Assembly: GCA_963845755.1 (NCBI GenBank)
Contig: CAWJTV010000027.1
Span: forward strand, 192,001 to 256,000
Source of the DNA: an uncultured Planctomycetota bacterium
GTDB taxonomy: Bacteria > Planctomycetota > Planctomycetia > Isosphaerales > Isosphaeraceae
Direction: 5' to 3'
Length of the DNA: 64,000 bases
A model generated the notes under the pieces. The model did not search any database, was not told where the DNA came from, and saw only the letters and a list, made by a program, of their open reading frames with translations. The translations under genes and the position numbers were made by a program. Below are positions 1 through 64,000 of the stretch, piece after piece. Each line of letters starts with the position of its first letter. Within the stretch, counting starts at the first letter, position 1.

Positions 1-36
1 TCCGAACAGGAGGGCGGCCGAACCGAGAGCTCTCAT
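1..36 (-). CDS. Possible 5' end of a downstream gene (MRALGSAALLFG...), running off the window
   Basis: ATG at 36-34 just after the DUF1501 stop, with a hydrophobic signal-peptide-like start. Only 12 codons are visible. Confidence 0.3.
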   Translation of the reverse strand, partial: MRALGSAALLFG

Positions 37-64
37 TGTTGGAATCCTGGTCACCGGTATGCGT

Positions 65-1433
65 TCAGAATAGCTCCTCGATGACCTGGCCGTCGGGTGC
101 GAGGTTGATCCCGGTCAGGTCGGCGGCGCCGATGCCCAGGCGGGCGAAGATCGTGGCGCCCAGGTCGGCCGGGCTGAAATGACGGTCGGCCGGATGCTCG
201 GCGACGCTTGTCGGAGGTGCCGATCGCCCGACCGCCCTGGACTCCGCCGCCGGCCAGCAGCGCCGTGTAGCACTGAGGGTGATGCTCGCGGCCGGCGCGG
301 TCGTTGATCTTCGGCGAGCGGCCGAACTCGCCCACCGCGACGACCAGCGTCGTGTCGAGCAATCCGCGTCGGTCGAGGTCCTCGATCAGGGCCGACAGCG
401 CCCGGTCGAACATCCAGCCGTGCTGATCCTGCATGATCGCGAAATAACGGTCGTGCATATCCCAGCCGCCGTCGCCGCTGTCTTCGATCGCCTCGACATG
501 GGTGCTCCAGTTGACCTGGACGAACGGCTGTCCCGCCTCGACCAACCGCCGGGCGATGAGGCAGCACTGGCCGAAGCGGTGAGGCCCGTACCGATGGCGC
601 ACGGCGGGTTGCTCGCGCTCGACGTCGAGGGCCGAGAGGCTCTGACTCGAGCCGATGAGCGAGTGGGCCAGCTCGTAATGGCGGTCGAGTCGCGCGGCGG
701 GACTCGCCGCGGGCGTGAGCCCTCCATCGAGCTGGTGCCGCAGGTCCCACCGGGCTTCGAGGCGGGCGGCGGAGACGCTCTCGGGCAACTGGGCGTCGGG
801 CAGCCTCACGCCGGCGCCGGGCTCGTACCGGAGGCGGAACGGGTCATGGGCCGAGCCAAGTGTCCCGCCACCTTCGCCGACCACCCGCTTCTTCCCCTGG
901 TGCAACGGATCGCCCAGGATCACGTAGGGCGGGATCGAGCCAGGCCGGCCCCGGTGCAGCCGGCCGACGATCGCGCCGGTGCTGGGCCGCTCGGCGCCCG
1001 CGACACTCGCGTCGCCGAGCCCCCGCGCCCCGGCCCGGCTGCCGGTCAATCCCATCGTCCCGGCGATGCCGTGGTCGGTCTCGTCGTGGTGCATCGTCCG
1101 CACCAGCGAGAACTTGTCGGCGCATCGGGCCAGGTTCGGCAGCAGCTCGCAGATCCTCAGCCCGGGGACCCTGGTCGCGATCGGCACGAACGGCCCCCGA
1201 TACTCGATCGGGGCGTCCGGTTTCATATCAAACGTGTCGAGCTGGCTCGGCGCCCCCCAGAGCCAGAGCAGGATGATCGATCGGGCCTGGCCGCCGGTCG
1301 CGCGGGCCGAGGCTCGGAGGGCCAGGTAATCGGCGAGCGTCAGCCCCAGCGGGCCGATCGCCCCGACGCGCAGGAACGACCGCCGGGAAATCCTCCCGCA
1401 GGTTCGATCCTGCTTCCGAGCGATCCTCAACAT
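65..1433 (-). CDS. DUF1501 domain protein (Tat signal), frameshifted near 205
   Basis: SRRSFLRVG Tat motif plus GAPSQLDTFDMKP, GGWDMH and GEFGRSPKIN..GREH. The C-terminus (PADLGATIFARLGI..VIEELF*) continues in another frame to TGA at 67-65. Confidence 0.9.
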
Positions 1434-1507
1434 GGCTCCGACCCTCTCGAGCGCCGGCGATGAGCACGGATGAACCCAGACGATTATCTCACAAATCCCT
1501 CCGATGG

Positions 1508-2644
1508 TCACCAGGTCGCGATCCAGGCAATCAGCCGGCGGCCGGCCGAGCTGAAGGTCTGCTCGCCCAGGCGGTCGGGCTCGACCCATCGGGCGTCAAC
1601 CAGGCCGGGGCCGGGGTCGAGCGTACCCGAGCGGGCCTCCGCGCGGTGGACGTTCAGCGTGACCCGGTGGTTCGTGACGCTGTATCGAAGGGTGGTCAAC
1701 AGCGAGCCGACCTCGGCCTGGATCCCCGTCAGCCGCCGGATTCCCTCGGCCAGTTCGACCGGGACGCCGAAGGACCGACCTGCCGGGTCGGCGCCGGCGA
1801 CGTGGATGGTCGGAAACTCCCAGAAGTGCTCCCAGAGTCCGCCTGCGCCGCGCTGGACGATCAAGATCTGACCGTTGCGAGAGACAACCGCACAGGCCTC
1901 GTTGACCGCCGCCGGAGGCGGTTTCGGCGTCGTCATCGGGATCGAATCCTGAAGGCCGAGCTGGCGGGCCCGGCAGAGGGTAGCCAGCGGGCAAAGCAGG
2001 CAGCTCGGCGACCGCGGCGTGCACACGAGGGCACCCAGATCCATCAATGCTTGATTGAAATCACCCGCTCCCAGTTCCGGGACCAGGTCTTCCGCCGCTT
2101 GCCAGATCCGCTCCCGTACTCGGGATACGTTCAGATCCTCGCGCACCGCCAGGAGTCGCACCAGCACGCGCTGGCTATTGGCCTCGACGATGGGCTCCGG
2201 CCGATCGAAGGCGAATGACAGAACCGCACCCGCGATGTAGCGCCCCACTCCCGGCAGGGCCCGGACCGCCGTCAGATCGTCCGGAATCATGCCCTCATGC
2301 TCTCGCACCACCTGCCGCGCCGCGGCCTGGAGTTGCCGGGCGCGGCGGTAATACCCCAGACCTTCCCACGCCTTGAGCACCTCGGCCTCATCCGCCTCCG
2401 CCAGCGACCGGATATCCGGAAATTGCCGGAGGAACCGCTCGAAGTACGGAATCACCGCCGTCACTGTCGTCTGCACCAGCATCAACTCTGAGACCAGGAT
2501 CCGATACGGATCCCGGTCGGCTCGCCATGGTAAGGGGCGGCGGGCATCCCGATACCACTCCGTCAGCCGTTCGCGCACCCCGGCAATCCATTCCCCATCT
2601 AGGTCCGGCTCCGATCGCGATGCCCTTTTCTCGGATTTCCCCAT
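1508..2644 (-). CDS. mutY: A/G-specific adenine DNA glycosylase MutY
   Basis: LPWR..DPYRILVSELML, WEGLGYYRRAR, HhH LPGVGRY, Fe-S motif CTPRSPSCLLCPLATLC and a C-terminal NUDIX-like domain. Confidence 0.95.
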   Translation of the reverse strand: MGKSEKRASRSEPDLDGEWIAGVRERLTEWYRDARRPLPWRADRDPYRILVSELMLVQTTVTAVIPYFERFLRQFPDIRSLAEADEAEVLKAWEGLGYYRRARQLQAAARQVVREHEGMIPDDLTAVRALPGVGRYIAGAVLSFAFDRPEPIVEANSQRVLVRLLAVREDLNVSRVRERIWQAAEDLVPELGAGDFNQALMDLGALVCTPRSPSCLLCPLATLCRARQLGLQDSIPMTTPKPPPAAVNEACAVVSRNGQILIVQRGAGGLWEHFWEFPTIHVAGADPAGRSFGVPVELAEGIRRLTGIQAEVGSLLTTLRYSVTNHRVTLNVHRAEARSGTLDPGPGLVDARWVEPDRLGEQTFSSAGRRLIAWIATW

Positions 2645-3149
2645 TGGGTTTCACTACCTCCTCCGCAAAACCCGCGTTTCGTTAGGCCATAGTAATCCCG
2701 ATTTCGGGATTTTTTTCCTAAATCGGGAAAACTTCTCTCGCAGTCGGGGAGAGAATGTACGATAATCAGTTCAACAAAGCGCCGAGACTTCCTAGTTTTT
2801 CCCGAATTCCCTCTCAATCCAATCAGGCGAATCGGCAAATTCGGAAAAACTAGTTAAGTGCTTTGTCCAACGGGAATCTTCGCTACGATGCGGGGTTTCT
2901 CGCTTGTGCGACGAATGCCATCAATGATCGACGTTCCGATCGATTTTCCAGAAACGACGACGTGTTGAGTAGTCAGTAGTCGGTGGTCCGAGGATAGCAA
3001 AACATTTGTCTTTGCTCGGTACCGACTACGGCTCAAAGGTTTTCTCTATCACGATGAGGTGTAGCGTGAACGGCGAAGCGGTCATCGAGAGGCGGCGTGA
3101 GCCGTGCGGGGCGCGGGGCTTCCCGGAGAAGGCCAATCCGAATCGACCC

Positions 3150-3800
3150 ATGCGCGGCGGGATGCAAGAACCTCTCTCACCCACTGACCCCACAGGGGGG
3201 GGAAGGCTCCCCGACGACGCGGGGCCGTATCCCGAGAAATGCGACCCACGGGGTCGTCGGAGTCCGCTGACGGAAGATCAGAGCCGGCTGGTGGTGAGGT
3301 ATCTGCCGCTGGCGAAGGGGATGGCTCTCAAGATGGGTCTCCCGAAATCCGAACGCGAGGAGTTGATCTCGGCGGCCTACCTGGCCCTGGTCGAGGCCGC
3401 CCAGTCGTTCGATGCGGCCTATACCGTGGGCTTCGCGGCTTTCGCCCGCCACCGGATCTATGGGGCGTTGTGCAATTGCCGGCGGTCCTGGCTCCGGCTG
3501 GCCAGGCGAAGTAAGACGGCCCGCAGGCCGGCGTTCTACCGGCTGGATCCTCGCGATGCGACACATGAGTCGGTTCTCATCCAGGAGACGGAGCCGCGGA
3601 CCGGCCCGGAATTCGAGCAGACCGAGGCAATGGAGTCGTACTTCCGACTACTGCCGAGGGACCAGGCCACGGCTTGTCGCCTCATTTACCTGAACGGGAA
3701 GTCCCAGGATGAAGTCGCGGACGTGCTCGGCTATTCCAAAGCGTACCTGTCGCGCCTGCACCGCAATGCCCTCGATTCGCTCAGGCGGCGGTGTTCGTAG
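3150..3800 (+). CDS. Sigma-70 family (FliA/WhiG-like, short) RNA polymerase sigma factor
   Basis: Region 2 (EELISAAYLALVEAAQSFD..FAAFARHRIYGAL) and region 4 HTH (SQDEVADVLGYSKAYLSRL). Start is uncertain (3150 or 3162). Confidence 0.85.
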   Translation: MRGGMQEPLSPTDPTGGGRLPDDAGPYPEKCDPRGRRSPLTEDQSRLVVRYLPLAKGMALKMGLPKSEREELISAAYLALVEAAQSFDAAYTVGFAAFARHRIYGALCNCRRSWLRLARRSKTARRPAFYRLDPRDATHESVLIQETEPRTGPEFEQTEAMESYFRLLPRDQATACRLIYLNGKSQDEVADVLGYSKAYLSRLHRNALDSLRRRCS

Positions 3801-3866
3801 TGGAAAGGAGGCGAACACTCCGGACCGTTCTGTCTCCGATGTCTTGACCAGCCGCTTGTCGGAGGC

Positions 3867-5045
3867 TCAGGCCGCTCGATCGCCTGCGAGATGGGCATGC
3901 CCATGCCCGTCCAGGAACTGACGGATCGAGCCGACCACATACCGCTGTTGTTCGTCGGTCAACTCCGGATACATCGGCAAGGCCAGGGTCTCGTGCGCGG
4001 CCGATTCCGCGTTCGGGAAATCGCCGGGCTGATGACCCAACGTCGCGAAGCAGGGCTGCAAATGCAGGGGGATCGGGTAATAAACCTCCGTCCCGATCTG
4101 GCGGCCCGTCAGATACTCGCGCAGCGGATCGCGGACCGGAGCGGGAACACGGATGACGTATTGATTGAAGACGTGATAACATTCTTGTCGTTCGATGGGG
4201 AGGGTGATGAGGTCGCTGAGCCCATGGGCCTGGGAGAGGGTGAGGTACCGTGCGGCGGCTTCCCGGCGCCTGCGGGTCCAGGACTCGAGGTGGCGGAGCT
4301 TGACGCGGAGGACCGCGGCCTGGATGGCATCGAGTCGCGAGTTGAAACCGACCTCACGATGATGGTACTTCGGCTCCATACCATGGACGCGCAACCGAGC
4401 CAAGGTTGGAGCGAGGGTTGGGTCATCGGTCGTCATCAGCCCGCCGTCGCCGAAGCCACCGAGGTTCTTGGAGGGGTAGAAGCTGAATGCGGCGGCATGG
4501 CCGAGGGTGCCGGCCCGGCGCCCGTGGTAGGCTGAGCCGATAGCCTGGGCGGCATCTTCCAGCACGAAGAGGCCGTGATGCCGCGCGATCTCATTGATGG
4601 GATCCATGTCGGCGGCCTGGCCGTAGAGATGGACCGGGATGATCGCACGGGTCCGCGGCGTGATGGCGGCCTCGATCCGGGCCGGGTCGATATTATAGGT
4701 GTCGGGTTCGATGTTGACGAAGACCGGCCGGGCGCCGGTCCGCCAGATGGAGCCGGCGGTGGCGAAGAAGGAGTATGGGGTGGTGATGACCTCGTCGTCG
4801 GGCCGGATTCCCAGCGCCATCAGGGGCAACAGGAGGGCATCGGTCCCCGAGGCACAACCTACGGCGCGCGCGGCGCCGCAGTATTCGGCCAACTCGGTCT
4901 CGAACCGCTCAACTTCCGGGCCCTGGATGAACATCTGGCTCTCGATGACGTGCTGGACCGCGGAGTTGATCTCGTCGCGGATCGACTGGTACTGCGCCTT
5001 GAGGTCAAGGGCCGGGACGGCCACGGATTTCGGCGAGACGCTCAT
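3867..5045 (-). CDS. DegT/DnrJ/EryC1/StrS family PLP-dependent aminotransferase
   Basis: [35 protein letters not shown] and [10 protein letters not shown] motifs. Confidence 0.95.
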
Positions 5046-5298
5046 CGGCGATCACTCCTTTGACGCCTCTGGCGGATGCGAAGGGGTCGTTCACCCACCC
5101 TACGATGTGCGTGATCTCCTTCCCTGGAGATATCGGACGCCGCACGCTAGTGCCTGGCACCAATCATGTCAATGGCGGTTGCGGCGGGGAGGATTGGGAG
5201 AGTCGGGAGGATCGGGGGCTGCGGAAGCCGGTTTCTCAACGTAAGTGGCAGAGATGGCGAAAGATGCGGCCCTGAATTGCAGTCCACCGAATACGATT

Positions 5299-5724
5299 TT
5301 ACAAGTCGCCTCTGACGGATCCCAACTCCCGAACCCGCGCCGCGACCAGGGAATCCAGCAGGGGATGCGGTCCCAGGGGCAGTCCCAGTCGGAAATCGAG
5401 GTCCGGGTATCGCCGCGCCAGCTCGTCCCGGGCCGCGGTGAGGTCGCGGCGCAGGTGCACGCCCGCCGAGAGGAAGTAAGGAACTATCAGAACGCGGGTT
5501 GCGCCTCGGGAGGCACAACGGTCGCCGCCGGCTGGTATGTCGGGCTCGGCCAGCTCGAGGAAACAGGCTTCGACGATCGGGAATTCCCCGGAGGCCGAGA
5601 GGCGCGCGGCCAGCTCGATCAGGTCGTTGTTGGCCGAGGGCTCGCGGCTGCCGTGGGCGATGAGCAAAACCGCGGTGCGTTCGGAGGACGATGTCGGAAT
5701 TGCCGGGATTTCTCGAGAATCCAT
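5299..5724 (-). CDS. cbiX: CbiX/SirB family sirohydrochlorin chelatase
   Basis: IAHGSR, FLELAEP, PYFLSAGVH and PLGPHP motifs. Confidence 0.88.
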   Translation of the reverse strand: MDSREIPAIPTSSSERTAVLLIAHGSREPSANNDLIELAARLSASGEFPIVEACFLELAEPDIPAGGDRCASRGATRVLIVPYFLSAGVHLRRDLTAARDELARRYPDLDFRLGLPLGPHPLLDSLVAARVRELGSVRGDL

Positions 5725-5768
5725 GTTCCACCTCGCCGAATCGTACGCGGCCTGGGCCGCCGGTCAAT

Positions 5769-6367
5769 TCAGGAGACCGAATCCGGAGCCACGTCCAGCT
5801 CCTGGCGGAGCCTGGCCAGGGCCCGGACCCAGAGCATGCGCACGGCGCCGACGCCCCGCCCCATGCGGCCAGCGACTTCCTCGTGGGAAAGCCCTTCGAC
5901 GTTGCGTAAGAGGATGATCTCGGCGTAGTCGGCCGGGAGTCGGGCGAGGGCGTCGGCCAGGCGAAGCTCCAGCTCGTGACGGCCGGTGCGCTCGCTCGGT
6001 GATGACTCCGGAGCCGCCAGCGCCGCGCCGAGCCGCCGCGATGATTCGGCCAACGCCTCTTCCAGCGGGACCTCACGGCCGATATCGCGCCGCTGGGCGC
6101 CGCCATAGCGCCGCACCTCGTGCAGCAGGACGTGCGCGAGGATCTGTCGGAGCCAGGCGGCCAGCTCGGCCTCGGTCCCACCCCGGAACTGGGGCCAATC
6201 CCGCACCGCTTCGAGCAAGGTCTGCTGGACGATGTCCGACGGGTCGAACTTGCGCGGAACCTCGGCTCGACCTGGAGCCGGGCCAGGAGTCCCAGCCAGC
6301 TCCGATGACGTTCGAGCTCGGCGATGCGGATCGGTTGATTGTTGACATTCTCATGCGATTGACTCAT
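5769..6367 (-). CDS. Planctomycete ECF sigma factor, frameshifted near 6250
   Basis: LLARLQV..KFDPSDIVQQT..FRGGTEAELAAWLRQIL and LPADYAEIILLRNVEGLSHEEVAGRMGR, joined across two frames. Confidence 0.88.
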
Positions 6368-6371
6368 GGGA

Positions 6372-9300
6372 TCACGACGGGTTCATGGCAACGGCCCGTC
6401 TCTTCCTCCATCGCTTCCACACGTATCGCGCCGTTCCGCGTACGACCCACGCGATCATCGCCAGGACTCCCACCAGATAGAGGCCGGGAACCAGCAAAGC
6501 GTGCCAGCCGGACCAGGTGTAATGCTCAATGGTAGGCATCCTCTGACGATCGAACCACCACCAATACGCCCCCAGCCCGGCCGTCACCAGGACGCTCAGG
6601 ACGGCGATCGTGACGAGCCGCCACCAGCGCCGACGGAGCAGGCTCGAGCCGATCATGATGACGTAGACGACCACCGGCAGTCCGCCCAGCGTGGCCAGAC
6701 TGAATCCCGCGATCGCTTGCGGGGCCGACGCGCCGGCCATCGACGGCGACACCGACAAGAGCGCCAGGAACATGGCCATCGGGATCGCGACGACGGCCGG
6801 CAGGGCCATCAGCAACCGCACGCCCCAGACGCGGCGCCGGGTCGCGAGCCTCAAGATGAACAGGGGTACGACGACGTTGATCGTCGCGAGCCCGGCCAGG
6901 CCCAGGAAGAGCCAGGGAGGGATCAGGCCCCCTCCGCCGGTTGACCACGGAAGCGGTCGCGCCGCAGCGCGGGTCGTCTCGGGCGAGGCCGAGCGCTACG
7001 GGCGTCCCTCGGGCTGGCTCGCAAGTGCCCTCAGGCGTGGTGGGCAAAACCAGGCTACAGATCGTCGTGTCATCGTCGGTCGTCAACAGGAGTGGCGACT
7101 GTGCCGCGCTGCCCGGCTCGAGCACTCTCGAAGGACGTCCCTTCCAGCACGGGCGACCGGTCGCGCCGTCGAGGGCCACCATCGAGTTGAGAACCACGGT
7201 CGCTGGTCGTCCCGCCTGAGCCGGGATCACGTGGTGGACCGGCTCCCGACTCGGCCGGGACCACAGTTCCGCGAGGTCGCCACGGCGTGCATACAGTCGA
7301 TCATCACCCTGGAGGAGCAGCTCATCGCGGCCGTCGCCGTCGAGGTCGGTGCAGGCCGCGATCTTCCCGAGCTTTCCTGCCGGTTCGGGACTCAATCGCT
7401 CGTGGCCCTGGGCGTCGAGGATCACGACCTGTTTGCCGAAGTCGAAGCAGACTTCCCGGCGGCCCTTGCCCTCGAAATCGGCAAGGTAGAGCGGCGCGCC
7501 CTTGATGGACGGACCACGAACGTCCCCGCAGCGCGAGATCCAGCGGGTGGCGCCATCGCGGCCATCGAGCGCGGTCGCCTCGGCGACCGGCGGGGTGCCT
7601 TCAGTTGACCGATCTCCGACGATCACTTCGGCGCGGCCATCACCGTCGAGGTCGCCAACCACATACGCGGCGCTCTGGTCCCGGATCGGATGAGCCCAGA
7701 GGGTCTTGCCGTCGCGGAACGATAAAGCACGCAGTTCGAGGGGGGTCGGCCCGGCGCGGGAGTCGCGAAGGTCCGCAAAACGACGTCAAGGCTGCCGTCG
7801 CCGTCAAGGTCGCCGTACTGATGATCGAAGCCCATGTGCTTCGCCAATCCCGCCTAGTGCTCCGCCAGGAGGATATCCCAGACGACTCGTCCATCGCGCC
7901 CCGAGAGCCGTGTCAGATGGGTCTGCGGGACCTGGGAGCCTGGCGCCGTCGAGCTGACTCTCGCCTTGCGGGTGGTGTGCATCACCAGCAAGTCCGCGAT
8001 GCCCGTGGCCTTGTCGATGCGAACATCGATCCCTTCGACCTAGGAGTACCCGAAGGCTTGGGACCCCAGCGATGGCAACGGACCAGCCCCCCAGAGCCGC
8101 CGGCCGGAACGCCCCGAGAGGACCTGGATCGGCAGGATTGCGGTCCCCCTGGCGTCCCCACGGCCTCCGTCCTCTCTCTTGACGACCACCACCTCCGGCG
8201 CCCCATCGCCGTCGAGGTCGCCTGCGGGGAGCGGGAAGGTCGAGAGGGTCGAGTGTGACGCCATCTGGGGACCGAGCCAGGCTTCCCAGTTGAGCGGGCT
8301 CTCGGCGTCGTCGAGCGTCCTGGTCCAGAGTGCGCGGCCATTGCGGCCTGAGCGGGCCAAAGCCGTGCGGCTGTTCATCTTCACCTTCTCGAAGGCGTCC
8401 CAGATCTGCAGCTCGACCGTCATGGCATCGGCGATGCCGTCGCCGTCGAAATCGCCGGCTGGAATCAATTCGTCAAGACTCCGCCACGCCTCCGGCGGCT
8501 CGGCGCGGAACGCCCGGAGCTTGCCGTTGACCGAGCCCCAGAGATCCGCGATGCCGTCGCCGTCGAGATCGGCGAGCCTGGGCCAGGACAGGCCATCGAT
8601 CGTGTGCAGCGTGCGGCCCGTCGAGGCTTCCAGGAGACGTACCGCAGGCGGCATGGGGTGGTACAGCGGGCTCGTCGGGTCGTCCTCTCCCGGCACCTTG
8701 CCGCCGAGGGGGACCACCAGCAAAGGCCAGCCGTCGGGCCCGCGCCCCCACCAGATCGGCGGCCAGAGTCGGGGCACGGAGTAGTCCGTCACATCCTCGT
8801 GCCACCACCAGAGCGGATGGCCGTCTTTGCCGGAGAGCGCGTTCGACGTAGACCCGCGTCCGATCGAGCGGGCCCTCCATGGAGTAGGTGCCTGGGCTCC
8901 GGCCGTAGTAGCGTGAGACCGCCACGAGGTCGCGGGTGCCGTCGCCGTCAAGATCGGGTGCGGCGATCAGGTGGGCCAGGCCGTCAGGCCAGCGCGGGTC
9001 GGGCCGCATGGGGCGAACCCATCGCGTCTGGCCAGTCGCACCCTCGAGCAGCCGCACTCCCCGATAATCCTTGCACTGCGGGAGGATGCCCGAGTCGGGC
9101 ACCACAACCTCCTGCGCGGCCATCGCCGTCGAGGTCGCTGACCAGCGGCCAGGCGTCCGCTGCGGCGGCACGAGGCGTCTGGGATTCGAAGCCGGAGACC
9201 GGCTCGAGCCAGAGTGGCTCGCGCGTCACGATCGAGTGGGCGTTCAGGGTTATCGAATTCCCCTTCGGCGCCAGTCCCATCGCCAGGACTTCGGGCGAGC

Positions 9301-11717
9301 CATCGCCGTCGAGGTCCGCATGCTGGACGGGCCGGACGGGTGTGAAGCCGAAGTCGATGGTCCGGCCGTGGGGCTTGCCAGTCAGCGGATCGAGTTCGGT
9401 CCACTGCGAGCCGACGACTTGCGCGACGATCGGTCCCCTGCGGCCCGGCACGACCACGACCTCGGTGTCGAAAGCATCGAATGGCGTCGGCGTCCCGGAC
9501 CCGCGGTTCAGGCGATCCCACAGCCAGGGCCGCGACTTCGTCGTCGCGTCGAGCGTCCGGGACCACAAGGTGCGCCCCGTCCGGCCCGAGATGGCCGCGA
9601 TCACGCGACGGCCCGGCTGGTTCTTCTCGAAGTGAGTCACGCTCCTGTCGGCACCGAACGAGAAGGCGCTTCCGGTCGGGTCGTCGAACACGAAGAAGAG
9701 GGCGAGGAGGTTGACTACGCCGTCGTCGTCGGCCTGGACCAGGATCGGCGACCCGATGACCCGCCCGCCCTCGATGGCCGGTTTGGGCTTCCCTCCGCCC
9801 GCCGTACCAGCTTCCTCAAGGGCCTTGTCGAGCTCGTCCGGGCCGCGCGAATCCGGGCCGCGGAGACCGTTGACGGCGGGCGAGTAGGTCCAGAGCATCG
9901 ACCCATCCCGGCCGGAGACGGCCAGGAGCGAGGGGGTCCGGGCGAAGGCCATGACGACGTCGCCGGTGCCGTCGCCGTTGAGGTCGGGTGAAGGTTTGAC
10001 CAGCGTGCCAGGTCGTTCGCCATCGTTGATGGTGATGAGTGCCAGCCTTTGCATCCAGGCGAACGCGTCGTGACCGAGGTCCGCGGGCCCTCCCCGCCGA
10101 TCGGCATTCCAGATCACCTCGCCCGTCGAGAGGTCGCGGCGGAGCAACGTCTGGCCGGTCCACTCGATGAAGTCGGCCTTGCCCGGTTTCAGCACCAGGG
10201 CGTCCCCGGCCGGCGGATAGGGGATGGACATCTCGCCCAGCAGACAGTTCTCGTCGAGCGCGAGGCGATAACTCCGGGTCTCTCCCCGGTGGACCGCAAG
10301 GCGGTACGTTTGACCGAGCAGTCCCATCCCCTGAACGCGCAACCAATAATCGCCCGCCGGCAGGGCAAGGGTGGTGTGGGTGCCGAGGTCGAACGGCTCG
10401 CCGATGGGCTCGTCGCCCGACTCGGGGAGCACCACCGACGTCAAGGCGGGTCCGGTCGTGGACAGGACCACTCGGCCGAGCCGCCAGTCGCTGTAGAATC
10501 GCCAGCCGAAGACCGCGCCGGCCATCAGGAGCATCGTGGCCGCCACGACGAGGGCGCCGGTGGCCAGGGCCTTCTTCCGCTTGCGGACGTAGCGCACCAC
10601 GATCGCGAGTGCGTGGGCGCGGCGGGCGCGGATCGGGCGGCCGTCGCGCACGGCGCAGGTCCTCGGCGAGCGCCTGGGCGGTCGCATAACGCTGTCCCGG
10701 TTCCTTGGCCAGGCAGGTGAGGATGATCGTCTCCAGGTCGCGGGGCAGCTCCGGGCGGATCTGTCTCGGCCGCGCCGGTTCCTCGGTGAGGATCTGGGCG
10801 ATCACGCCCATGGGGGCGGTCGCATCGAAGACGGGCCGGCCGGTGGCGAGCTCGTACAGCGATGCGCCCAGGCTGTAGACGTCCGTGCGGTGATCGATCG
10901 GCCGCCGGACCGATTCGGCCTGCTCCGGGCTCATGTAACGCGGCGTGCCCATCAGCATCCCGCACAGGGTGAGAGTCACCTCGTCGGCGCACTTGGCCAG
11001 GCCGAAGTCGGTCAACCAGACGACTTCCTCGGCGTCGAGCAGCAGGTTCGACGGTTTGATGTCGCGATGGATCACCCCGCGCTGGTGGGCATGAGCCAGG
11101 GCCTCGGCCGCCTGAAGGCCCCAGCGCGCGATGTCCGTGGGCGGCAACGGCTTGCTGGCCTGCCGGGAATCGGCCAGGACATCCGCCAGGCTGCGCCCCT
11201 GGATAAACTGCATCGCGTAGTAATGGACGCCGCGCTCGCTGCCGATGGCGAAGATCGGCACGATGTTGGTATGGTGCAACCGCGCGACGGTCTCGGCCTC
11301 GCGATGGAACCGCTGCATGGCCTCCTCGTCCGCGACGGCGCCGAACCGGAGGACCTTCAGGGCCACCCGACGGCGGAGCGAGGTCTGCTCGGCCTCGTAG
11401 ACGACGCCCATGCCGCCGCGGCCGATCTCGCGGATGATGCGGAAATCGCCGAGCGCGGCCGGTTCCTCGATAGCCGGGCCGGTCGCGCGGTGGACGAACT
11501 CGATGCCGGCCAGGCACGCATCGAGCTGCACGGCCAGCTCCGGATGGCCCGCAAGCAGTTGGTCACGGTCGGGAGTCCTGCCGGCCTGGAGGTCGGCCAT
11601 GTAGCGGTCGAGGATGCTGACGATCGCCGCGGCCGAGCCGGTGGGAGTCGCCGTTTCCTGCGCGTGCCGATTGTTGGGATCCGGTTGGTCGATCGTGCCA
11701 TCGTCGGGCTGGGTCAT
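6372..11717 (-). CDS. Membrane Ser/Thr protein kinase with large FG-GAP/VCBS-like repeat ectodomain and C-terminal TM bundle (several frameshifts)
   Basis: GRGGMGVVY, VALKVL, HRDIKPSN, DFGLA and GTPRYMSPE, then a TM helix, many DLDGDG repeats across ORF pieces 8984-10687, 8040-8951 and 6526-7662, and hydrophobic helices in 6372-6950. Confidence 0.85.
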
Positions 11718-12329
11718 CGTCGGCGATCCCGGCGGTTTCGGAATCCAGTGCGGGAGAACCCCGATGGTCCTTCCCATCATCAATAGGGCCGATCGCCATG
11801 CGGATGTCACGCGCCACGTATCCAACGACCACGGCGGAACGAACGCCCTGGCTCCTCAGTCAGTGGGGACGCATTTTCGCGACACCCGGCGCATTCGCTG
11901 GGCGTGGTGCCGGTCGATGCACTGGGATCAGTCCACCGGTTTTGACGTAACCTTCGTTGTTGCTTGGAATTCGGGCGGAAAACCGGTGTCACGAATTGGC
12001 AATAAAGTGACCACTTTTCGGCGCGTCTCCCGCGCCGGGCGCTCGGTTCTCGATGTGCGGCGGAGCGGGTCGGCCCGGGAACTGGGGTTCGTGAAGATGG
12101 GAGGAAGGCCTGGGTGAGTCGGGGACACCGGGGCGAGCGAACCTAGACCGCTCGCGCACGCACCATCCCTCTATAGTATTAGTATAACGCAACTTTTCGA
12201 ATCCGTTAATGCACCTATTGGGGGATTGGCCCAATTTCTCGACGCAACCCTGGATACGACTGAAATATAGAAATTCTCGTGGAAAAAAATGTGCTGTGGA
12301 TTGGATCTCCCGAACCGGCGCGGATCCGG

Positions 12330-12371
12330 TTGACAGTGGAACCCGCGCCTCATATATTTGGCTATGCGGAT
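12330..12371 (+). promoter_or_regulatory. Sigma70-type promoter overlapping a putative ArsR operator
   Basis: TTGACA (12330-35), a 17-nt spacer and TATATT (12353-58), overlapped by TATATTTGG-CTAT-GCGGATG, which resembles the palindrome before arsM. Confidence 0.7.
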
Positions 12372-12723
12372 GAAGCAGCAGACCGATCCTCTGGACGGAT
12401 GCGTCGAACTCTTCAAGGCGTTCGCCGATCCGGTGCGGCTCCGGCTACTCAACCTGCTGGCGGAGGGCGAGGTGTGCGTCTGCCATCTGCATGAGGCCCT
12501 GGGCCTGCCGCAGTCCACGGTGTCCCGCCACCTGGCGTATCTGAGGAAGCGGGGTTTGGTGGTGGGCCGGAAAGAGGGGCTTTGGGTCCATTACCGGCTG
12601 GCGCGGCCGGTGGGCGACCTGCATCGAAACCTGATCGGCTGCGTCGGGGTGTGCTTCCAGGACATCGATGCCTTGAAACAAGACCGGCAGAGGCTCGATC
12701 ACGACCCTTGCTGCGAGGGCTGA
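12364..12723 (+). CDS. arsR: ArsR/SmtB family metalloregulator
   Basis: FKAFADPVRLRLL, EVCVCHL, QSTVSRHLAYLR and a C-terminal CC pair, directly upstream of arsM. Confidence 0.93.
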   Translation: MRMKQQTDPLDGCVELFKAFADPVRLRLLNLLAEGEVCVCHLHEALGLPQSTVSRHLAYLRKRGLVVGRKEGLWVHYRLARPVGDLHRNLIGCVGVCFQDIDALKQDRQRLDHDPCCEG

Positions 12724-12744
12724 GGCCAAATTTTTTTGACCCAA

Positions 12745-12764
12745 TATATCCGCTCAGGCGGATG
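12745..12764. promoter_or_regulatory. Putative ArsR operator palindrome
   Basis: TATATCCGC-TCAG-GCGGATG containing the inverted repeat ATCCGC/GCGGAT, between arsR and arsM. Confidence 0.6.
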
Positions 12765-12784
12765 CAATTCGGAGGGAATTGACG

Positions 12785-13558
12785 ATGGAAGGCGAGGAAA
12801 TCAAGGCGGCGGTCAAGGAGCAGTATGGCAAGGTCGCCAAGGGTGAAGCCACCTGCGGATCGCTGTGCGGCTGCACCGACAACGCCGAGGGGTTGGCGAT
12901 GACGTTCGGTTATTCCGCCGCCGAGCTGGCGACGTTACCCGAGGGGGCCAATCTCGGCCTGTCTTGCGGCAATCCGCAGGCGGTCGCGGCCATGCGGCCG
13001 GGGGAGACCGTGCTCGATCTCGGCAGTGGTGCGGGTTTTGACTGCTTCCTGGCCGCTGGCAAGGTCGGTTCGACCGGGCGCGTGATCGGCGTCGATATGA
13101 CCGACGCGATGCTGGAAAAGGCCCGTGCGAACGCCGAGCGAACCGGCCTCGGCAACGTCGAGTTTCGCAAGGGCGACATCGAGGCCCTGCCGGTCGAGGA
13201 CGATTCCATCGATGTGGTGATCAGCAACTGCGTGCTGAACCTCGTGCCGGACAAAGATCGGGCATTCCGGGAGATCCATCGGGTCCTGAGGCCCGGCGGG
13301 CGACTGGCGGTTTCGGACATGGCCTGGGAAATCGAACCTCCCACCTCGGTCCGCAAAGACCTCGAAGCGTTAGTCGGCTGCATCGGCGGGGCCCTCGTGC
13401 TCGACGACTACATCGCTCGGCTCAACGGGGCCGGATTCGGCCGGGTCGACGTCGATCGGCATCCTGAAGCGGCCCGCAAGATGGCCGAGGTTTCGGGTGT
13501 GGTTCCCCCACCCGGGTCCGAGCACCTTCTGAGCGTCAACATCACGGCAACCAAATGA
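12785..13558 (+). CDS. arsM: Arsenite S-adenosylmethionine methyltransferase
   Basis: NLGLSCGNP, VLDLGSGAGFD, ISNCVLNLVPDK and GCIGGA motifs. Confidence 0.9.
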   Translation: MEGEEIKAAVKEQYGKVAKGEATCGSLCGCTDNAEGLAMTFGYSAAELATLPEGANLGLSCGNPQAVAAMRPGETVLDLGSGAGFDCFLAAGKVGSTGRVIGVDMTDAMLEKARANAERTGLGNVEFRKGDIEALPVEDDSIDVVISNCVLNLVPDKDRAFREIHRVLRPGGRLAVSDMAWEIEPPTSVRKDLEALVGCIGGALVLDDYIARLNGAGFGRVDVDRHPEAARKMAEVSGVVPPPGSEHLLSVNITATK

Positions 13559-13573
13559 GGAGCATCCCTGGTC

Positions 13574-14575
13574 ATGTACCTTTCACTCATCGCGGCTCTG
13601 GCCCTGGGGGCCGGCTCGCCGGCAGGGGGCGACATGGGTCCGTTCGTGCGGGCTTTGTGGCTGATCCAGCGGTACGGTACGGCGGATGCCGCCGATCCGG
13701 CAAACGATCAGAGGGTCAAAGGGGCGTTATTCAAGGGACTCGGCAAGGACGGAGAGCTGACGTTTACGGAATTGGAAGGATTCATGGAGCCCGAAACCTT
13801 CAAGAACCTCGCCGGTTCGGACGACCGGATCGACCCGGCGGAGATCAAGAAGGCGGTGGAAATCGCCGGGCCGGAATGCCGGGAGCGGCTGCTGCCCAAG
13901 GTGAGAGAGTATGCCGACTTTCTCACGACATCATTCGACCAGATCGATGAAACGCACCGGCTGGCCGGTCGGAGGCTGGTGGATTGGATCGCCAAGAATG
14001 ACCGGCCGGGCCATCGGCTGGATGTGATCGTCGTTTGCACGGGCAATTCCCGCCGGAGCCTCCTCGGGGCAACGATGGGCAACGTGGCCGCCGCCTATTG
14101 CGGGATGCCGGAAATCCGCTTTCATAGCGGCGGCACGGCTCCGACCGCGTTCAATATCCGCACGGTGAATACGCTCAGGGAGATCGGCGTCGAGGTGGTG
14201 CCGACCGGCAAGGAAGCGGCGAAGGGGGAACCGCAGACGGCCAATCCCATGTACCGCGTTCGCTGGGGGAATCCCGAGACGGGCGGCATGCCGTTGGAAG
14301 CGACCGAGTATTCCAAGCATTACGCCGATCCCGTCAATCCGCAGCAGGGCTTTGCCGCACTGATGGTGTGCAGTGAGGCCGATGCCGCGTGCCCGTTCGT
14401 GAAGGGCGCGGCCCTGAGAGTGTCGATGCCGTATCTCGATCCGAAAATCTATGACGGCGGTGCCTACGAATCGGCCAAGTACTCCGAGCGGCGGGACGAC
14501 ATGGGGCGGCTGATGTTGTCGGTGATGATGCAGGTCCGCAATCGCCGTCAATCCAAGGGCAATGCCGATGAATGA
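13574..14575 (+). CDS. LMW-PTP/ArsC-like protein with N-terminal signal-peptide-like and EF-hand-like extension
   Basis: P-loop CTGNSRRS (CX5R), CSEADAACP and DPK motifs. Hydrophobic N-terminus and acidic loops GKDGELTFTE and GSDDRIDPAE. Confidence 0.8.
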   Translation: MYLSLIAALALGAGSPAGGDMGPFVRALWLIQRYGTADAADPANDQRVKGALFKGLGKDGELTFTELEGFMEPETFKNLAGSDDRIDPAEIKKAVEIAGPECRERLLPKVREYADFLTTSFDQIDETHRLAGRRLVDWIAKNDRPGHRLDVIVVCTGNSRRSLLGATMGNVAAAYCGMPEIRFHSGGTAPTAFNIRTVNTLREIGVEVVPTGKEAAKGEPQTANPMYRVRWGNPETGGMPLEATEYSKHYADPVNPQQGFAALMVCSEADAACPFVKGAALRVSMPYLDPKIYDGGAYESAKYSERRDDMGRLMLSVMMQVRNRRQSKGNADE

Positions 14576-14737
14576 GTCGCCTGCCAACTGCCATCCGCAA
14601 GCGGCGGACCGCGTGGTGTTTCCACCTGAATTGTTGCCGGCAGGGCTTCTTGATGGTAAAGCTGAGAGGAAGGCTGGATTGCCCCTGGCCTTTCTGCGGA
14701 ATCCAAGCCCCGATCGAATGACCCTTGGAAAGTTCGT

Positions 14738-14941
14738 ATGGCTACCATCGACGAACGATCCCCTCAAGCGGACCTGGAAGAAGTCTGCCGGCTCATCGCG
14801 GCAGGCAAGAAGGTCACCGATCCGGATTTGCTGAAACGCATCCAGGAGCGCTCGGAGCAGGCGACTCGCGAGGTCTTCGAGAAGCACGGCCTCCTGGACG
14901 TCGCCGTCGATCTGATCCGCAAAGGCCGCGACGAGGAATGA
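14738..14941 (+). CDS. Putative antitoxin of a VapBC-type pair
   Basis: 67-aa ORF whose stop overlaps the PIN toxin start (ATGA). Ends VDLIRKGRDEE. Confidence 0.7.
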   Translation: MATIDERSPQADLEEVCRLIAAGKKVTDPDLLKRIQERSEQATREVFEKHGLLDVAVDLIRKGRDEE

Positions 14942-15346
14942 AATACGTCCTCGATTCCAACGTGGCTCTGAAGTGGGTGCTCCGCGAGAGCGACTCGGAC
15001 AAGGCCCGCCAAGTCCGGGTCGATTACCAGCTCAAGATTCACGAACTGCAAGCACCGGACGTCTTCCCGATCGAAGCCGCCCATGCTCTGGCGCGATCCG
15101 AGCGGAGAGGGATCATCACGCCAGCTCAGGGACCGATGTTCCTGGCAGGCATCCTGGCCAGCCAACCGCAGCTCCATCCCTACGTCCCTCTTCTGTGGCG
15201 AGCGTACACCATCTCATCCCAGGCTCGTATCGGCGTGTACGATTGCCTCTATGTGGCGTTAGAAACGGTCCGAGAAGCGGATCCGGGGTTTGTAGGGTGG
15301 GTGAAACCCACCAGAATCGGGATACTTCCTGGTGGGTTTCACCCAC

Positions 15347-17000
15347 CTACCCCTTCCAACATGCTGAGTTAATTATTATAACCTCTTTGGCTGGGATGGT
15401 TTTCGTTCCCGATCACGGAGGGCTACCTATGTCTCCCAGGCTGATTGATCTCGATGGGCCGACGAAGCGCTGCGGACGGACCTCCCAGCCGGTGGTGCCA
15501 CCCCCGCGCCCCGCCGCCCGGCTGGATCTCCTCGACCCTGCCCCTCCACTCATCGCGGACCTCCCGGCCATCCTCAATCCCTGCATTCAGGAGTCCCCGG
15601 CCACCGTGATGACCCGTATCACCCTGGATTGGCTCCTCCAGGGCACCCCCTTCGACCTCCTCTTCGAGCAGTCCGCCGAGGGCGAATACTGCCGCGAGTT
15701 TACCCTCGAGCACCTCGTGTTGGTCATGCTCGACGTCGTCTGTGGGTTCAACCCCTCCACCCGCTCGGCGTTCCTGGGGCGCCAGCTCCAACTGATCGCC
15801 TCGCTCTCGGCCTTCTACGGCAAGCTCAATCGCCTGAGCCCGGCCATCACCGCCGCGGTCGTCCGCCACACGGCGATCCGCTGCCGCGCCCTGATCGAAG
15901 GCGGCGGGGGCCTGCTGCCGGAGCCGATCCCCGGCTACTGCGCCCGCATCCTCGACGGCAACGTCCTGGCCGGGACCGACCATCGCCTGACCCCGACGCG
16001 GACCACCTGGTCGGCCTGTCTGCCCGGCAAGTCGCTGGCGATCTACGAGCCGGCCAGCGGCTTGATCACCGATCTGATCCTGGAGGAGAACGCCCACACC
16101 CAGGAGCGCAACCTGCTCAAGGAAGTCCCCGTCTCGGCCGGCGAGCTGTGGATCCTCGACCGCAACTTGTGCGTCCGCACCTTCTTGTTCCGCATCGCGC
16201 GAGCCGGCGGGTCCTTCCTGGCACGGCGGCACCAAACGACGTTGCCCTACGAACCAGCCGGGCCGCGGCAGTCGCGGGGCGCTGCCCGACCGGCAAGGTC
16301 CACGAGCAGCCGATCCTCGTGGACGATCCCGAGACGCCCGGGGCGGCGCATCGCCTGCGGCTGATCATCCTGGAATTGGACGAGCCGACGCGGGAGGGGG
16401 AGACGGAGATCATCCTGGTGACCAACCTGCCCGAGGATGTCTCGGCGATCGACTGCTGCGCCGCGTACCGGGGCCGCTGGGGGATCGAGGGCCATTTCCA
16501 GGTGCTGACCGACCTGCTGAATTGCGAGATCCCCACGCTGGGCTACCCGCGCGCGGCACTGTTCGGCTTCGGGATGTCGGCCGTGGCCGGCAACGCCCTG
16601 GCGGTGCTCAAGGGCGGCCTGCGGGCGGAGCACGGCCGGGAGATGGCCGCAGAAGTGTCGAATCATGCCGTGGTCACCGAGGTGGCGCGGATCTACCCGG
16701 GGATGATGACGGCGGTCCCGCCGCGACTGTGGCCGGAGCTGAGCGATCGCCCGGTGCAGGAGGTGGCGGATTTGCTCAACGAGTTGGCGGCTCGGATGTC
16801 GGTGGAGTGGATGCTCCGGGTACGACGCGGGCCGAAGAAGAAGAAACCGCATCGGAGCAAGGGGGACCGAAACCATCATTTGGCCACCAAGAAGCTACTG
16901 GACGAGGCCAAGGGGATGTGCCCGCCCAGAGCGGGGTGAGGCGCAACCCACATGGCATCAAGAGTTTGATTATAACGAGTTTGCATGTTGGAAGGGGTAG
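15347..17000 (+). mobile_element. IS4-family insertion sequence
   Basis: Perfect 18-bp IRs CTACCCCTTCCAACATGC and a 10-bp target duplication TTTCACCCAC (15337-46, 17001-10). Confidence 0.9.
15429..16939 (+). CDS. IS4-family DDE transposase, frameshift near 16275
   Basis: ILDGNVL and ILDRNL acidic residues, LVTNLP, and a YREK-like YRGRWGIEGHF motif. Confidence 0.85.
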
Positions 17001-17149
17001 TTTCACCCACCCTACAAGATTCTCGGATCGTTTCATAGCCGAGCGTGAGGGATGTGACCTCCTGACGGCCGATGATCGGCTCGTGCGAACCCTCAAGCCA
17101 ACCTTCCCCTTCATCACGCCGCTAGGGGCGATGCCGTAATCCGGGCACA

Positions 17150-17859
17150 TTGTGGCGGTGCTCGACAATCTTTGCCATCTGGAGGATCAGGGTCAACTTC
17201 GCCACGATCGCCGATTTGCCGATGCCGGATCCCCGGTGATCAAGAGCGCCCGCTGCCGATCGGGCTCGGTCCTGTGGGCTTGGCCGAGCGGTCTCGATCG
17301 CCTCCAACAGCCTTCGGAAACCGCGTTGATACGCCTCGCCGAAGTCGTGCCACTGGAGCATTTCCACATAGTCAAGCCGAAAGATCACAAACGACGGCGG
17401 GCAGGAAACGGCCACCATCGGCACGATCGGCACCTTGCAGGAGAAGCGAGCGAGGTGGAGGTCGTCGAGGCAGACGCTGGCCAGGTCGTCGGGGCTGTCC
17501 GAGTCGCCCGATTCGCAGATGGCGTGGGGGCTGAGCAGGGCCTTACGAGCTGAGTGCTGCGGAGACCGTCCTCGATCTCGCGCAGGAAGTACGTCCCGAG
17601 CGGATCTTCCGGGTGTCGCGCAGACCTCGTGGCCGAAGAGCGAGAGATCCTGCTCGAGGCGGTCGGCCAGCTCCGCGGCATCGCGGCGGCCGTAGCTGAG
17701 GAAGAGCCGCGCTTCGGGAGCCGGAGGAGGCGACGAATCGGCGGGCGCCGTGGGAGTTCACTCGTGCTCGCAGTTGTCGCAGGACGAGTCGTCCCGCGAC
17801 TTGCGGAAGTGGAGTTCGGATCACCCGTACCACGGACAAGTGGTCGGAAAGGCGCTCAT
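17150..17859 (-). pseudogene. Degraded TIR + P-loop NTPase gene
   Basis: ATG overlaps the upstream stop. Across frames and stops it reads RLFLSYGRRDAAELADRL..EIEDGL..ALLSPHA..VCLDD..PIVPM..FRLDYV, then GIGKSAIVAKL, then breaks off. Confidence 0.7.
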
Positions 17860-20382
17860 CGCGAAACTCCTCCTGGATGTTTCGAGTCCGGCTCACCTTC
17901 GAGCTGGATCAGGTAGAGATGGTTGCTCGCCGACCCGGCCCAGATCCGTCCGGAGGGGTGGGTCGTGATGTTCCTCATCGCGGCCGGGAACCAGGCCACG
18001 GCCTCGCCACCACTCGCCGGTGCGATCACCGTCTCCAGATCCCAGCTCATCGCCCGCCACGGAGGCGCCTTTTCCGCCGCCGCGATTGAGGTGACATCGT
18101 CGGAACCCTGGATCATCTCGAGGCATTCCCCGCTCTCCGCGTCCCACACCCGCACCGTGCTGTCACTCGACCCGATGACGGGCCAGCGCGAGCTGATAAT
18201 GATGCGGCGGCCGTCGGGGGAATACGCCACGCTCTCGACCCCGCCCGGATGTCCGCGGAGGCAAGCCATCTCCACCCCGCCTTCCGCATCCCACACCCGC
18301 ACCGTCTGGTCGTCCGACCCGGTGACGATGCGGCGTCCGTCGGGGGAATACGCCACGCTCAAGACCCATTTCTTATGGCCACGGAGGCAGGCGATCTGCG
18401 GACCGCCCAAGGCCAGTTCGGGCGGGCGGAGAGAACGCAGCCAGACGAAGCCGCAGAAGCGTTTCTCCCTGACCTCGCGCCAGGATTCCAGCAGAGTCGA
18501 GAGCCGATGGGGCGCGGAGCGGGACCAAGTTGGGCCCTCGGCGGGCCAGCCGATCGGTGGCGGATCATAATGGGCGGCCGCTTCAGGACAGTCATACCAC
18601 CAGCACCGGTTCCACAGGCACTGGAACAGGGTGGTGGGATGGCGAGCCAGGAAGTGGAGGTCGGCGCGGAGGGCCTGCTCCAGCAGCCGTAAGTGCCGGC
18701 GGGCGGAACGATCGGCCGGGATGCGGTCCGCGGCCCTGGTGAAGTCCATGGCCAGGTCGAAGACCAAGCCGGCCTCGGCCTTGGCTTCCAGCCAGCACAG
18801 GTCCAGGAGCAGACTGATCAGTTCGTTATCCCGCCCCGCTTCGGCGAGGTGGTGGCGCAGATGCTGGAAGAAATAGCCGTCGTTCGGGCCGGACGGCCAG
18901 CCCTCGGGGCACCGCTGGGAGTAGGCGTCGAGCATTTGCTGGTGCAGGGCGACCCGGTCGCCGGCGAGATGGATGGCGTAGTCGTAGATCAGGTCGTGGA
19001 GCGACACGCGGCGTTTCGGGTCGTCGCCGGTCTCCTCAGCCTCGCGATCCAGTTGCACCAGGGCGCGGCGCGTCCAGTATGGTGAGCAGCCGGCGCGCAT
19101 CGCGCTCCTTCATGGGGCCGGTGTGCGACCAGAGCGTCGCCACGGCGGCCTCGGGGATCATCTCGTCGGGCGGGAAGACGGCCAGCTCGGCAAAGCGGCG
19201 GGCCTGGTCGGGCGCGAGGGCGTCGATGCTGACCTTGATCGACTTCAAGATGTTGCCGTGCGGATGGTCGAGGAATTCGAGGTCGGCCTCACACAGCGCG
19301 GCGAGGATGTCGGCCCAGGAGGTGCCGTCGCGACGCATGGCGCCGCAGATCGACAGCGCCAGCGGCAAGCGGCCGCATTCGGCCACCACCGCGCGGGCGG
19401 CGGGCGGCAGGGCGCCCTCGGGGCATTCGGCCCACTGGGCCAGCAGCGCCAGGGCCTCCGCTTCCGTGAGGAGCTGGACCTGGTGCGGCGTGCCACCCAG
19501 GGATGTGATCAGCGCGGCGTCGCGGGTGGTGATGACGGCGCGGCAGCGCGGGCCGAGCACGTCGAAAGCCTCGGCGTGGGTGCGGTCCCACACGTCGTCA
19601 AGGACGAGCAAGACGGCCTTGTGATCCAGCAATTCGTGGAGCTTGCCCTTGCCCTGTGGCTCACTATCGAAATGGCCGGGATCGCCGAGGGCCTGCGCGA
19701 CGCGGCGCTGGAGGGTCACGAGCGTCGGCTGCTGGCCGATGCCGACCCAGATCACGCCGTCGGGAAACGCCCGCCGCACCTCGTGGTCGCGCGCCAGCGC
19801 GGCGGCCAGGACCGACTTGCCGATCCCGCCCATGCCGTGGATGCTCGTCCGCGCGGCCGCGCCGGTGATGACCACCGGCCGATGCAGGTCGGCCAGTACG
19901 GCGTCCTTGAGCGCGCGGAGGCGATCCTGGCGGCGAAGGAAGTGCGGCGGCAACGACGGGACGGCGATCAGCTTGCCCATCGGCGCCACCGACTCGGAGA
20001 GCTGGCGCACCAGCGTTTCCAGCCGGGCGGCGTAGTGCCGATCGTCGCGGAAGTCGGGCGCGTCGAGCAGCTTCAGCTCGTCGGGTAGCAGGTCGTAATC
20101 GCCCAGTCGCAGTACGGGGTTGATCGCCTTGCCGATCTCCAGTGCGTAGAGCCACTCGGCGCGGACGTAGTCGGAGGTGACCGCCTTCGGACCGACCACG
20201 AGCACGAAGCGATCGCGCGCGGTGATGGCGTCGCGGATCTCTTGCAGGAACGTGAGTGCCCGGCCCGGCATCGACTGGCGGTCCCACCAGACGTCGAAAC
20301 CGCGCGCGGACAGGTCGTGATAGAGCCGCTCGGCGAACGGCTCGTCATCATCGCGGGCGTAGGAGAGGAAGAGGCTGGACAT
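17856..20382 (-). CDS. TIR-NB-ARC-(APAF-1 helical)-WD40 STAND NTPase, frameshift near 19075
   Basis: TIR (FLSYAR..DVWWD..YVRAEW), Walker A GMGGIGKS, Walker B LLVLDDVW, ITTR, GRLPLAL, LHDL, YFFQHLRHHL..WLEAK, and WD40 repeats SVAYSPDGRRI..TVRVWD. Confidence 0.9.
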
Positions 20383-20628
20383 GGCCGTGCCAATCCGTCC
20401 GATATGGCCAGCAGGATTGCCGAGGCCCGATCAACGGCAAACGCGGCCGCGTCGCGCTCCAGGCACCCACCGAACGGCATCGAGTCCGGCAAGGGTGATG
20501 ATACTCCACGAATCGGCTCGGGTGAAAGCGCGGCGCCGGCTCGGCCCGAGCTCGGAGATCGACGAGGACATCCCGGCCGACGCCTTCGCCCTCGACGTCC
20601 CTAACCGGATCCGCCGCGTCCGTGACAC

Positions 20629-22144
20629 CGGTGTGCGTCACATTAGTTGGTGGTACAGGCGATCAGTTGTGCGAGAAATCGCGGCTCCAGAAGGCTTCCC
20701 ATTGGCCTTTTTCGCTGCGGTAGAGCGCGCGGAGGTGGCAAACGGCATTGGCTCCGTCCTCGCCCCAACGCATGCCGGCCAACTTCAGTCGTTGGCCCAC
20801 GACCGTTTTGCACGCGCGCTCCACCGCGCCACTGCCGATGCACCAGCCGTGGGCCAAGTATTCGGGGTACTCCATCCGATGCGCGTTCCGCTGGAGGTAA
20901 CCGACCAGTTCGTCGACGGCCTCGCTCAGGCCCACCCGGCGCGGCCAGTCCCCTTCGCGCAGGACCGCCGCCAGAACCGCGCCCCCTTCCTCCTTCAGGA
21001 GATGACACCATTGCCGCGCTTGATCCTCGGATTGGTCCTCGTCCTGAGGGTAAAGCAGCCGTGCCAGTCCGGTGAGCTTCTCCGCGGGGTGAAAGAAGTC
21101 AAGGATGATCACTTCCACTCGCGGGAAGTTCTCCCGCAGCCGGTCCTCCAGCCCATTGCCGCCGTCGGAGAGCCCGATCCAACGATCGGCCCGATCCATG
21201 CCGACGTGCCCGGCCGGCGTGCGGAGCAGCGGACCGAAGTCTTCCAAGGAGTACATCCCCGAGAGGTAACGCGCCTGCATCGGCAACGGCTTCTCGTCCG
21301 GCCACGGCCATTCGGGACTGGGGTTGCAGACCATCCCCACGTAGGCCATCCGGCCCTCGGCGGCGCCGCCGGCCTGGCCTTGCTGCCGGACGCCAGTGGC
21401 GTCGAGTTCGACGTAGGCACATCGGCGGCCGTCGTAGTCCTTGTGCCAGGGCCAATCCCCCTTGGGACCCAGCGCCACACCGGCCTGCACGACGTCCGCT
21501 AGCCGTTGACCCGCGCCTTCGGTGGTTCGTTCGACCGTGGATTCCCCGAGCCGAACGCCGGCCATCTCTTCGAGCAGTTCGCCCCCCTTCTCGAAACTGT
21601 CGGCGACCGTCCCGGCCAAGGTCGTGACCCGCTCCAAAGCGGGTGTCAGCTTCCGTGCCGTCAAGCCCGCCGCCTCATCGAACGGGAAGCTCCCCTGGCC
21701 ACAGCACCGGCAGAGATAATAGGCGCTGGTAGGGGACAGGACCGACAAGGCTCAGAGGGGTAGGGGCGCGGTGCGAGTGGAATTCGGCGGTCATCCCACA
21801 GTGGGGGCAGGTCACACTGGAGCCGTGGTATCCGTTTTTTTTTGCGCCAGTCGCTGTGCGAGGGCCTTGGCGGCAATCTTGTGGGCGAGGGCGCGAATCC
21901 GGAATTCGTTGTTGCCGAAGACGTGGGCATCGTCGGTGGTGGCGAGGGTGGCAGCGAGTTCGCCGATCTCGGCGTCAACGGCCTCATGGATGGCTCGGGC
22001 GAGGTCATCGATCTCGGCCTGCTTCTCGGCTGACAAGGGAGCGGCTGGCATGACAGACTCCGTTTCCTGGGCGCAATTCTCCTCAACAACGTCCGCAATC
22101 CCTCTTGTGTACAAAAAATCCACCAACTTTCAAGACGCCCACCG
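20629..22144 (-). mobile_element. ISKra4-family insertion sequence (transposase 22051-20663, split)
   Basis: Imperfect IRs CGGTG(T/G)GCGTC-N5-AGTTGGTGG and a 9-bp duplication CCGTGACAC (20620-28, 22145-53). ELDATG, SDGGNG, LDFFH and IGSGAVERACK motifs. Confidence 0.88.
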
Positions 22145-22272
22145 CCGTGACACGGAGGCGGCACTTTTTTCTTGATTCGGCGATCGCCGTATATCCATGA
22201 TGTTCGGAGACGTAACGGTATCTCACCCCGGCGTCTCTCTCGAGCCGGGCCGTCCCCTTTCAGGAGCGTTCC

Positions 22273-22452
22273 ATGGCGACGTTCGAGATCTACAAGGACA
22301 AGTCGGGCCAGTTCCGCTGGCGGTTGAAGGCCTCCAACGGCAAGATCATCGCCGACTGCGGGGAGGGCTATGTGGCGAAGTCGGATTGCCAGCATGGGAT
22401 CGATCTGGTCAAGAGCGATTCCGCCTCAGCGGAGGTCAAGGACAACTCCTGA
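22273..22452 (+). CDS. YegP/DUF1508 family small protein (59 aa; below the ORF-track cutoff)
   Basis: MATFEIYKDKSGQFRWRLKASNGKIIADCGEGY..., with AGGAG RBS upstream. Confidence 0.85.
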   Translation: MATFEIYKDKSGQFRWRLKASNGKIIADCGEGYVAKSDCQHGIDLVKSDSASAEVKDNS

Positions 22453-22485
22453 GTCATCAGGAAGGCCCGCACCAACTCGGGGCAG

Positions 22486-22535
22486 AAAATAATGGCGGTT
22501 CATTTTTTGTTATAAAAATGAACCGCCATTATTTT
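22486..22535. terminator. AT-rich perfect 22-bp inverted repeat, possible bidirectional terminator
   Basis: AAAATAATGGCGGTTCATTTTT-TGTTAT-AAAAATGAACCGCCATTATTTT followed by a T run. Confidence 0.5.
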
Positions 22536-22554
22536 TTTATTAAAAATTCATATT

Positions 22555-22688
22555 TTACATGACTTGTGCGACCCTGATCGAGGACGGGAATCGCTCGCCC
22601 TCGCTGGGCGGATGGGAGGGGGCGATGTGCGACTGCCCCGAGGCCGCCTGGGAGGCGAGCCGGTGGCCAGTGATCGAGGATGACCTCG
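22555..22688 (+). repeat. 134-bp degenerate copy of the kinase 5' end at 24515-24648
   Basis: Ungapped alignment with 21 mismatches in 134 nt (hand count). Encodes RSPSLGG..MCD..EAAW. Confidence 0.85.
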
Positions 22689-22728
22689 CTCGAAGTGCCC
22701 CAATCTTCTCGGAGCCGTTCTTTCGACC

Positions 22729-23487
22729 TCATGAGGCGGGGGCAACACCCGGTCTTGAACACCGACGCCTCTCGAACGCCACGGCGCCCGCTACTACGAT
22801 CAGGCCGGTGAGAAACAAGGTCAACGTGGCGGGTTCCGGGACCGCGTAGGCCACCGTGAAACCGATCCCGTCGGCCGGTACCTGCTGCACGTCGAGGGAT
22901 AGGGTCGTATCTTGACCGCTCGGTTGGTAGAGGGCCCAGCCCGTGTTCCTCGGATCGCCCGAACCGTCGCTGCTGAAGGTCAGGGTGTTACTGTCAAACA
23001 CCGTCTTCGACGTGAGCCCTCCGAAGTTGTACTCGCCCACCAAGCTTCCGGGCTCGGACACCTTCGCCGTGGTCCCACGCGCCAGCCCAGCAACAACGAG
23101 GAGCAGGTCCGACTTCGCAGGCGGCCCGTTCAGGAAATCGAAGGTGAATGTGTAGTTCTCGTTGGAAGACGTGTTGTTGAAAATATTGAAACGCGTCGTG
23201 TCGGTCCCCCAAGAAAACGGACCCGCCGACTGATTCTGCGCGCCGGTCTGGTCGAAGTAGGTGAGTTGTGAGCCGGGCACGCCAGTCACGCTGACGTTAA
23301 CGGAACCATTGTAGCCTGGCAAGTAATAGTCCCCGGGCAAGTTCGCCGTTCCCGATGCCGGGACCGACAGGTATCCGATGACCTGACCGGCTTGCAGTTC
23401 CGGTTCGTAACACATCACCAGTCCGAGCATGACAACCGCAAATCGCGTCGCTGATCGTGTTGCGGCGCCAGCGGTGCCGTTCCTCAT
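22729..23487 (-). CDS. PEP-CTERM sorting domain protein
   Basis: Signal peptide, then C-terminal VPEPATLTLFLTGL..ERRR. Confidence 0.88.
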   Translation of the reverse strand: MRNGTAGAATRSATRFAVVMLGLVMCYEPELQAGQVIGYLSVPASGTANLPGDYYLPGYNGSVNVSVTGVPGSQLTYFDQTGAQNQSAGPFSWGTDTTRFNIFNNTSSNENYTFTFDFLNGPPAKSDLLLVVAGLARGTTAKVSEPGSLVGEYNFGGLTSKTVFDSNTLTFSSDGSGDPRNTGWALYQPSGQDTTLSLDVQQVPADGIGFTVAYAVPEPATLTLFLTGLIVVAGAVAFERRRCSRPGVAPAS

Positions 23488-23640
23488 CGGAGGTCCTCCG
23501 AGGTTGACTCGCCCGGAAGACTTGATTGCGCGACCGATCGATCTGACCTTGAGCAGCGACATGAAACACCTCCTCGCAATGGGTCGGGATACAGGGTGAA
23601 ACGGCTCGGATCTCAAGCGAGCTAGCGACGTTTTCGCCCT

Positions 23641-23697
23641 CGCTCATGAGAGGAATCGCTGGCGCGGCGAAAAACCCCGCAACCCTGCCCCCGATTT
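23641..23697 (-). promoter_or_regulatory. Conserved upstream motif (copy A), putative ECF promoter
   Basis: Near-identical to 30870-30925. Both lie upstream of minus-strand secreted-protein genes. Confidence 0.55.
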
Positions 23698-23933
23698 ATT
23701 CAGAATTGGGTTTGCTCCCCGACAGGCTCGGTGCAAAGAGGGGTCTCGTGTCGGGCGGGTCATCGCGACAGAACCGACCTGGATGTCGATCGGGGAATGA
23801 AGTTGCGCCGCACCGATCGTCTCGCCAGATCAGGGTATCTGGTCAAGAAAATTATGATTGCAATCCGGGGGGCGAGGCCCGATCATGGATGCGTCAGCCC
23901 GGTCGTTCCTCGCCGTTGAAGGAAGCCGCATTC

Positions 23934-24522
23934 ATGGACCTCGAAGGTTCGGTCACGCGCTGGATCTCTCGGCTCAAGCACGGCGACCGCGCCGCCGCGG
24001 AGGCCCTCTGGCGGGCCTACTTCTACCGCCTCGTCGCCCTGGCCCGCGACCGCCTCCGCGGCGCCCCGGCCGAGCCGCCGACGAGGAGGACATCGCGCTG
24101 GCCGCCTTCGACAGCTTCTACCGCCGCGCCGAACGCGGCCAGTTCCCCAAGCTCGAGGGCCGCGACGACCTCTGGCAGCTCCTGTTCGTCCTCACCGTGC
24201 GCAAGGCCGTCAACCTGACGCGCCGCGAGGCCCGACAGCCCGGCGCGGCGCCCGGGGACGGTCGCCCGGGGAGGAGGCCGAGCTGAACATCGACCTGCTG
24301 CTGGGCACGGAGCCCACTCCCGAGTTCGCGGCCCTGGTGGCCGACGAGTGCCGGCGACTGCTGGATTGCCTGGAGGATGAGACGTTGCACGCCGTGGCGG
24401 TCTGGAAGATGGAAGGCCAGACCAACGCCGCGATCGCCGAACGGCTGGGCTGCGTCGAGTCGACGGTGGAGCGCAAACTGAAGCGCATCCGCGAACTCTG
24501 GGCCCGAGAGGGGATTACATGA
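23934..24522 (+). CDS. ECF-type sigma factor, frameshifted
   Basis: GSVTRWI..AAEALWRAYFYRLVALAR..ADEEDIALAAFDSF..DDLWQLL..IAERLGCVESTVERKLKRIR. The stop overlaps the kinase ATG. Confidence 0.88.
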
Positions 24523-27500
24523 GCGGTTCGACCCCGACCGAGGAAGGGGACCGCTCGCCCTCGCTGGGCGGACGGGTGGAGGCGATGTGCGACCGCTTCG
24601 AGGCCGCCTGGAAGGCGGGCCGGCGGCCGGCGATCGAGGATTACCTCGGTGCCGTGTCCGAGTCGGGTCAGACGGCGCTGTTCCGCGAGCTGCTGGTGCT
24701 GGACCTCAACTACCGCGACCGGGTCGGGGATCGCTCGACGCCGGAAGACTACTCGGGGCGGTTCCCGGAGCATGCCGAGCTGATCGCGGCTGTTTTCAGC
24801 GACCAGATCATCACCCGGAGGGAGGGTTCCGTTGAAAGTCCCGACGTCACGCCGGTGCGCCCGGCGGGCGACGCGACCTCCGCGAGCCCGCGGTACCAGA
24901 TCCGCGAATCCCATGCCCGGGGCGGGCTGGGCGAGGTCTTCAAGGCCCACGATCAGGAGCTGCGCCGCGTGGTCGCCCTGAAGCGGATGCAGGCAGGCCA
25001 CGCCGACAGCCCGGAGAGCCGGGCGCGGTTCGTGCGCGAGGCCGAGATCACCGGCCGGCTGGAGCACCCGGGGATCGTCCCGGTCTATGGCCTGTGCCGC
25101 GACCCCGACGGCCGCCCGTATTACGCCATGCGGTTCATCGAGGGCAAGACCTTCAAGGAGGCGATCCAGCAGTTTCACAAGGCCGAGAGCCCTGGCCGCG
25201 AACCGGGCGGGCGGATCCTGGCGCTGCGGAAGCTGCTGCGGCACTTCCTCGACGCCTGCGACGCGGTGGGTTTCGCGCATAGCCGTGGGGTGCTGCACCG
25301 GGACCTGAAGCCGGCGAACATCATGCTGGGTCCCTACGGCGAGACGCTGGTGGTCGATTGGGGGCTGGCCAAGCCGGTCGGTCGCCCCGAGGAGGCGTCG
25401 CACACGGAGGAGGAGACCCTGCGACCCGATTCGGACGGCCTGGGCAACGTGACGCGCCCGGGCGACACGCCGGGCACTCCGGCCTACATGAGCCCGGAGC
25501 AGGCCGCGGGCGACCTCGACCGGCTCGGTCTGCCCTCCGACGTGTACAGCCTGGGGGCCACGCTGTACAGCCTCCTGACCGGTAAGCCGCCGTTCGAGGG
25601 TCGCGACCTCGCCGTCGTCCTGGAAAACGTGAGGAAGGGCGAATTCCCGCGGCCCCGGCAGGTTAACCGGAACATCGACCCGGCATTGGAGGCGATCTGC
25701 CTGAAGGCGATGGCCTTGAGGCCGGAGGATCGGTATACCACGCCCGGCGCGCTGGCCGAGGACCTCCATCGCTGGCTCGCCGACGAGCCGATCGTCGCCT
25801 GGCGCGAGCCGTGGTCGGTCCGGGCGCGGCGGTGGACCCGGAGGCACGGTCATCAGGTCGCCATCTCCTTCCTCCTTCTCCTCCTCCTGGCCGTCGTCGT
25901 CGCCGCCGCCGGGTGGACCTTGAATGAGCGCAAGAATGCGGAGATCGCGACTCGCAAGGCCGATCATGAGGCCACCCTGGCCACCCACGAAGCCGCCTCG
26001 CAACAGTATCACGCGATCCTCAACAGGATTCGGGCCAACCGGGGCCGGGTCGGCTGGACCCAGACCGGGCTCGACGACATCAGGAGGGCCGCGGAACTCG
26101 ACACGACATCCAGGGATCCCTCGGAGCTGAGGAACGAGGCCGCGGACTGCCTGATGGCGGTGGATGTGCGCCGATCCACCGTCCTGGGCGAGCGCTTCGA
26201 CGTCGGCCGGCTGGCATTCAGCCCCGACGGCAAAGTCATCGCGCTCGCCGAAAAAGAGGCAAACTCCCTTCTTTTTTTCGGACGTGTCCGCGTGATCGAC
26301 ATGGAAAATCTGACTGAGATTAAATTATTAAAATACAAAGAATTATATAATATCGCTGGGATTTCCCGCCCGGAGGGACGCGAGCGCGTCCTCAGCCTGG
26401 CCTTCTCCCCCGATGGTCGTCGGCTGGCCCTGGGGATGAGACTCGGCCGCGTGTGGCTCTGGGAGTGGGACCAGCCCGACCCTCCGCCCGTCGTGTGGGC
26501 GCGCATCGGAAATTCGCCGAAACTCTCGAGTTCGACCGGGATGGCAAGACGCTGTGGACCGGCTCGGGAGATGCCGTTGTGAAGCGATGGGACATCGCCG
26601 TGGGAACGCGGGAAACGCCGAGAGAAGTCGCCACATTCGATCTCAACAACATAAGTCCTGGTGACGCCAGGGTGCGCGACCTGGTGCTTGGCCAGGGTAC
26701 CCTGTGGGTGTCGTACGGCTGGGGCGAGTCCGAAACGGTCGCGACTCTTGATCCTCAGACCCTCAAACCCGACGAGGCGCAGGTCAAACGCAAAGGTAGC
26801 CTCTTGCTCGGCGTTCGACTCTGCCTCAGCCCCGATCTCAAGACGCTCGCTGGCGCGACGAAGAATATGATCCGCTTGATGGACGCGCAGAGCGGCGCGA
26901 GGTTCAGGGACCTGGTCAACACGAGCATCGATATCAGCCATGATCTCGACGACGCCGGGGACCACCAGGCGTTGCAGTTCAGCCCCGACGGCAGCCTCCT
27001 GGCATCTTGCCGGGGACGCGACGGCTACGTCGGACTCTGGGACGTCGCAGGGGCACGGGTCGTGGCAAGGATCCCGATGCTCAACAAGGCGGGTTGCAAT
27101 AGCGCCTTCAGCCCGGACGGCCGCTATCTTGCGGTGCCCCGAGAACAGGGCGTCGTCCTCTACGAACTCCTTGGCCGTGACATCGCCCGGACGGCGGCGC
27201 AGAACCAGTCGTGCGTGAGCGACTTCGACTGGTCTCCCGACGGCCATGCTCTCGCCTGGATCGCCGACGATGGCCGCCAGTTCGAGGTGACCGTCGCCCC
27301 GGTGTTCCGGCGCGGCGAGCCGGTCAGGAAATCCTTCCCCAAGTCCGGCTTCCCCCCAGAGGGGCCTCACATCGCGTTTCATCCCAAGGGGTCGGTCGTG
27401 GCTTTTTACACGGGGAGAGACGCGTATCTCTGGGACTACGGTCGAGGCGATGCTCCCACGCGGATCTCCGCGGGCTTCGTCGGCCCGCTGGCGTTCTCAC

Positions 27501-28237
27501 CCGACGGTTTGCGGCTCTGGGGCCTCGCAACCAAGGGAAGTGTCGATTCCTGGACGTTATTGCCCGCGATCCGGGTGACCCACTGGGCGGACACCAGTGG
27601 GACGTTGTCGGGCTTGATCGAGACCAGTCGATTGACCAGGCTCGAGGCCGTGAGCGGATTCGAAGGGTTAAACGGGTTGAGCGCCGACGCTCGCTGGGTC
27701 CTCGCAGCGGGCAATGACGGCCGGGACAGGCTCCTGGATGCCCGGGACGGGACACTCCGGGCGATGTGGCATGACGAGGGCGACTTCTTGGTGAATCCCG
27801 GGGTCGACCCGGTGCGCAGCGTCGCGCTGAGTCCCGACGGAATCCTCGGGGCCTCGGGGATGCAATCGGGCCGGATCTGGCTGCGGCGGGTCCCCGACGG
27901 CGAGGAAGTGGCCGCACTCGACAAGCACCAAGGGGCCGTCGACGCCCTCGCCTTTCAACCCGACGGCCGCCTGCTGGCCTCGGGCTCCCGCGACGGGACG
28001 ATTCGGCTCTGGCGGCCTGTCGGCAAGAACTGGTCCGAGGTCCTCATGCTCCGGACGCCGGGAAGCCCCGTCCGCCGCCTCCGGTTCAGTCCCGACGGCA
28101 CCAAGCTGGCGGTGCTGTTCCGTAGCGAGACGGCCGTCCGGATCTGGGACATCGCCTCCTTGCGCATCCGACTGGCGGCGATGGGTCTGGATTGGGACAA
28201 AGATGCGAGGCCCGTCCCGGAAGGGCGCGTGGAATAG
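24519..28237 (+). CDS. Ser/Thr kinase with TM helix and WD40 repeats, frameshift near 26505
   Basis: ARGGLGEV, VALKRM, HRDLKPAN, DWGLAK and GTPAYMSPE, then many FSPDG / IRLW WD40 motifs. Confidence 0.9.
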
Positions 28238-28605
28238 TCGAAGCGGAGTTCGCGGTCCGTGGGAACTGGGCTGATGGCGACACCCGCGTGTGACCACGAT
28301 TGTGGTCCCGCCTCGACCCCGTCGAGCCGCACCGAGGCGCTGTCGCCATGACGAAGCTCCGGTTCGGGGACGGCACTTCGGAGGAACCACCCCTCAGCCC
28401 GGTGGTCGAAGGAGGGTTCTTCAAGAGCTCAGAACCCTCGGTGACCTCACGAGCGGACAGAGAACCCGCGAGTGGTATGGGCGACGTTCAACCTGCGGGC
28501 TGACGCGACGCGCGAAAACCCCGCTCGGCTCCCCGACGGTCGAGGCCCACGAAGGGAAGCCGCTCGATCGTGCGGAGAGCCGGGAGGTTTTCGAGGCCCC
28601 CGCGC

Positions 28606-30402
28606 TCAAATCTTCGTCCTACAAGATGCTGGTAAGTAGCCGACGTCTGACGGGTTGTAAAAGGCCCAGTCGTCTGCGCCGACGCCAACAAAGACGTTTG
28701 TAGAATTGTTGCCTGTAACGGTACTCGTGTTGAGCGCGTAATACCCAGACCCGATAGCGGGGGAGCTGAATTCCGTGTAGGCATATTGCAAGGATTGGGC
28801 ATTGTTGACCAGATCCCACTTGGTGCCGATGGCGGTGAGCTGGTATAAATTATAGTCGTAAATTGTGGTACCGGCAATCATAAGATCATAACCGCCACCG
28901 GCGATGAGGATGTCAGTCCCCGAGCCCCCGATCATCACGTCGTTCCCCGTGACGCCGCCTTCCAGGACGTTGGTTCCCGTGCTGCCGCCGACCAGGACGT
29001 CGTTTCCTGAGCCGGCGGTGAGGGTATTGGTGCCGGGCCCGGGAGAACCAAGCACGTTGTTGATGCCACTGATTGCCGCCGTGCCGGTCGCGCTCGGCGT
29101 GGATGTGGTCAGGTTGACCGTGACGGCGTTGAGAGAGCCAGCGGGCCCGACGTAACTGTTGTAGTTCAACCAGTCATGACCGCTCTGACCGACGAGCGTC
29201 AGGGGGTGTACTGAGGATCGGCCGCTATTGTCGAACATGCCAAACGTGGTGCCGCCGGCGCCTCCAATGAGCATGGTCGGCGTTTCGATGTTTTGCACGT
29301 AGAACACATCACTGTTCGGGCCGCCGTTGATTGTCACAAGGCCCGCCGTGCCGATCCCAAAGTAGTCGATCGTGGCCGGCGGAGTGCTAGTCCCGTAGTC
29401 GTGGCGGACGAGCGAGTCTGACCCGACCTGGTAGGTATTGGTGTTAGCGCTGCTATTACTATCGTCGATGTTAACCTGGTCCGCTGGGCCTCCGAAGATC
29501 TGCACAGGAGCGGCGATATCATCCAGCGACCCCGTGTAGGGAGGGAGGAGCGAAGAACCCGGGATAGGGTATGTCGAGTAAGCGGCGTTGCCGAGATTGA
29601 AGGTGTCAACGCCGGCCGTATCGTTAGCGAGAAGGACGCTCGTACCGACTGAAGTGCTGAACACATTGAATACCGTCCCGCCCCGCGAGTTGGGAGCTAG
29701 GTCGATGACTCTCACAAGCCCGATCCCGGTGTTGCTGAAACTTAAATTAGAAATATTGTCATCTGTATATGTATTAGTAAAATTAATATCACCGGCAAAA
29801 ATATCAAATTGACTACTATTAACGCCATTAAAAATAGAAACCTGATCCTCGACGCTCGCATTGGATTCGCTAATGCTCACAGGGAACTGGACGGGTAGCG
29901 AAGAACCCGTAAAAAACACAAACCCTGGGCTACCGCCGCCCTTGGGAATCGTGCCCGTAAAGATCGTCCCCTCGTCGACGAAGACGAGGCTCTGTCCATT
30001 AGCCGGTGTGTCGAGACTAACGTCGATCGAGCTGATAACTTGGGATGGGACAGATTGATCATAAGTCTGATCGAGTCCGCTGATATCCTTAATGTGAACA
30101 TAATCTGATGAATATGTATACCACTTATTAACCGAATCATCGTAGTAGTGCTCTGTCACTTCGTAAGCCGAGATCGTCAAATCGTCATCCTCGGGAGTAG
30201 TGACGGGTTGACCATTCGGCAGAGTGTGAGTGTTGCCGCCCTGGTACGTCAAGACGCCGTTGCTCAGACTGAGGGTGGACATCAGCGTCCTGCCCTCCAT
30301 GGTTTCCACCTGGGGCCGCCATTGCGGCTTGGCGTGTTTCCGCGAACGCTGGCTGCGGGCCGAAAGCTGACCGAACAGCTTCTGAAGTCGTAGGGAACGC
30401 AT
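28606..30402 (-). CDS. Planctomycete extracellular protein with RTX-like Ca-binding C-terminus
   Basis: Basic N-terminus with LExR-type motif VETMEGRTLMS, a Gly/Asn/Thr-rich body, and GSGNDVL / GGSGTDIL repeats. Confidence 0.75.
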   Translation of the reverse strand: MRSLRLQKLFGQLSARSQRSRKHAKPQWRPQVETMEGRTLMSTLSLSNGVLTYQGGNTHTLPNGQPVTTPEDDDLTISAYEVTEHYYDDSVNKWYTYSSDYVHIKDISGLDQTYDQSVPSQVISSIDVSLDTPANGQSLVFVDEGTIFTGTIPKGGGSPGFVFFTGSSLPVQFPVSISESNASVEDQVSIFNGVNSSQFDIFAGDINFTNTYTDDNISNLSFSNTGIGLVRVIDLAPNSRGGTVFNVFSTSVGTSVLLANDTAGVDTFNLGNAAYSTYPIPGSSLLPPYTGSLDDIAAPVQIFGGPADQVNIDDSNSSANTNTYQVGSDSLVRHDYGTSTPPATIDYFGIGTAGLVTINGGPNSDVFYVQNIETPTMLIGGAGGTTFGMFDNSGRSSVHPLTLVGQSGHDWLNYNSYVGPAGSLNAVTVNLTTSTPSATGTAAISGINNVLGSPGPGTNTLTAGSGNDVLVGGSTGTNVLEGGVTGNDVMIGGSGTDILIAGGGYDLMIAGTTIYDYNLYQLTAIGTKWDLVNNAQSLQYAYTEFSSPAIGSGYYALNTSTVTGNNSTNVFVGVGADDWAFYNPSDVGYLPASCRTKI

Positions 30403-30869
30403 GGTCGTCCTTCTTTCGTTGCTTGAGGTCTGCGGCTGTCAATCGTCTCATGTCGGCCAGGACACGACGCGTGGCCTGGCCATTCAGGACCGCGGGGAGT
30501 CACCGCACGCCGGATGGGCGCACCCCGAACGGGGGTGCCCGATCACGACACGCCTTCCGGTTCCGCCGAGCCGGCGGAAGACCCTTCGACCCAACGCGAG
30601 CGAATCCTCCCCATCAGGGCCGGGAGCCCGACCCCGTCCGGGTCACTCGCCGGCGGCCGGCCATTTGATGTTGGGTGCGGGGTTGCGCGGGGCTTGAACG
30701 CCGGCGCCGAACCCCAGGAACCGGGCGAATCGCCGCTGGCGGTGGCGGGCATACCAAGCTTGCCGAGCCCGATCCCTCGTCCGCCTCGCCCGTGTCGCGT
30801 CCATCGTAGGTGCCCTCTCCGAGTGGGACGCCGGCCCGCCGGCCACCCGGCGATCGTGTCTGCGTCCCA

Positions 30870-30925
30870 CGCTCACAGAGGAACTCGCTGGCGCGGCGAA
30901 TCACCCCGCAAGCCAGTCCCGATTT
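30870..30925 (-). promoter_or_regulatory. Conserved upstream motif (copy B), putative ECF promoter
   Basis: GAGGAACTCGCTGGCGCGGCGAATCACCCCGCAA versus GAGGAA-TCGCTGGCGCGGCGAAAAACCCCGCAA at copy A. Confidence 0.55.
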
Positions 30926-31060
30926 TTTTCGAGGATGGCAAACCGGGAATCCGGTGGGCCTCGCCTTGATGAATCGAGGCTCGACCCGTCCTACGACCAT
31001 CCGGCGAACTTCTCGTACACTCGCTGAGCTCTGAACCGTCGGGTTGAGGGAAGGCCGAGA

Positions 31061-34000
31061 TCAAGCTGCTTCGGTCTGCGGCGTGTCCGAGGCCGCGCGC
31101 CTTCGCCTTGGCCGCCAGAGGACGATCTTCCGGATCGGCCAGGCCACGATCATCAACACCCCGACGGCATAAGCCCCCGGCAACACGGCCAGATACCAGC
31201 CCGACCCACTGTAATGCTCGATGGCCGGCATCGTGCGCATGTCCAGCCAGAGCCAGGTGACCGCGGTCGCCAGCGACGCCAGGACCGTGAGGCCGGCCAG
31301 GAGCGCCAGTCGCTTCCATCGTCGCTTGATCACGCCCACGCCGACGAACGCCGCGAGGGTCACGATCGGAGTCCCGGCCAGCGTGCCCAGCGTGAACAGG
31401 CCCCGGGATGAGAACACATACGGGGCCGGGAGTGTGGGGATCAGGGGCTCGAGGGCCACGAACGCGGTCAGCGGGATCGCGGCGGCGACCGGCAAGGCCA
31501 TCAGGAGCCGCATGGTCCAGGGCCGCCGCCGCGCCGCCATGCGAAGGATTCCCAGGGGCAACAGCACGTTCAACAGCGCCAGGCAAATCACGCCGGGCAA
31601 GGCCGTGGCCGTGGCGTCGTAGTTCCAGGCGAGGATCCAGGGGAGCGGGCGGGTCCAGCGCGGGTCGTTCCGGGCCAGGCCGGGCGGCACCGGGGTACCC
31701 TGGACCGGCGCGTACGCACCCGTCGGCGTGGTGGGCAGGGCCGATCGGCAGACGGTCGCGCCGAGCCCGGTCGTCAGGAAACGCGGCAACCGCGCCGGAT
31801 CGCCCCGATCGAGGAGATTCGTCTGGAAGAGACTCCACGCCCAGTGTTGCGGCGAGTGGCCGGCCCATCGCGGATGCCCGTCGGCTCCGTCGAGACCTAC
31901 CGGGGGACGGACAAGGACCGTGCCCGACTGGCCGCCCGACCCGGGGAGGATCTCGTCAAGCTGGGCGTGGGGTTGTGGCGTGGACCAGGATTCCTTCAGG
32001 TCGCGCGTCAACACGTGAAGCCGGTCGTCGTACCAGACCAGCAGCTCGTCGCGGCCGTCCCCGTTGACGTCGGCGACCCTCGAGAGGTTCGAGTTCTGGG
32101 GGAGTTCGCGGCTCCGGATTTCCTTGCCGTTTCCATCCAAGATGAGAATGCGGCCCCGGCCCTTGGGATCGATATCGTTCAGACAGACGTTCGGCGGCCC
32201 GTCACCCTCGAAATGCGCAAGGCGGAGCCATGCGTAAGCCGCGGGCATCGCCTGTTCCGGGGCACCGCCGTTCCAGGTCCAGCGGACCGTACCGTCGCGG
32301 CCCTCCAGCGCCTTGATCGCGAACGCCTGCAGTTCCCCGGCCGCCGGCTGCTCAGTGACGACGACTTCGGGCCGGTTGTCCCCGTCCAGATCGGCGACGG
32401 CGAGCTGAGGACTATTCTGGAAGGGGTTCTTGAAGTCGAGACGGAGCGACCAGAGCAAACGGCCGTCGCGGAGCGAGACCGCCTTCAGCTCATGGTCGAG
32501 GTTCCCGGTTCCGGGCGAACCGAGGACGGCCATCACGACGTCGAGGGCGCCGTCGCCGTCCAGGTCGCCGAAGCCGGGCGGGGCGACATATCCCACTTGA
32601 TTCGCCTCTTGCTGCTCGCTGAGGGGGATGTCCCAGAGGATTCGTCCATCGCGTCCCGAGACGCGTGCCAGCCGGGGCTTGGTGGGGCCCGCCGGAGCCG
32701 TCATCGGACGTGACGGCAGGAACGGGCTACCGTGCCGCACGAAGACGTCCGGGGCGCCGTGCGGTTCGACGATGCGCGCCTCGACCCATTGGATGATCGA
32801 GTAACCGTACGCCTGGAATCCCAGCGGCAAGGGGCCCGCCGACCAGAGCCATCGTCCGGTGCGGCCGGAGAGCACCTGGAGGGGCAACGTCGCGGCCTGC
32901 TTGATTTCCAGTGTCCCGGGCTGTCCCGGGTATTTCTGCACGAACACCTCGGGCGTCCCATCGCCGTCGAGGTCGCCGGCCGGAAGCGGCTGGGTGGTCA
33001 GGTTGTAAGACTGTCCATGGTCGCGTTCGTACCAGATCCGCCGGGGATCGAGGTCGGTCTTCCAGAGGATGCGCCCGTCGCGGCCCGAGCGGGCGACGGC
33101 CGTCCGGCTGCCCGACGGCCCACTCGCCGATGCGCCGACCTGTCGGAATCCCTCGTCGAGAGACGGACCCAACGCGTGGCTGGCGATGGCATCCATCGCC
33201 GTCTGGTAGGGGGCCTTGGGAGTGGAGATCAGCGTATCGGCGATGCCGTCGCCATCCAGATCGGCGGCCGGTGGGACGAAGTCCGTGGCCCACCGAGGAT
33301 ACTCGCGGGCCGCGGCGAATGAACCGAGGGCGCGCCAGGCTTCGGGCGCCTCGCCGCGGAACGCCCGGAGCTGTCCGTCGGCCTCACCCCAGAGGTCGGT
33401 GATGCCGTCGCCGTCCAGGTCGTCGGTGCCGGCCTTGCCCAGCCCGACGGCCGTGGAGACGATCCGCCCCGTCGAGGCCTCCAGGTTCTGGACGATCGGC
33501 GGAACGGCGTTGGGATCGAAGCCGAAGGACGAACCCTGGCCGCCGATGGGAACGGCCAGCAGCGGCCAGCCGTCGGGCCCGCGGCCCCACCAGCGGAGCG
33601 GCCAGATCCGCGCGGACTTATCGGTCGGATGATCCTGGTGCCACCACCAGAGCGGACGGCCGTCCTTCCCCGAGAACGCGTCCACGTAGCTCCGCTCCGG
33701 TACCGGTGGCGTCCCATTGTTGGTGGTGATCAGGTATCGGCCCAGGAAGAACGAGGTCGTGACCAGATCGCGGACACCGTCGTGGTCGAGGTCGGGCGCA
33801 TCGAGGATCTGCAACAGCCCATCCGCGCCCTTGGTCTCCGGGCGCATCGGCCGGACCCATCGCGTCCGCCCGGAAGGACCGTCCAGCATCCGCACGCCCC
33901 GGTAGCCATCTCCGGGCGGCATCGGGCCGGTGTCGGGGACCACGACCTCGGATCGGCCGTCGCCGTCGAGGTCGACGACCAGGGGCCAATCCGGCTGCGT

Positions 34001-35501
34001 GGTCTGGTCGAGCGAATTCTCATACTTCACAGTCACCGGCGCCGACCAGAGCGGCCGACCCGTGCCGAGCGCGAACGCGGTCAGCATCTGAGAATTGCCC
34101 GCCTGGCCCGGCCCCATCGCCAGGATCTCGGGCTCGCCGTCGCCATCGAGGTCCGCATACTGGACCGGTCCGACGGGCACGAACCCCAGGTCGATCGAGG
34201 TCCCGAGCGGCTTGCCGGTCGCCGGGTCGAGGCGCATCCACTGCGCGCCGTCGATGTACGTCACCATCGCCGGCTTCCGGCCGGGCACCACCGTGGCCGA
34301 CCGGCTCCAGGTGGGGTGTGAATACGTCGTGAAGGTCGGGTCGACCGGGTCACTCCACAGCCTGCGACCGGTCCGGCCCGAAATGGCCTGGATCACCCGC
34401 CGGGCCAGGGACTGCCGACGCCGACGGCCTACCGCTTGGGCTCCCGGCGGGGACGGCGATCGTTGCTCGGTCTCCGTGGGAAGCTGGTAATAGACGATCG
34501 TGGCGACCAGGTCCGATGCGCCATCACCGTCGAGATCCGCCACAGCGGGTGTACCGACGATGAAGGCGGTCCTGCTGACCGGGCTGAGCGGGCCGGGTAA
34601 TCCGGGATCGGCGGAGGGGGGCCCGCCCGGGCCGTCGAGCTCGAGGACATGCTCCCAGAGCACGGACCCCGTCCCGCCCGACATGGCCAGGACGCGAGGT
34701 CATGTCGGCGAGAGACCCAGAGCAGGTCGCCGGTGCCATCGCCGTCCAGGTCCGGCGCGGGTCGGACGAGCCGAAGGGTTTGCCGGTAATCTCGCAGACG
34801 GCGCAGGCGGTCTGCTTCGTCTTGGTGGTTTTTCCGGAGGATGGAGGGCCGGGAGGAGTCCCAGACGGTCGTCCCGGTCCCACCGTCGCGGCGGATGATG
34901 GCCTGGGCGCCCAACTCGACCACGTCGGCCTTGCCGGGCGTCAGCTCGATCGCCACCGTGATAGGGGCGAAGGGGAGCGGCTCCTCTCGGGTTTTTTCCT
35001 GGTTGCCCATCCGAGGAACCGGCTCCCTTCCCAGCAAGCGGCCTTCTTCCAGCGAGAGCGCAGTGCGTTCGCGCCTCGCCCCGATTGACGGCGAACCGGT
35101 AGGTCCGGCCGAGCCGCCCCACGCCGTGGACGCGGAGCCGGTAATCGCCGTCGGGCAGGGCCAGGATCCGAGCGCGTCGCCACGGTGAACGGATCGCCCA
35201 GCGGCTCCTCACCCGACTCGGGCAGCACCTGGGCCGTCAACGGCGGGCCGTCGTTGGTCAACTCGATCCAGCCCAGCCGCCAATCGGAATAGAATCGCGA
35301 GGCGGCCGCCCAGACGAGCATCACCAGCAGCGTGGTGGCGACGGTCACGGCCGTGATGCGAACGGCGTCCCTCCGCGCCCGCAGGGGCTCCCACAGACGC
35401 AAGGCGGCGCGGTTGTGGTGGACCTCGATGGGATGGCCGTCCCCGGTATCGCGGGAATCGGCCGTGCGCGACGGTTCGCGCGTGGCATCCGGCTCGTTCA
35501 T
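31061..35501 (-). CDS. FG-GAP repeat membrane protein, kinase-less paralogue of 6372-11717 (frameshifted)
   Basis: Shares RFYSDWRLG..VLPESG, WWGRGPDGWPLL, DLDGDG repeats and C-terminal RLLMALP..MPxIEHY TM region. No kinase motifs. Confidence 0.85.
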
Positions 35502-35527
35502 GCTCGGGTATCCCCTGTCCGTCCCAT

Positions 35528-35586
35528 GTCGGTCAAGCTTTCCGGCCCGACGAGCCCTTGCCGTCAGGCTGGAAAGCCTGACCTAC
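35528..35586. repeat. Inverted REP-like doublet (GTAGGTCAGGCTTTCCAGCCTGAC type)
   Basis: GTCAGGCTGGAAAGCCTGACCTAC at 35563-86 and a degenerate inverse copy at 35528-51, between divergent genes. Confidence 0.65.
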
Positions 35587-35660
35587 TTTCTTGCCAACGT
35601 AGTATACTGTCAGGCGGTGAGGGTTGGGAAAGCGCCGGGGACATCGCGTGCTGCGGGAGG

Positions 35661-38600
35661 ATGGCCGTGGGTTGGAACGCGCTCGTAGTGCTGGCCGTGG
35701 TTGGGTTCGGGGAACCCGCGCCCGCGCGGGATCGACGACGGAGCCGGCCGCCTCGCCGGTCGAATTCAACCGCGACATCCGACCGATCTTGTCGGACACC
35801 TGTTATCCGTGTCACGGCCCCGACTCGGCCCGGCGCAAGGCCAACCTGCGGTTCGATCAGGAATCGTCGGCCCGCGCCGATCGGGACGGCGTCCGCGCAA
35901 TCGTCCCGAGTGATCTCGATGCCAGCGAGCTCTATCAACGGATCACCGCCGAGGACGTCGACCGGCACATGCCGCCGGCAAAATCCGGCAAGTCGCTCGA
36001 TGCGAAGCAGATCAATCTGATCCGTCGATGGATCGCCGAGGGGGCGAAGTGGCAGCCGCACTGGGCCTTTATTCCCCCGAGGCAGCCCGCGGCCCCGCTT
36101 ATCCAGCACCAAGCCTGGGTGCGCAATCCGATCGATGCCTTCATCGTCGCGCGGCTGGAACGCGCGGGGCTCGCGCCGTCGCCCGAGGCGGGGCGGGGCA
36201 TCTTGCTCCGGCGCGTGACGCTCGACCTGACCGGCCTGCCGCCGAGTCGCGCCGAGCTCGCGGCGTTCGAGGGCGACACCGATCCGAACGCCTATGAGAA
36301 GGCCGTCGATCGCCTGCTGGCCTCGCCCCGATTCGGCGAGCGGATGGCGATCCGCTGGCTCAACGCCGCGCGTTACGCCGACACCAACGGCTATCAGACC
36401 GACGCGCCGCGGTTCATGTGGCGATGGCGCGACTGGGTCATCGACGCCTATAACCGCGGCATGCCGTTCGACCGGTTCACGATCGAGCAACTGGCCGGCG
36501 ACCTGTTTCCCGTCGCCACGCTCGACCAGAAGATCGCCACCGGCTTCAACCGCAACCACCGCGGCAACGCCGAGGGCGGGATCATCCCCGAGGAATACGC
36601 GGTCGAGTACGTCGTCGATCGGGTCGACACCACCGCGACCGTATGGCTGGGCCTGACGGTCGGCTGCGCCCGATGCCATAGCCACAAGTTCGACCCGATC
36701 TCGCAGGAAGACTATTATCGCCTCTTCGCCTTCTTCAACAACGTCCCCGAGAACGGGCGGGCGCTCAAGTACGGCAATTCGCCGCCGACCATCGCGGCAC
36801 CCACTCGCAGCCAGCAAGAACAGCTCGACGCACTCCGGCGCAGGCTGGCGGACAAGGAACAGCAGGTCCGAGCCCGAGAGCCGGCGATCGCCGCGGCCCA
36901 GGCCGTCTGGGAGACGTCGATCCTCGGACGTTCGGCATTCGACGACCTCCGGGACGATCACCTCGTCGTTCATCTCGGCTTCGACGAGGATTGCGAGGCC
37001 ACGGGATTGGCCGGGCCCAGGCCGCATTTCCGCGAGGGCCGAGCCCACTTCACGCCCGGTCCGGTGGGATCGGCGATCGCGCTCGACGGCCGCGGTTATC
37101 TCGATGTCGGGAATGTCGCCGCCTTCGGATTCTACGACAAGTTCACGCTCGCCGCGTGGATCAAGCCCGAGGGCGCGCGCGGCGGAGTCATCATCTCGCG
37201 GATGGTCGAGGAATCCCAGGGCGAGGGTTACAGCGTCGTCCTCGACCGGGGCAAGATCCAGGTCAACCTGGTCAAGCGCTGGCTGGATGACGCGATCCGC
37301 GTCGAGACGAAGGCCGCGGTCACACCCGGCGCCTGGACGCACGTCGCGGTCACTTATGACGGCTCGCGAGTTGCCGGCGGGATCAAGATCACTCTCAATG
37401 GTCAGCCCTTGCTATTCACCGTACTTCTGGATGAGTTGAATCAATCGTTCCAGACGAAGGAGCCGTTGCGGATCGGGGCCGGAGGGGGGCCCGGGAATCG
37501 ATTCCCGGGTGCGATCGATGAGGCGAGCGTCTTCGATCGGGCGCTCGATGCCGACGAGATCTCGGTCCTCGCCACGCGCGAGTCGGTCGCGGAGATCGCC
37601 GCGATTCCGCGCGAACGGCGAACGGGCGGCCAGTCGCGGAAGATCCGTCAGGGCTTCCTGGCGACCGAGGCGCCGGCCTCGATCAAGTTGTCGATGATCG
37701 TGCGCGATTCCGCGCGGGCGGAGCTCGACGAATTGATCGAGCACATTCCCACGACGATGGTGATGGAGGAGATGCCGGCCCCGCGCCCGAGCTACGTCCT
37801 GGTCCGGGGACAATACGATCATCGTGGGCCTCGGGTCGAGGCCGGCGTTCCGAAGACGATCGGGGCCTGGCCCGCGGATCGGAAGCCCGACCGGCTCGGG
37901 CTGGCGCGATGGCTCGTGGACCCGGCCAATCCGCTGTCGGCGCGCGTGGCGGTCAACCGCGACTGGCAGATGCTCTTCGGCAATGGGCTGGTCCGCACCG
38001 TGGAGGACTTCGGCGCGCAGGGGGAGCCCCCGAGTCACCCCGAACTCCTCGACTGGCTGGCGACCGAGCTCGTCCGTTCGGGCTGGGATACCAAGGCGAT
38101 GCTCCGCCTCATCGTCACGAGTGCGACATATCGGCAGTCGTCGCGCGTCACGCCCGAGGGTCTCCGCCACGACCCGGAGAACCGCCTGCTCGCGCGCGGG
38201 CCGAGGCTCCGGCTCCCCGCCGAGATGATTCGCGACCAGGCGTTATCCCTGGCGGGACAACTGGTCGAGCGGGTCGGCGGGCCGTCGGTGAAGCCGTACC
38301 AGCCGCCGGGTTTGTGGAACGAGCTGGCGGACGCCGATTATGTCCAGGACCACGGGCCCGATCTGTATCGCCGGGGACTCTACACGTTCTGGAAGCGGAC
38401 CGTCCCGCCGCCCGCGATGGTGGCCTTCGACGCACCGGGGCGCGAGACGTGCATCGTCCGCGAGGTCCGGACCGATACACCGCTCCAGGCGCTCAATGTC
38501 CTGAATGACGTGACGTTCGTGGAAGCCGCCCGGGCCTTCGCCGAGCGGATCATGAGGGACGTTGAGGCGACGCCCGCAGCCCGGCTCGCCTCGGCCTTTT

Positions 38601-38824
38601 TTGCCGCGACCGCCCGGCGGCCGACGGCCGCGGAGGTGAACATCTTGCTCGCCGGCTTCGAGGACCAGTTGGGCCGATTCCGTCGCGACCCCAAGGCGGC
38701 CGGCGCCCTGATCCGCGCCGGCGAGTCGTTGCCCGACCCGCGGCTCGACCCCTGCGAGCTGGCGGCGTACACCACGGTCGCGCAATTGATCCTCAACCTT
38801 GACGAGACGATCACCAAGGAGTAA
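35661..38824 (+). CDS. Planctomycete cytochrome c / DUF1549 / LamG / DUF1553 protein
   Basis: FNRDIRPILSDTCYPCHG, HWAF, NPIDAF, CARCHSHKFDP, PSHPELLDWLA and LILNLDETITKE. The signal peptide is in a shifted frame from ATG 35661. Confidence 0.93.
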
Positions 38825-38827
38825 CCC

Positions 38828-38946
38828 TTGCCATCGTAGGGTGCTCTGTGAGCACCAATTTGCCATCGTAGGGTGCTCTGTGAGCACCAATTTGCCATCG
38901 TAGGGTGCTCTGTGAGCACCAATTTGCCATCGTAGGGTGCACCAAT
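38828..38946 (+). repeat. Tandem REP array, 32-bp unit x3 plus one internally deleted copy
   Basis: TTGCCATC-GTAG-GGTGCTC-TGT-GAGCACC-AAT, with GTAG at 38836, 38868, 38900 and 38932. Confidence 0.95.
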
Positions 38947-38963
38947 TTTTGATTGTCATTCCT

Positions 38964-39533
38964 ATGTCAGATTATCGCCGCTATTTCGCTCCCGGTGGTT
39001 CGTTCTTTTTCACAGTCGTGACGCAAGGGCGCGCCGCGATACTGACCGTCCCCGATGCCAGAGCGATCCTTCACGAAGCTTTCGCGGAATGCCGGCGGCG
39101 CTGGTCGTTCCGGATGGACGCGAACGTTCTTCTCCCGGAGCACCTTCATGCAATCTGGTCTCTTCCCCGAGGAGACGACTGTTACCCGCTGCGATGGGCT
39201 TTCATCAAGAAGGAGTTCACCAAAAGATGGCTACAAACGGGTGGAAGCGAAAAACCAGTCGGTCCTGAGAGAAGGGGACGCCGACGGCGAGGTGTCTGGC
39301 AACCGCGCTATTGGGAACATCTCATTCGCGATGAGGATGATTTTGAACGACATATGGAATACATCCATTACAACCCTGTCAAACATGGACTTGTGGAATG
39401 CCCTCGAGATTGGCCATTCTCCTCTTTCCATAGGTGGGTCCGGCTCGGAGCCTATCATCCGGATTGGGGTTGTGGCTGTCGCGATGCACAGATATTCCGA
39501 TTCGACGACATTGAAAGAACCGCGATGGAATGA
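38964..39533 (+). CDS. rayT: REP-associated tyrosine transposase (RAYT/TnpA-REP, Y1 HUH)
   Basis: YRR..GGSFFFTVVT, HUH motif LPEHLHAIW, WQPRYWEHLIRD, catalytic YIHYNPVKHGL and WPFSSF. Confidence 0.92.
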   Translation: MSDYRRYFAPGGSFFFTVVTQGRAAILTVPDARAILHEAFAECRRRWSFRMDANVLLPEHLHAIWSLPRGDDCYPLRWAFIKKEFTKRWLQTGGSEKPVGPERRGRRRRGVWQPRYWEHLIRDEDDFERHMEYIHYNPVKHGLVECPRDWPFSSFHRWVRLGAYHPDWGCGCRDAQIFRFDDIERTAME

Positions 39534-39540
39534 AGACGAC

Positions 39541-39813
39541 TACGAGAGGATCGGTGCTCACAGAGCACCCTACGAGAGGATCGGTGCTCACAGAGCACCC
39601 TACGAGAGGATCGGTGCTCACAGAGCACCCTACGAGAGGATCGGTGCTCACAGAGCACCCTACGAGAGGATCGGTGCTCACAGAGCACCCTACGAGAGGA
39701 TCGGTGCTCACAGAGCACCCTACGAGAGGATCGGTGCTCACAGAGCACCCTACGAGAGGATCGGTGCTCACAGAGCACCCTACGAGAGGATCGGTGCTCA
39801 CAGAGCACCCTAC
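39541..39813 (-). repeat. Tandem REP array, 30-bp unit x9, inverted relative to the left array
   Basis: Nine identical TACGAGAGGATCGGTGCTCACAGAGCACCC units, containing the reverse complement of the same 21-bp REP. Confidence 0.97.
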
Positions 39814-39839
39814 AAGAGGATCACCAAGGAGTAACCGCT

Positions 39840-41302
39840 GTGAGCCCGCTCGTCGAACGACTCCAACTCCAGACGCGCCGGCACTTCTTCGGCCGGGCCA
39901 GCACGGGCCTGGGGACGATCGCGCTGGCCTCGCTGTTCAATGGCAGCCTCGACGCCGCCGAGGGAGGGCCGAATCGATCGGGGGCCGGAGTGGACGGTTT
40001 CCCCAACTTCGCACCCAAGGCCAAGCGGGTGATCTATCTGTTCCAGTCGGGCGCACCCTCGCAGATGGACCTGTTCGACGAGAAACCCGTGCTCCCGCGC
40101 CTCCAGGGTACCGAGTTGCCGGACTCGATCCGGATGGGTCAGCGGCTGACGGGCATGACCTCGCGTCAGGATCGGTTCCCGGTCGCGGCGAGCCGGTTTC
40201 GGTTCGCCCGTCATGGTCAGAGCGGAGCGGCGGTCAGCGACTTGCTGCCTTACACCGCGAGCGTGGTCGATGAGCTTTGCTTCATCAAGTCGATGCACAC
40301 CGAGGCGATCAATCACGACCCCGCCGTCACCTTCTTCCAGACCGGGGCCCAGCTTGCCGGCCGGCCCAGCATCGGCGCCTGGATCTCTTACGGCCTGGGG
40401 AGCGAGACCCACGAGCTGCCCGCGTTCGTCGTCATGATTTCCCAGGGCTCGGGGAACCCCAACGATCAGCCGCTCTACGACCGGCTGTGGGGGAGCGGGT
40501 TCCTGCCGACCACCTATCAAGGGATCAAGTTCCGCTCGCAGGGCGACCCGGTACTGTATCTCTCGGATCCGCCCGGCCTGTCGTCCGCGGCGCGCCGGCG
40601 GATGCTCGACGACCTGGCCCGGCTCGATACGCTGAATCATCGGACCTTCGGCGATCCGGAGATCCTCACGCGGATCGCCCAGTATGAGATGGCGTACCGG
40701 ATGCAGACCTCGGTACCCGAGCTGACCGATCTCTCCGGCGAGCCCGACTCGGTCTTTCAACTCTATGGCCCCGACGCGCCCGGCCCGGGACCTATGCCGC
40801 CAACTGCCTGCTGGCGCGGCGCCTGGCCGAGCGGGGCGTGCGCTTCATCCAGCTCTTCCACCGCGGCTGGGACCAGCACACGCACCTGCCCAAGCAGATC
40901 GCCGGCCAGTGCCGCGATACCGACCAAGCCTCTGCGGCCCTGGTGCGCGATCTCAAACAGCGCGGGATGCTCGAGGAGACGTTGGTCGTCTGGGGCGGCG
41001 AGTTCGGCCGGACCGTCTATTGCCAGGGCCGCTTGACCGCCGAGGACTACGGCCGCGACCATCATCCCCGCTGCTTCACCGTCTGGCTGGCCGGCGGGGG
41101 CATCCAGCCCGGCATCACCCACGGCGCGACCGACGACTACGGGTACAACGTCGTCCAGGACCCGGTCCACGTCCACGACCTGCACGCCACGATCCTGCAT
41201 TGCCTGGGCATCGAGCACACCAAGCTGACCGTCAAGTATCAGGGGAGGCATCACCGACTGACCGACGTGCACGGTACGGTGGTGAAGACGATCCTGGCGT
41301 GA
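39840..41302 (+). CDS. DUF1501 domain protein, frameshift near 40785
   Basis: TRRHFF Tat motif, [27 protein letters not shown] and GGEFGRT..GRDHHP. Confidence 0.92.
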
Positions 41303-41362
41303 GCGGTGCGCTCGCTTGCCCGCCCGCCTCTTGGTCCCGTCCGAACGTAGGAATTCCTACAA

Positions 41363-41662
41363 TCAATAATAATATCGGGCCTGGAGAAACTCGACGCGGT
41401 CGCCTTTGATGAGGTAGACGAGGCGATGCTCTCCCGCAATCCGCCGGGACCACGTACCGGCCATCTCATGCTTCAGCGGCTCGGGTTTGCCTAGACCGGT
41501 GAACGGCTCACGGAGCGTAGCTTCGACCAGCTCCAGGACGCGGAAGGCGATTCGGCGGTCAGTCTCGATCCTGAAGCGCAGGTCCTCGCGAAACCTCGAA
41601 TTGAATTCAGCGGCGAGGGGGCCACGCGGTGGTTTCTTCGGTGGCCCATCAGGTTTCTTCAA
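41363..41662 (-). CDS. yoeB: Txe/YoeB family toxin
   Basis: PFTGLGKPEPLKH..WSRRI..EHRLVY..QARYYY. Probable TTG start overlaps the antitoxin end. Confidence 0.9.
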   Translation of the reverse strand: MKKPDGPPKKPPRGPLAAEFNSRFREDLRFRIETDRRIAFRVLELVEATLREPFTGLGKPEPLKHEMAGTWSRRIAGEHRLVYLIKGDRVEFLQARYYY

Positions 41663-41933
41663 GGCCGAACTCCCGGCGAAGGTCCTCCACCGTTTCCGGG
41701 GGAAGATTCCGGCTTCGGGCTTCCGCGAGAGCCTCCAAGAGCCGTTGAGCATTCTTGGGAGAGCGGAGCAAGTGGGCCGTCTCCAGCAAGCCGCGCAGTT
41801 CATCGGCGGCGATCAGCATGACATCCTCGGCACCTCGCCGGTGAATGATGATGGGCTCTCGCGAAGAGCTCGCCTCATCGCAGAGGGCCGCGAGATGGGC
41901 ACGCGCGTGGCTGTAGGTTGTCTCGGTCGGCAT
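41649..41933 (-). CDS. yefM: Phd/YefM family antitoxin
   Basis: TYSHARAHLAALCD..IIIHRRG..LLETAHLLRSPKNAQRL. Confidence 0.92.
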   Translation of the reverse strand: MPTETTYSHARAHLAALCDEASSSREPIIIHRRGAEDVMLIAADELRGLLETAHLLRSPKNAQRLLEALAEARSRNLPPETVEDLRREFGLEET

Positions 41934-41948
41934 AGAAGGTCCTCCGGT

Positions 41949-41971
41949 ATATTGTACAGGAATATTGTACA
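41949..41971. promoter_or_regulatory. Putative YefM-YoeB autoregulatory operator
   Basis: Two ATATTGTACA copies with TGTACA palindromic cores (41953-58, 41966-71) just upstream of yefM. Confidence 0.7.
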
Positions 41972-42060
41972 AGCTGGGACCGCCATCTCAAGCTCTCATC
42001 AATGCCGGCTTCGCGAGAGAATTCATCACCGTCGAGTCGGCCTCAGCGACCAAGGTCCGA

Positions 42061-43095
42061 TCAATAGGCGTCGGTGCTGATGACCTCGCCACGGTTCCGG
42101 CTGGAAATCGCCTGGTAAGTACCGAACGGTGTGGTGTCGCTGTAAAGCGCGGGACTGCCCCCGAAGGTCATGCCGACGGGCAGATCGGTCGCGGGATCGA
42201 TCGGCCAACTGCTGATCGTGTCCTTCACGAAGCGGACCGAGCCGTCGACCATGGCGAAATTGGCGCCACCCGGATGCAGGCTCGAGGCCGCCTGGATGAA
42301 GGCGGTGGAAACGGTGTCCCCGCCGGCGTTGCCGTTGACGACTTTTCGTTGTGGGTTCACCGGGTAGAGTGTACTGAACATGGTGTCGCCGAACGCCCCC
42401 GACGTCCACCAGTGCCAATCGAGGCATGGTGGGATCCCGCCTCCGGCGGGCGCGTTGCAGCTTAGCAGGGCATGAGCACGTTCGCCGAAGATGAAGGTCT
42501 GGCTGGTCCCGTCGGTGATCATCGCCAGGCTCACAGAGCTCTGGATCCAGTACAGGCCGTTGATCTGGGCTTGCCGGATCGGGTTGAAAGAAGGGTGATA
42601 CCAGGTACCGGTGCAGCCGGCGTAGCTGGTGTAGTACATCGTGCCAGGGCCCTCGAGCATATCGGTGACCGTCTGCGGTTGGTTGACCGTCGAGTCGCTG
42701 GGGCACCAGAGAGTCCCGACGCCCGTGGCCGAGATCGTGTAGTTGGCTCGCACGTACGTAGGAAGACTGAAATTGAAAGCGCTGAAGAGCGACTGCTGTT
42801 CCAGGTAGGGCAGGATCGCAATGAACAGGTTGTCGGACGGTTGAAGGCTCCCGTCCGCGGGGTCGGTCGCGACACCCGTGCCCTGTGGCAGGGTGTTCGC
42901 GGCGTTGAGGTAGTTTTGCGAGGCCAGGGCGAGTTGCTTGAGGTTGTTGACACACCCCACACGCCGCGCGGCCTCCCGCGCCGCCTGTACGGCGGGGAGG
43001 AGCAGGGCGATCAGGATCGCGATGATCGCGATGACCACCAGCAACTCGATTAACGTGAAGCCTCGTACGGGCGAGCGATCGGTCTTGGTCTTCAT
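42061..43095 (-). CDS. DUF1559 protein with prepilin-type N-terminus
   Basis: [49 protein letters not shown] and [16 protein letters not shown]. Confidence 0.95.
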
Positions 43096-43182
43096 CGGGA
43101 ATCTCATCCGGCAAGAGTGTCCCCTTCCAAGCCCACCGGCTGACATCAGCGAGTGGCGTCCCCAGGGGCGAGGATGTTCTCC

Positions 43183-43401
43183 TCATCGGTAATCCGACCC
43201 GGCCCGGCTCTTTGGTCTGGCCGGCTTACTGGCGTCCCTGGCCGACTTCGGCCGTTTCGCGTCCTCGAACGTCTTGAAGTTGCGGACGGCCAGGTCCGTG
43301 CGGTCCACTTTGATCGAGCCGGCCCCCTCCGGCCCGCAGCCGGCGAGGAGACACGCTCCCATGAGCAAGGCGAGGGACCGTTGGCAGCGTCTGTCGCACA
43401 T
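43183..43401 (-). CDS. Small lipoprotein accompanying the DUF1559 gene
   Basis: Lipobox LLAGC followed by a short basic tail. Confidence 0.6.
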   Translation of the reverse strand: MCDRRCQRSLALLMGACLLAGCGPEGAGSIKVDRTDLAVRNFKTFEDAKRPKSARDASKPARPKSRAGSDYR

Positions 43402-43439
43402 GGGCCGGACTCCTTCTCGAATTGATATTATAATGTTTA

Positions 43440-46400
43440 TTATTTTGCATCGATAACTTTGACGCTGCTGGCGTGATCGAGGGCTACCGAGTTCTGCCTC
43501 GCGAGGCGAATCAGCTCACGGAAGTCGTCCCGCGCACGAAGCGGTGCCAGGTGTTCGTCGGTGCCGAGCTTGTACGCGTTGTCGAAACCCGCCTCGACGG
43601 CCTTGCGGAGTGCCGCGACAGCGGCCGCCGGCGGTCCTGGCGAGGCAGGGTCGAGCCGGGCCTGGAGGGCCAGGGCGCAGGCCAGATCGTAGGAGTACGA
43701 GGGGTCCTCGACGGCGAGTTTCTCCTCGATGGCCAGGGCGCGTTCCGCCGCGGCCGCGGCCTCTCTCGCCCTGCCGGCGCCGGCGAGCGCGGAACCTCGC
43801 ATCATCTCGATCGTCGCCTTCAGATTCCTCAACCGGGGTTGTTCCGGCCTCGCGCGGAGCACGACGTCGAGGATGTTATCCGCGTTGCGGAGTGCCACCA
43901 GGACTTCCGGAGTCGAGCCCGACCTTGCTGCAACCTCCGCGAGTGCCAGGTATCCCTCGGCGGCCAGGCACCGGTCCGCTCGGGTCAATCGTCCGCCTGG
44001 CGACTTCTCCTCCGAGTCCTGGAGGAGAGTGCGGAGGGTGCTGGCTCGGCTTGACAGCGATTCACCCGTCCGGGCCGCGAGCCGGAACGACTCGACGACG
44101 GTATGGAAATGGATGGCGTGGCAGCTCAGGTGTGGCACCGGTTCGCGTCGATCCTGATCTGTGATACCCAGGGCTTCCTCGCAAGCATTTTCCGCGAGGT
44201 CGAAGTGGTCGGTCTCCCGCTCGAGCCCGGCGAGGAAGGAGTCGGACTCGGCGAGGCACATCGCGAACTCGGATGAGGTGGGGTTCAGCCGCAGTTGCTC
44301 CCGATGCAGGGCGATCGCCTGGCTGGAGGACCGCCCTGGCCCGGGTCGTCCGCCCTTGCTCGGCCCAGACCTGGCCGAGGTAAAAGGCGATCTCCCCTTG
44401 GATGTGACGAAATTCGATGACCTTGGGGTTATCTCCGGACCACATCCCCGATGAGCTCGGCGGGCTTGTTCGAGGTCGGCTTCCGCTGAGGTGAGGGCAC
44501 CGAGCTCCAGATCGACTTGCCCAAGAAATCGCAAGTCACGGGCCATTTCTTTCCGCAAGATTGTACTGTTGGGACGGTCTTCCAGGAGTGGCGCGAGCAA
44601 TTCGCGAGCCTTCTGATTCGTCCGCACGGCAGCGGCCAGGTCGTCCTCGTTCCGAAAGAGAACACCGAGGTTATTCAGCGCTCGGGCCAGGACTCGCCGC
44701 GTCTCAAAGTCGGCGGGCGAGCGTCTTGCGGCGTCGCTCAGGACCTCGACGGCCTTCTCGAACTCGCGCCTTGGAGCCCAGATTGTCCCCGGCCATCTCG
44801 CTCGCCCGACGCCGGCGATGTCATGACTTCGCCCGAGACAACGACCTGGTTCTGGGTCGTCCGGTCTGACCCGCATGACCTCTGCCCAGAGTTCGGCGGC
44901 GAGCCGGGCCGTTCGAGAGCTCTCTTCCGGACTGGTTGGAGAAAACTGCCTCGAGGGCAAACGCCTGGCAGCTTCGGGCCAGGCCGATGCGGACCTCGAG
45001 GTTTGTCGGATCCGCGACGAGGAGGGCCTGGAAATGCCCGATGGCGGTCGACAGGATCCGCTTGGCTTCTTCCTTCGAGCCGATCTCTCCGGTGATTGTC
45101 CCCCATCGGAAGTAGGCGTTGGCCAGTTGAACCCTGAGCCCTGGATCGTTGGTTTGCTGTTCCGCGAAGGATTTGTAGTAGGGGAGCGAGAGCCTGAGGA
45201 GCCGTTCCCGCAGGGGCTGCATCCCGGGCTCATTGAGGAGGTGCTCCTCGCTGACCTCCTTGTAGTAGGTATTGACCGCCTCATTGGCCATCTTCAGCGT
45301 CCGCCTCGCCCCATCCCGGGCTGCCACCGCGGCGCGCCACTGCCAGGTCACGGCCATCAGGCCCGTGACGATGGCAACAGCCAGGCCGGCCAGCAGCGCG
45401 GCGATCGCCGGCCGGCGCCGTGCCCATTTCCAGCACCTCTCCAGCACCCCGGTATCCCGGGCTCGGATCGGCTTGCCATCCAGGAACCGTGCCAGGTCCT
45501 CGGCCAGCGCCCCGGCCGTCGCGTACCGGCCCGCCGGGTCCCGCGCGATTGCCTTCTGCACCACCGTCTCCAGGTCGCGCGGCAGCGTGACACTCAGCTT
45601 CCGCAGTCGGGCCGGCTCTTCCTCCATCACCTGACGGATCAACGCCTGGCGCGCCGCCTGTTCGAATGCCGGGCGCAGCGCCACCATCTCATACAAGGTC
45701 AGGCCCAGGGCGTAGACGTCCGACCGCGCGTCGCACCGCCCGTGGAACCGCTCCGGGGCCATGTAGCGGATCGTGCCCACGATATCGCCGGTGTGCGTCA
45801 GGTCGTCTCCTTCGACGGCCTTGGCCAGGCCGAAGTCGGCAACCCACGCGGTCCCCTGGGCGTCGAGCAAGACGTTGGAGGGCTTGATGTCGCGGTGTAA
45901 GATACCCTGGGTGTGGGCGTACTCCAGGGCGCCGGCGACCTGGAGGCCGACCCGCGCCACACTCCGCCAATAACGGGCGTCGGACCCCAGGTCCGACGGG
46001 CCGATTCTGCCCTTCGAAGCCGGTTCGGTGGCTACGACCATCCGTCGGGGGGAATGAAACGTCATTTCCGGTTCGTCCGGCTGCGAGGCCTCGCTGGAGG
46101 AGGGCCCATCGGTGAGCAGAGTGGTCGGAACAAACTGTTCGGTGACGAGCGACCGGGCGATCCCCGTGGCCGTGGTGGCGATCCCCACCGGGTCTTCCCC
46201 GAGCTCGGGCGGCGGGGCTCCGGCGGGAGCGGAGGTTGACGTCGAGGACCTGAGCCGCTTGACCTCGTCGATCACATTGTCCAGTCCGAGGCCCGGGATG
46301 AACTGCATCGCGTAGTAGTGCAGCCCATCCTGCTCGCCGACGCCGAAGACCGGCACGATGTTGGTGTGGTGCAACTGGGCCGCCGCGCGGGCCTCGCGCT

Positions 46401-46794
46401 CGAACCGCCTCACCTGCGCCGGGTCGGGAATGGTGTGGGCGGCGAGGACCTTGAGCGCGACCCGCCGGCCGAGCGACTGCTGCTCGGCCTCGTAGACCAC
46501 CCCCATGCCGCCGCGGCCGGCCTCGCGGAGGACGCGGAAGTCGCCCAGCCGCTCCAACCGCGCACCGCGGACGACCACCGCCGTGGCGTCGAAGTCGCCG
46601 GTGACGTCAACCGAGTCGGGCTCGGACTCCCCGGTCTTCTGCGCCGAGGGGATCGTCCGATGGATCTCGGCGGTCACGTCGGCGTGGGCCGCCGCGTGGC
46701 CCTCGACCGAGGGCGCTCGTCTCCGTGCCGGCTTCTCCACGAAGTCGTTGTCCAGTGCACCGAGCCGTTCTTCCGAAGTCAATGGATCGGTCAT
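43440..46794 (-). CDS. Ser/Thr kinase with TM helix and TPR-like C-terminus (frameshifts near 44930, 44460, 44330)
   Basis: GRGGMGVVY, HRDIKPSN, DFGLAK and GTIRYMAPE, with helical repeats ending YDLACALA..LAPLRARDDF. Confidence 0.88.
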
Positions 46795-46840
46795 CGCACG
46801 ACTCAAATTCGTTTCGACTTGAGATTTCGCCGCGAATGGA

Positions 46841-47777
46841 TCACCGAGGGCGGAAAGAGACGAGCGTGTCGTCGACCACCGAACCCACCGGCTTCATGTG
46901 TCGGATGGCGCGGAGATGCCGGCGGCGGCAAGCCGCGGCCAGAGTCCCCAGCACACCCAGACCCAACAGGGACAAGCTCGATGGCTCCGGTACCGACAGG
47001 GTCAGGATGGCCGTCTGGGAGAACAACAGCGAGCCGGGATCTCGGCTCGTCGAGTCCTTATAGATCGAGTAGGTGCCGCTAAAGGTCAGCGGGCCAAACG
47101 AGCTGAGCGTCGCCACCTCCTGGTCGAGCAGTTGCTGCCCGGTCATGCCCGTCCCGCCGACCATGAGGATCTGGTCGGAAGCTGCCGACCCCGCGGTAGA
47201 TCAGCTCATTGACTAACTGGTCCGGGGAGCCGCTGGTGATGTACGTCTTCGTTCCGTCGGCGTTGTCGATCACCCCGACGCGGCCCGCACTGTAGTTGAA
47301 GTTGCTCAGGTCGGTCACGTTGCCGAGCAGCGAGCCGGCGGGGTTGCCGGGCATGTCGCTGCTGACGCCCGTGAAGACGACCTGCGAGAGGCTGAACAGC
47401 GTCCCGTTGCCGGAGATGTGGACGGGCGCGTAGAGCAGGTTTCCCAGCTCGTTGGCGAACGCCCCGGTCGGGTTGGCCTGGCCGTTCCAGGAGGTGAAGT
47501 CGCCGGTGGGAATGATGTCCCGGACGTTGGTGGACGTGACCGTTTGGAAAGCCGTCGGGTCGGTCGCGGGGTTGCCGACGGCGGTGAAGCCGTTGGTGAT
47601 TCCCTGGATTGCATTGAGCTGCCAGGTCGGGAAGCTCGGGGAGCCGCTGGCCCCGTTGGGGCCGATCGCGAACCCCTGCTGGATGGTAAAGCCGGCCTGG
47701 GCCGGGGTCACGATCGCCACTAACAGCAATGCCAGTGACAGTGTCAGTGTCAGGAACTTTGCACGGGAGATATTCAT
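46841..47777 (-). CDS. PEP-CTERM protein, frameshift near 47175
   Basis: Signal peptide ending PAQA and C-terminal VPEPSSLSLLGLGVLG..RRRH in the second frame. Confidence 0.85.
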
Positions 47778-48630
47778 GGATAAGTTACTCCTTGGTGGCA
47801 TTCGACAGGATCGGCTCGCACACGGAGAAACCAGCCCTTCGAGCCGGTAAACCTGGGGCCTGCTCGAGGGGATTCCCTCGACGAAACCGCCGGGGCCTCT
47901 CATCAAATCGATCCCGATGCGAACTGCCAGGGGCTGCTTCGGCAGCCCTTGTTATCCAGGGGCGACCCCATTCGATGAGTCATCACCTCGACAGCGTTGT
48001 GCGATTCTCGAGACGGAGAACACACAACTTGGGTCTCTTCCCGGAAGTGTCGCCGCGATCGTCGGGTTACTGATCCAGGTCATTTACCCCTGTCCACGAC
48101 GAAACCTATAAGCGCGGCGAAAAAACCGCGCGGACCTCCGCTGGGAGTGGAGCCGAGTTTCGGTGGGCAGGCGCGATTCCTGATCTCCCCGGATCAATGA
48201 ATCCGGGAGGGTGAGCATGTCCTCGATTCGGGTCAACGGCTTCGGAGAAAACCGCGGGATCGTAATGACGGGAATCGGCGAGGCCAGGACCGTTAACGCC
48301 CAGCAATGAACGAGTGGGAGTGCACGCTTGCAACCCGAAAGGTCCACCGCTATCGTTGGGGTACCGATCGGAATGAGTTACTCCTATCGGCGATGAAACC
48401 TATAAGCGCGCAGAAAAAAGCGGACCACCCCAGGGTGTAGAGGTGAGTTCGCTGGATTGCCGCAACGTCGCGATGCGATCCGAGGGATGCACGACAATTC
48501 TTGATTCCGATCACCATCATGCTGAAATCTGATGGCTCGAACACGGATGTCAGCCTGCTGTTCCGCCTGGGTCGCCACCCGTCGGATCAGGCCGCCTGGG
48601 AAGAGTTCGTCGACCGCTATGGCGCGAAGA

Positions 48631-50051
48631 GGGTGTGACCGACGATTGATGTAGAGTTTGAGGAGCTTTCTCAGTAAGATTTTGGGGGATTCTCTTCTCT
48701 CTTCACGGAGGCCCGACGATGTCCGCACAGATCATCAGCCGCACTGAGGCGGGTTTCACCGTCCAGATCACCATCCCCTACCACCGCTCGATGCTCGAGT
48801 TCGAGGAAACGCTCCAGGACCAACTCAACGCCGCCGGTGTCCTGGCCACTGAGGAAGGACTGCGGCAATTCGACACCGACGGCTCTCCCCTCACCGTCGG
48901 CTCGGTCACGTTGACCAGCAAGGGTCAGTCCTCCAAGGATTACCAGACGCCCTATGGCATGGCCACGGTCCAACGGCACGTCTACCAGAGTCCCCAGGGC
49001 GGAGCCACCTACTGCCCCCTGGATCGTGACGCCCGGATCATCGTCAGCTCCACCCCTAAGTTCGCCAAGATGGTCGCGAGTAAGTACGCCGAATTCGGCT
49101 CGGCGCGAGTCCGGCGCGATCTGCGCGACAACCACGGCCGGGACGTCTCGCGCTGCCTGATCCAGGACGTCGCCGACGCGGTGGCCGCCGTGGCGCTGGT
49201 CAAGGAGGAAGACTGGAGTTACCACCTCCCCACGATGGACACGCCCCCGACGACCGTGGCCCTCAGCTTGGACGGGACCTGCGTGCTGATGTGCGAGGAC
49301 GGTTGGCGGGAGACGATGGTCGGGACGATCAGCTTCTACGACGGCGCGGGCCAGCGGCAGCACACGATCTACCTGGCGGCGACGCCCGAGTACGGCAAGG
49401 CGACCTTCCTGGGTCGCTTGGAGGCGGAGGTGTCCCAGGTGAAGGCGAAGTATCCTCAGGCCCACTACGCCGGGATCGCCGACGGAGCCAAGGGGAACTG
49501 GGAATTCCTCCGACGGTACACTGACACTCAGGTCGTGGACTTCTGGCATGCTGCGGAGTATCTGGGCAAGGCGGCGGCGGTGCTGTACCGGGGCCAGCCC
49601 GCGACGCGTCGGTCGTGGACGGAGGCGAGCTGTCACACGTTGAAGCACGAACCCGGAGGCGCGGCCACGATCCTCAAGCAATTGAAGTCGCTGGCGAAAG
49701 TGCGGCCGTGGGCCAAGGATGATGAGGACGTACAACGAGCCATCACCTACTTCACCAACCAATCGACCGCGGGACGGATGGACTATGCGGCGCGGGTCGC
49801 CAACAACGAGCCGATCGGCAGTGGCGTGACCGAAGCCGCCTGCAAGGTGATCGTGAAGCAACGTCTCTGCGGTTCGGGGATGAAATGGAAGGAGTCGGGA
49901 GCGGCGGCGGTGCTGAGTCTACGCTGCTTGAACCACACGACGGGGAGGTGGGACCAGTTCTGGTCGAAGATCGACCGCTGCGGGTTTCCGGTGGCAGCCT
50001 GAACCCTGGGCGGTTTCCGATAATATGCTACATCAATCGTCGGTCACACCC
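48631..50051 (+). mobile_element. ISKra4-family insertion sequence, apparently intact
   Basis: Perfect 24-bp IRs GGGTGTGACCGACGATTGATGTAG and an 8-bp duplication CGCGAAGA (48623-30, 50052-59). Confidence 0.93.
48719..50002 (+). CDS. ISKra4-family transposase
   Basis: SLDGTC, ADGAKGNW, VDFWHAAEYL and IGSGVTEAACK motifs. Confidence 0.93.
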   Translation: MSAQIISRTEAGFTVQITIPYHRSMLEFEETLQDQLNAAGVLATEEGLRQFDTDGSPLTVGSVTLTSKGQSSKDYQTPYGMATVQRHVYQSPQGGATYCPLDRDARIIVSSTPKFAKMVASKYAEFGSARVRRDLRDNHGRDVSRCLIQDVADAVAAVALVKEEDWSYHLPTMDTPPTTVALSLDGTCVLMCEDGWRETMVGTISFYDGAGQRQHTIYLAATPEYGKATFLGRLEAEVSQVKAKYPQAHYAGIADGAKGNWEFLRRYTDTQVVDFWHAAEYLGKAAAVLYRGQPATRRSWTEASCHTLKHEPGGAATILKQLKSLAKVRPWAKDDEDVQRAITYFTNQSTAGRMDYAARVANNEPIGSGVTEAACKVIVKQRLCGSGMKWKESGAAAVLSLRCLNHTTGRWDQFWSKIDRCGFPVAA

Positions 50052-50179
50052 CGCGAAGATCTACGCGTGGTGCCGCGCCTGGCGACTCCAGGATGCAGAC
50101 GCCCAGGATGTGACCCAGGCGGTTCTGGCCAAGCTCGCCGTCCAGTTGCGCCGGTTTACCTACGACCCCTCACTCGATC

Positions 50180-51312
50180 ATGGATAACCTCCTCGACCTG
50201 AGGAGGGCCCAGGCCACCCGGCGCATGCCGAGGGCCACCCGGGCGATGCCGCGCGGCTGATCCAGGCCAAGGCCCTACCGATCTGCGACCGGCGCGTCAT
50301 AAGGGCCGAGGCCTGGCTGGCCCGCGACCCCCGCGATCGGGACGCCCGGGTGAATCTCGTCGTATTCCTCGCGGAGCGTGGCGCGTTCCTGGCGGAGCTG
50401 GGCCGCCGGGCCGAGGCGCTGAGGGATGTGGATCGCGGCCTCGCCGTGGGTGGGGAGATCCTCCTCCCGCCCGAGACCGCAACGAGCCCCGCAGGCGCGG
50501 AGCGATCCGCCAGCGCCGCCCAGGCGTTGGGCCTCCGGGAGCCGATGGACCAGGGTGCGGTCCCGCTCTTCAGGATCGCCGGCATCCACGCCCTCCTGGC
50601 CGCGTCCGGCCGCGATGACGGACCGCAGTCCACCCGCGACGCGGATCGGGCTATCGAGCTGTTGCGGAAGGCCGTCAGCCGGGGTTTTCGTCGGAGGGAC
50701 CTCATCGCCGAGAACTCGGGCTTCACCTTCCTGAAGCCGCGGGCCGATTTCCGGGCGATCCTCGATCGCCTGCCCTGGAGGGTCGAGGGGGCCATGGAAG
50801 GCGAAGCCCTCAAGGTGCTGAAGTCGAGCGGGCCGTTCGAAGTCGCTCCGCAAGCCCTCCCCGAGAAGCGCCATGTCGGAAGGTGGAGCGGCGACGCGAT
50901 CTTGATCGGCAACCCGCGCCAGCCCGGCGATTGGGTCGAACTGGCCCTGCCCGTGCCCGCCGACGGGACCTATCGCGTCGTGGCCTACCTGATCGCGGCC
51001 CCAGGATACGGGGTGGTGCGGCTCGCGCTCGACGGCCGGCCGCAGGGCGTGCCCTTCGACGGATTCCGCCTCGGTCCCGATCCCCGATCCTACGCGATCC
51101 TGGACGCGACTCCATCCCCCGTCGCCGTCGAGCTGGGCACGGCTCACCTCCGGAAGGGGACCGCAACGCTCCGGCTCGAGGTCGTCGGCAAGGCCGAAGA
51201 ATCCCGGGGCTACTCCTGGGGGCTGGACTGTCTCGTGCTCCGGCCGTTCTCCGCCACGACCCCCCCCGAGGGAGGGCGGGACATGCGACGGAATGGGGAA
51301 CCGAGAGAATGA
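50180..51312 (+). pseudogene. C-terminal remnant of a kinase-type sensor (TPR-like plus carbohydrate-binding-like beta domain)
   Basis: AIELLRKAVSRGF..LKPRADFRAIL followed by EGEAL..WSG..GDWVELALPV..WGLD. No N-terminal kinase or clear start. Confidence 0.55.
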
Positions 51313-51393
51313 GAAACGGAAGGCTTGTATGAGCGATTACCCCGGCAGCGGCGCGGACTCTGTATGAGTGGGGCGGTCGGAGGAAGGCCCCGC

Positions 51394-51537
51394 TCAGCCG
51401 GGCCATTCGCCGGAGAAGACCTCGGTGGCCGGTCCGGTCATGAAGACCGGCGCGTGGTCGTCGGGCCATCCCAGCCCGAGGTCGCCGCCGGGCAGGTGGG
51501 CCAGGATCCTGCGATCGGAGTGGCCGGTGATCACTCC
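51394..51537 (-). repeat. Orphan copy of the dapF 3' end
   Basis: 51401-51537 matches 53276-53412 ungapped with 12 mismatches in 137 nt. Reads ILAHLPGGDL..MTGPATEVFSGEWPG*. Confidence 0.92.
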
Positions 51538-51655
51538 CAGGGGTGAAGGGAACATGGGTGGGCGATGGAGACCCGGCCACTTGCAATCTCACTAATGCCC
51601 GTGCATTATTGATCGTTACCCGGCAAATGCTTCTCACGTCGAATGGCCACCTCGT

Positions 51656-53248
51656 TTGGCGGAGTGGAACATGGCATCCTGGCGATCCGATTCGTCCCTG
51701 AGCCTGCCGTCGTATCACTCGGTCTCGGGCCGGCAAAACCCGGGCCGGCGCCGCCGGGACGGGTCATGCCGGTTCCGGCCGATGGTGGTCGGGCTCGAAG
51801 TGAGGGCTCTGCTTTCGGGCACGACGATCACGACGGTCGCGGGCGATGGGGTCTCGGGCTATACCGGCAATGGGGGTCAGGCGACCGCCGCCGAGCTCAA
51901 TTTTCCCGGGGGCCTCACGGTAGACTCCCACGGCAACCTCTTCATCGCCGATACCGCGAACGGGGTCATCCGCGAGGTGAACGCGAGCACGGGCATCATC
52001 ACCACGGTGGCGGGCGGCGGCGGCACATCGGCCAGCATTGGTGATGGTGGGCCCGCGACCGGCGCCTTCCTGGATCTGCCCCAGGGGGTCGCCGTCGCTG
52101 CCAATGGCAATCTCTTCATCGCCGACTTTGAAGAAGAACTCGTCCGCGAGGTGAACGCGAGCACGGGCATCATCACCACGTATGCGGGCATGCCCTACGA
52201 ATTCGGCTACGGCGGCGATGGCGGGCCGGCGAACCAGGCTTATCTGTACCGGCCCTATGACGTCGTGCTGGATGCCCAGGGCAACCTGTTCATCTCCGAC
52301 GAATCCGACCACGTGATCCGCGAGGTGAATGCGAGCACGGGCATCATCACCACGGTCGCGGGCGGCGCCGGAATGACTCAGATCGGTCCCTCTGCGGGCA
52401 TCGCGCGAGATCCGCAGGGCGACCTGTTCATCGCCAGCCCGACTGAGAATAAGGTCCTCGAACTGCACGCCGGCAGCGGCTTGGTCACCACCGTCGCGGG
52501 GACTGGCATGCTCGGCTACAGCGGTGATGGAGGGCCAGCCATCGACGCCGATCTGATTTCTCCCTGGGGAGTCGCCGTCGATACTCATGGCGACCTGTTC
52601 ATCAGCGACAACGGCAACAATGCGATCCGCGAGGTGAACCTGAGCACGGGGATCATCACGACCGTGGTCGGCGACGGCTACCCGGGCTATACCGGCGACG
52701 GCGGGCCGGCGATCGATGCCAAGTTGTCCGATCCCTTCGGACTGGCACTTGACTCCCACGGCGACCTGTTCATCGCCGACGCCGGGAACGATGCGATCCG
52801 CGAGATCACGGGCCTCACCGTTCCCAACGGCAACGGCAATCCCACGCCCACGCCCACTCCGACCCCGACGACCACGTTCACGCCCCTGCCGACGCCCGCA
52901 CCCAGCCCCGGCCCGCTGGTGAAGGTTCGAGGCGCCTCGCTCAAGACGGTCAAGCACGAGAACACCGAGGTGATCATCGTGCGTTTCAGTGGGGCGCTGG
53001 ATGCGGCGGATGTCCAGAATCCCGGCGTTTTCGGCGTCACGACGATCGGCAAGAGGAAGCGACCGAGCACGCCGGTGCCGCTGGCCAGCGCCAGCTACAA
53101 CGCGACGAACTTCACCGTGACCTTGACGCCGAGTGTTCGCCTGGCGCGGAATCAGCGGATCCGACTCACGGTCTGGGCCGCCGGCCTGCTCGACGTCGAG
53201 GGACGTCCGGTCGATGGGGGCGTCACCTTCGATAGGGCGCTGAGCTAG
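51656..53248 (+). CDS. Secreted NHL-repeat (beta-propeller) protein
   Basis: LEVRALLS motif, repeated GNLFIAD..IREVNASTGIITTVAG..GDGGPA units and a PT linker. Confidence 0.88.
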   Translation: MAEWNMASWRSDSSLSLPSYHSVSGRQNPGRRRRDGSCRFRPMVVGLEVRALLSGTTITTVAGDGVSGYTGNGGQATAAELNFPGGLTVDSHGNLFIADTANGVIREVNASTGIITTVAGGGGTSASIGDGGPATGAFLDLPQGVAVAANGNLFIADFEEELVREVNASTGIITTYAGMPYEFGYGGDGGPANQAYLYRPYDVVLDAQGNLFISDESDHVIREVNASTGIITTVAGGAGMTQIGPSAGIARDPQGDLFIASPTENKVLELHAGSGLVTTVAGTGMLGYSGDGGPAIDADLISPWGVAVDTHGDLFISDNGNNAIREVNLSTGIITTVVGDGYPGYTGDGGPAIDAKLSDPFGLALDSHGDLFIADAGNDAIREITGLTVPNGNGNPTPTPTPTPTTTFTPLPTPAPSPGPLVKVRGASLKTVKHENTEVIIVRFSGALDAADVQNPGVFGVTTIGKRKRPSTPVPLASASYNATNFTVTLTPSVRLARNQRIRLTVWAAGLLDVEGRPVDGGVTFDRALS

Positions 53249-53259
53249 ACCGCTCCACC

Positions 53260-54105
53260 CTACAGCGATCCGTCCGGCCAGTCGCCGGAGAAGACCTCGG
53301 TGGCCGGTCCGGTCATGTAGACCGGCGCGTGGTCGTCGGGCCATTCCAGCTCGAGGTCGCCGCCGGGCAGGTGGGCCAGGATCGTGCGGCCGGAGCGCCT
53401 GGTGACCACGCCGGCCACGCAGACCGAGCAGGCGCCGGTGCCGCAGGCCAGGGTGATTCCCGAGCCGCGCTCCCAGGTGCGCATCGTGACCTCGTCCGGA
53501 CTCGAGACCTGCACGACATGCACGTTCACGCGCCTCGGGAACGCCGGGTGATTCTCGATCCGCGGCCCCATCGTTTCGAGCGGGAATGCCCCTGCATCAT
53601 CGACATAAATCACCGCGTGCGGGTTGCCCACGGAGACGGCGGTCACGGCGAACGTCTGGCCGTCGATCGCGATTGGCGCATCGATCGGTGGCTCGCCGGT
53701 CAGGAGGGTCGGGATCCGCGCCGGGTCGAGGATCGGCGTGCCCATGTTCACGCGGACGCGGCGGACCTTTTTCCCGTCCACCTCCAGGTCGAGCGTGAGG
53801 ACGCCCCGACCCGTCTCGATCCTCAGCCGGTCCTTCCGCACGACGTCGTGATCGTAGAGATACTTGGCGACGCAACGGATGCCGTTGCCGCACATCTCGC
53901 CTTCGGAGCCGTCGGCGTTGAACATCCGCATCCGCGCATCGGCCTGCTCGGAGGGCATGATCAGGATCAGGCCGTCGCCCCCGATCCCGTAATGGCGGTC
54001 GCTCACCGCCACCGCCAGCTTGGCCGGTTCGGCCGGCGCCTTCTGGTCGAAGGTGGAAACGTAGACGTAATCGTTGCCGATCCCATGCATCTTCGTGAAT
54101 CGCAT
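53260..54105 (-). CDS. dapF: Diaminopimelate epimerase
   Basis: FTKMHGIGNDY, NADGSEGEMCGNGIRC, GNPH and ERGSGITLACGTGAC. Confidence 0.96.
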   Translation of the reverse strand: MRFTKMHGIGNDYVYVSTFDQKAPAEPAKLAVAVSDRHYGIGGDGLILIMPSEQADARMRMFNADGSEGEMCGNGIRCVAKYLYDHDVVRKDRLRIETGRGVLTLDLEVDGKKVRRVRVNMGTPILDPARIPTLLTGEPPIDAPIAIDGQTFAVTAVSVGNPHAVIYVDDAGAFPLETMGPRIENHPAFPRRVNVHVVQVSSPDEVTMRTWERGSGITLACGTGACSVCVAGVVTRRSGRTILAHLPGGDLELEWPDDHAPVYMTGPATEVFSGDWPDGSL

Positions 54106-54363
54106 CAGTCGATCATCCCGCTCGAGACGTCTCGGGTCAATGCGTGGTTTCCGCCAGGGCCGGCCGAGCCCTCTTGCCGTGCCGGCGACGCCTCCAGTGA
54201 GGGAATCTCGACCAAGTCGCGCGGCGAGATTCGCCAAAACCCGTATAATTCTGAGAATCGGGTCATCATCACCACCCGAACAATGCAATCATGCGAGAAG
54301 GATTCGTCCATCCCGACCGAAGGCTTGGGACTGATTTCGATTTTCCGACAGGGAGAATGCTCG

Positions 54364-55452
54364 ATGTCTCGAATCGCTCGAACCGGCCTGTTGACCGTGA
54401 TTGTCCTGGGCATGACGGCCGTGGGCAAGGGGCAAGATCCGACCGTGCCGCAGGGTGCGGCGCCTTCCGGCCCGGGTGCCGTCGGCGGCGTCCCGGTCGA
54501 CCCCCGTACGAATGACGTGCTGGCCACCGTGACCAGTCGCAACCGAACCACCAAGATCACCCGGGGAGAGCTCGTGGGCCTCTTGAGGAATTTCTCCCTG
54601 CCGGCCGGTGAGGAGCCGGAGGCCATCTATCGTCAGGCCATGGACATGATGGCCAACGACGCGATGCTGAACCACTTCCTGGCGAGCCAGAACGTCCCCG
54701 TACCCTCGGCCAAGCTCGAAGAGCAGCTCGATCTGTTCAAGGAGCAACTCAAGAAGCAGGGACAGGATCTGCCCACCTTCCTCAACGCAACCGGCACCTC
54801 GCTGGAAGAACTCCGCAAGAAGACCGAGGACCGCATGCGATGGAAGGAGTATGCCAACGTGAGGGGGACCGACGCCGAGCTCCGGAAATACTTGAACGGC
54901 AATCGCGACCGGTTCAGCGGGACGCTCGTCCGTGCCAGCCACATCCTTCTCAGGGTGGATCCCAAGGCCGGCGAGGCCGAGAAGGAAAAGATCCGGCAGA
55001 GGCTGGCCGGCATCCGGAATGACATCCTTCAGAGCAAGTTGACGTTCGCCGAGGCCGCGAACAAGTATTCGGTCGATCCGCACAACGAGGGCGGCGCGGG
55101 GGGCGAGCTCGATTGGTTCCCGATCGAAGGCACGGTCGTCGAGGAATTCGCCGTGCCGGCGTTCAAGCTCAAGAAGGGCGAGATCTCCCAACCCGTCGAG
55201 ACACCCTACGGCCTCCACCTGATCCAGGTCACCGACCGCAAGGAAGGCAAGCTGCCCGACTTCGAGCAGTACAAGGTCTACATCCGGAATGCCTTCGATG
55301 CCGAGCTCCAGAAGAACCTGGTGACCGCGGAACGCAAGGAGGCCAAGATCGACGTCAAGCCGATGCCGAAGGACCTGTTCGGTCCGCCTCAGTCTCAGCC
55401 CGCCGTGCCCGCCGTGCCCGCCGCCGCCGGGACGGGCACGCCGAAGTCCTGA
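54364..55452 (+). CDS. Parvulin (PpiC-type) peptidyl-prolyl isomerase, SurA/PrsA-like
   Basis: Signal peptide, then VRASHILL, FAEAANKYS, GGELDWF and ISQPVETPYGLHLIQV. Confidence 0.9.
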   Translation: MSRIARTGLLTVIVLGMTAVGKGQDPTVPQGAAPSGPGAVGGVPVDPRTNDVLATVTSRNRTTKITRGELVGLLRNFSLPAGEEPEAIYRQAMDMMANDAMLNHFLASQNVPVPSAKLEEQLDLFKEQLKKQGQDLPTFLNATGTSLEELRKKTEDRMRWKEYANVRGTDAELRKYLNGNRDRFSGTLVRASHILLRVDPKAGEAEKEKIRQRLAGIRNDILQSKLTFAEAANKYSVDPHNEGGAGGELDWFPIEGTVVEEFAVPAFKLKKGEISQPVETPYGLHLIQVTDRKEGKLPDFEQYKVYIRNAFDAELQKNLVTAERKEAKIDVKPMPKDLFGPPQSQPAVPAVPAAAGTGTPKS

Positions 55453-55490
55453 AACGAAACGGGTGAGCCCCAGAAACCCCACCTGGAGAC

Positions 55491-55558
55491 CTGGTAGGGT
55501 GCGCCGAGAGCACCGGGGGCGGGGCTTGCGCTTCGGTGCTCACGGCGCACCCTACCAG
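55491..55558. repeat. REP doublet (REPIN-like) closely related to the RAYT-flanking REP
   Basis: GTAGGGTGCGCCGAGAGCACC (55494-514) and inverse GGTGCTCACGGCGCACCCTAC (55535-55), between convergent genes. Confidence 0.85.
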
Positions 55559-55586
55559 CCGCCTGCGCGGCTCCTCGTACACCCTC

Positions 55587-57182
55587 TCAGTTGACCCTGC
55601 CCGCGGCGGACGTCGCGAGGTCGTCGACCGGCCGGGCCGGCTTGCCCGCCCCCAGCACGCTGTGATTGGCACCGTAGAGGAAATAGATCACCAGTCCGAT
55701 GACCATCCAGACTACCAGTCGAATCCAGGTGTCCCGCGGTAGCGTGACCATCAGGATGAAGGCCGTGATGACTCCCATCGGCGCCGTGAACCAGATGGCC
55801 GGGGCCTTGAATGGACGCTCGACGTCCGGCTGGGTGATCCGCAGGTAGAGGACGCCGCCCGAGACGACCGCGAAGGCGAAGAGCGTCCCGATCGAGGTCA
55901 GCTCGCCCGCGACGCTCAGCGGCACCAGGCCCGCCGCCGTCATCACGATCAGGCCGGTGATGATCGTGGTGATGTACGGCGTGCGGAACCGAGGATGAAT
56001 CTTCGCGACGATCGGCGGCAGGAGGCCGTCCTTCGACATCGCGTAGAAGATCCGCGGCTGGCTCATCAGCATGACCAGGATGACCGAGCTGAGCCCCGCG
56101 ATGGCGCCGATCTTGACGTAGAACGAGAGCCAGGGCTTCTGCATGGCGTCGGTGGCCACGGCGACCGGGTCGGGGACGTGCAGTTGCTTGTAGTTCACCA
56201 CGCCGGTCAGCACCAGCGCACCGACGCAGTACAGGATCGTGCAGATGATCAGCGAGCCGATGATCCCGATCGGCATGTCGCGCTGGGGATTCTTGGCCTC
56301 CTGGGCGGTCGTCGAGACGGCGTCGAAGCCGATGTAGGCGAAGAAGACGACGCCGGCGGCACGGAAGATCCCGCTCCAGCCGTAATGGAACCACTCTTCC
56401 GAAGGCGGGATGAAGGGGCCGCCCCAGTTCGCCGAGTTGATCATGGGGAGCCCGAGTGCGATCAGCAGGACGAGGATCGAGACCTTGATGAAGACGATGA
56501 CATTGTTGACCCGCGCCGACTCGCTCACGCCGAAGACCAGCAGCGCCGTGACGAGCGCGACGATGACCATGGCCGGCATGTTGATGATGGCCGTGACCTG
56601 GGGATAGCTCGAGAAATCGAAGCCCGCTTCCAGGAGCCGCTCCTTGACCGAATCCAGCATCGACCAGCCGTGTCGCAGGTGGAGTTGCGCGGCGATCTCG
56701 TCGGGGACCTGGACCATGACCGTGCCGGGCGAGGCGAGGAACCGTGCGGGCAGGTCGATCCCGCGATCGTGCAGGAAGCTGGCGACGTAGCCCGACCAGT
56801 TGATCGCGACCGTCGTGGCGCCGACCATGTATTCGAGGATCAGATCCCAGCCGATCAGCCAGGCGATGAACTCGCCCATGGTCGCGTACGCGTAGGTGTA
56901 GGCCGAGCCGGCGACCGGGACCGTCGAGGCCATCTCGGCGTAACACAGGCCGGCGAACGCGCAGACGATCCCGCCGAGGATGAACGAGATCGAGATGGCC
57001 GGCCCGGCGAACTTCGCCGAGGCCTCTCCGGTCAGCCCGAAAAAGCCGGCGCCAATGACGGCGCCGATCCCGAGCATGATCAAGTTCGTGCCGGTAAGTG
57101 TCCGCTGCAGAGTGTGCTCGTTACTCTCGGCCGCCTCGGCCTTGAGCGCGGCTATCGACTTTCGTGCCCACAGATTTGCCAT
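55587..57182 (-). CDS. APC-family amino acid permease
   Basis: [34 protein letters not shown] and many TM helices. Confidence 0.95.
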
Positions 57183-57341
57183 GATCTACCCTTACTCCGA
57201 TCAAGCCAGTGACATGGACCCCTGCGTCGTTCCCCGGTCCAATCCCCGAGCCTCGTCGCTCCTCCGGACACCCGCGGCCCTGGGGCGGTCCTGTCGGACG
57301 CGGCGCCCCAGGGGCCGATGTTCCCTCACGCGCACCCGCGA

Positions 57342-57953
57342 TCAGTTCCCCTTCGCATCGAGCTCCATGACCTCGATCTTCCGGATGGCGACATGGCACG
57401 TGGGGTCGTGGTGCTGGAAGGCGAAGTGGCCTTCCGTGAAACTGTTCTTCGGGTCCACGTAATCGACCGTGGTCTTGCCGTTGACCTTGATGACGATGTG
57501 ATCGCCGACCACCTCGACCTCCTGGGTGAACCAGGTATCGGGGGGCACCAGGATTTCCTTGACCGGCTTGTGATTGTAGAGCGAGCCGGTCTTGACGGGG
57601 TCCCCGTGGGTGCTGTTGATCTGGGCCTCGTACCCGTGCGGGAAGCCCCGCTCCTTCTTGGTCCGGAAGTACATCCCGGAATTGCCCTTGTCGTTGATCT
57701 TGATCTCGGCGCGGTAGCGGAAATTCTTGTAGTCTCCGCGCGGGCTGAACAGGTGCGAGGCCCTCCCCGAACAAGTCAGAGCCCCGTCCTCGACCTTCCA
57801 CCCGCCCGGGGTGCCATCGACGGTCGTCCAGCCGCTCAGGGTCTTGCCGTCGAAGAGTGAAACCCATTCGCCGGCCAGGGCCGAAGTCGTCGCCAGACCG
57901 TTCAACGCCATCCCCAGAATGCCCCAGGAGACGAGTGTGCGCAGGCGATCCAT
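57342..57953 (-). CDS. DUF1080 (3-keto-disaccharide hydrolase-like) secreted protein
   Basis: WVSLFDGKTLSGW, NSGMYFR, GYEAQI, TGSLY and GHFAFQHH. Confidence 0.9.
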   Translation of the reverse strand: MDRLRTLVSWGILGMALNGLATTSALAGEWVSLFDGKTLSGWTTVDGTPGGWKVEDGALTCSGRASHLFSPRGDYKNFRYRAEIKINDKGNSGMYFRTKKERGFPHGYEAQINSTHGDPVKTGSLYNHKPVKEILVPPDTWFTQEVEVVGDHIVIKVNGKTTVDYVDPKNSFTEGHFAFQHHDPTCHVAIRKIEVMELDAKGN

Positions 57954-58202
57954 GGATCGTAGGTCCTTTTCTGTGGGAGGGCGAGGCTCCGTCCGAGCCG
58001 GTCGTCTCTCCCGGGGAAAACGTCGCTGTTAGTGCCGCGGAGATAGCGAGTTTAAGCGAAGCCAACCCGCATGGCCAGTGGTCAGTGCTCGGTGGAGACG
58101 CTGGATCGACCGGTTCCGCTGGAGTACATTGAGGTCCACAGACTTGTCGCGAATACCGAGTCCTGGCACCCGCAGGGTGTCCGGCCATTCGAGGGGACTG
58201 CC

Positions 58203-58925
58203 ATGACGACGCGCCCGGACGGGAAGCATGTCACGTTTCGCGTAATCGGAGTGGTTTGCCTGCTGGCGACCGGACTGCCGGCCTGCGCAGGGGCCCGATA
58301 CGGTGAACCCCCAACCACGCGAGGGGGCGCCCGCAGAACTGCACCAGCGGTTCCTCCAGCGCGCAAGAAGGGGGGCGTAGACTTGCTCTTCCTCGGCGAT
58401 TCGATCACGCAAGGGTGGAATGATAATGAAGTCTGGAAGCGGTTCTATGGGCCCCGGAACGCGGCCAATTTCGGCATCGGCGGCGATCGGACCCAGCACG
58501 TCCTCTGGCGGATCCAGAACGGTGAGCTCGACGGCATCGAGCCCAAGGTTGTCGTGCTCATGATCGGCACGAATAACGCCGATAATGCGACGACCGACGA
58601 GATCGCCCAGGGCGTCACGGCGATCGTCGAGGGGCTACGGCACCGATTGCCCAAGGCCCGGATACTGCTCCTGGGCATCTTCCCGCGCGGTGAGAAGCCC
58701 AACGAAACGCGGGAGAAGCTCGGCACCGTCAATGCGAAGATCGCCGGGCTCGACGACGGCCGCCACGTCAAGTACCTCGACATCGGCAAGGCGTTCCTGA
58801 ACGAGGACGGTACGATCTCCCGGGAGATCATGCCGGACTTCCTCCATCTGAGCCCCAAGGGCTACCGGATCTGGGCCGACGCCATGGAGCCGACGCTCTG
58901 GTCCATGCTCGACGAGCCGCACTGA
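58203..58925 (+). CDS. SGNH/GDSL hydrolase (PAF-acetylhydrolase Ib-like)
   Basis: FLGDSITQGW, GIGGDRTQH, MIGTNN and MPDFLHL. Confidence 0.9.
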   Translation: MTTRPDGKHVTFRVIGVVCLLATGLPACAGARYGEPPTTRGGARRTAPAVPPARKKGGVDLLFLGDSITQGWNDNEVWKRFYGPRNAANFGIGGDRTQHVLWRIQNGELDGIEPKVVVLMIGTNNADNATTDEIAQGVTAIVEGLRHRLPKARILLLGIFPRGEKPNETREKLGTVNAKIAGLDDGRHVKYLDIGKAFLNEDGTISREIMPDFLHLSPKGYRIWADAMEPTLWSMLDEPH

Positions 58926-58939
58926 AGAGGAGACATCCG

Positions 58940-59527
58940 ATGTCAGGAGATCGGAAGAAGCCCAGATTCCGGTATCGGATCAGGGACCTGATGATCCTCA
59001 ATGCGGTGATGGCCTTTTCCCTCGGCCTCGGGATGGCCATGAGCCAGCTCTTGAGCAAGAACACTCTCTTGGCTCGCGCGTTGACTACCAGCCTGATCGT
59101 CTTGCCGGCCACGATGTTGGTGATCGTCGGGCCGGTAGCCCTGGTCGAACTTTACTTGTACCGCAGGAAAAAGGGAACCTGGTATGGCCTTCAGAATCCG
59201 ACGAAACCTCGGCCGCAATACCAGAGGCCGACCGGGCTTCCGCCGGTTGACCCACGGATGCCGGTCCCGGCTTTTCTAGAGGACCACCCGTCTCCACCCA
59301 GGTCGCGAACGCGTCTCTTCGAGTCGAGTTCACCATCCGAGCCGGTTTCCCGGGCATCGCTCCTCCTCACGCTGGCCGGCCGGTTCGAGGATGCCGGGAG
59401 GATCGATGCCGCGGCGAAGGTTTACCACCAGATCCTCGATCGTTTCGCGGATGCGGCCGAGGCGCAAGACGCGGCTTGCCGGCTTCGTCGGCTCGGCGCG
59501 AAGAAAGAGCCGGCCCCGGATCGGTGA
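58940..59527 (+). CDS. Hypothetical membrane protein with C-terminal TPR-like helix pair
   Basis: RFRYRIRDLMIL, two TM helices, a Pro-rich linker and AAKVYHQILDRF. Confidence 0.65.
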   Translation: MSGDRKKPRFRYRIRDLMILNAVMAFSLGLGMAMSQLLSKNTLLARALTTSLIVLPATMLVIVGPVALVELYLYRRKKGTWYGLQNPTKPRPQYQRPTGLPPVDPRMPVPAFLEDHPSPPRSRTRLFESSSPSEPVSRASLLLTLAGRFEDAGRIDAAAKVYHQILDRFADAAEAQDAACRLRRLGAKKEPAPDR

Positions 59528-59582
59528 GCGAAGCTCAACCCACGAGAGGTTGACCCGACTGCCCAGATCGAAGGAGGGGACC

Positions 59583-59855
59583 ATGTTCCGGCATCGGATC
59601 AAGGACCTCATCATCCTGAACGCGGGTGTGGCGATCCTCTCCGCGTTCGTGATCGCCCTGAGCGGCTTCATTGGTCCGCCCTTGGCTGGCATCGTGGTCG
59701 CCGTGCCCATGTTGACGATGATCGTCATCGGGTCCCTGGTCTGGGTCGATGCCGACCTCCATCGCAAGAAGATGCGGGAGATTCTCCGACGTGGTGACGT
59801 CCGGCCGCTCGCCTGGCTCGAAGCGTACTTGAGCCGCAAGAAGCACGGGACCTGA
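59583..59855 (+). CDS. Small membrane protein, paralogous N-terminus to the previous gene
   Basis: MFRHRIKDLIILNA, two TM helices and a GGAGG RBS. Confidence 0.6.
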   Translation: MFRHRIKDLIILNAGVAILSAFVIALSGFIGPPLAGIVVAVPMLTMIVIGSLVWVDADLHRKKMREILRRGDVRPLAWLEAYLSRKKHGT

Positions 59856-60220
59856 TATCACCATCGGAATCCCAAGGAGCCTTCGTCTCATTCCACGACA
59901 GCCAATTCTGAGCTCGGGGTCCCTCACGTCCCCATGTCACTTTGATTTGTCCGTGCCCTGGGTTGCGAAGACTGGGCACCTTGGGAGAAAAATGCCGAAA
60001 GCCTTGGCGGGGTGATCCGTACGTCACACTGACGTGAAAGAAGCCTGGGTGCTTTGGGAGAAAAATTCCGAAAAGGCCGCGCTGGAAGGCGGGCTGTCTG
60101 CGCATACCAGTCTAGATGACGTTTCTGCGCAGGCCCTCGTGTGGGGTGGCAGGGATCGCTGTGCGCAGTTTGTGTTCCCTTGAATCCCGCGATCCACATC
60201 CACGCATGGGAGGCACCACG

Positions 60221-62411
60221 ATGAGACGATCGTTCCTGAATCACGGAAAGGCCACGGCCGGAGGACTGACGCGGGTCCTGCCGCTCATGCTCTTATCCGG
60301 CTTCATCTTGAACTGTCCTGGCGCGGTCCGGGGCCAGACCTGGAACGGCAGCGCATCCGCTTTCTGGAGCAATTCGAACAACTGGTCACCCAATACCGTC
60401 CCGAACGGGAGCACGGCAAACGTCTCCATCACGACGGCCACGAGTAGCTCCGTTGTGCTCGATTTCAACGCGACGATCGGCAACTTGACGATCAGTGCCC
60501 CCAACTCGTTGTACATGGCTGGAGTCGACTTGTACGTCGCGGGCACGTCGGTTGCCAACGCCGGCCAGATCAACGTCGGCGTGAGTGGTGAGGCGGCCAC
60601 CCTCTACGCAGACAACGCGGCCACCCTCTCGGTCACGGGGATCGGCGCGATCACGCTCGGCAACGCGAATTCCTATCTCGAGGGCTACAACGGCACGAAT
60701 AACATCGTGTTGAACCAGAGCACCATCAATGGCCAAGGCTACATCTACAACGTTAGCCTGAGCAATCTGGGGACCGTCAACGCCAATGTCGCTGGTGGGA
60801 CGCTCTGGATTTACGATGCGTCCGTCGTGAACGGCGGGACGCTCCAGGCCACCGGCGGCGGCACCCTCGAGATCTACAACACGTCGGTCATGAGCCAGGG
60901 AGGCACGATCTCGACCGACAGCAACTCCTCGGTGATCATCAGCGACTCCGCGCTCAACGGCAGCACCCTGACCAGCAGCGGCGGCGCGATGATCCACGGG
61001 ATCGACGGTACCTCACTCTCCGGAGTGACGGTCACGAGCGGGTCGACCTACTCGATCGATGCGAACAACTCCAACTATCTGGGCGGCACCCTGACCAACA
61101 ATGGGACGGTCTTGATCGGAGGCAAGGGAGGCGGCAGCACCCTGTACGCCGACGCCAATACGGTGACCCTCTCCGGCACCGGCGCGGTGACGCTCAACAA
61201 CGCCAACTCGTATATCGAGGGCTCCCGCATTTTCAACGACACCCTGGTGAATCAAAGCACCATCAACGGCCAGGGGTACATCTATAGTCTCACCTTGAAC
61301 AATCAGGGGACGATCGACGCCAACGTTCCGGGCGGGACGCTCTCCATCTATATCGCCCCCACGACCAACGACGGCATCTTGAGGGCCGACGCCGGCGCGA
61401 CCCTCAGTCTCGTCAATTCGACGCTGACGAACTTCGACAGCACCGGATCCGCCGCCGGGACGTTAACTGGCGGGACCTACGAGATCTTCAGCGGCACCAT
61501 GAACTTCTATAATGGAGGCTTCCTGAACAATATCGTGACGAATGCCGCGACCATCCTGCTGGACGGCTCGGCGGGGGCGCCGACGTTCGTCGACCAGAAC
61601 GGGAATAACGCGCTGGGGAACCTCTCGACCAACTCGGCGACCGGCAGCCTCACCATCCAGAATGGGGTGAGCCTCACGACGTTGCCGGTCGCCACCGGGT
61701 TCAGCAACTACGGGGCGATGACGATCGGCGCCCACAGCACGTTCACGGTCGGCGGGTCGAACGACTACGTTCAGTACAGCGGCACCACCACGCTGGGAGT
61801 CGCCGAGCAGCGTCCTCGCCGTCTCCGGCGGTGAGTCGGTCATCCTCCACGGCGGAACGCTCCAGGGCTTTGGGACGATCCACGGCAACCTCTCCAATTC
61901 CGGCGGCGTTATCCTGCCGGGCGAGATGGGAACGGCCGGGATGCTCACCGTCACCGGCAACTACTCGGAGGACTCGGGCTCATCTGTGCCGCATCTTTCC
62001 ATTCAGATCGGCGGCCCGGACGCGCTGCACGGACTGGCGCAGTTGGACGTGGGTGGCACGGCTGCTCTGAACAATGGGTTGCTCGATCTCAGCCTGATCG
62101 GCGGCTTCAAGCCCTATAACGGCGAGCTCTTCGAGATCTTGACTTCGAGCGGCTTGAGCGGCATGTTCCGCGACAACACGATTGAACTCGGCAATGTCAC
62201 CTTCACGGTGGAGTACAGCCCGACCGGATACGCGAACGACGTGATCCTCGTGGCTCAGTTGAGCAGCGTTCCCGAGCCGTCCTCCTGGCTGCTGCTCGGG
62301 CTCGGTATGGCCGGCGCCGGGGCTCTTGCCGTCCGCCGATCCGGGAAAGTCTCCGTGCGATCGGGCGCCGTATCGTCTCGTTCACAACCCAGCATCCTGC
62401 ACGGGGACTGA
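60221..62411 (+). CDS. Large beta-helix/adhesin-like PEP-CTERM protein, frameshift near 61805
   Basis: Signal peptide, WS..NNW, duplicated NQSTINGQGYIY units and C-terminal VPEPSSWLLLGLG..RR. Confidence 0.85.
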
Positions 62412-62420
62412 ATCATGTGC

Positions 62421-62950
62421 ATGCGTCACAGGGGAATCGTCCTGTTCTTCGCGCTGCGCATTGACGGCGGTTCGCGCCCACGCCGGGCCGACCTCACTCA
62501 ACTACAACTTCATCGAGGGGAGTGACGGGCCCAATCCCGGCACCGTCGGCGCGATCGTCACGATCAGCGCACCCCCCTGCCGTCCCGAACGCGGGCTGGT
62601 CCAGTCCCGTTGCCGACAACTCGGTGATCCAGGCCTTCGAGATCGTCAACAGCGGCATCGGAACCCCCGCGACATACCTCGCGCAGGTCCTCTTCAACGT
62701 GAGCTCGAGCGATGGTCGGATCCTCGACGGAGGAGCCCTGACGGTCGTCGACTCCGGCGAGAACCCGGTTTATGCCGTGATTCTGTCACCCACGCCCGGG
62801 GCGACCTTCGTCAGAAACCTCGAGACGATCGGTACCTATCACGGTGAATTTGTCCTCGCGAACGCCGTCCCGGAGCCATCGACGCTGCTCTTGGCTGGCA
62901 CTGCCGCCGCAGTCGGGCTCGCACTTTGGGCCCATCGCCGGCGGGGGTGA
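62421..62950 (+). CDS. Small PEP-CTERM protein (frameshifted)
   Basis: Signal peptide ..RAHA and C-terminal VPEPSTLLLAG..HRRRG. Confidence 0.75.
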
Positions 62951-62962
62951 CAGAGCGCCGCT

Positions 62963-64000
62963 CTACTTCCCTGGTCGATCCGCGCCGTCCCGGCGCGACC
63001 CGAGGATCAGCGCCTCGGCCTCGCGGCGGAGGACCTCATATTCGACCCGGTCTGGCCAGGAGATCGGGCGGTCATCGGCCTCCTGGCTGCTGGTCGGCCG
63101 CGTCGCCTCGTCGAAAGTTCGCTCCGCCTCGGCGGCGCGGCCGAGCCGATGCTGGGCCATCGCCAGGAACAACCGGTCCCGGATCGCCCTCCCGCCCTGT
63201 TTCGCCGCGACCGATTCTTCCAGGCGCGCCAGAGCCTCCGCGGCCCGTCCCGCCCGGTAGAGGATCGCCCCCAGTGTGCAGAGGAAATCGGGTCGTTGGG
63301 ATGGCGCAACGCCCCACCGCGAGCCCGGCGAGGTCGACCGCCGGCTGGAGGTCATCCGTCGAACTCCGCCCCCAGCGCGCAAGTCCTGGCGATGAACTCC
63401 GCTTCCTCGGGGGTTTCGACCTTGGAGTGGCGTTCCATCATGGCACGGCACAGCGAACGATAGCTGGCCCGGTCCCCCAATTCCAGGTCGACCAGGGCGC
63501 CTCGGACCCAGGCCGGGAGGGGGACCGGGCCGCGCCGCCTCGCTTCCGTATACAGCGCCGCCGCCTGGGTCCAGCGCCCCAGCGCCGCGTGCTCGTCCGC
63601 GAGGGCGATCAGGGTCTCTCCCTCCGCCCCGAGCTCGGCGGCCCTGGTCAGATCGGCGAGATGATCCTCCGGCCGGCCGAGTCGGCCGAACACGCGGGCC
63701 CGGATCGCGTACAGCTCCCCGTTCGTCGGCTCCGCGGCCAGGCAACGGTCGAGATACCACAGCGCCGATGGCCACTGCGCCGTCCGCTCGCAATCCGCGA
63801 CGCGGTGGCGATACCAGTTGACCATGACGGCGCGGGAGCTGAGCGCCTCGGCGCGGCGATAATCGGCGTCCGCCGCGTCGAACAGGCCGGCGGTCGAGCA
63901 GGCGCGGGCCCGGCGTGCGTGGAGCGACCATCGGACGGACACGCCGTCGTCGTCCTCCACCATCCCTCGGCGATCGATCAGGCGATCCAGGTGCCACCGC
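62963..64000 (-). CDS. TPR-rich C-terminus of a large protein, probably a Ser/Thr kinase sensor (partial, frameshifted)
   Basis: ALWYLDR, TLGAILYRAGR, DRLFLAMAQHRLG and EVLRREAEALI motifs, typical of planctomycete kinase tails. Confidence 0.7.
   Translation of the reverse strand, partial: AVAPGSPDRSPRDGGGRRRRVRPMVAPRTPGPRLLDRRPVRRGGRRLSPRRGAQLPRRHGQLVSPPRRGLRADGAVAIGAVVSRPLPGRGADERGAVRDPGPRVRPTRPAGGSSRRSDQGRRARGGGRDPDRPRGRARGAGALDPGGGAVYGSEAARPGPPPGLGPRRPGRPGIGGPGQLSFAVPCHDGTPLQGRNPRGSGVHRQDLRAGGGVRRMTSSRRSTSPGSRWGVAPSQRPDFLCTLGAILYRAGRAAEALARLEESVAAKQGGRAIRDRLFLAMAQHRLGRAAEAERTFDEATRPTSSQEADDRPISWPDRVEYEVLRREAEALILGSRRDGADRPGK

Follow-up and report, generated by a model that had tools for sequence, protein, structure and literature searches.

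The window analysed here, a continuous stretch of 64,000 nucleotides from an uncultured planctomycete of the family Isosphaeraceae, carries a gene of the RAYT family lodged between two protein-coding genes. Its protein domains and the named relatives of the RAYT also point to a planctomycete host. The locus consists, in order, of a DUF1553 gene, an 18-mer, 9 nt, an array of 3.5 × 32 bp, an open reading frame of 189 amino acids, an inverted array of 9.4 × 30 bp, 5 nt, the 18-mer again, 3 nt and the GTG codon of a DUF1501 gene (Table 1). Full 21-nt REPs lie on the forward strand at 38836, 38868 and 38900, and nine more lie on the reverse strand from 39553 to 39813. The REP stem is a perfect 7 bp closed by a loop of 3 nt, GTAG is outermost at both ends of the cassette, and folding gives the 7-bp stem at each end a z-score of about -3. 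Array coordinates, REP positions and family match thus bear out the first-pass annotation, which had described a RAYT between inverted tandem REP arrays with GTAG facing outward. Its exact 18-bp duplication is likewise real: the 18-mer has two exact copies in the 14.27-Mb genome, and no additional copies at one mismatch were found across those 14.27 Mb. As had also been noted, the 18-mer holds the last codons and stop of DUF1553 as well as the AAGGAG of DUF1501, which stands 8 nt ahead of the GTG start inside the right copy. The first 4 nt of the right copy double as part of a 30-bp array unit and the target matches that unit at 10 of 11 nt, so the length of the duplication is 14–25 bp depending on the placement of the joins. 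The claim that neither gene is damaged holds insofar as both genes keep their ends, but DUF1501 lacks 1 nt near 40778 relative to two orthologues, far from the insertion and likely through a long-read error. A YefM-YoeB toxin-antitoxin pair lies on the minus strand at 41363–41972 of the window, convergent on the DUF1501 gene.

Table 1. Features of the RAYT cassette and its target junction, in window positions
Feature	Position	Strand	Remark
DUF1553 gene (PSCyt1-PSCyt2-LamG3-PSD1)	35624..38824	+	upstream partner, intact; start codon predicted
Target stretch, 10/11 nt identical to right-array unit	38802..38812	+	candidate microhomology for right join
Left copy of 18-bp duplication	38809..38826	+	gives DUF1553 its last codons and stop
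Left cassette end, 9 nt ahead of first GTAG, CT first	38827..38835	+	
Left tandem array, 3.5 × 32 bp, 3 full REPs and 1 half copy	38828..38940	+	units 100% identical
RAYT / TnpA-REP gene, 189 aa	38964..39533	+	H60-L-H62, Y133, WQ..WEH motif, 54.7% GC
Right tandem array, 9.4 × 30 bp, nine REPs	39540..39822	-	units 99% identical
Right cassette end, 5 nt outside last GTAG, CT first on REP-bearing strand	39814..39818	-	
Right copy of 18-bp duplication	39819..39836	+	likely DUF1501 ribosome-binding site at 39826–39831
DUF1501 gene	39840..41302	+	downstream partner; 1-nt deletion near 40778

The open reading frame is intact, scores 179.7 bits against NF047646 (cut-off 80) and aligns with Escherichia coli TnpA-REP (PDB 4ER8) at a phmmer E of 2e-40, including the HLH and YIHYNP motifs; no Pfam match was obtained at E 0.001. 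Its GC content is 54.7% vs 67–68% in the adjoining genes, a deficit of about 13 points that reaches at least 10 points in only 6 of 98 high-GC loci. The sequence WQPRYWEH contains the E100-H101 motif of Quentin subclass 2.2 (Bertels group 2), at which subclasses 2.5 and 2.7, as far as the available description goes, have D instead; EH is found in 229 of the 247 surveyed RAYT proteins. The long bulged REP stem of subclass 2.2 is replaced here by a perfect 7-bp stem, and we therefore leave the protein without a subclass.

The cognate REP occurs 87 times exactly and 163 times at up to two mismatches, in 99 clusters; most copies form inverted doublets, many of them 44–45 nt apart. The RAYT itself is single-copy, and a search of the genome for further copies with other flanking duplications therefore returned none. 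A second RAYT (G000:C41:452856-453374) shares 47% identity, has its own REP type and an internal stop, and shows no flanking duplication. There is no sign of a close plasmid-borne relative among 23 plasmid records, all below 60% identity and many chromosome-derived or chromosome-sized. Around the other REP clusters of the genome we found duplications in 0 of 116 (117 clusters in all, 350-nt flanks), and as a loose random control gave 4/300, this absence is real at that sensitivity. Several REP copies belong to larger repeats: a doublet lies within an element of about 205–225 bp whose copies are 97–100% identical (G000:C1:196750-196960 and at least nine other places), and a shorter doublet element of 120–125 nt with terminal inverted repeats is found at C18:93003, C29:451466, C11:398619, C36:316056 and C41:486936. 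Many REP copies of this genome may have been spread by MITEs, not by the RAYT. A RAYT-free 30-bp tandem array of the same REP, with four forward units and one reverse, is located at G000:C1:60085-60235, and a diverged doublet of the cognate REP lies in the window at 55494–55555, 16 kb from the cassette.

From likely orthologous DUF1553-DUF1501 junctions (83% and 77% identity) the cassette is missing, as the first-pass annotation had expected; their spacer measures 9 nt, with the same purine-rich gene end before GTG as here, and in silico removal of the cassette leaves an 8-nt spacer. Since the closest orthologous junctions lack it, the REP-RAYT-REP unit is an insertion, and these empty sites bear out that it entered a tightly coupled operon junction as a whole. 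The best DUF1553 matches in relatives are accompanied by a RAYT match in none of 29 other loci. In a genome of the same genus (G001), the junction, 92% identical, holds an unrelated 133-nt insert without a REP (locus L002), so that this junction took two independent insertions. The L002 insert (G001:C4) is AT-rich, has mirror repeats with a period of 7 nt and contains a ribosome-binding site of its own. G001 contains 191 copies of the REP while lacking the cassette at the junction, and the REP family is therefore older than the insertion. A cognate RAYT was not found in G001 (87% complete) with this protein at E 1e-30; the RAYT family model has 16 distant matches there, including two pairs of equal open-frame length. 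The two closest RAYTs (74% in one, 66% in the other) have the identical REP at other loci (G081, G113), without a duplication. The insertion looks young, its proposed recency being supported by the exact 18-mer and the arrays of 99–100% identity.

A structure of this kind in a long-read metagenome bin could in principle be an assembly artefact. The bin does carry indel errors, such as the 1-nt deletion in DUF1501. The sequencing runs listed comprise five of DNA (shares 0.05–0.12) and none of RNA, and neither a contig bridging the locus nor one with an empty site was found; one comparable case, L035, straddles an N gap. However, a short-read contig is exact over 39805–39960, although only 14 nt of it lie on the REP side of the join, another covers 38929–39199 with no difference, and equal architecture is found in independent assemblies, some of them of 1–2 contigs. 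We regard an artefact as highly improbable.

To place the duplication among related loci, we gathered 335 RAYT loci from the best-scoring matches (best 80 of 173 and best 80 of 234 in two scans). These formed 319 groups, of which 265 had 300-nt flanks and 211 had REP words on both sides, in forward orientation upstream and in reverse downstream. A uniform test for duplications was positive at 28 of the 211 loci of this best-match set, compared with 0/600 cross-pairs and 1/600 random 750-bp gaps; the cross-pair control used one REP pair per case, where real loci were allowed several. The 28 matches were curated by hand and 18 were removed as REP/REPIN modules, 12 of them judged in context and six (L058, L072, L106, L125, L225 and L300) from end sequences alone. 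Host-DNA duplications against the outer REPs accordingly occur at 10 of the 211 non-redundant loci of this hand-curated best-match set: L031 (the present locus), L045, L067, L104, L155, L190, L229, L239, L291 and L354. Those of L104, L190 and L239 also contain a REP. The duplications measure 18–196 bp and are mostly copies of the 3' end of a gene pointing at the cassette; about 95% of the surveyed cassettes are without one. Like duplications lie on short contigs outside the test (L075, L171 and L210), while L035 (92 bp) was excluded from the counts for the N gap between REP and duplication, and L170, L196 and L259 as too distant from the REPs or too diverged. At L075 and L171 the adjoining gene has a TAG stop that shares bases with the GTAG foot of the REP. 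The duplications of L291 and L354 are found in genomes of 1–2 contigs, and duplication-bearing RAYTs show no clustering on the RAYT tree, over which they are scattered.

Empty orthologous sites were recovered for L354 (L368), L190 (L385, L387) and L067 (L398–L400); the L190 gene we take to be murA. No such site was established for L291, where four relatives hold the gene without a RAYT but differ in the upstream DNA, or for L280, which is matched on its left flank only. The footprint at our locus is thus one example of a recurring kind. We found no description of long duplications around REPtrons in the open literature as far as its accessible text extends (PMC2817692, PMC3333891, PMC3733652, PMC6006769, 10.1101/2021.07.10.451892, PMC3686654, PMC8266576, PMC5581495, PMC3116915, 10.1101/2024.07.17.603846, PMC3337134, PMC10288648); captured gene fragments are also the subject of supplementary figures (PMC3333891 Fig. 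S7, PMC2817692 file 4), which may be relevant to the novelty.

Whole cassettes also change places. RAYT genes 96–99% identical, with unrelated flanks and identity ending at or near the REPs, occur in three near-closed genomes: two in G095, four in G328 and two in G245. The left ends of the G328 copies vary and run about 200 nt past the REP. G146 holds a RAYT pair at 94%, and G173 and G044 have a common 99% cassette at different sites. No empty sites were recovered for the G328 and G095 copies, for which the relatives are too distant. One cassette of G044 (L284) breaks a gene that is intact in G173, the two being about 90% identical and perhaps paralogous; some 55–60 target nucleotides are missing, the left join shows 6/7-nt microhomology and the right join is at CT. 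Near-identical duplicates (at least 95%) make up 8 of 175 loci from whole-genome searches. This rate is itself not exceptional, since the text available from Bertels et al. gives a similar range of 2–7.7% overall (PMC5581495); what is added is that the duplicated unit is bounded by REPs. Methylobacter-related cassettes (L112, L113, L119, L121, L131, L134, L204 and L212) are 84–93% identical, with similarity mostly ending near the cassette limits, which suggests that cassettes often relocate in gammaproteobacteria as well. The proposed mobility of whole RAYT cassettes is supported by the near-identical copies that relatives carry at unrelated sites.

The ends of these units share a preference for CT. 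Right ends common to several copies lie at CT in G095, G328 and G146; those of a metagenome trio lie at CA or CT. CT comes first in 5 of 13 duplications (P 1e-4 to 8e-4, post hoc), the other eight starting differently, and AG comes last in 4 of 12 (P 0.002, post hoc), once as part of a TAG stop. Both cassette ends at our locus are CT-first on the REP-bearing strand, and the right join falls within the 10/11-nt stretch that the target shares with the array unit. Joining strictly at C^T would cost one extra mismatch per end. Sense-strand CT, both-strand CT and a T-start of the element were each tried as a single junction rule, and none fits every case. TnpA-REP is described as cleaving at CT, and one relative at CA as well (PMC8266576); in the accessible parts of the published work, C^T cutting occurs on both sides of a REP and at a distance, with resolution by any attacking 3'-OH (PMC3333891, PMC8266576). 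The CT at cassette ends and duplication starts may be an indirect sign of a putative REP-dependent, single-strand cleavage by the present RAYT as well.

These signals could also reflect a true staggered insertion, in which the RAYT nicks both target strands at two C^T sites and joins both element strands, leaving a target-site duplication of variable length bounded by CT...AG. The duplications of L171 and L354 do run CT...AG, the AG ends noted above agree with it, and the inverted REPs at both ends make two-strand symmetry available. The duplication at the present locus, however, has no CT start and is not CT...AG-bounded, a synonymous bias between diverged copies (see below) and the deletion at L284 would be unexpected, and TnpA-REP, in the portion of PMC8266576 available, acts on single strands and disregards the inverted REP. 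This route is very doubtful.

The reading that we moderately favour is that the REP-RAYT-REP unit entered the junction in one piece as single-stranded DNA, likely through the action of its own RAYT, and that its two ends were joined separately, leaving 14–25 target bases on both sides. The RAYT would cut C^T sites a few bases beyond the outermost REPs, like E. coli TnpA-REP in vitro, and free the cassette as single-stranded DNA, the ends of which, unlike those of IS608, would not be joined into one nick. One join would be a RAYT strand transfer—either a 5'-phosphotyrosine resolved by a free 3'-OH, or the 3'-OH of the element transferred onto a target C^T—and the other would form via microhomology or homology, as the position of the right join at this locus may illustrate. 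A second join upstream of the first would duplicate the target, and one downstream would delete it. A captured gene end could then permit homing between strains, and later local RAYT activity may account for the growth of the 32-bp and the 30-bp array, in line with the published model of BIME amplification. Preservation of the operon, which the first-pass annotation had attributed to the insertion route, is best read as a filter of selection and not a property of the enzyme: selection would retain events that copy the stop codon and ribosome-binding site and spare both genes. The proposal of an unusual RAYT route that duplicates the target stands as regards insertion and recurrence, whereas the RAYT as maker of the footprint is something we infer; nor is a usual target-site duplication established, given the spread of lengths, the one deletion, the many cassettes without duplication and diverged copies that resemble two functional alleles. 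The absence of duplications at the 116 other REP clusters and at most surveyed cassettes, together with the single copy of the RAYT here, weakens this explanation.

Such allelic pairs would arise by capture and homing. The cassette would have landed elsewhere, in another strain or a sister chromosome, without a duplication; the RAYT would have excised it with the 3' end of the neighbouring gene, and that piece would have guided integration into an empty allele, the two copies being the donor and recipient alleles. Eight diverged coding duplications display 31 synonymous to 16 non-synonymous changes, where neutral decay of one copy would give 38–47% synonymous (P 1e-4 to 8e-3 by transition bias), although without L075 the bias falls to 18:12 (P 0.014 to 0.13). 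At L354, two informative sites assign the left copy to G230, and the right copy with its flank to the empty site of G377. From the bias and the L354 pattern we infer that some duplications are two alleles, probably joining donor and recipient, and not simple target-site duplications. The low GC content of the RAYT relative to its flanks is consistent with such an origin, and the available text of PMC3333891 proposes that REP units capture pieces of flanking genes. At the present locus, by contrast, the two copies do not differ, and among the 29 other loci there was no donor that carries the cassette at this site but lacks a duplication. RecA needs more than about 20 bp, and 18 bp would be short for recombination of that type. 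For our locus we consider capture and homing unlikely, if still the strongest of the competing accounts.

A still less probable source is host repair: microhomology-driven template switching would have mended a break or a stalled fork at the hairpins, and the RAYT gene would have been carried along as a passenger between REPs. Variable duplication or deletion is typical of break repair, and two joins, the right one here and the left one of L284, show microhomology. Repair alone, however, leaves unexplained the fixed CT right ends of multi-copy cassettes, the CT start of 5 of the 13 duplications, and why in this genome the RAYT-bearing cluster alone, 1 of 117, has a duplication.

Separate joining of the ends of a REP-RAYT-REP unit, as we favour it, can be set against several known systems. 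REPtrons, represented by E. coli TnpA-REP, share the Y1-HUH enzyme with its WQ..WEH guide-binding motif, GTAG-footed hairpins on both sides, genome-wide REP doublets and tandem REP arrays. The present unit accordingly has the REPtron attributes of a RAYT-family Y1-HUH protein with catalytic Tyr, inverted GT[AG]G-footed hairpins, an abundant cognate REP and a single copy per REP type. It differs in its short perfect stem from the bulged REPs of subclass 2.2, and in being inserted, with near-identical copies at unrelated sites in relatives and some long duplications. In the published picture, as far as it is accessible, the gene keeps to a single locus and is not mobile as a unit, although RAYTs at novel sites by duplication or horizontal gain are noted in PMC3686654. 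The empty sites, the identical REP and a RAYT elsewhere in G081 and G113, and the multi-copy cassettes do not agree with a gene fixed at one locus, and the recurring footprint conflicts with the immobile-REPtron view.

IS200/IS605 elements (IS608, ISDra2) are alike in their related Y1 transposase, terminal hairpins, tetranucleotide guide and single-strand chemistry (PMC8266576, in the text available). By the accessible description, their insertion leaves no larger target duplication (PMC2817692), and their left and right ends differ from each other, whereas here one REP, inverted, stands at both ends and the duplication or deletion is variable. The 18-bp duplication and identical inverted ends thus set the cassette apart from this family, and its HUH enzyme and footprints of 18–196 bp, none or a deletion set it apart from DDE-type insertion sequences with a target-site duplication of fixed length. 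Replitron-1 and some Helitrons of Chlamydomonas reinhardtii are likewise HUH transposons with variable-length target duplications, and their ends carry DNA flanking the parent copy; in the part of the account at hand, the author terms these footprints non-canonical and of unknown cause (PMC10288648). These elements are, however, eukaryotic, with a Rep-class enzyme and direct terminal repeats but no REPs. Finally, BIME/REPIN tandem clusters consist of tandem units with flanking DNA or gene fragments, according to the available portions of PMC3116915, PMC3333891 and PMC2817692, which fits the 30-bp and 32-bp arrays. Those clusters are local amplifications of REP units, whereas here host DNA is duplicated across a whole RAYT cassette.

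Taken more broadly, it appears about evenly balanced whether RAYTs of the E. coli type have remained autonomous transposons in planctomycetes and some other bacteria, such that a REP-RAYT-REP unit jumps, its ends are joined independently to give duplications of 18–200 bp or deletions, and captured gene 3' ends allow homing into the same tight operon junction of other strains. If this is true, the cassettes would record RAYT chemistry in vivo for the first time and would constitute a bacterial HUH element whose duplications are long and variable. In the literature, as far as it could be consulted, both the way in which RAYTs mobilise DNA inside cells and the route by which a gene supposed to be immobile gains new loci and hosts are open questions. 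Filled and empty sites with mapped joins provide concrete substrates and predictions—cutting at CT beyond the outer REP, ends joined independently, and target duplication or deletion—and the survey names genomes with young multi-copy cassettes suited to testing them. Mobility of RAYTs would qualify the view that these enzymes are fully domesticated.
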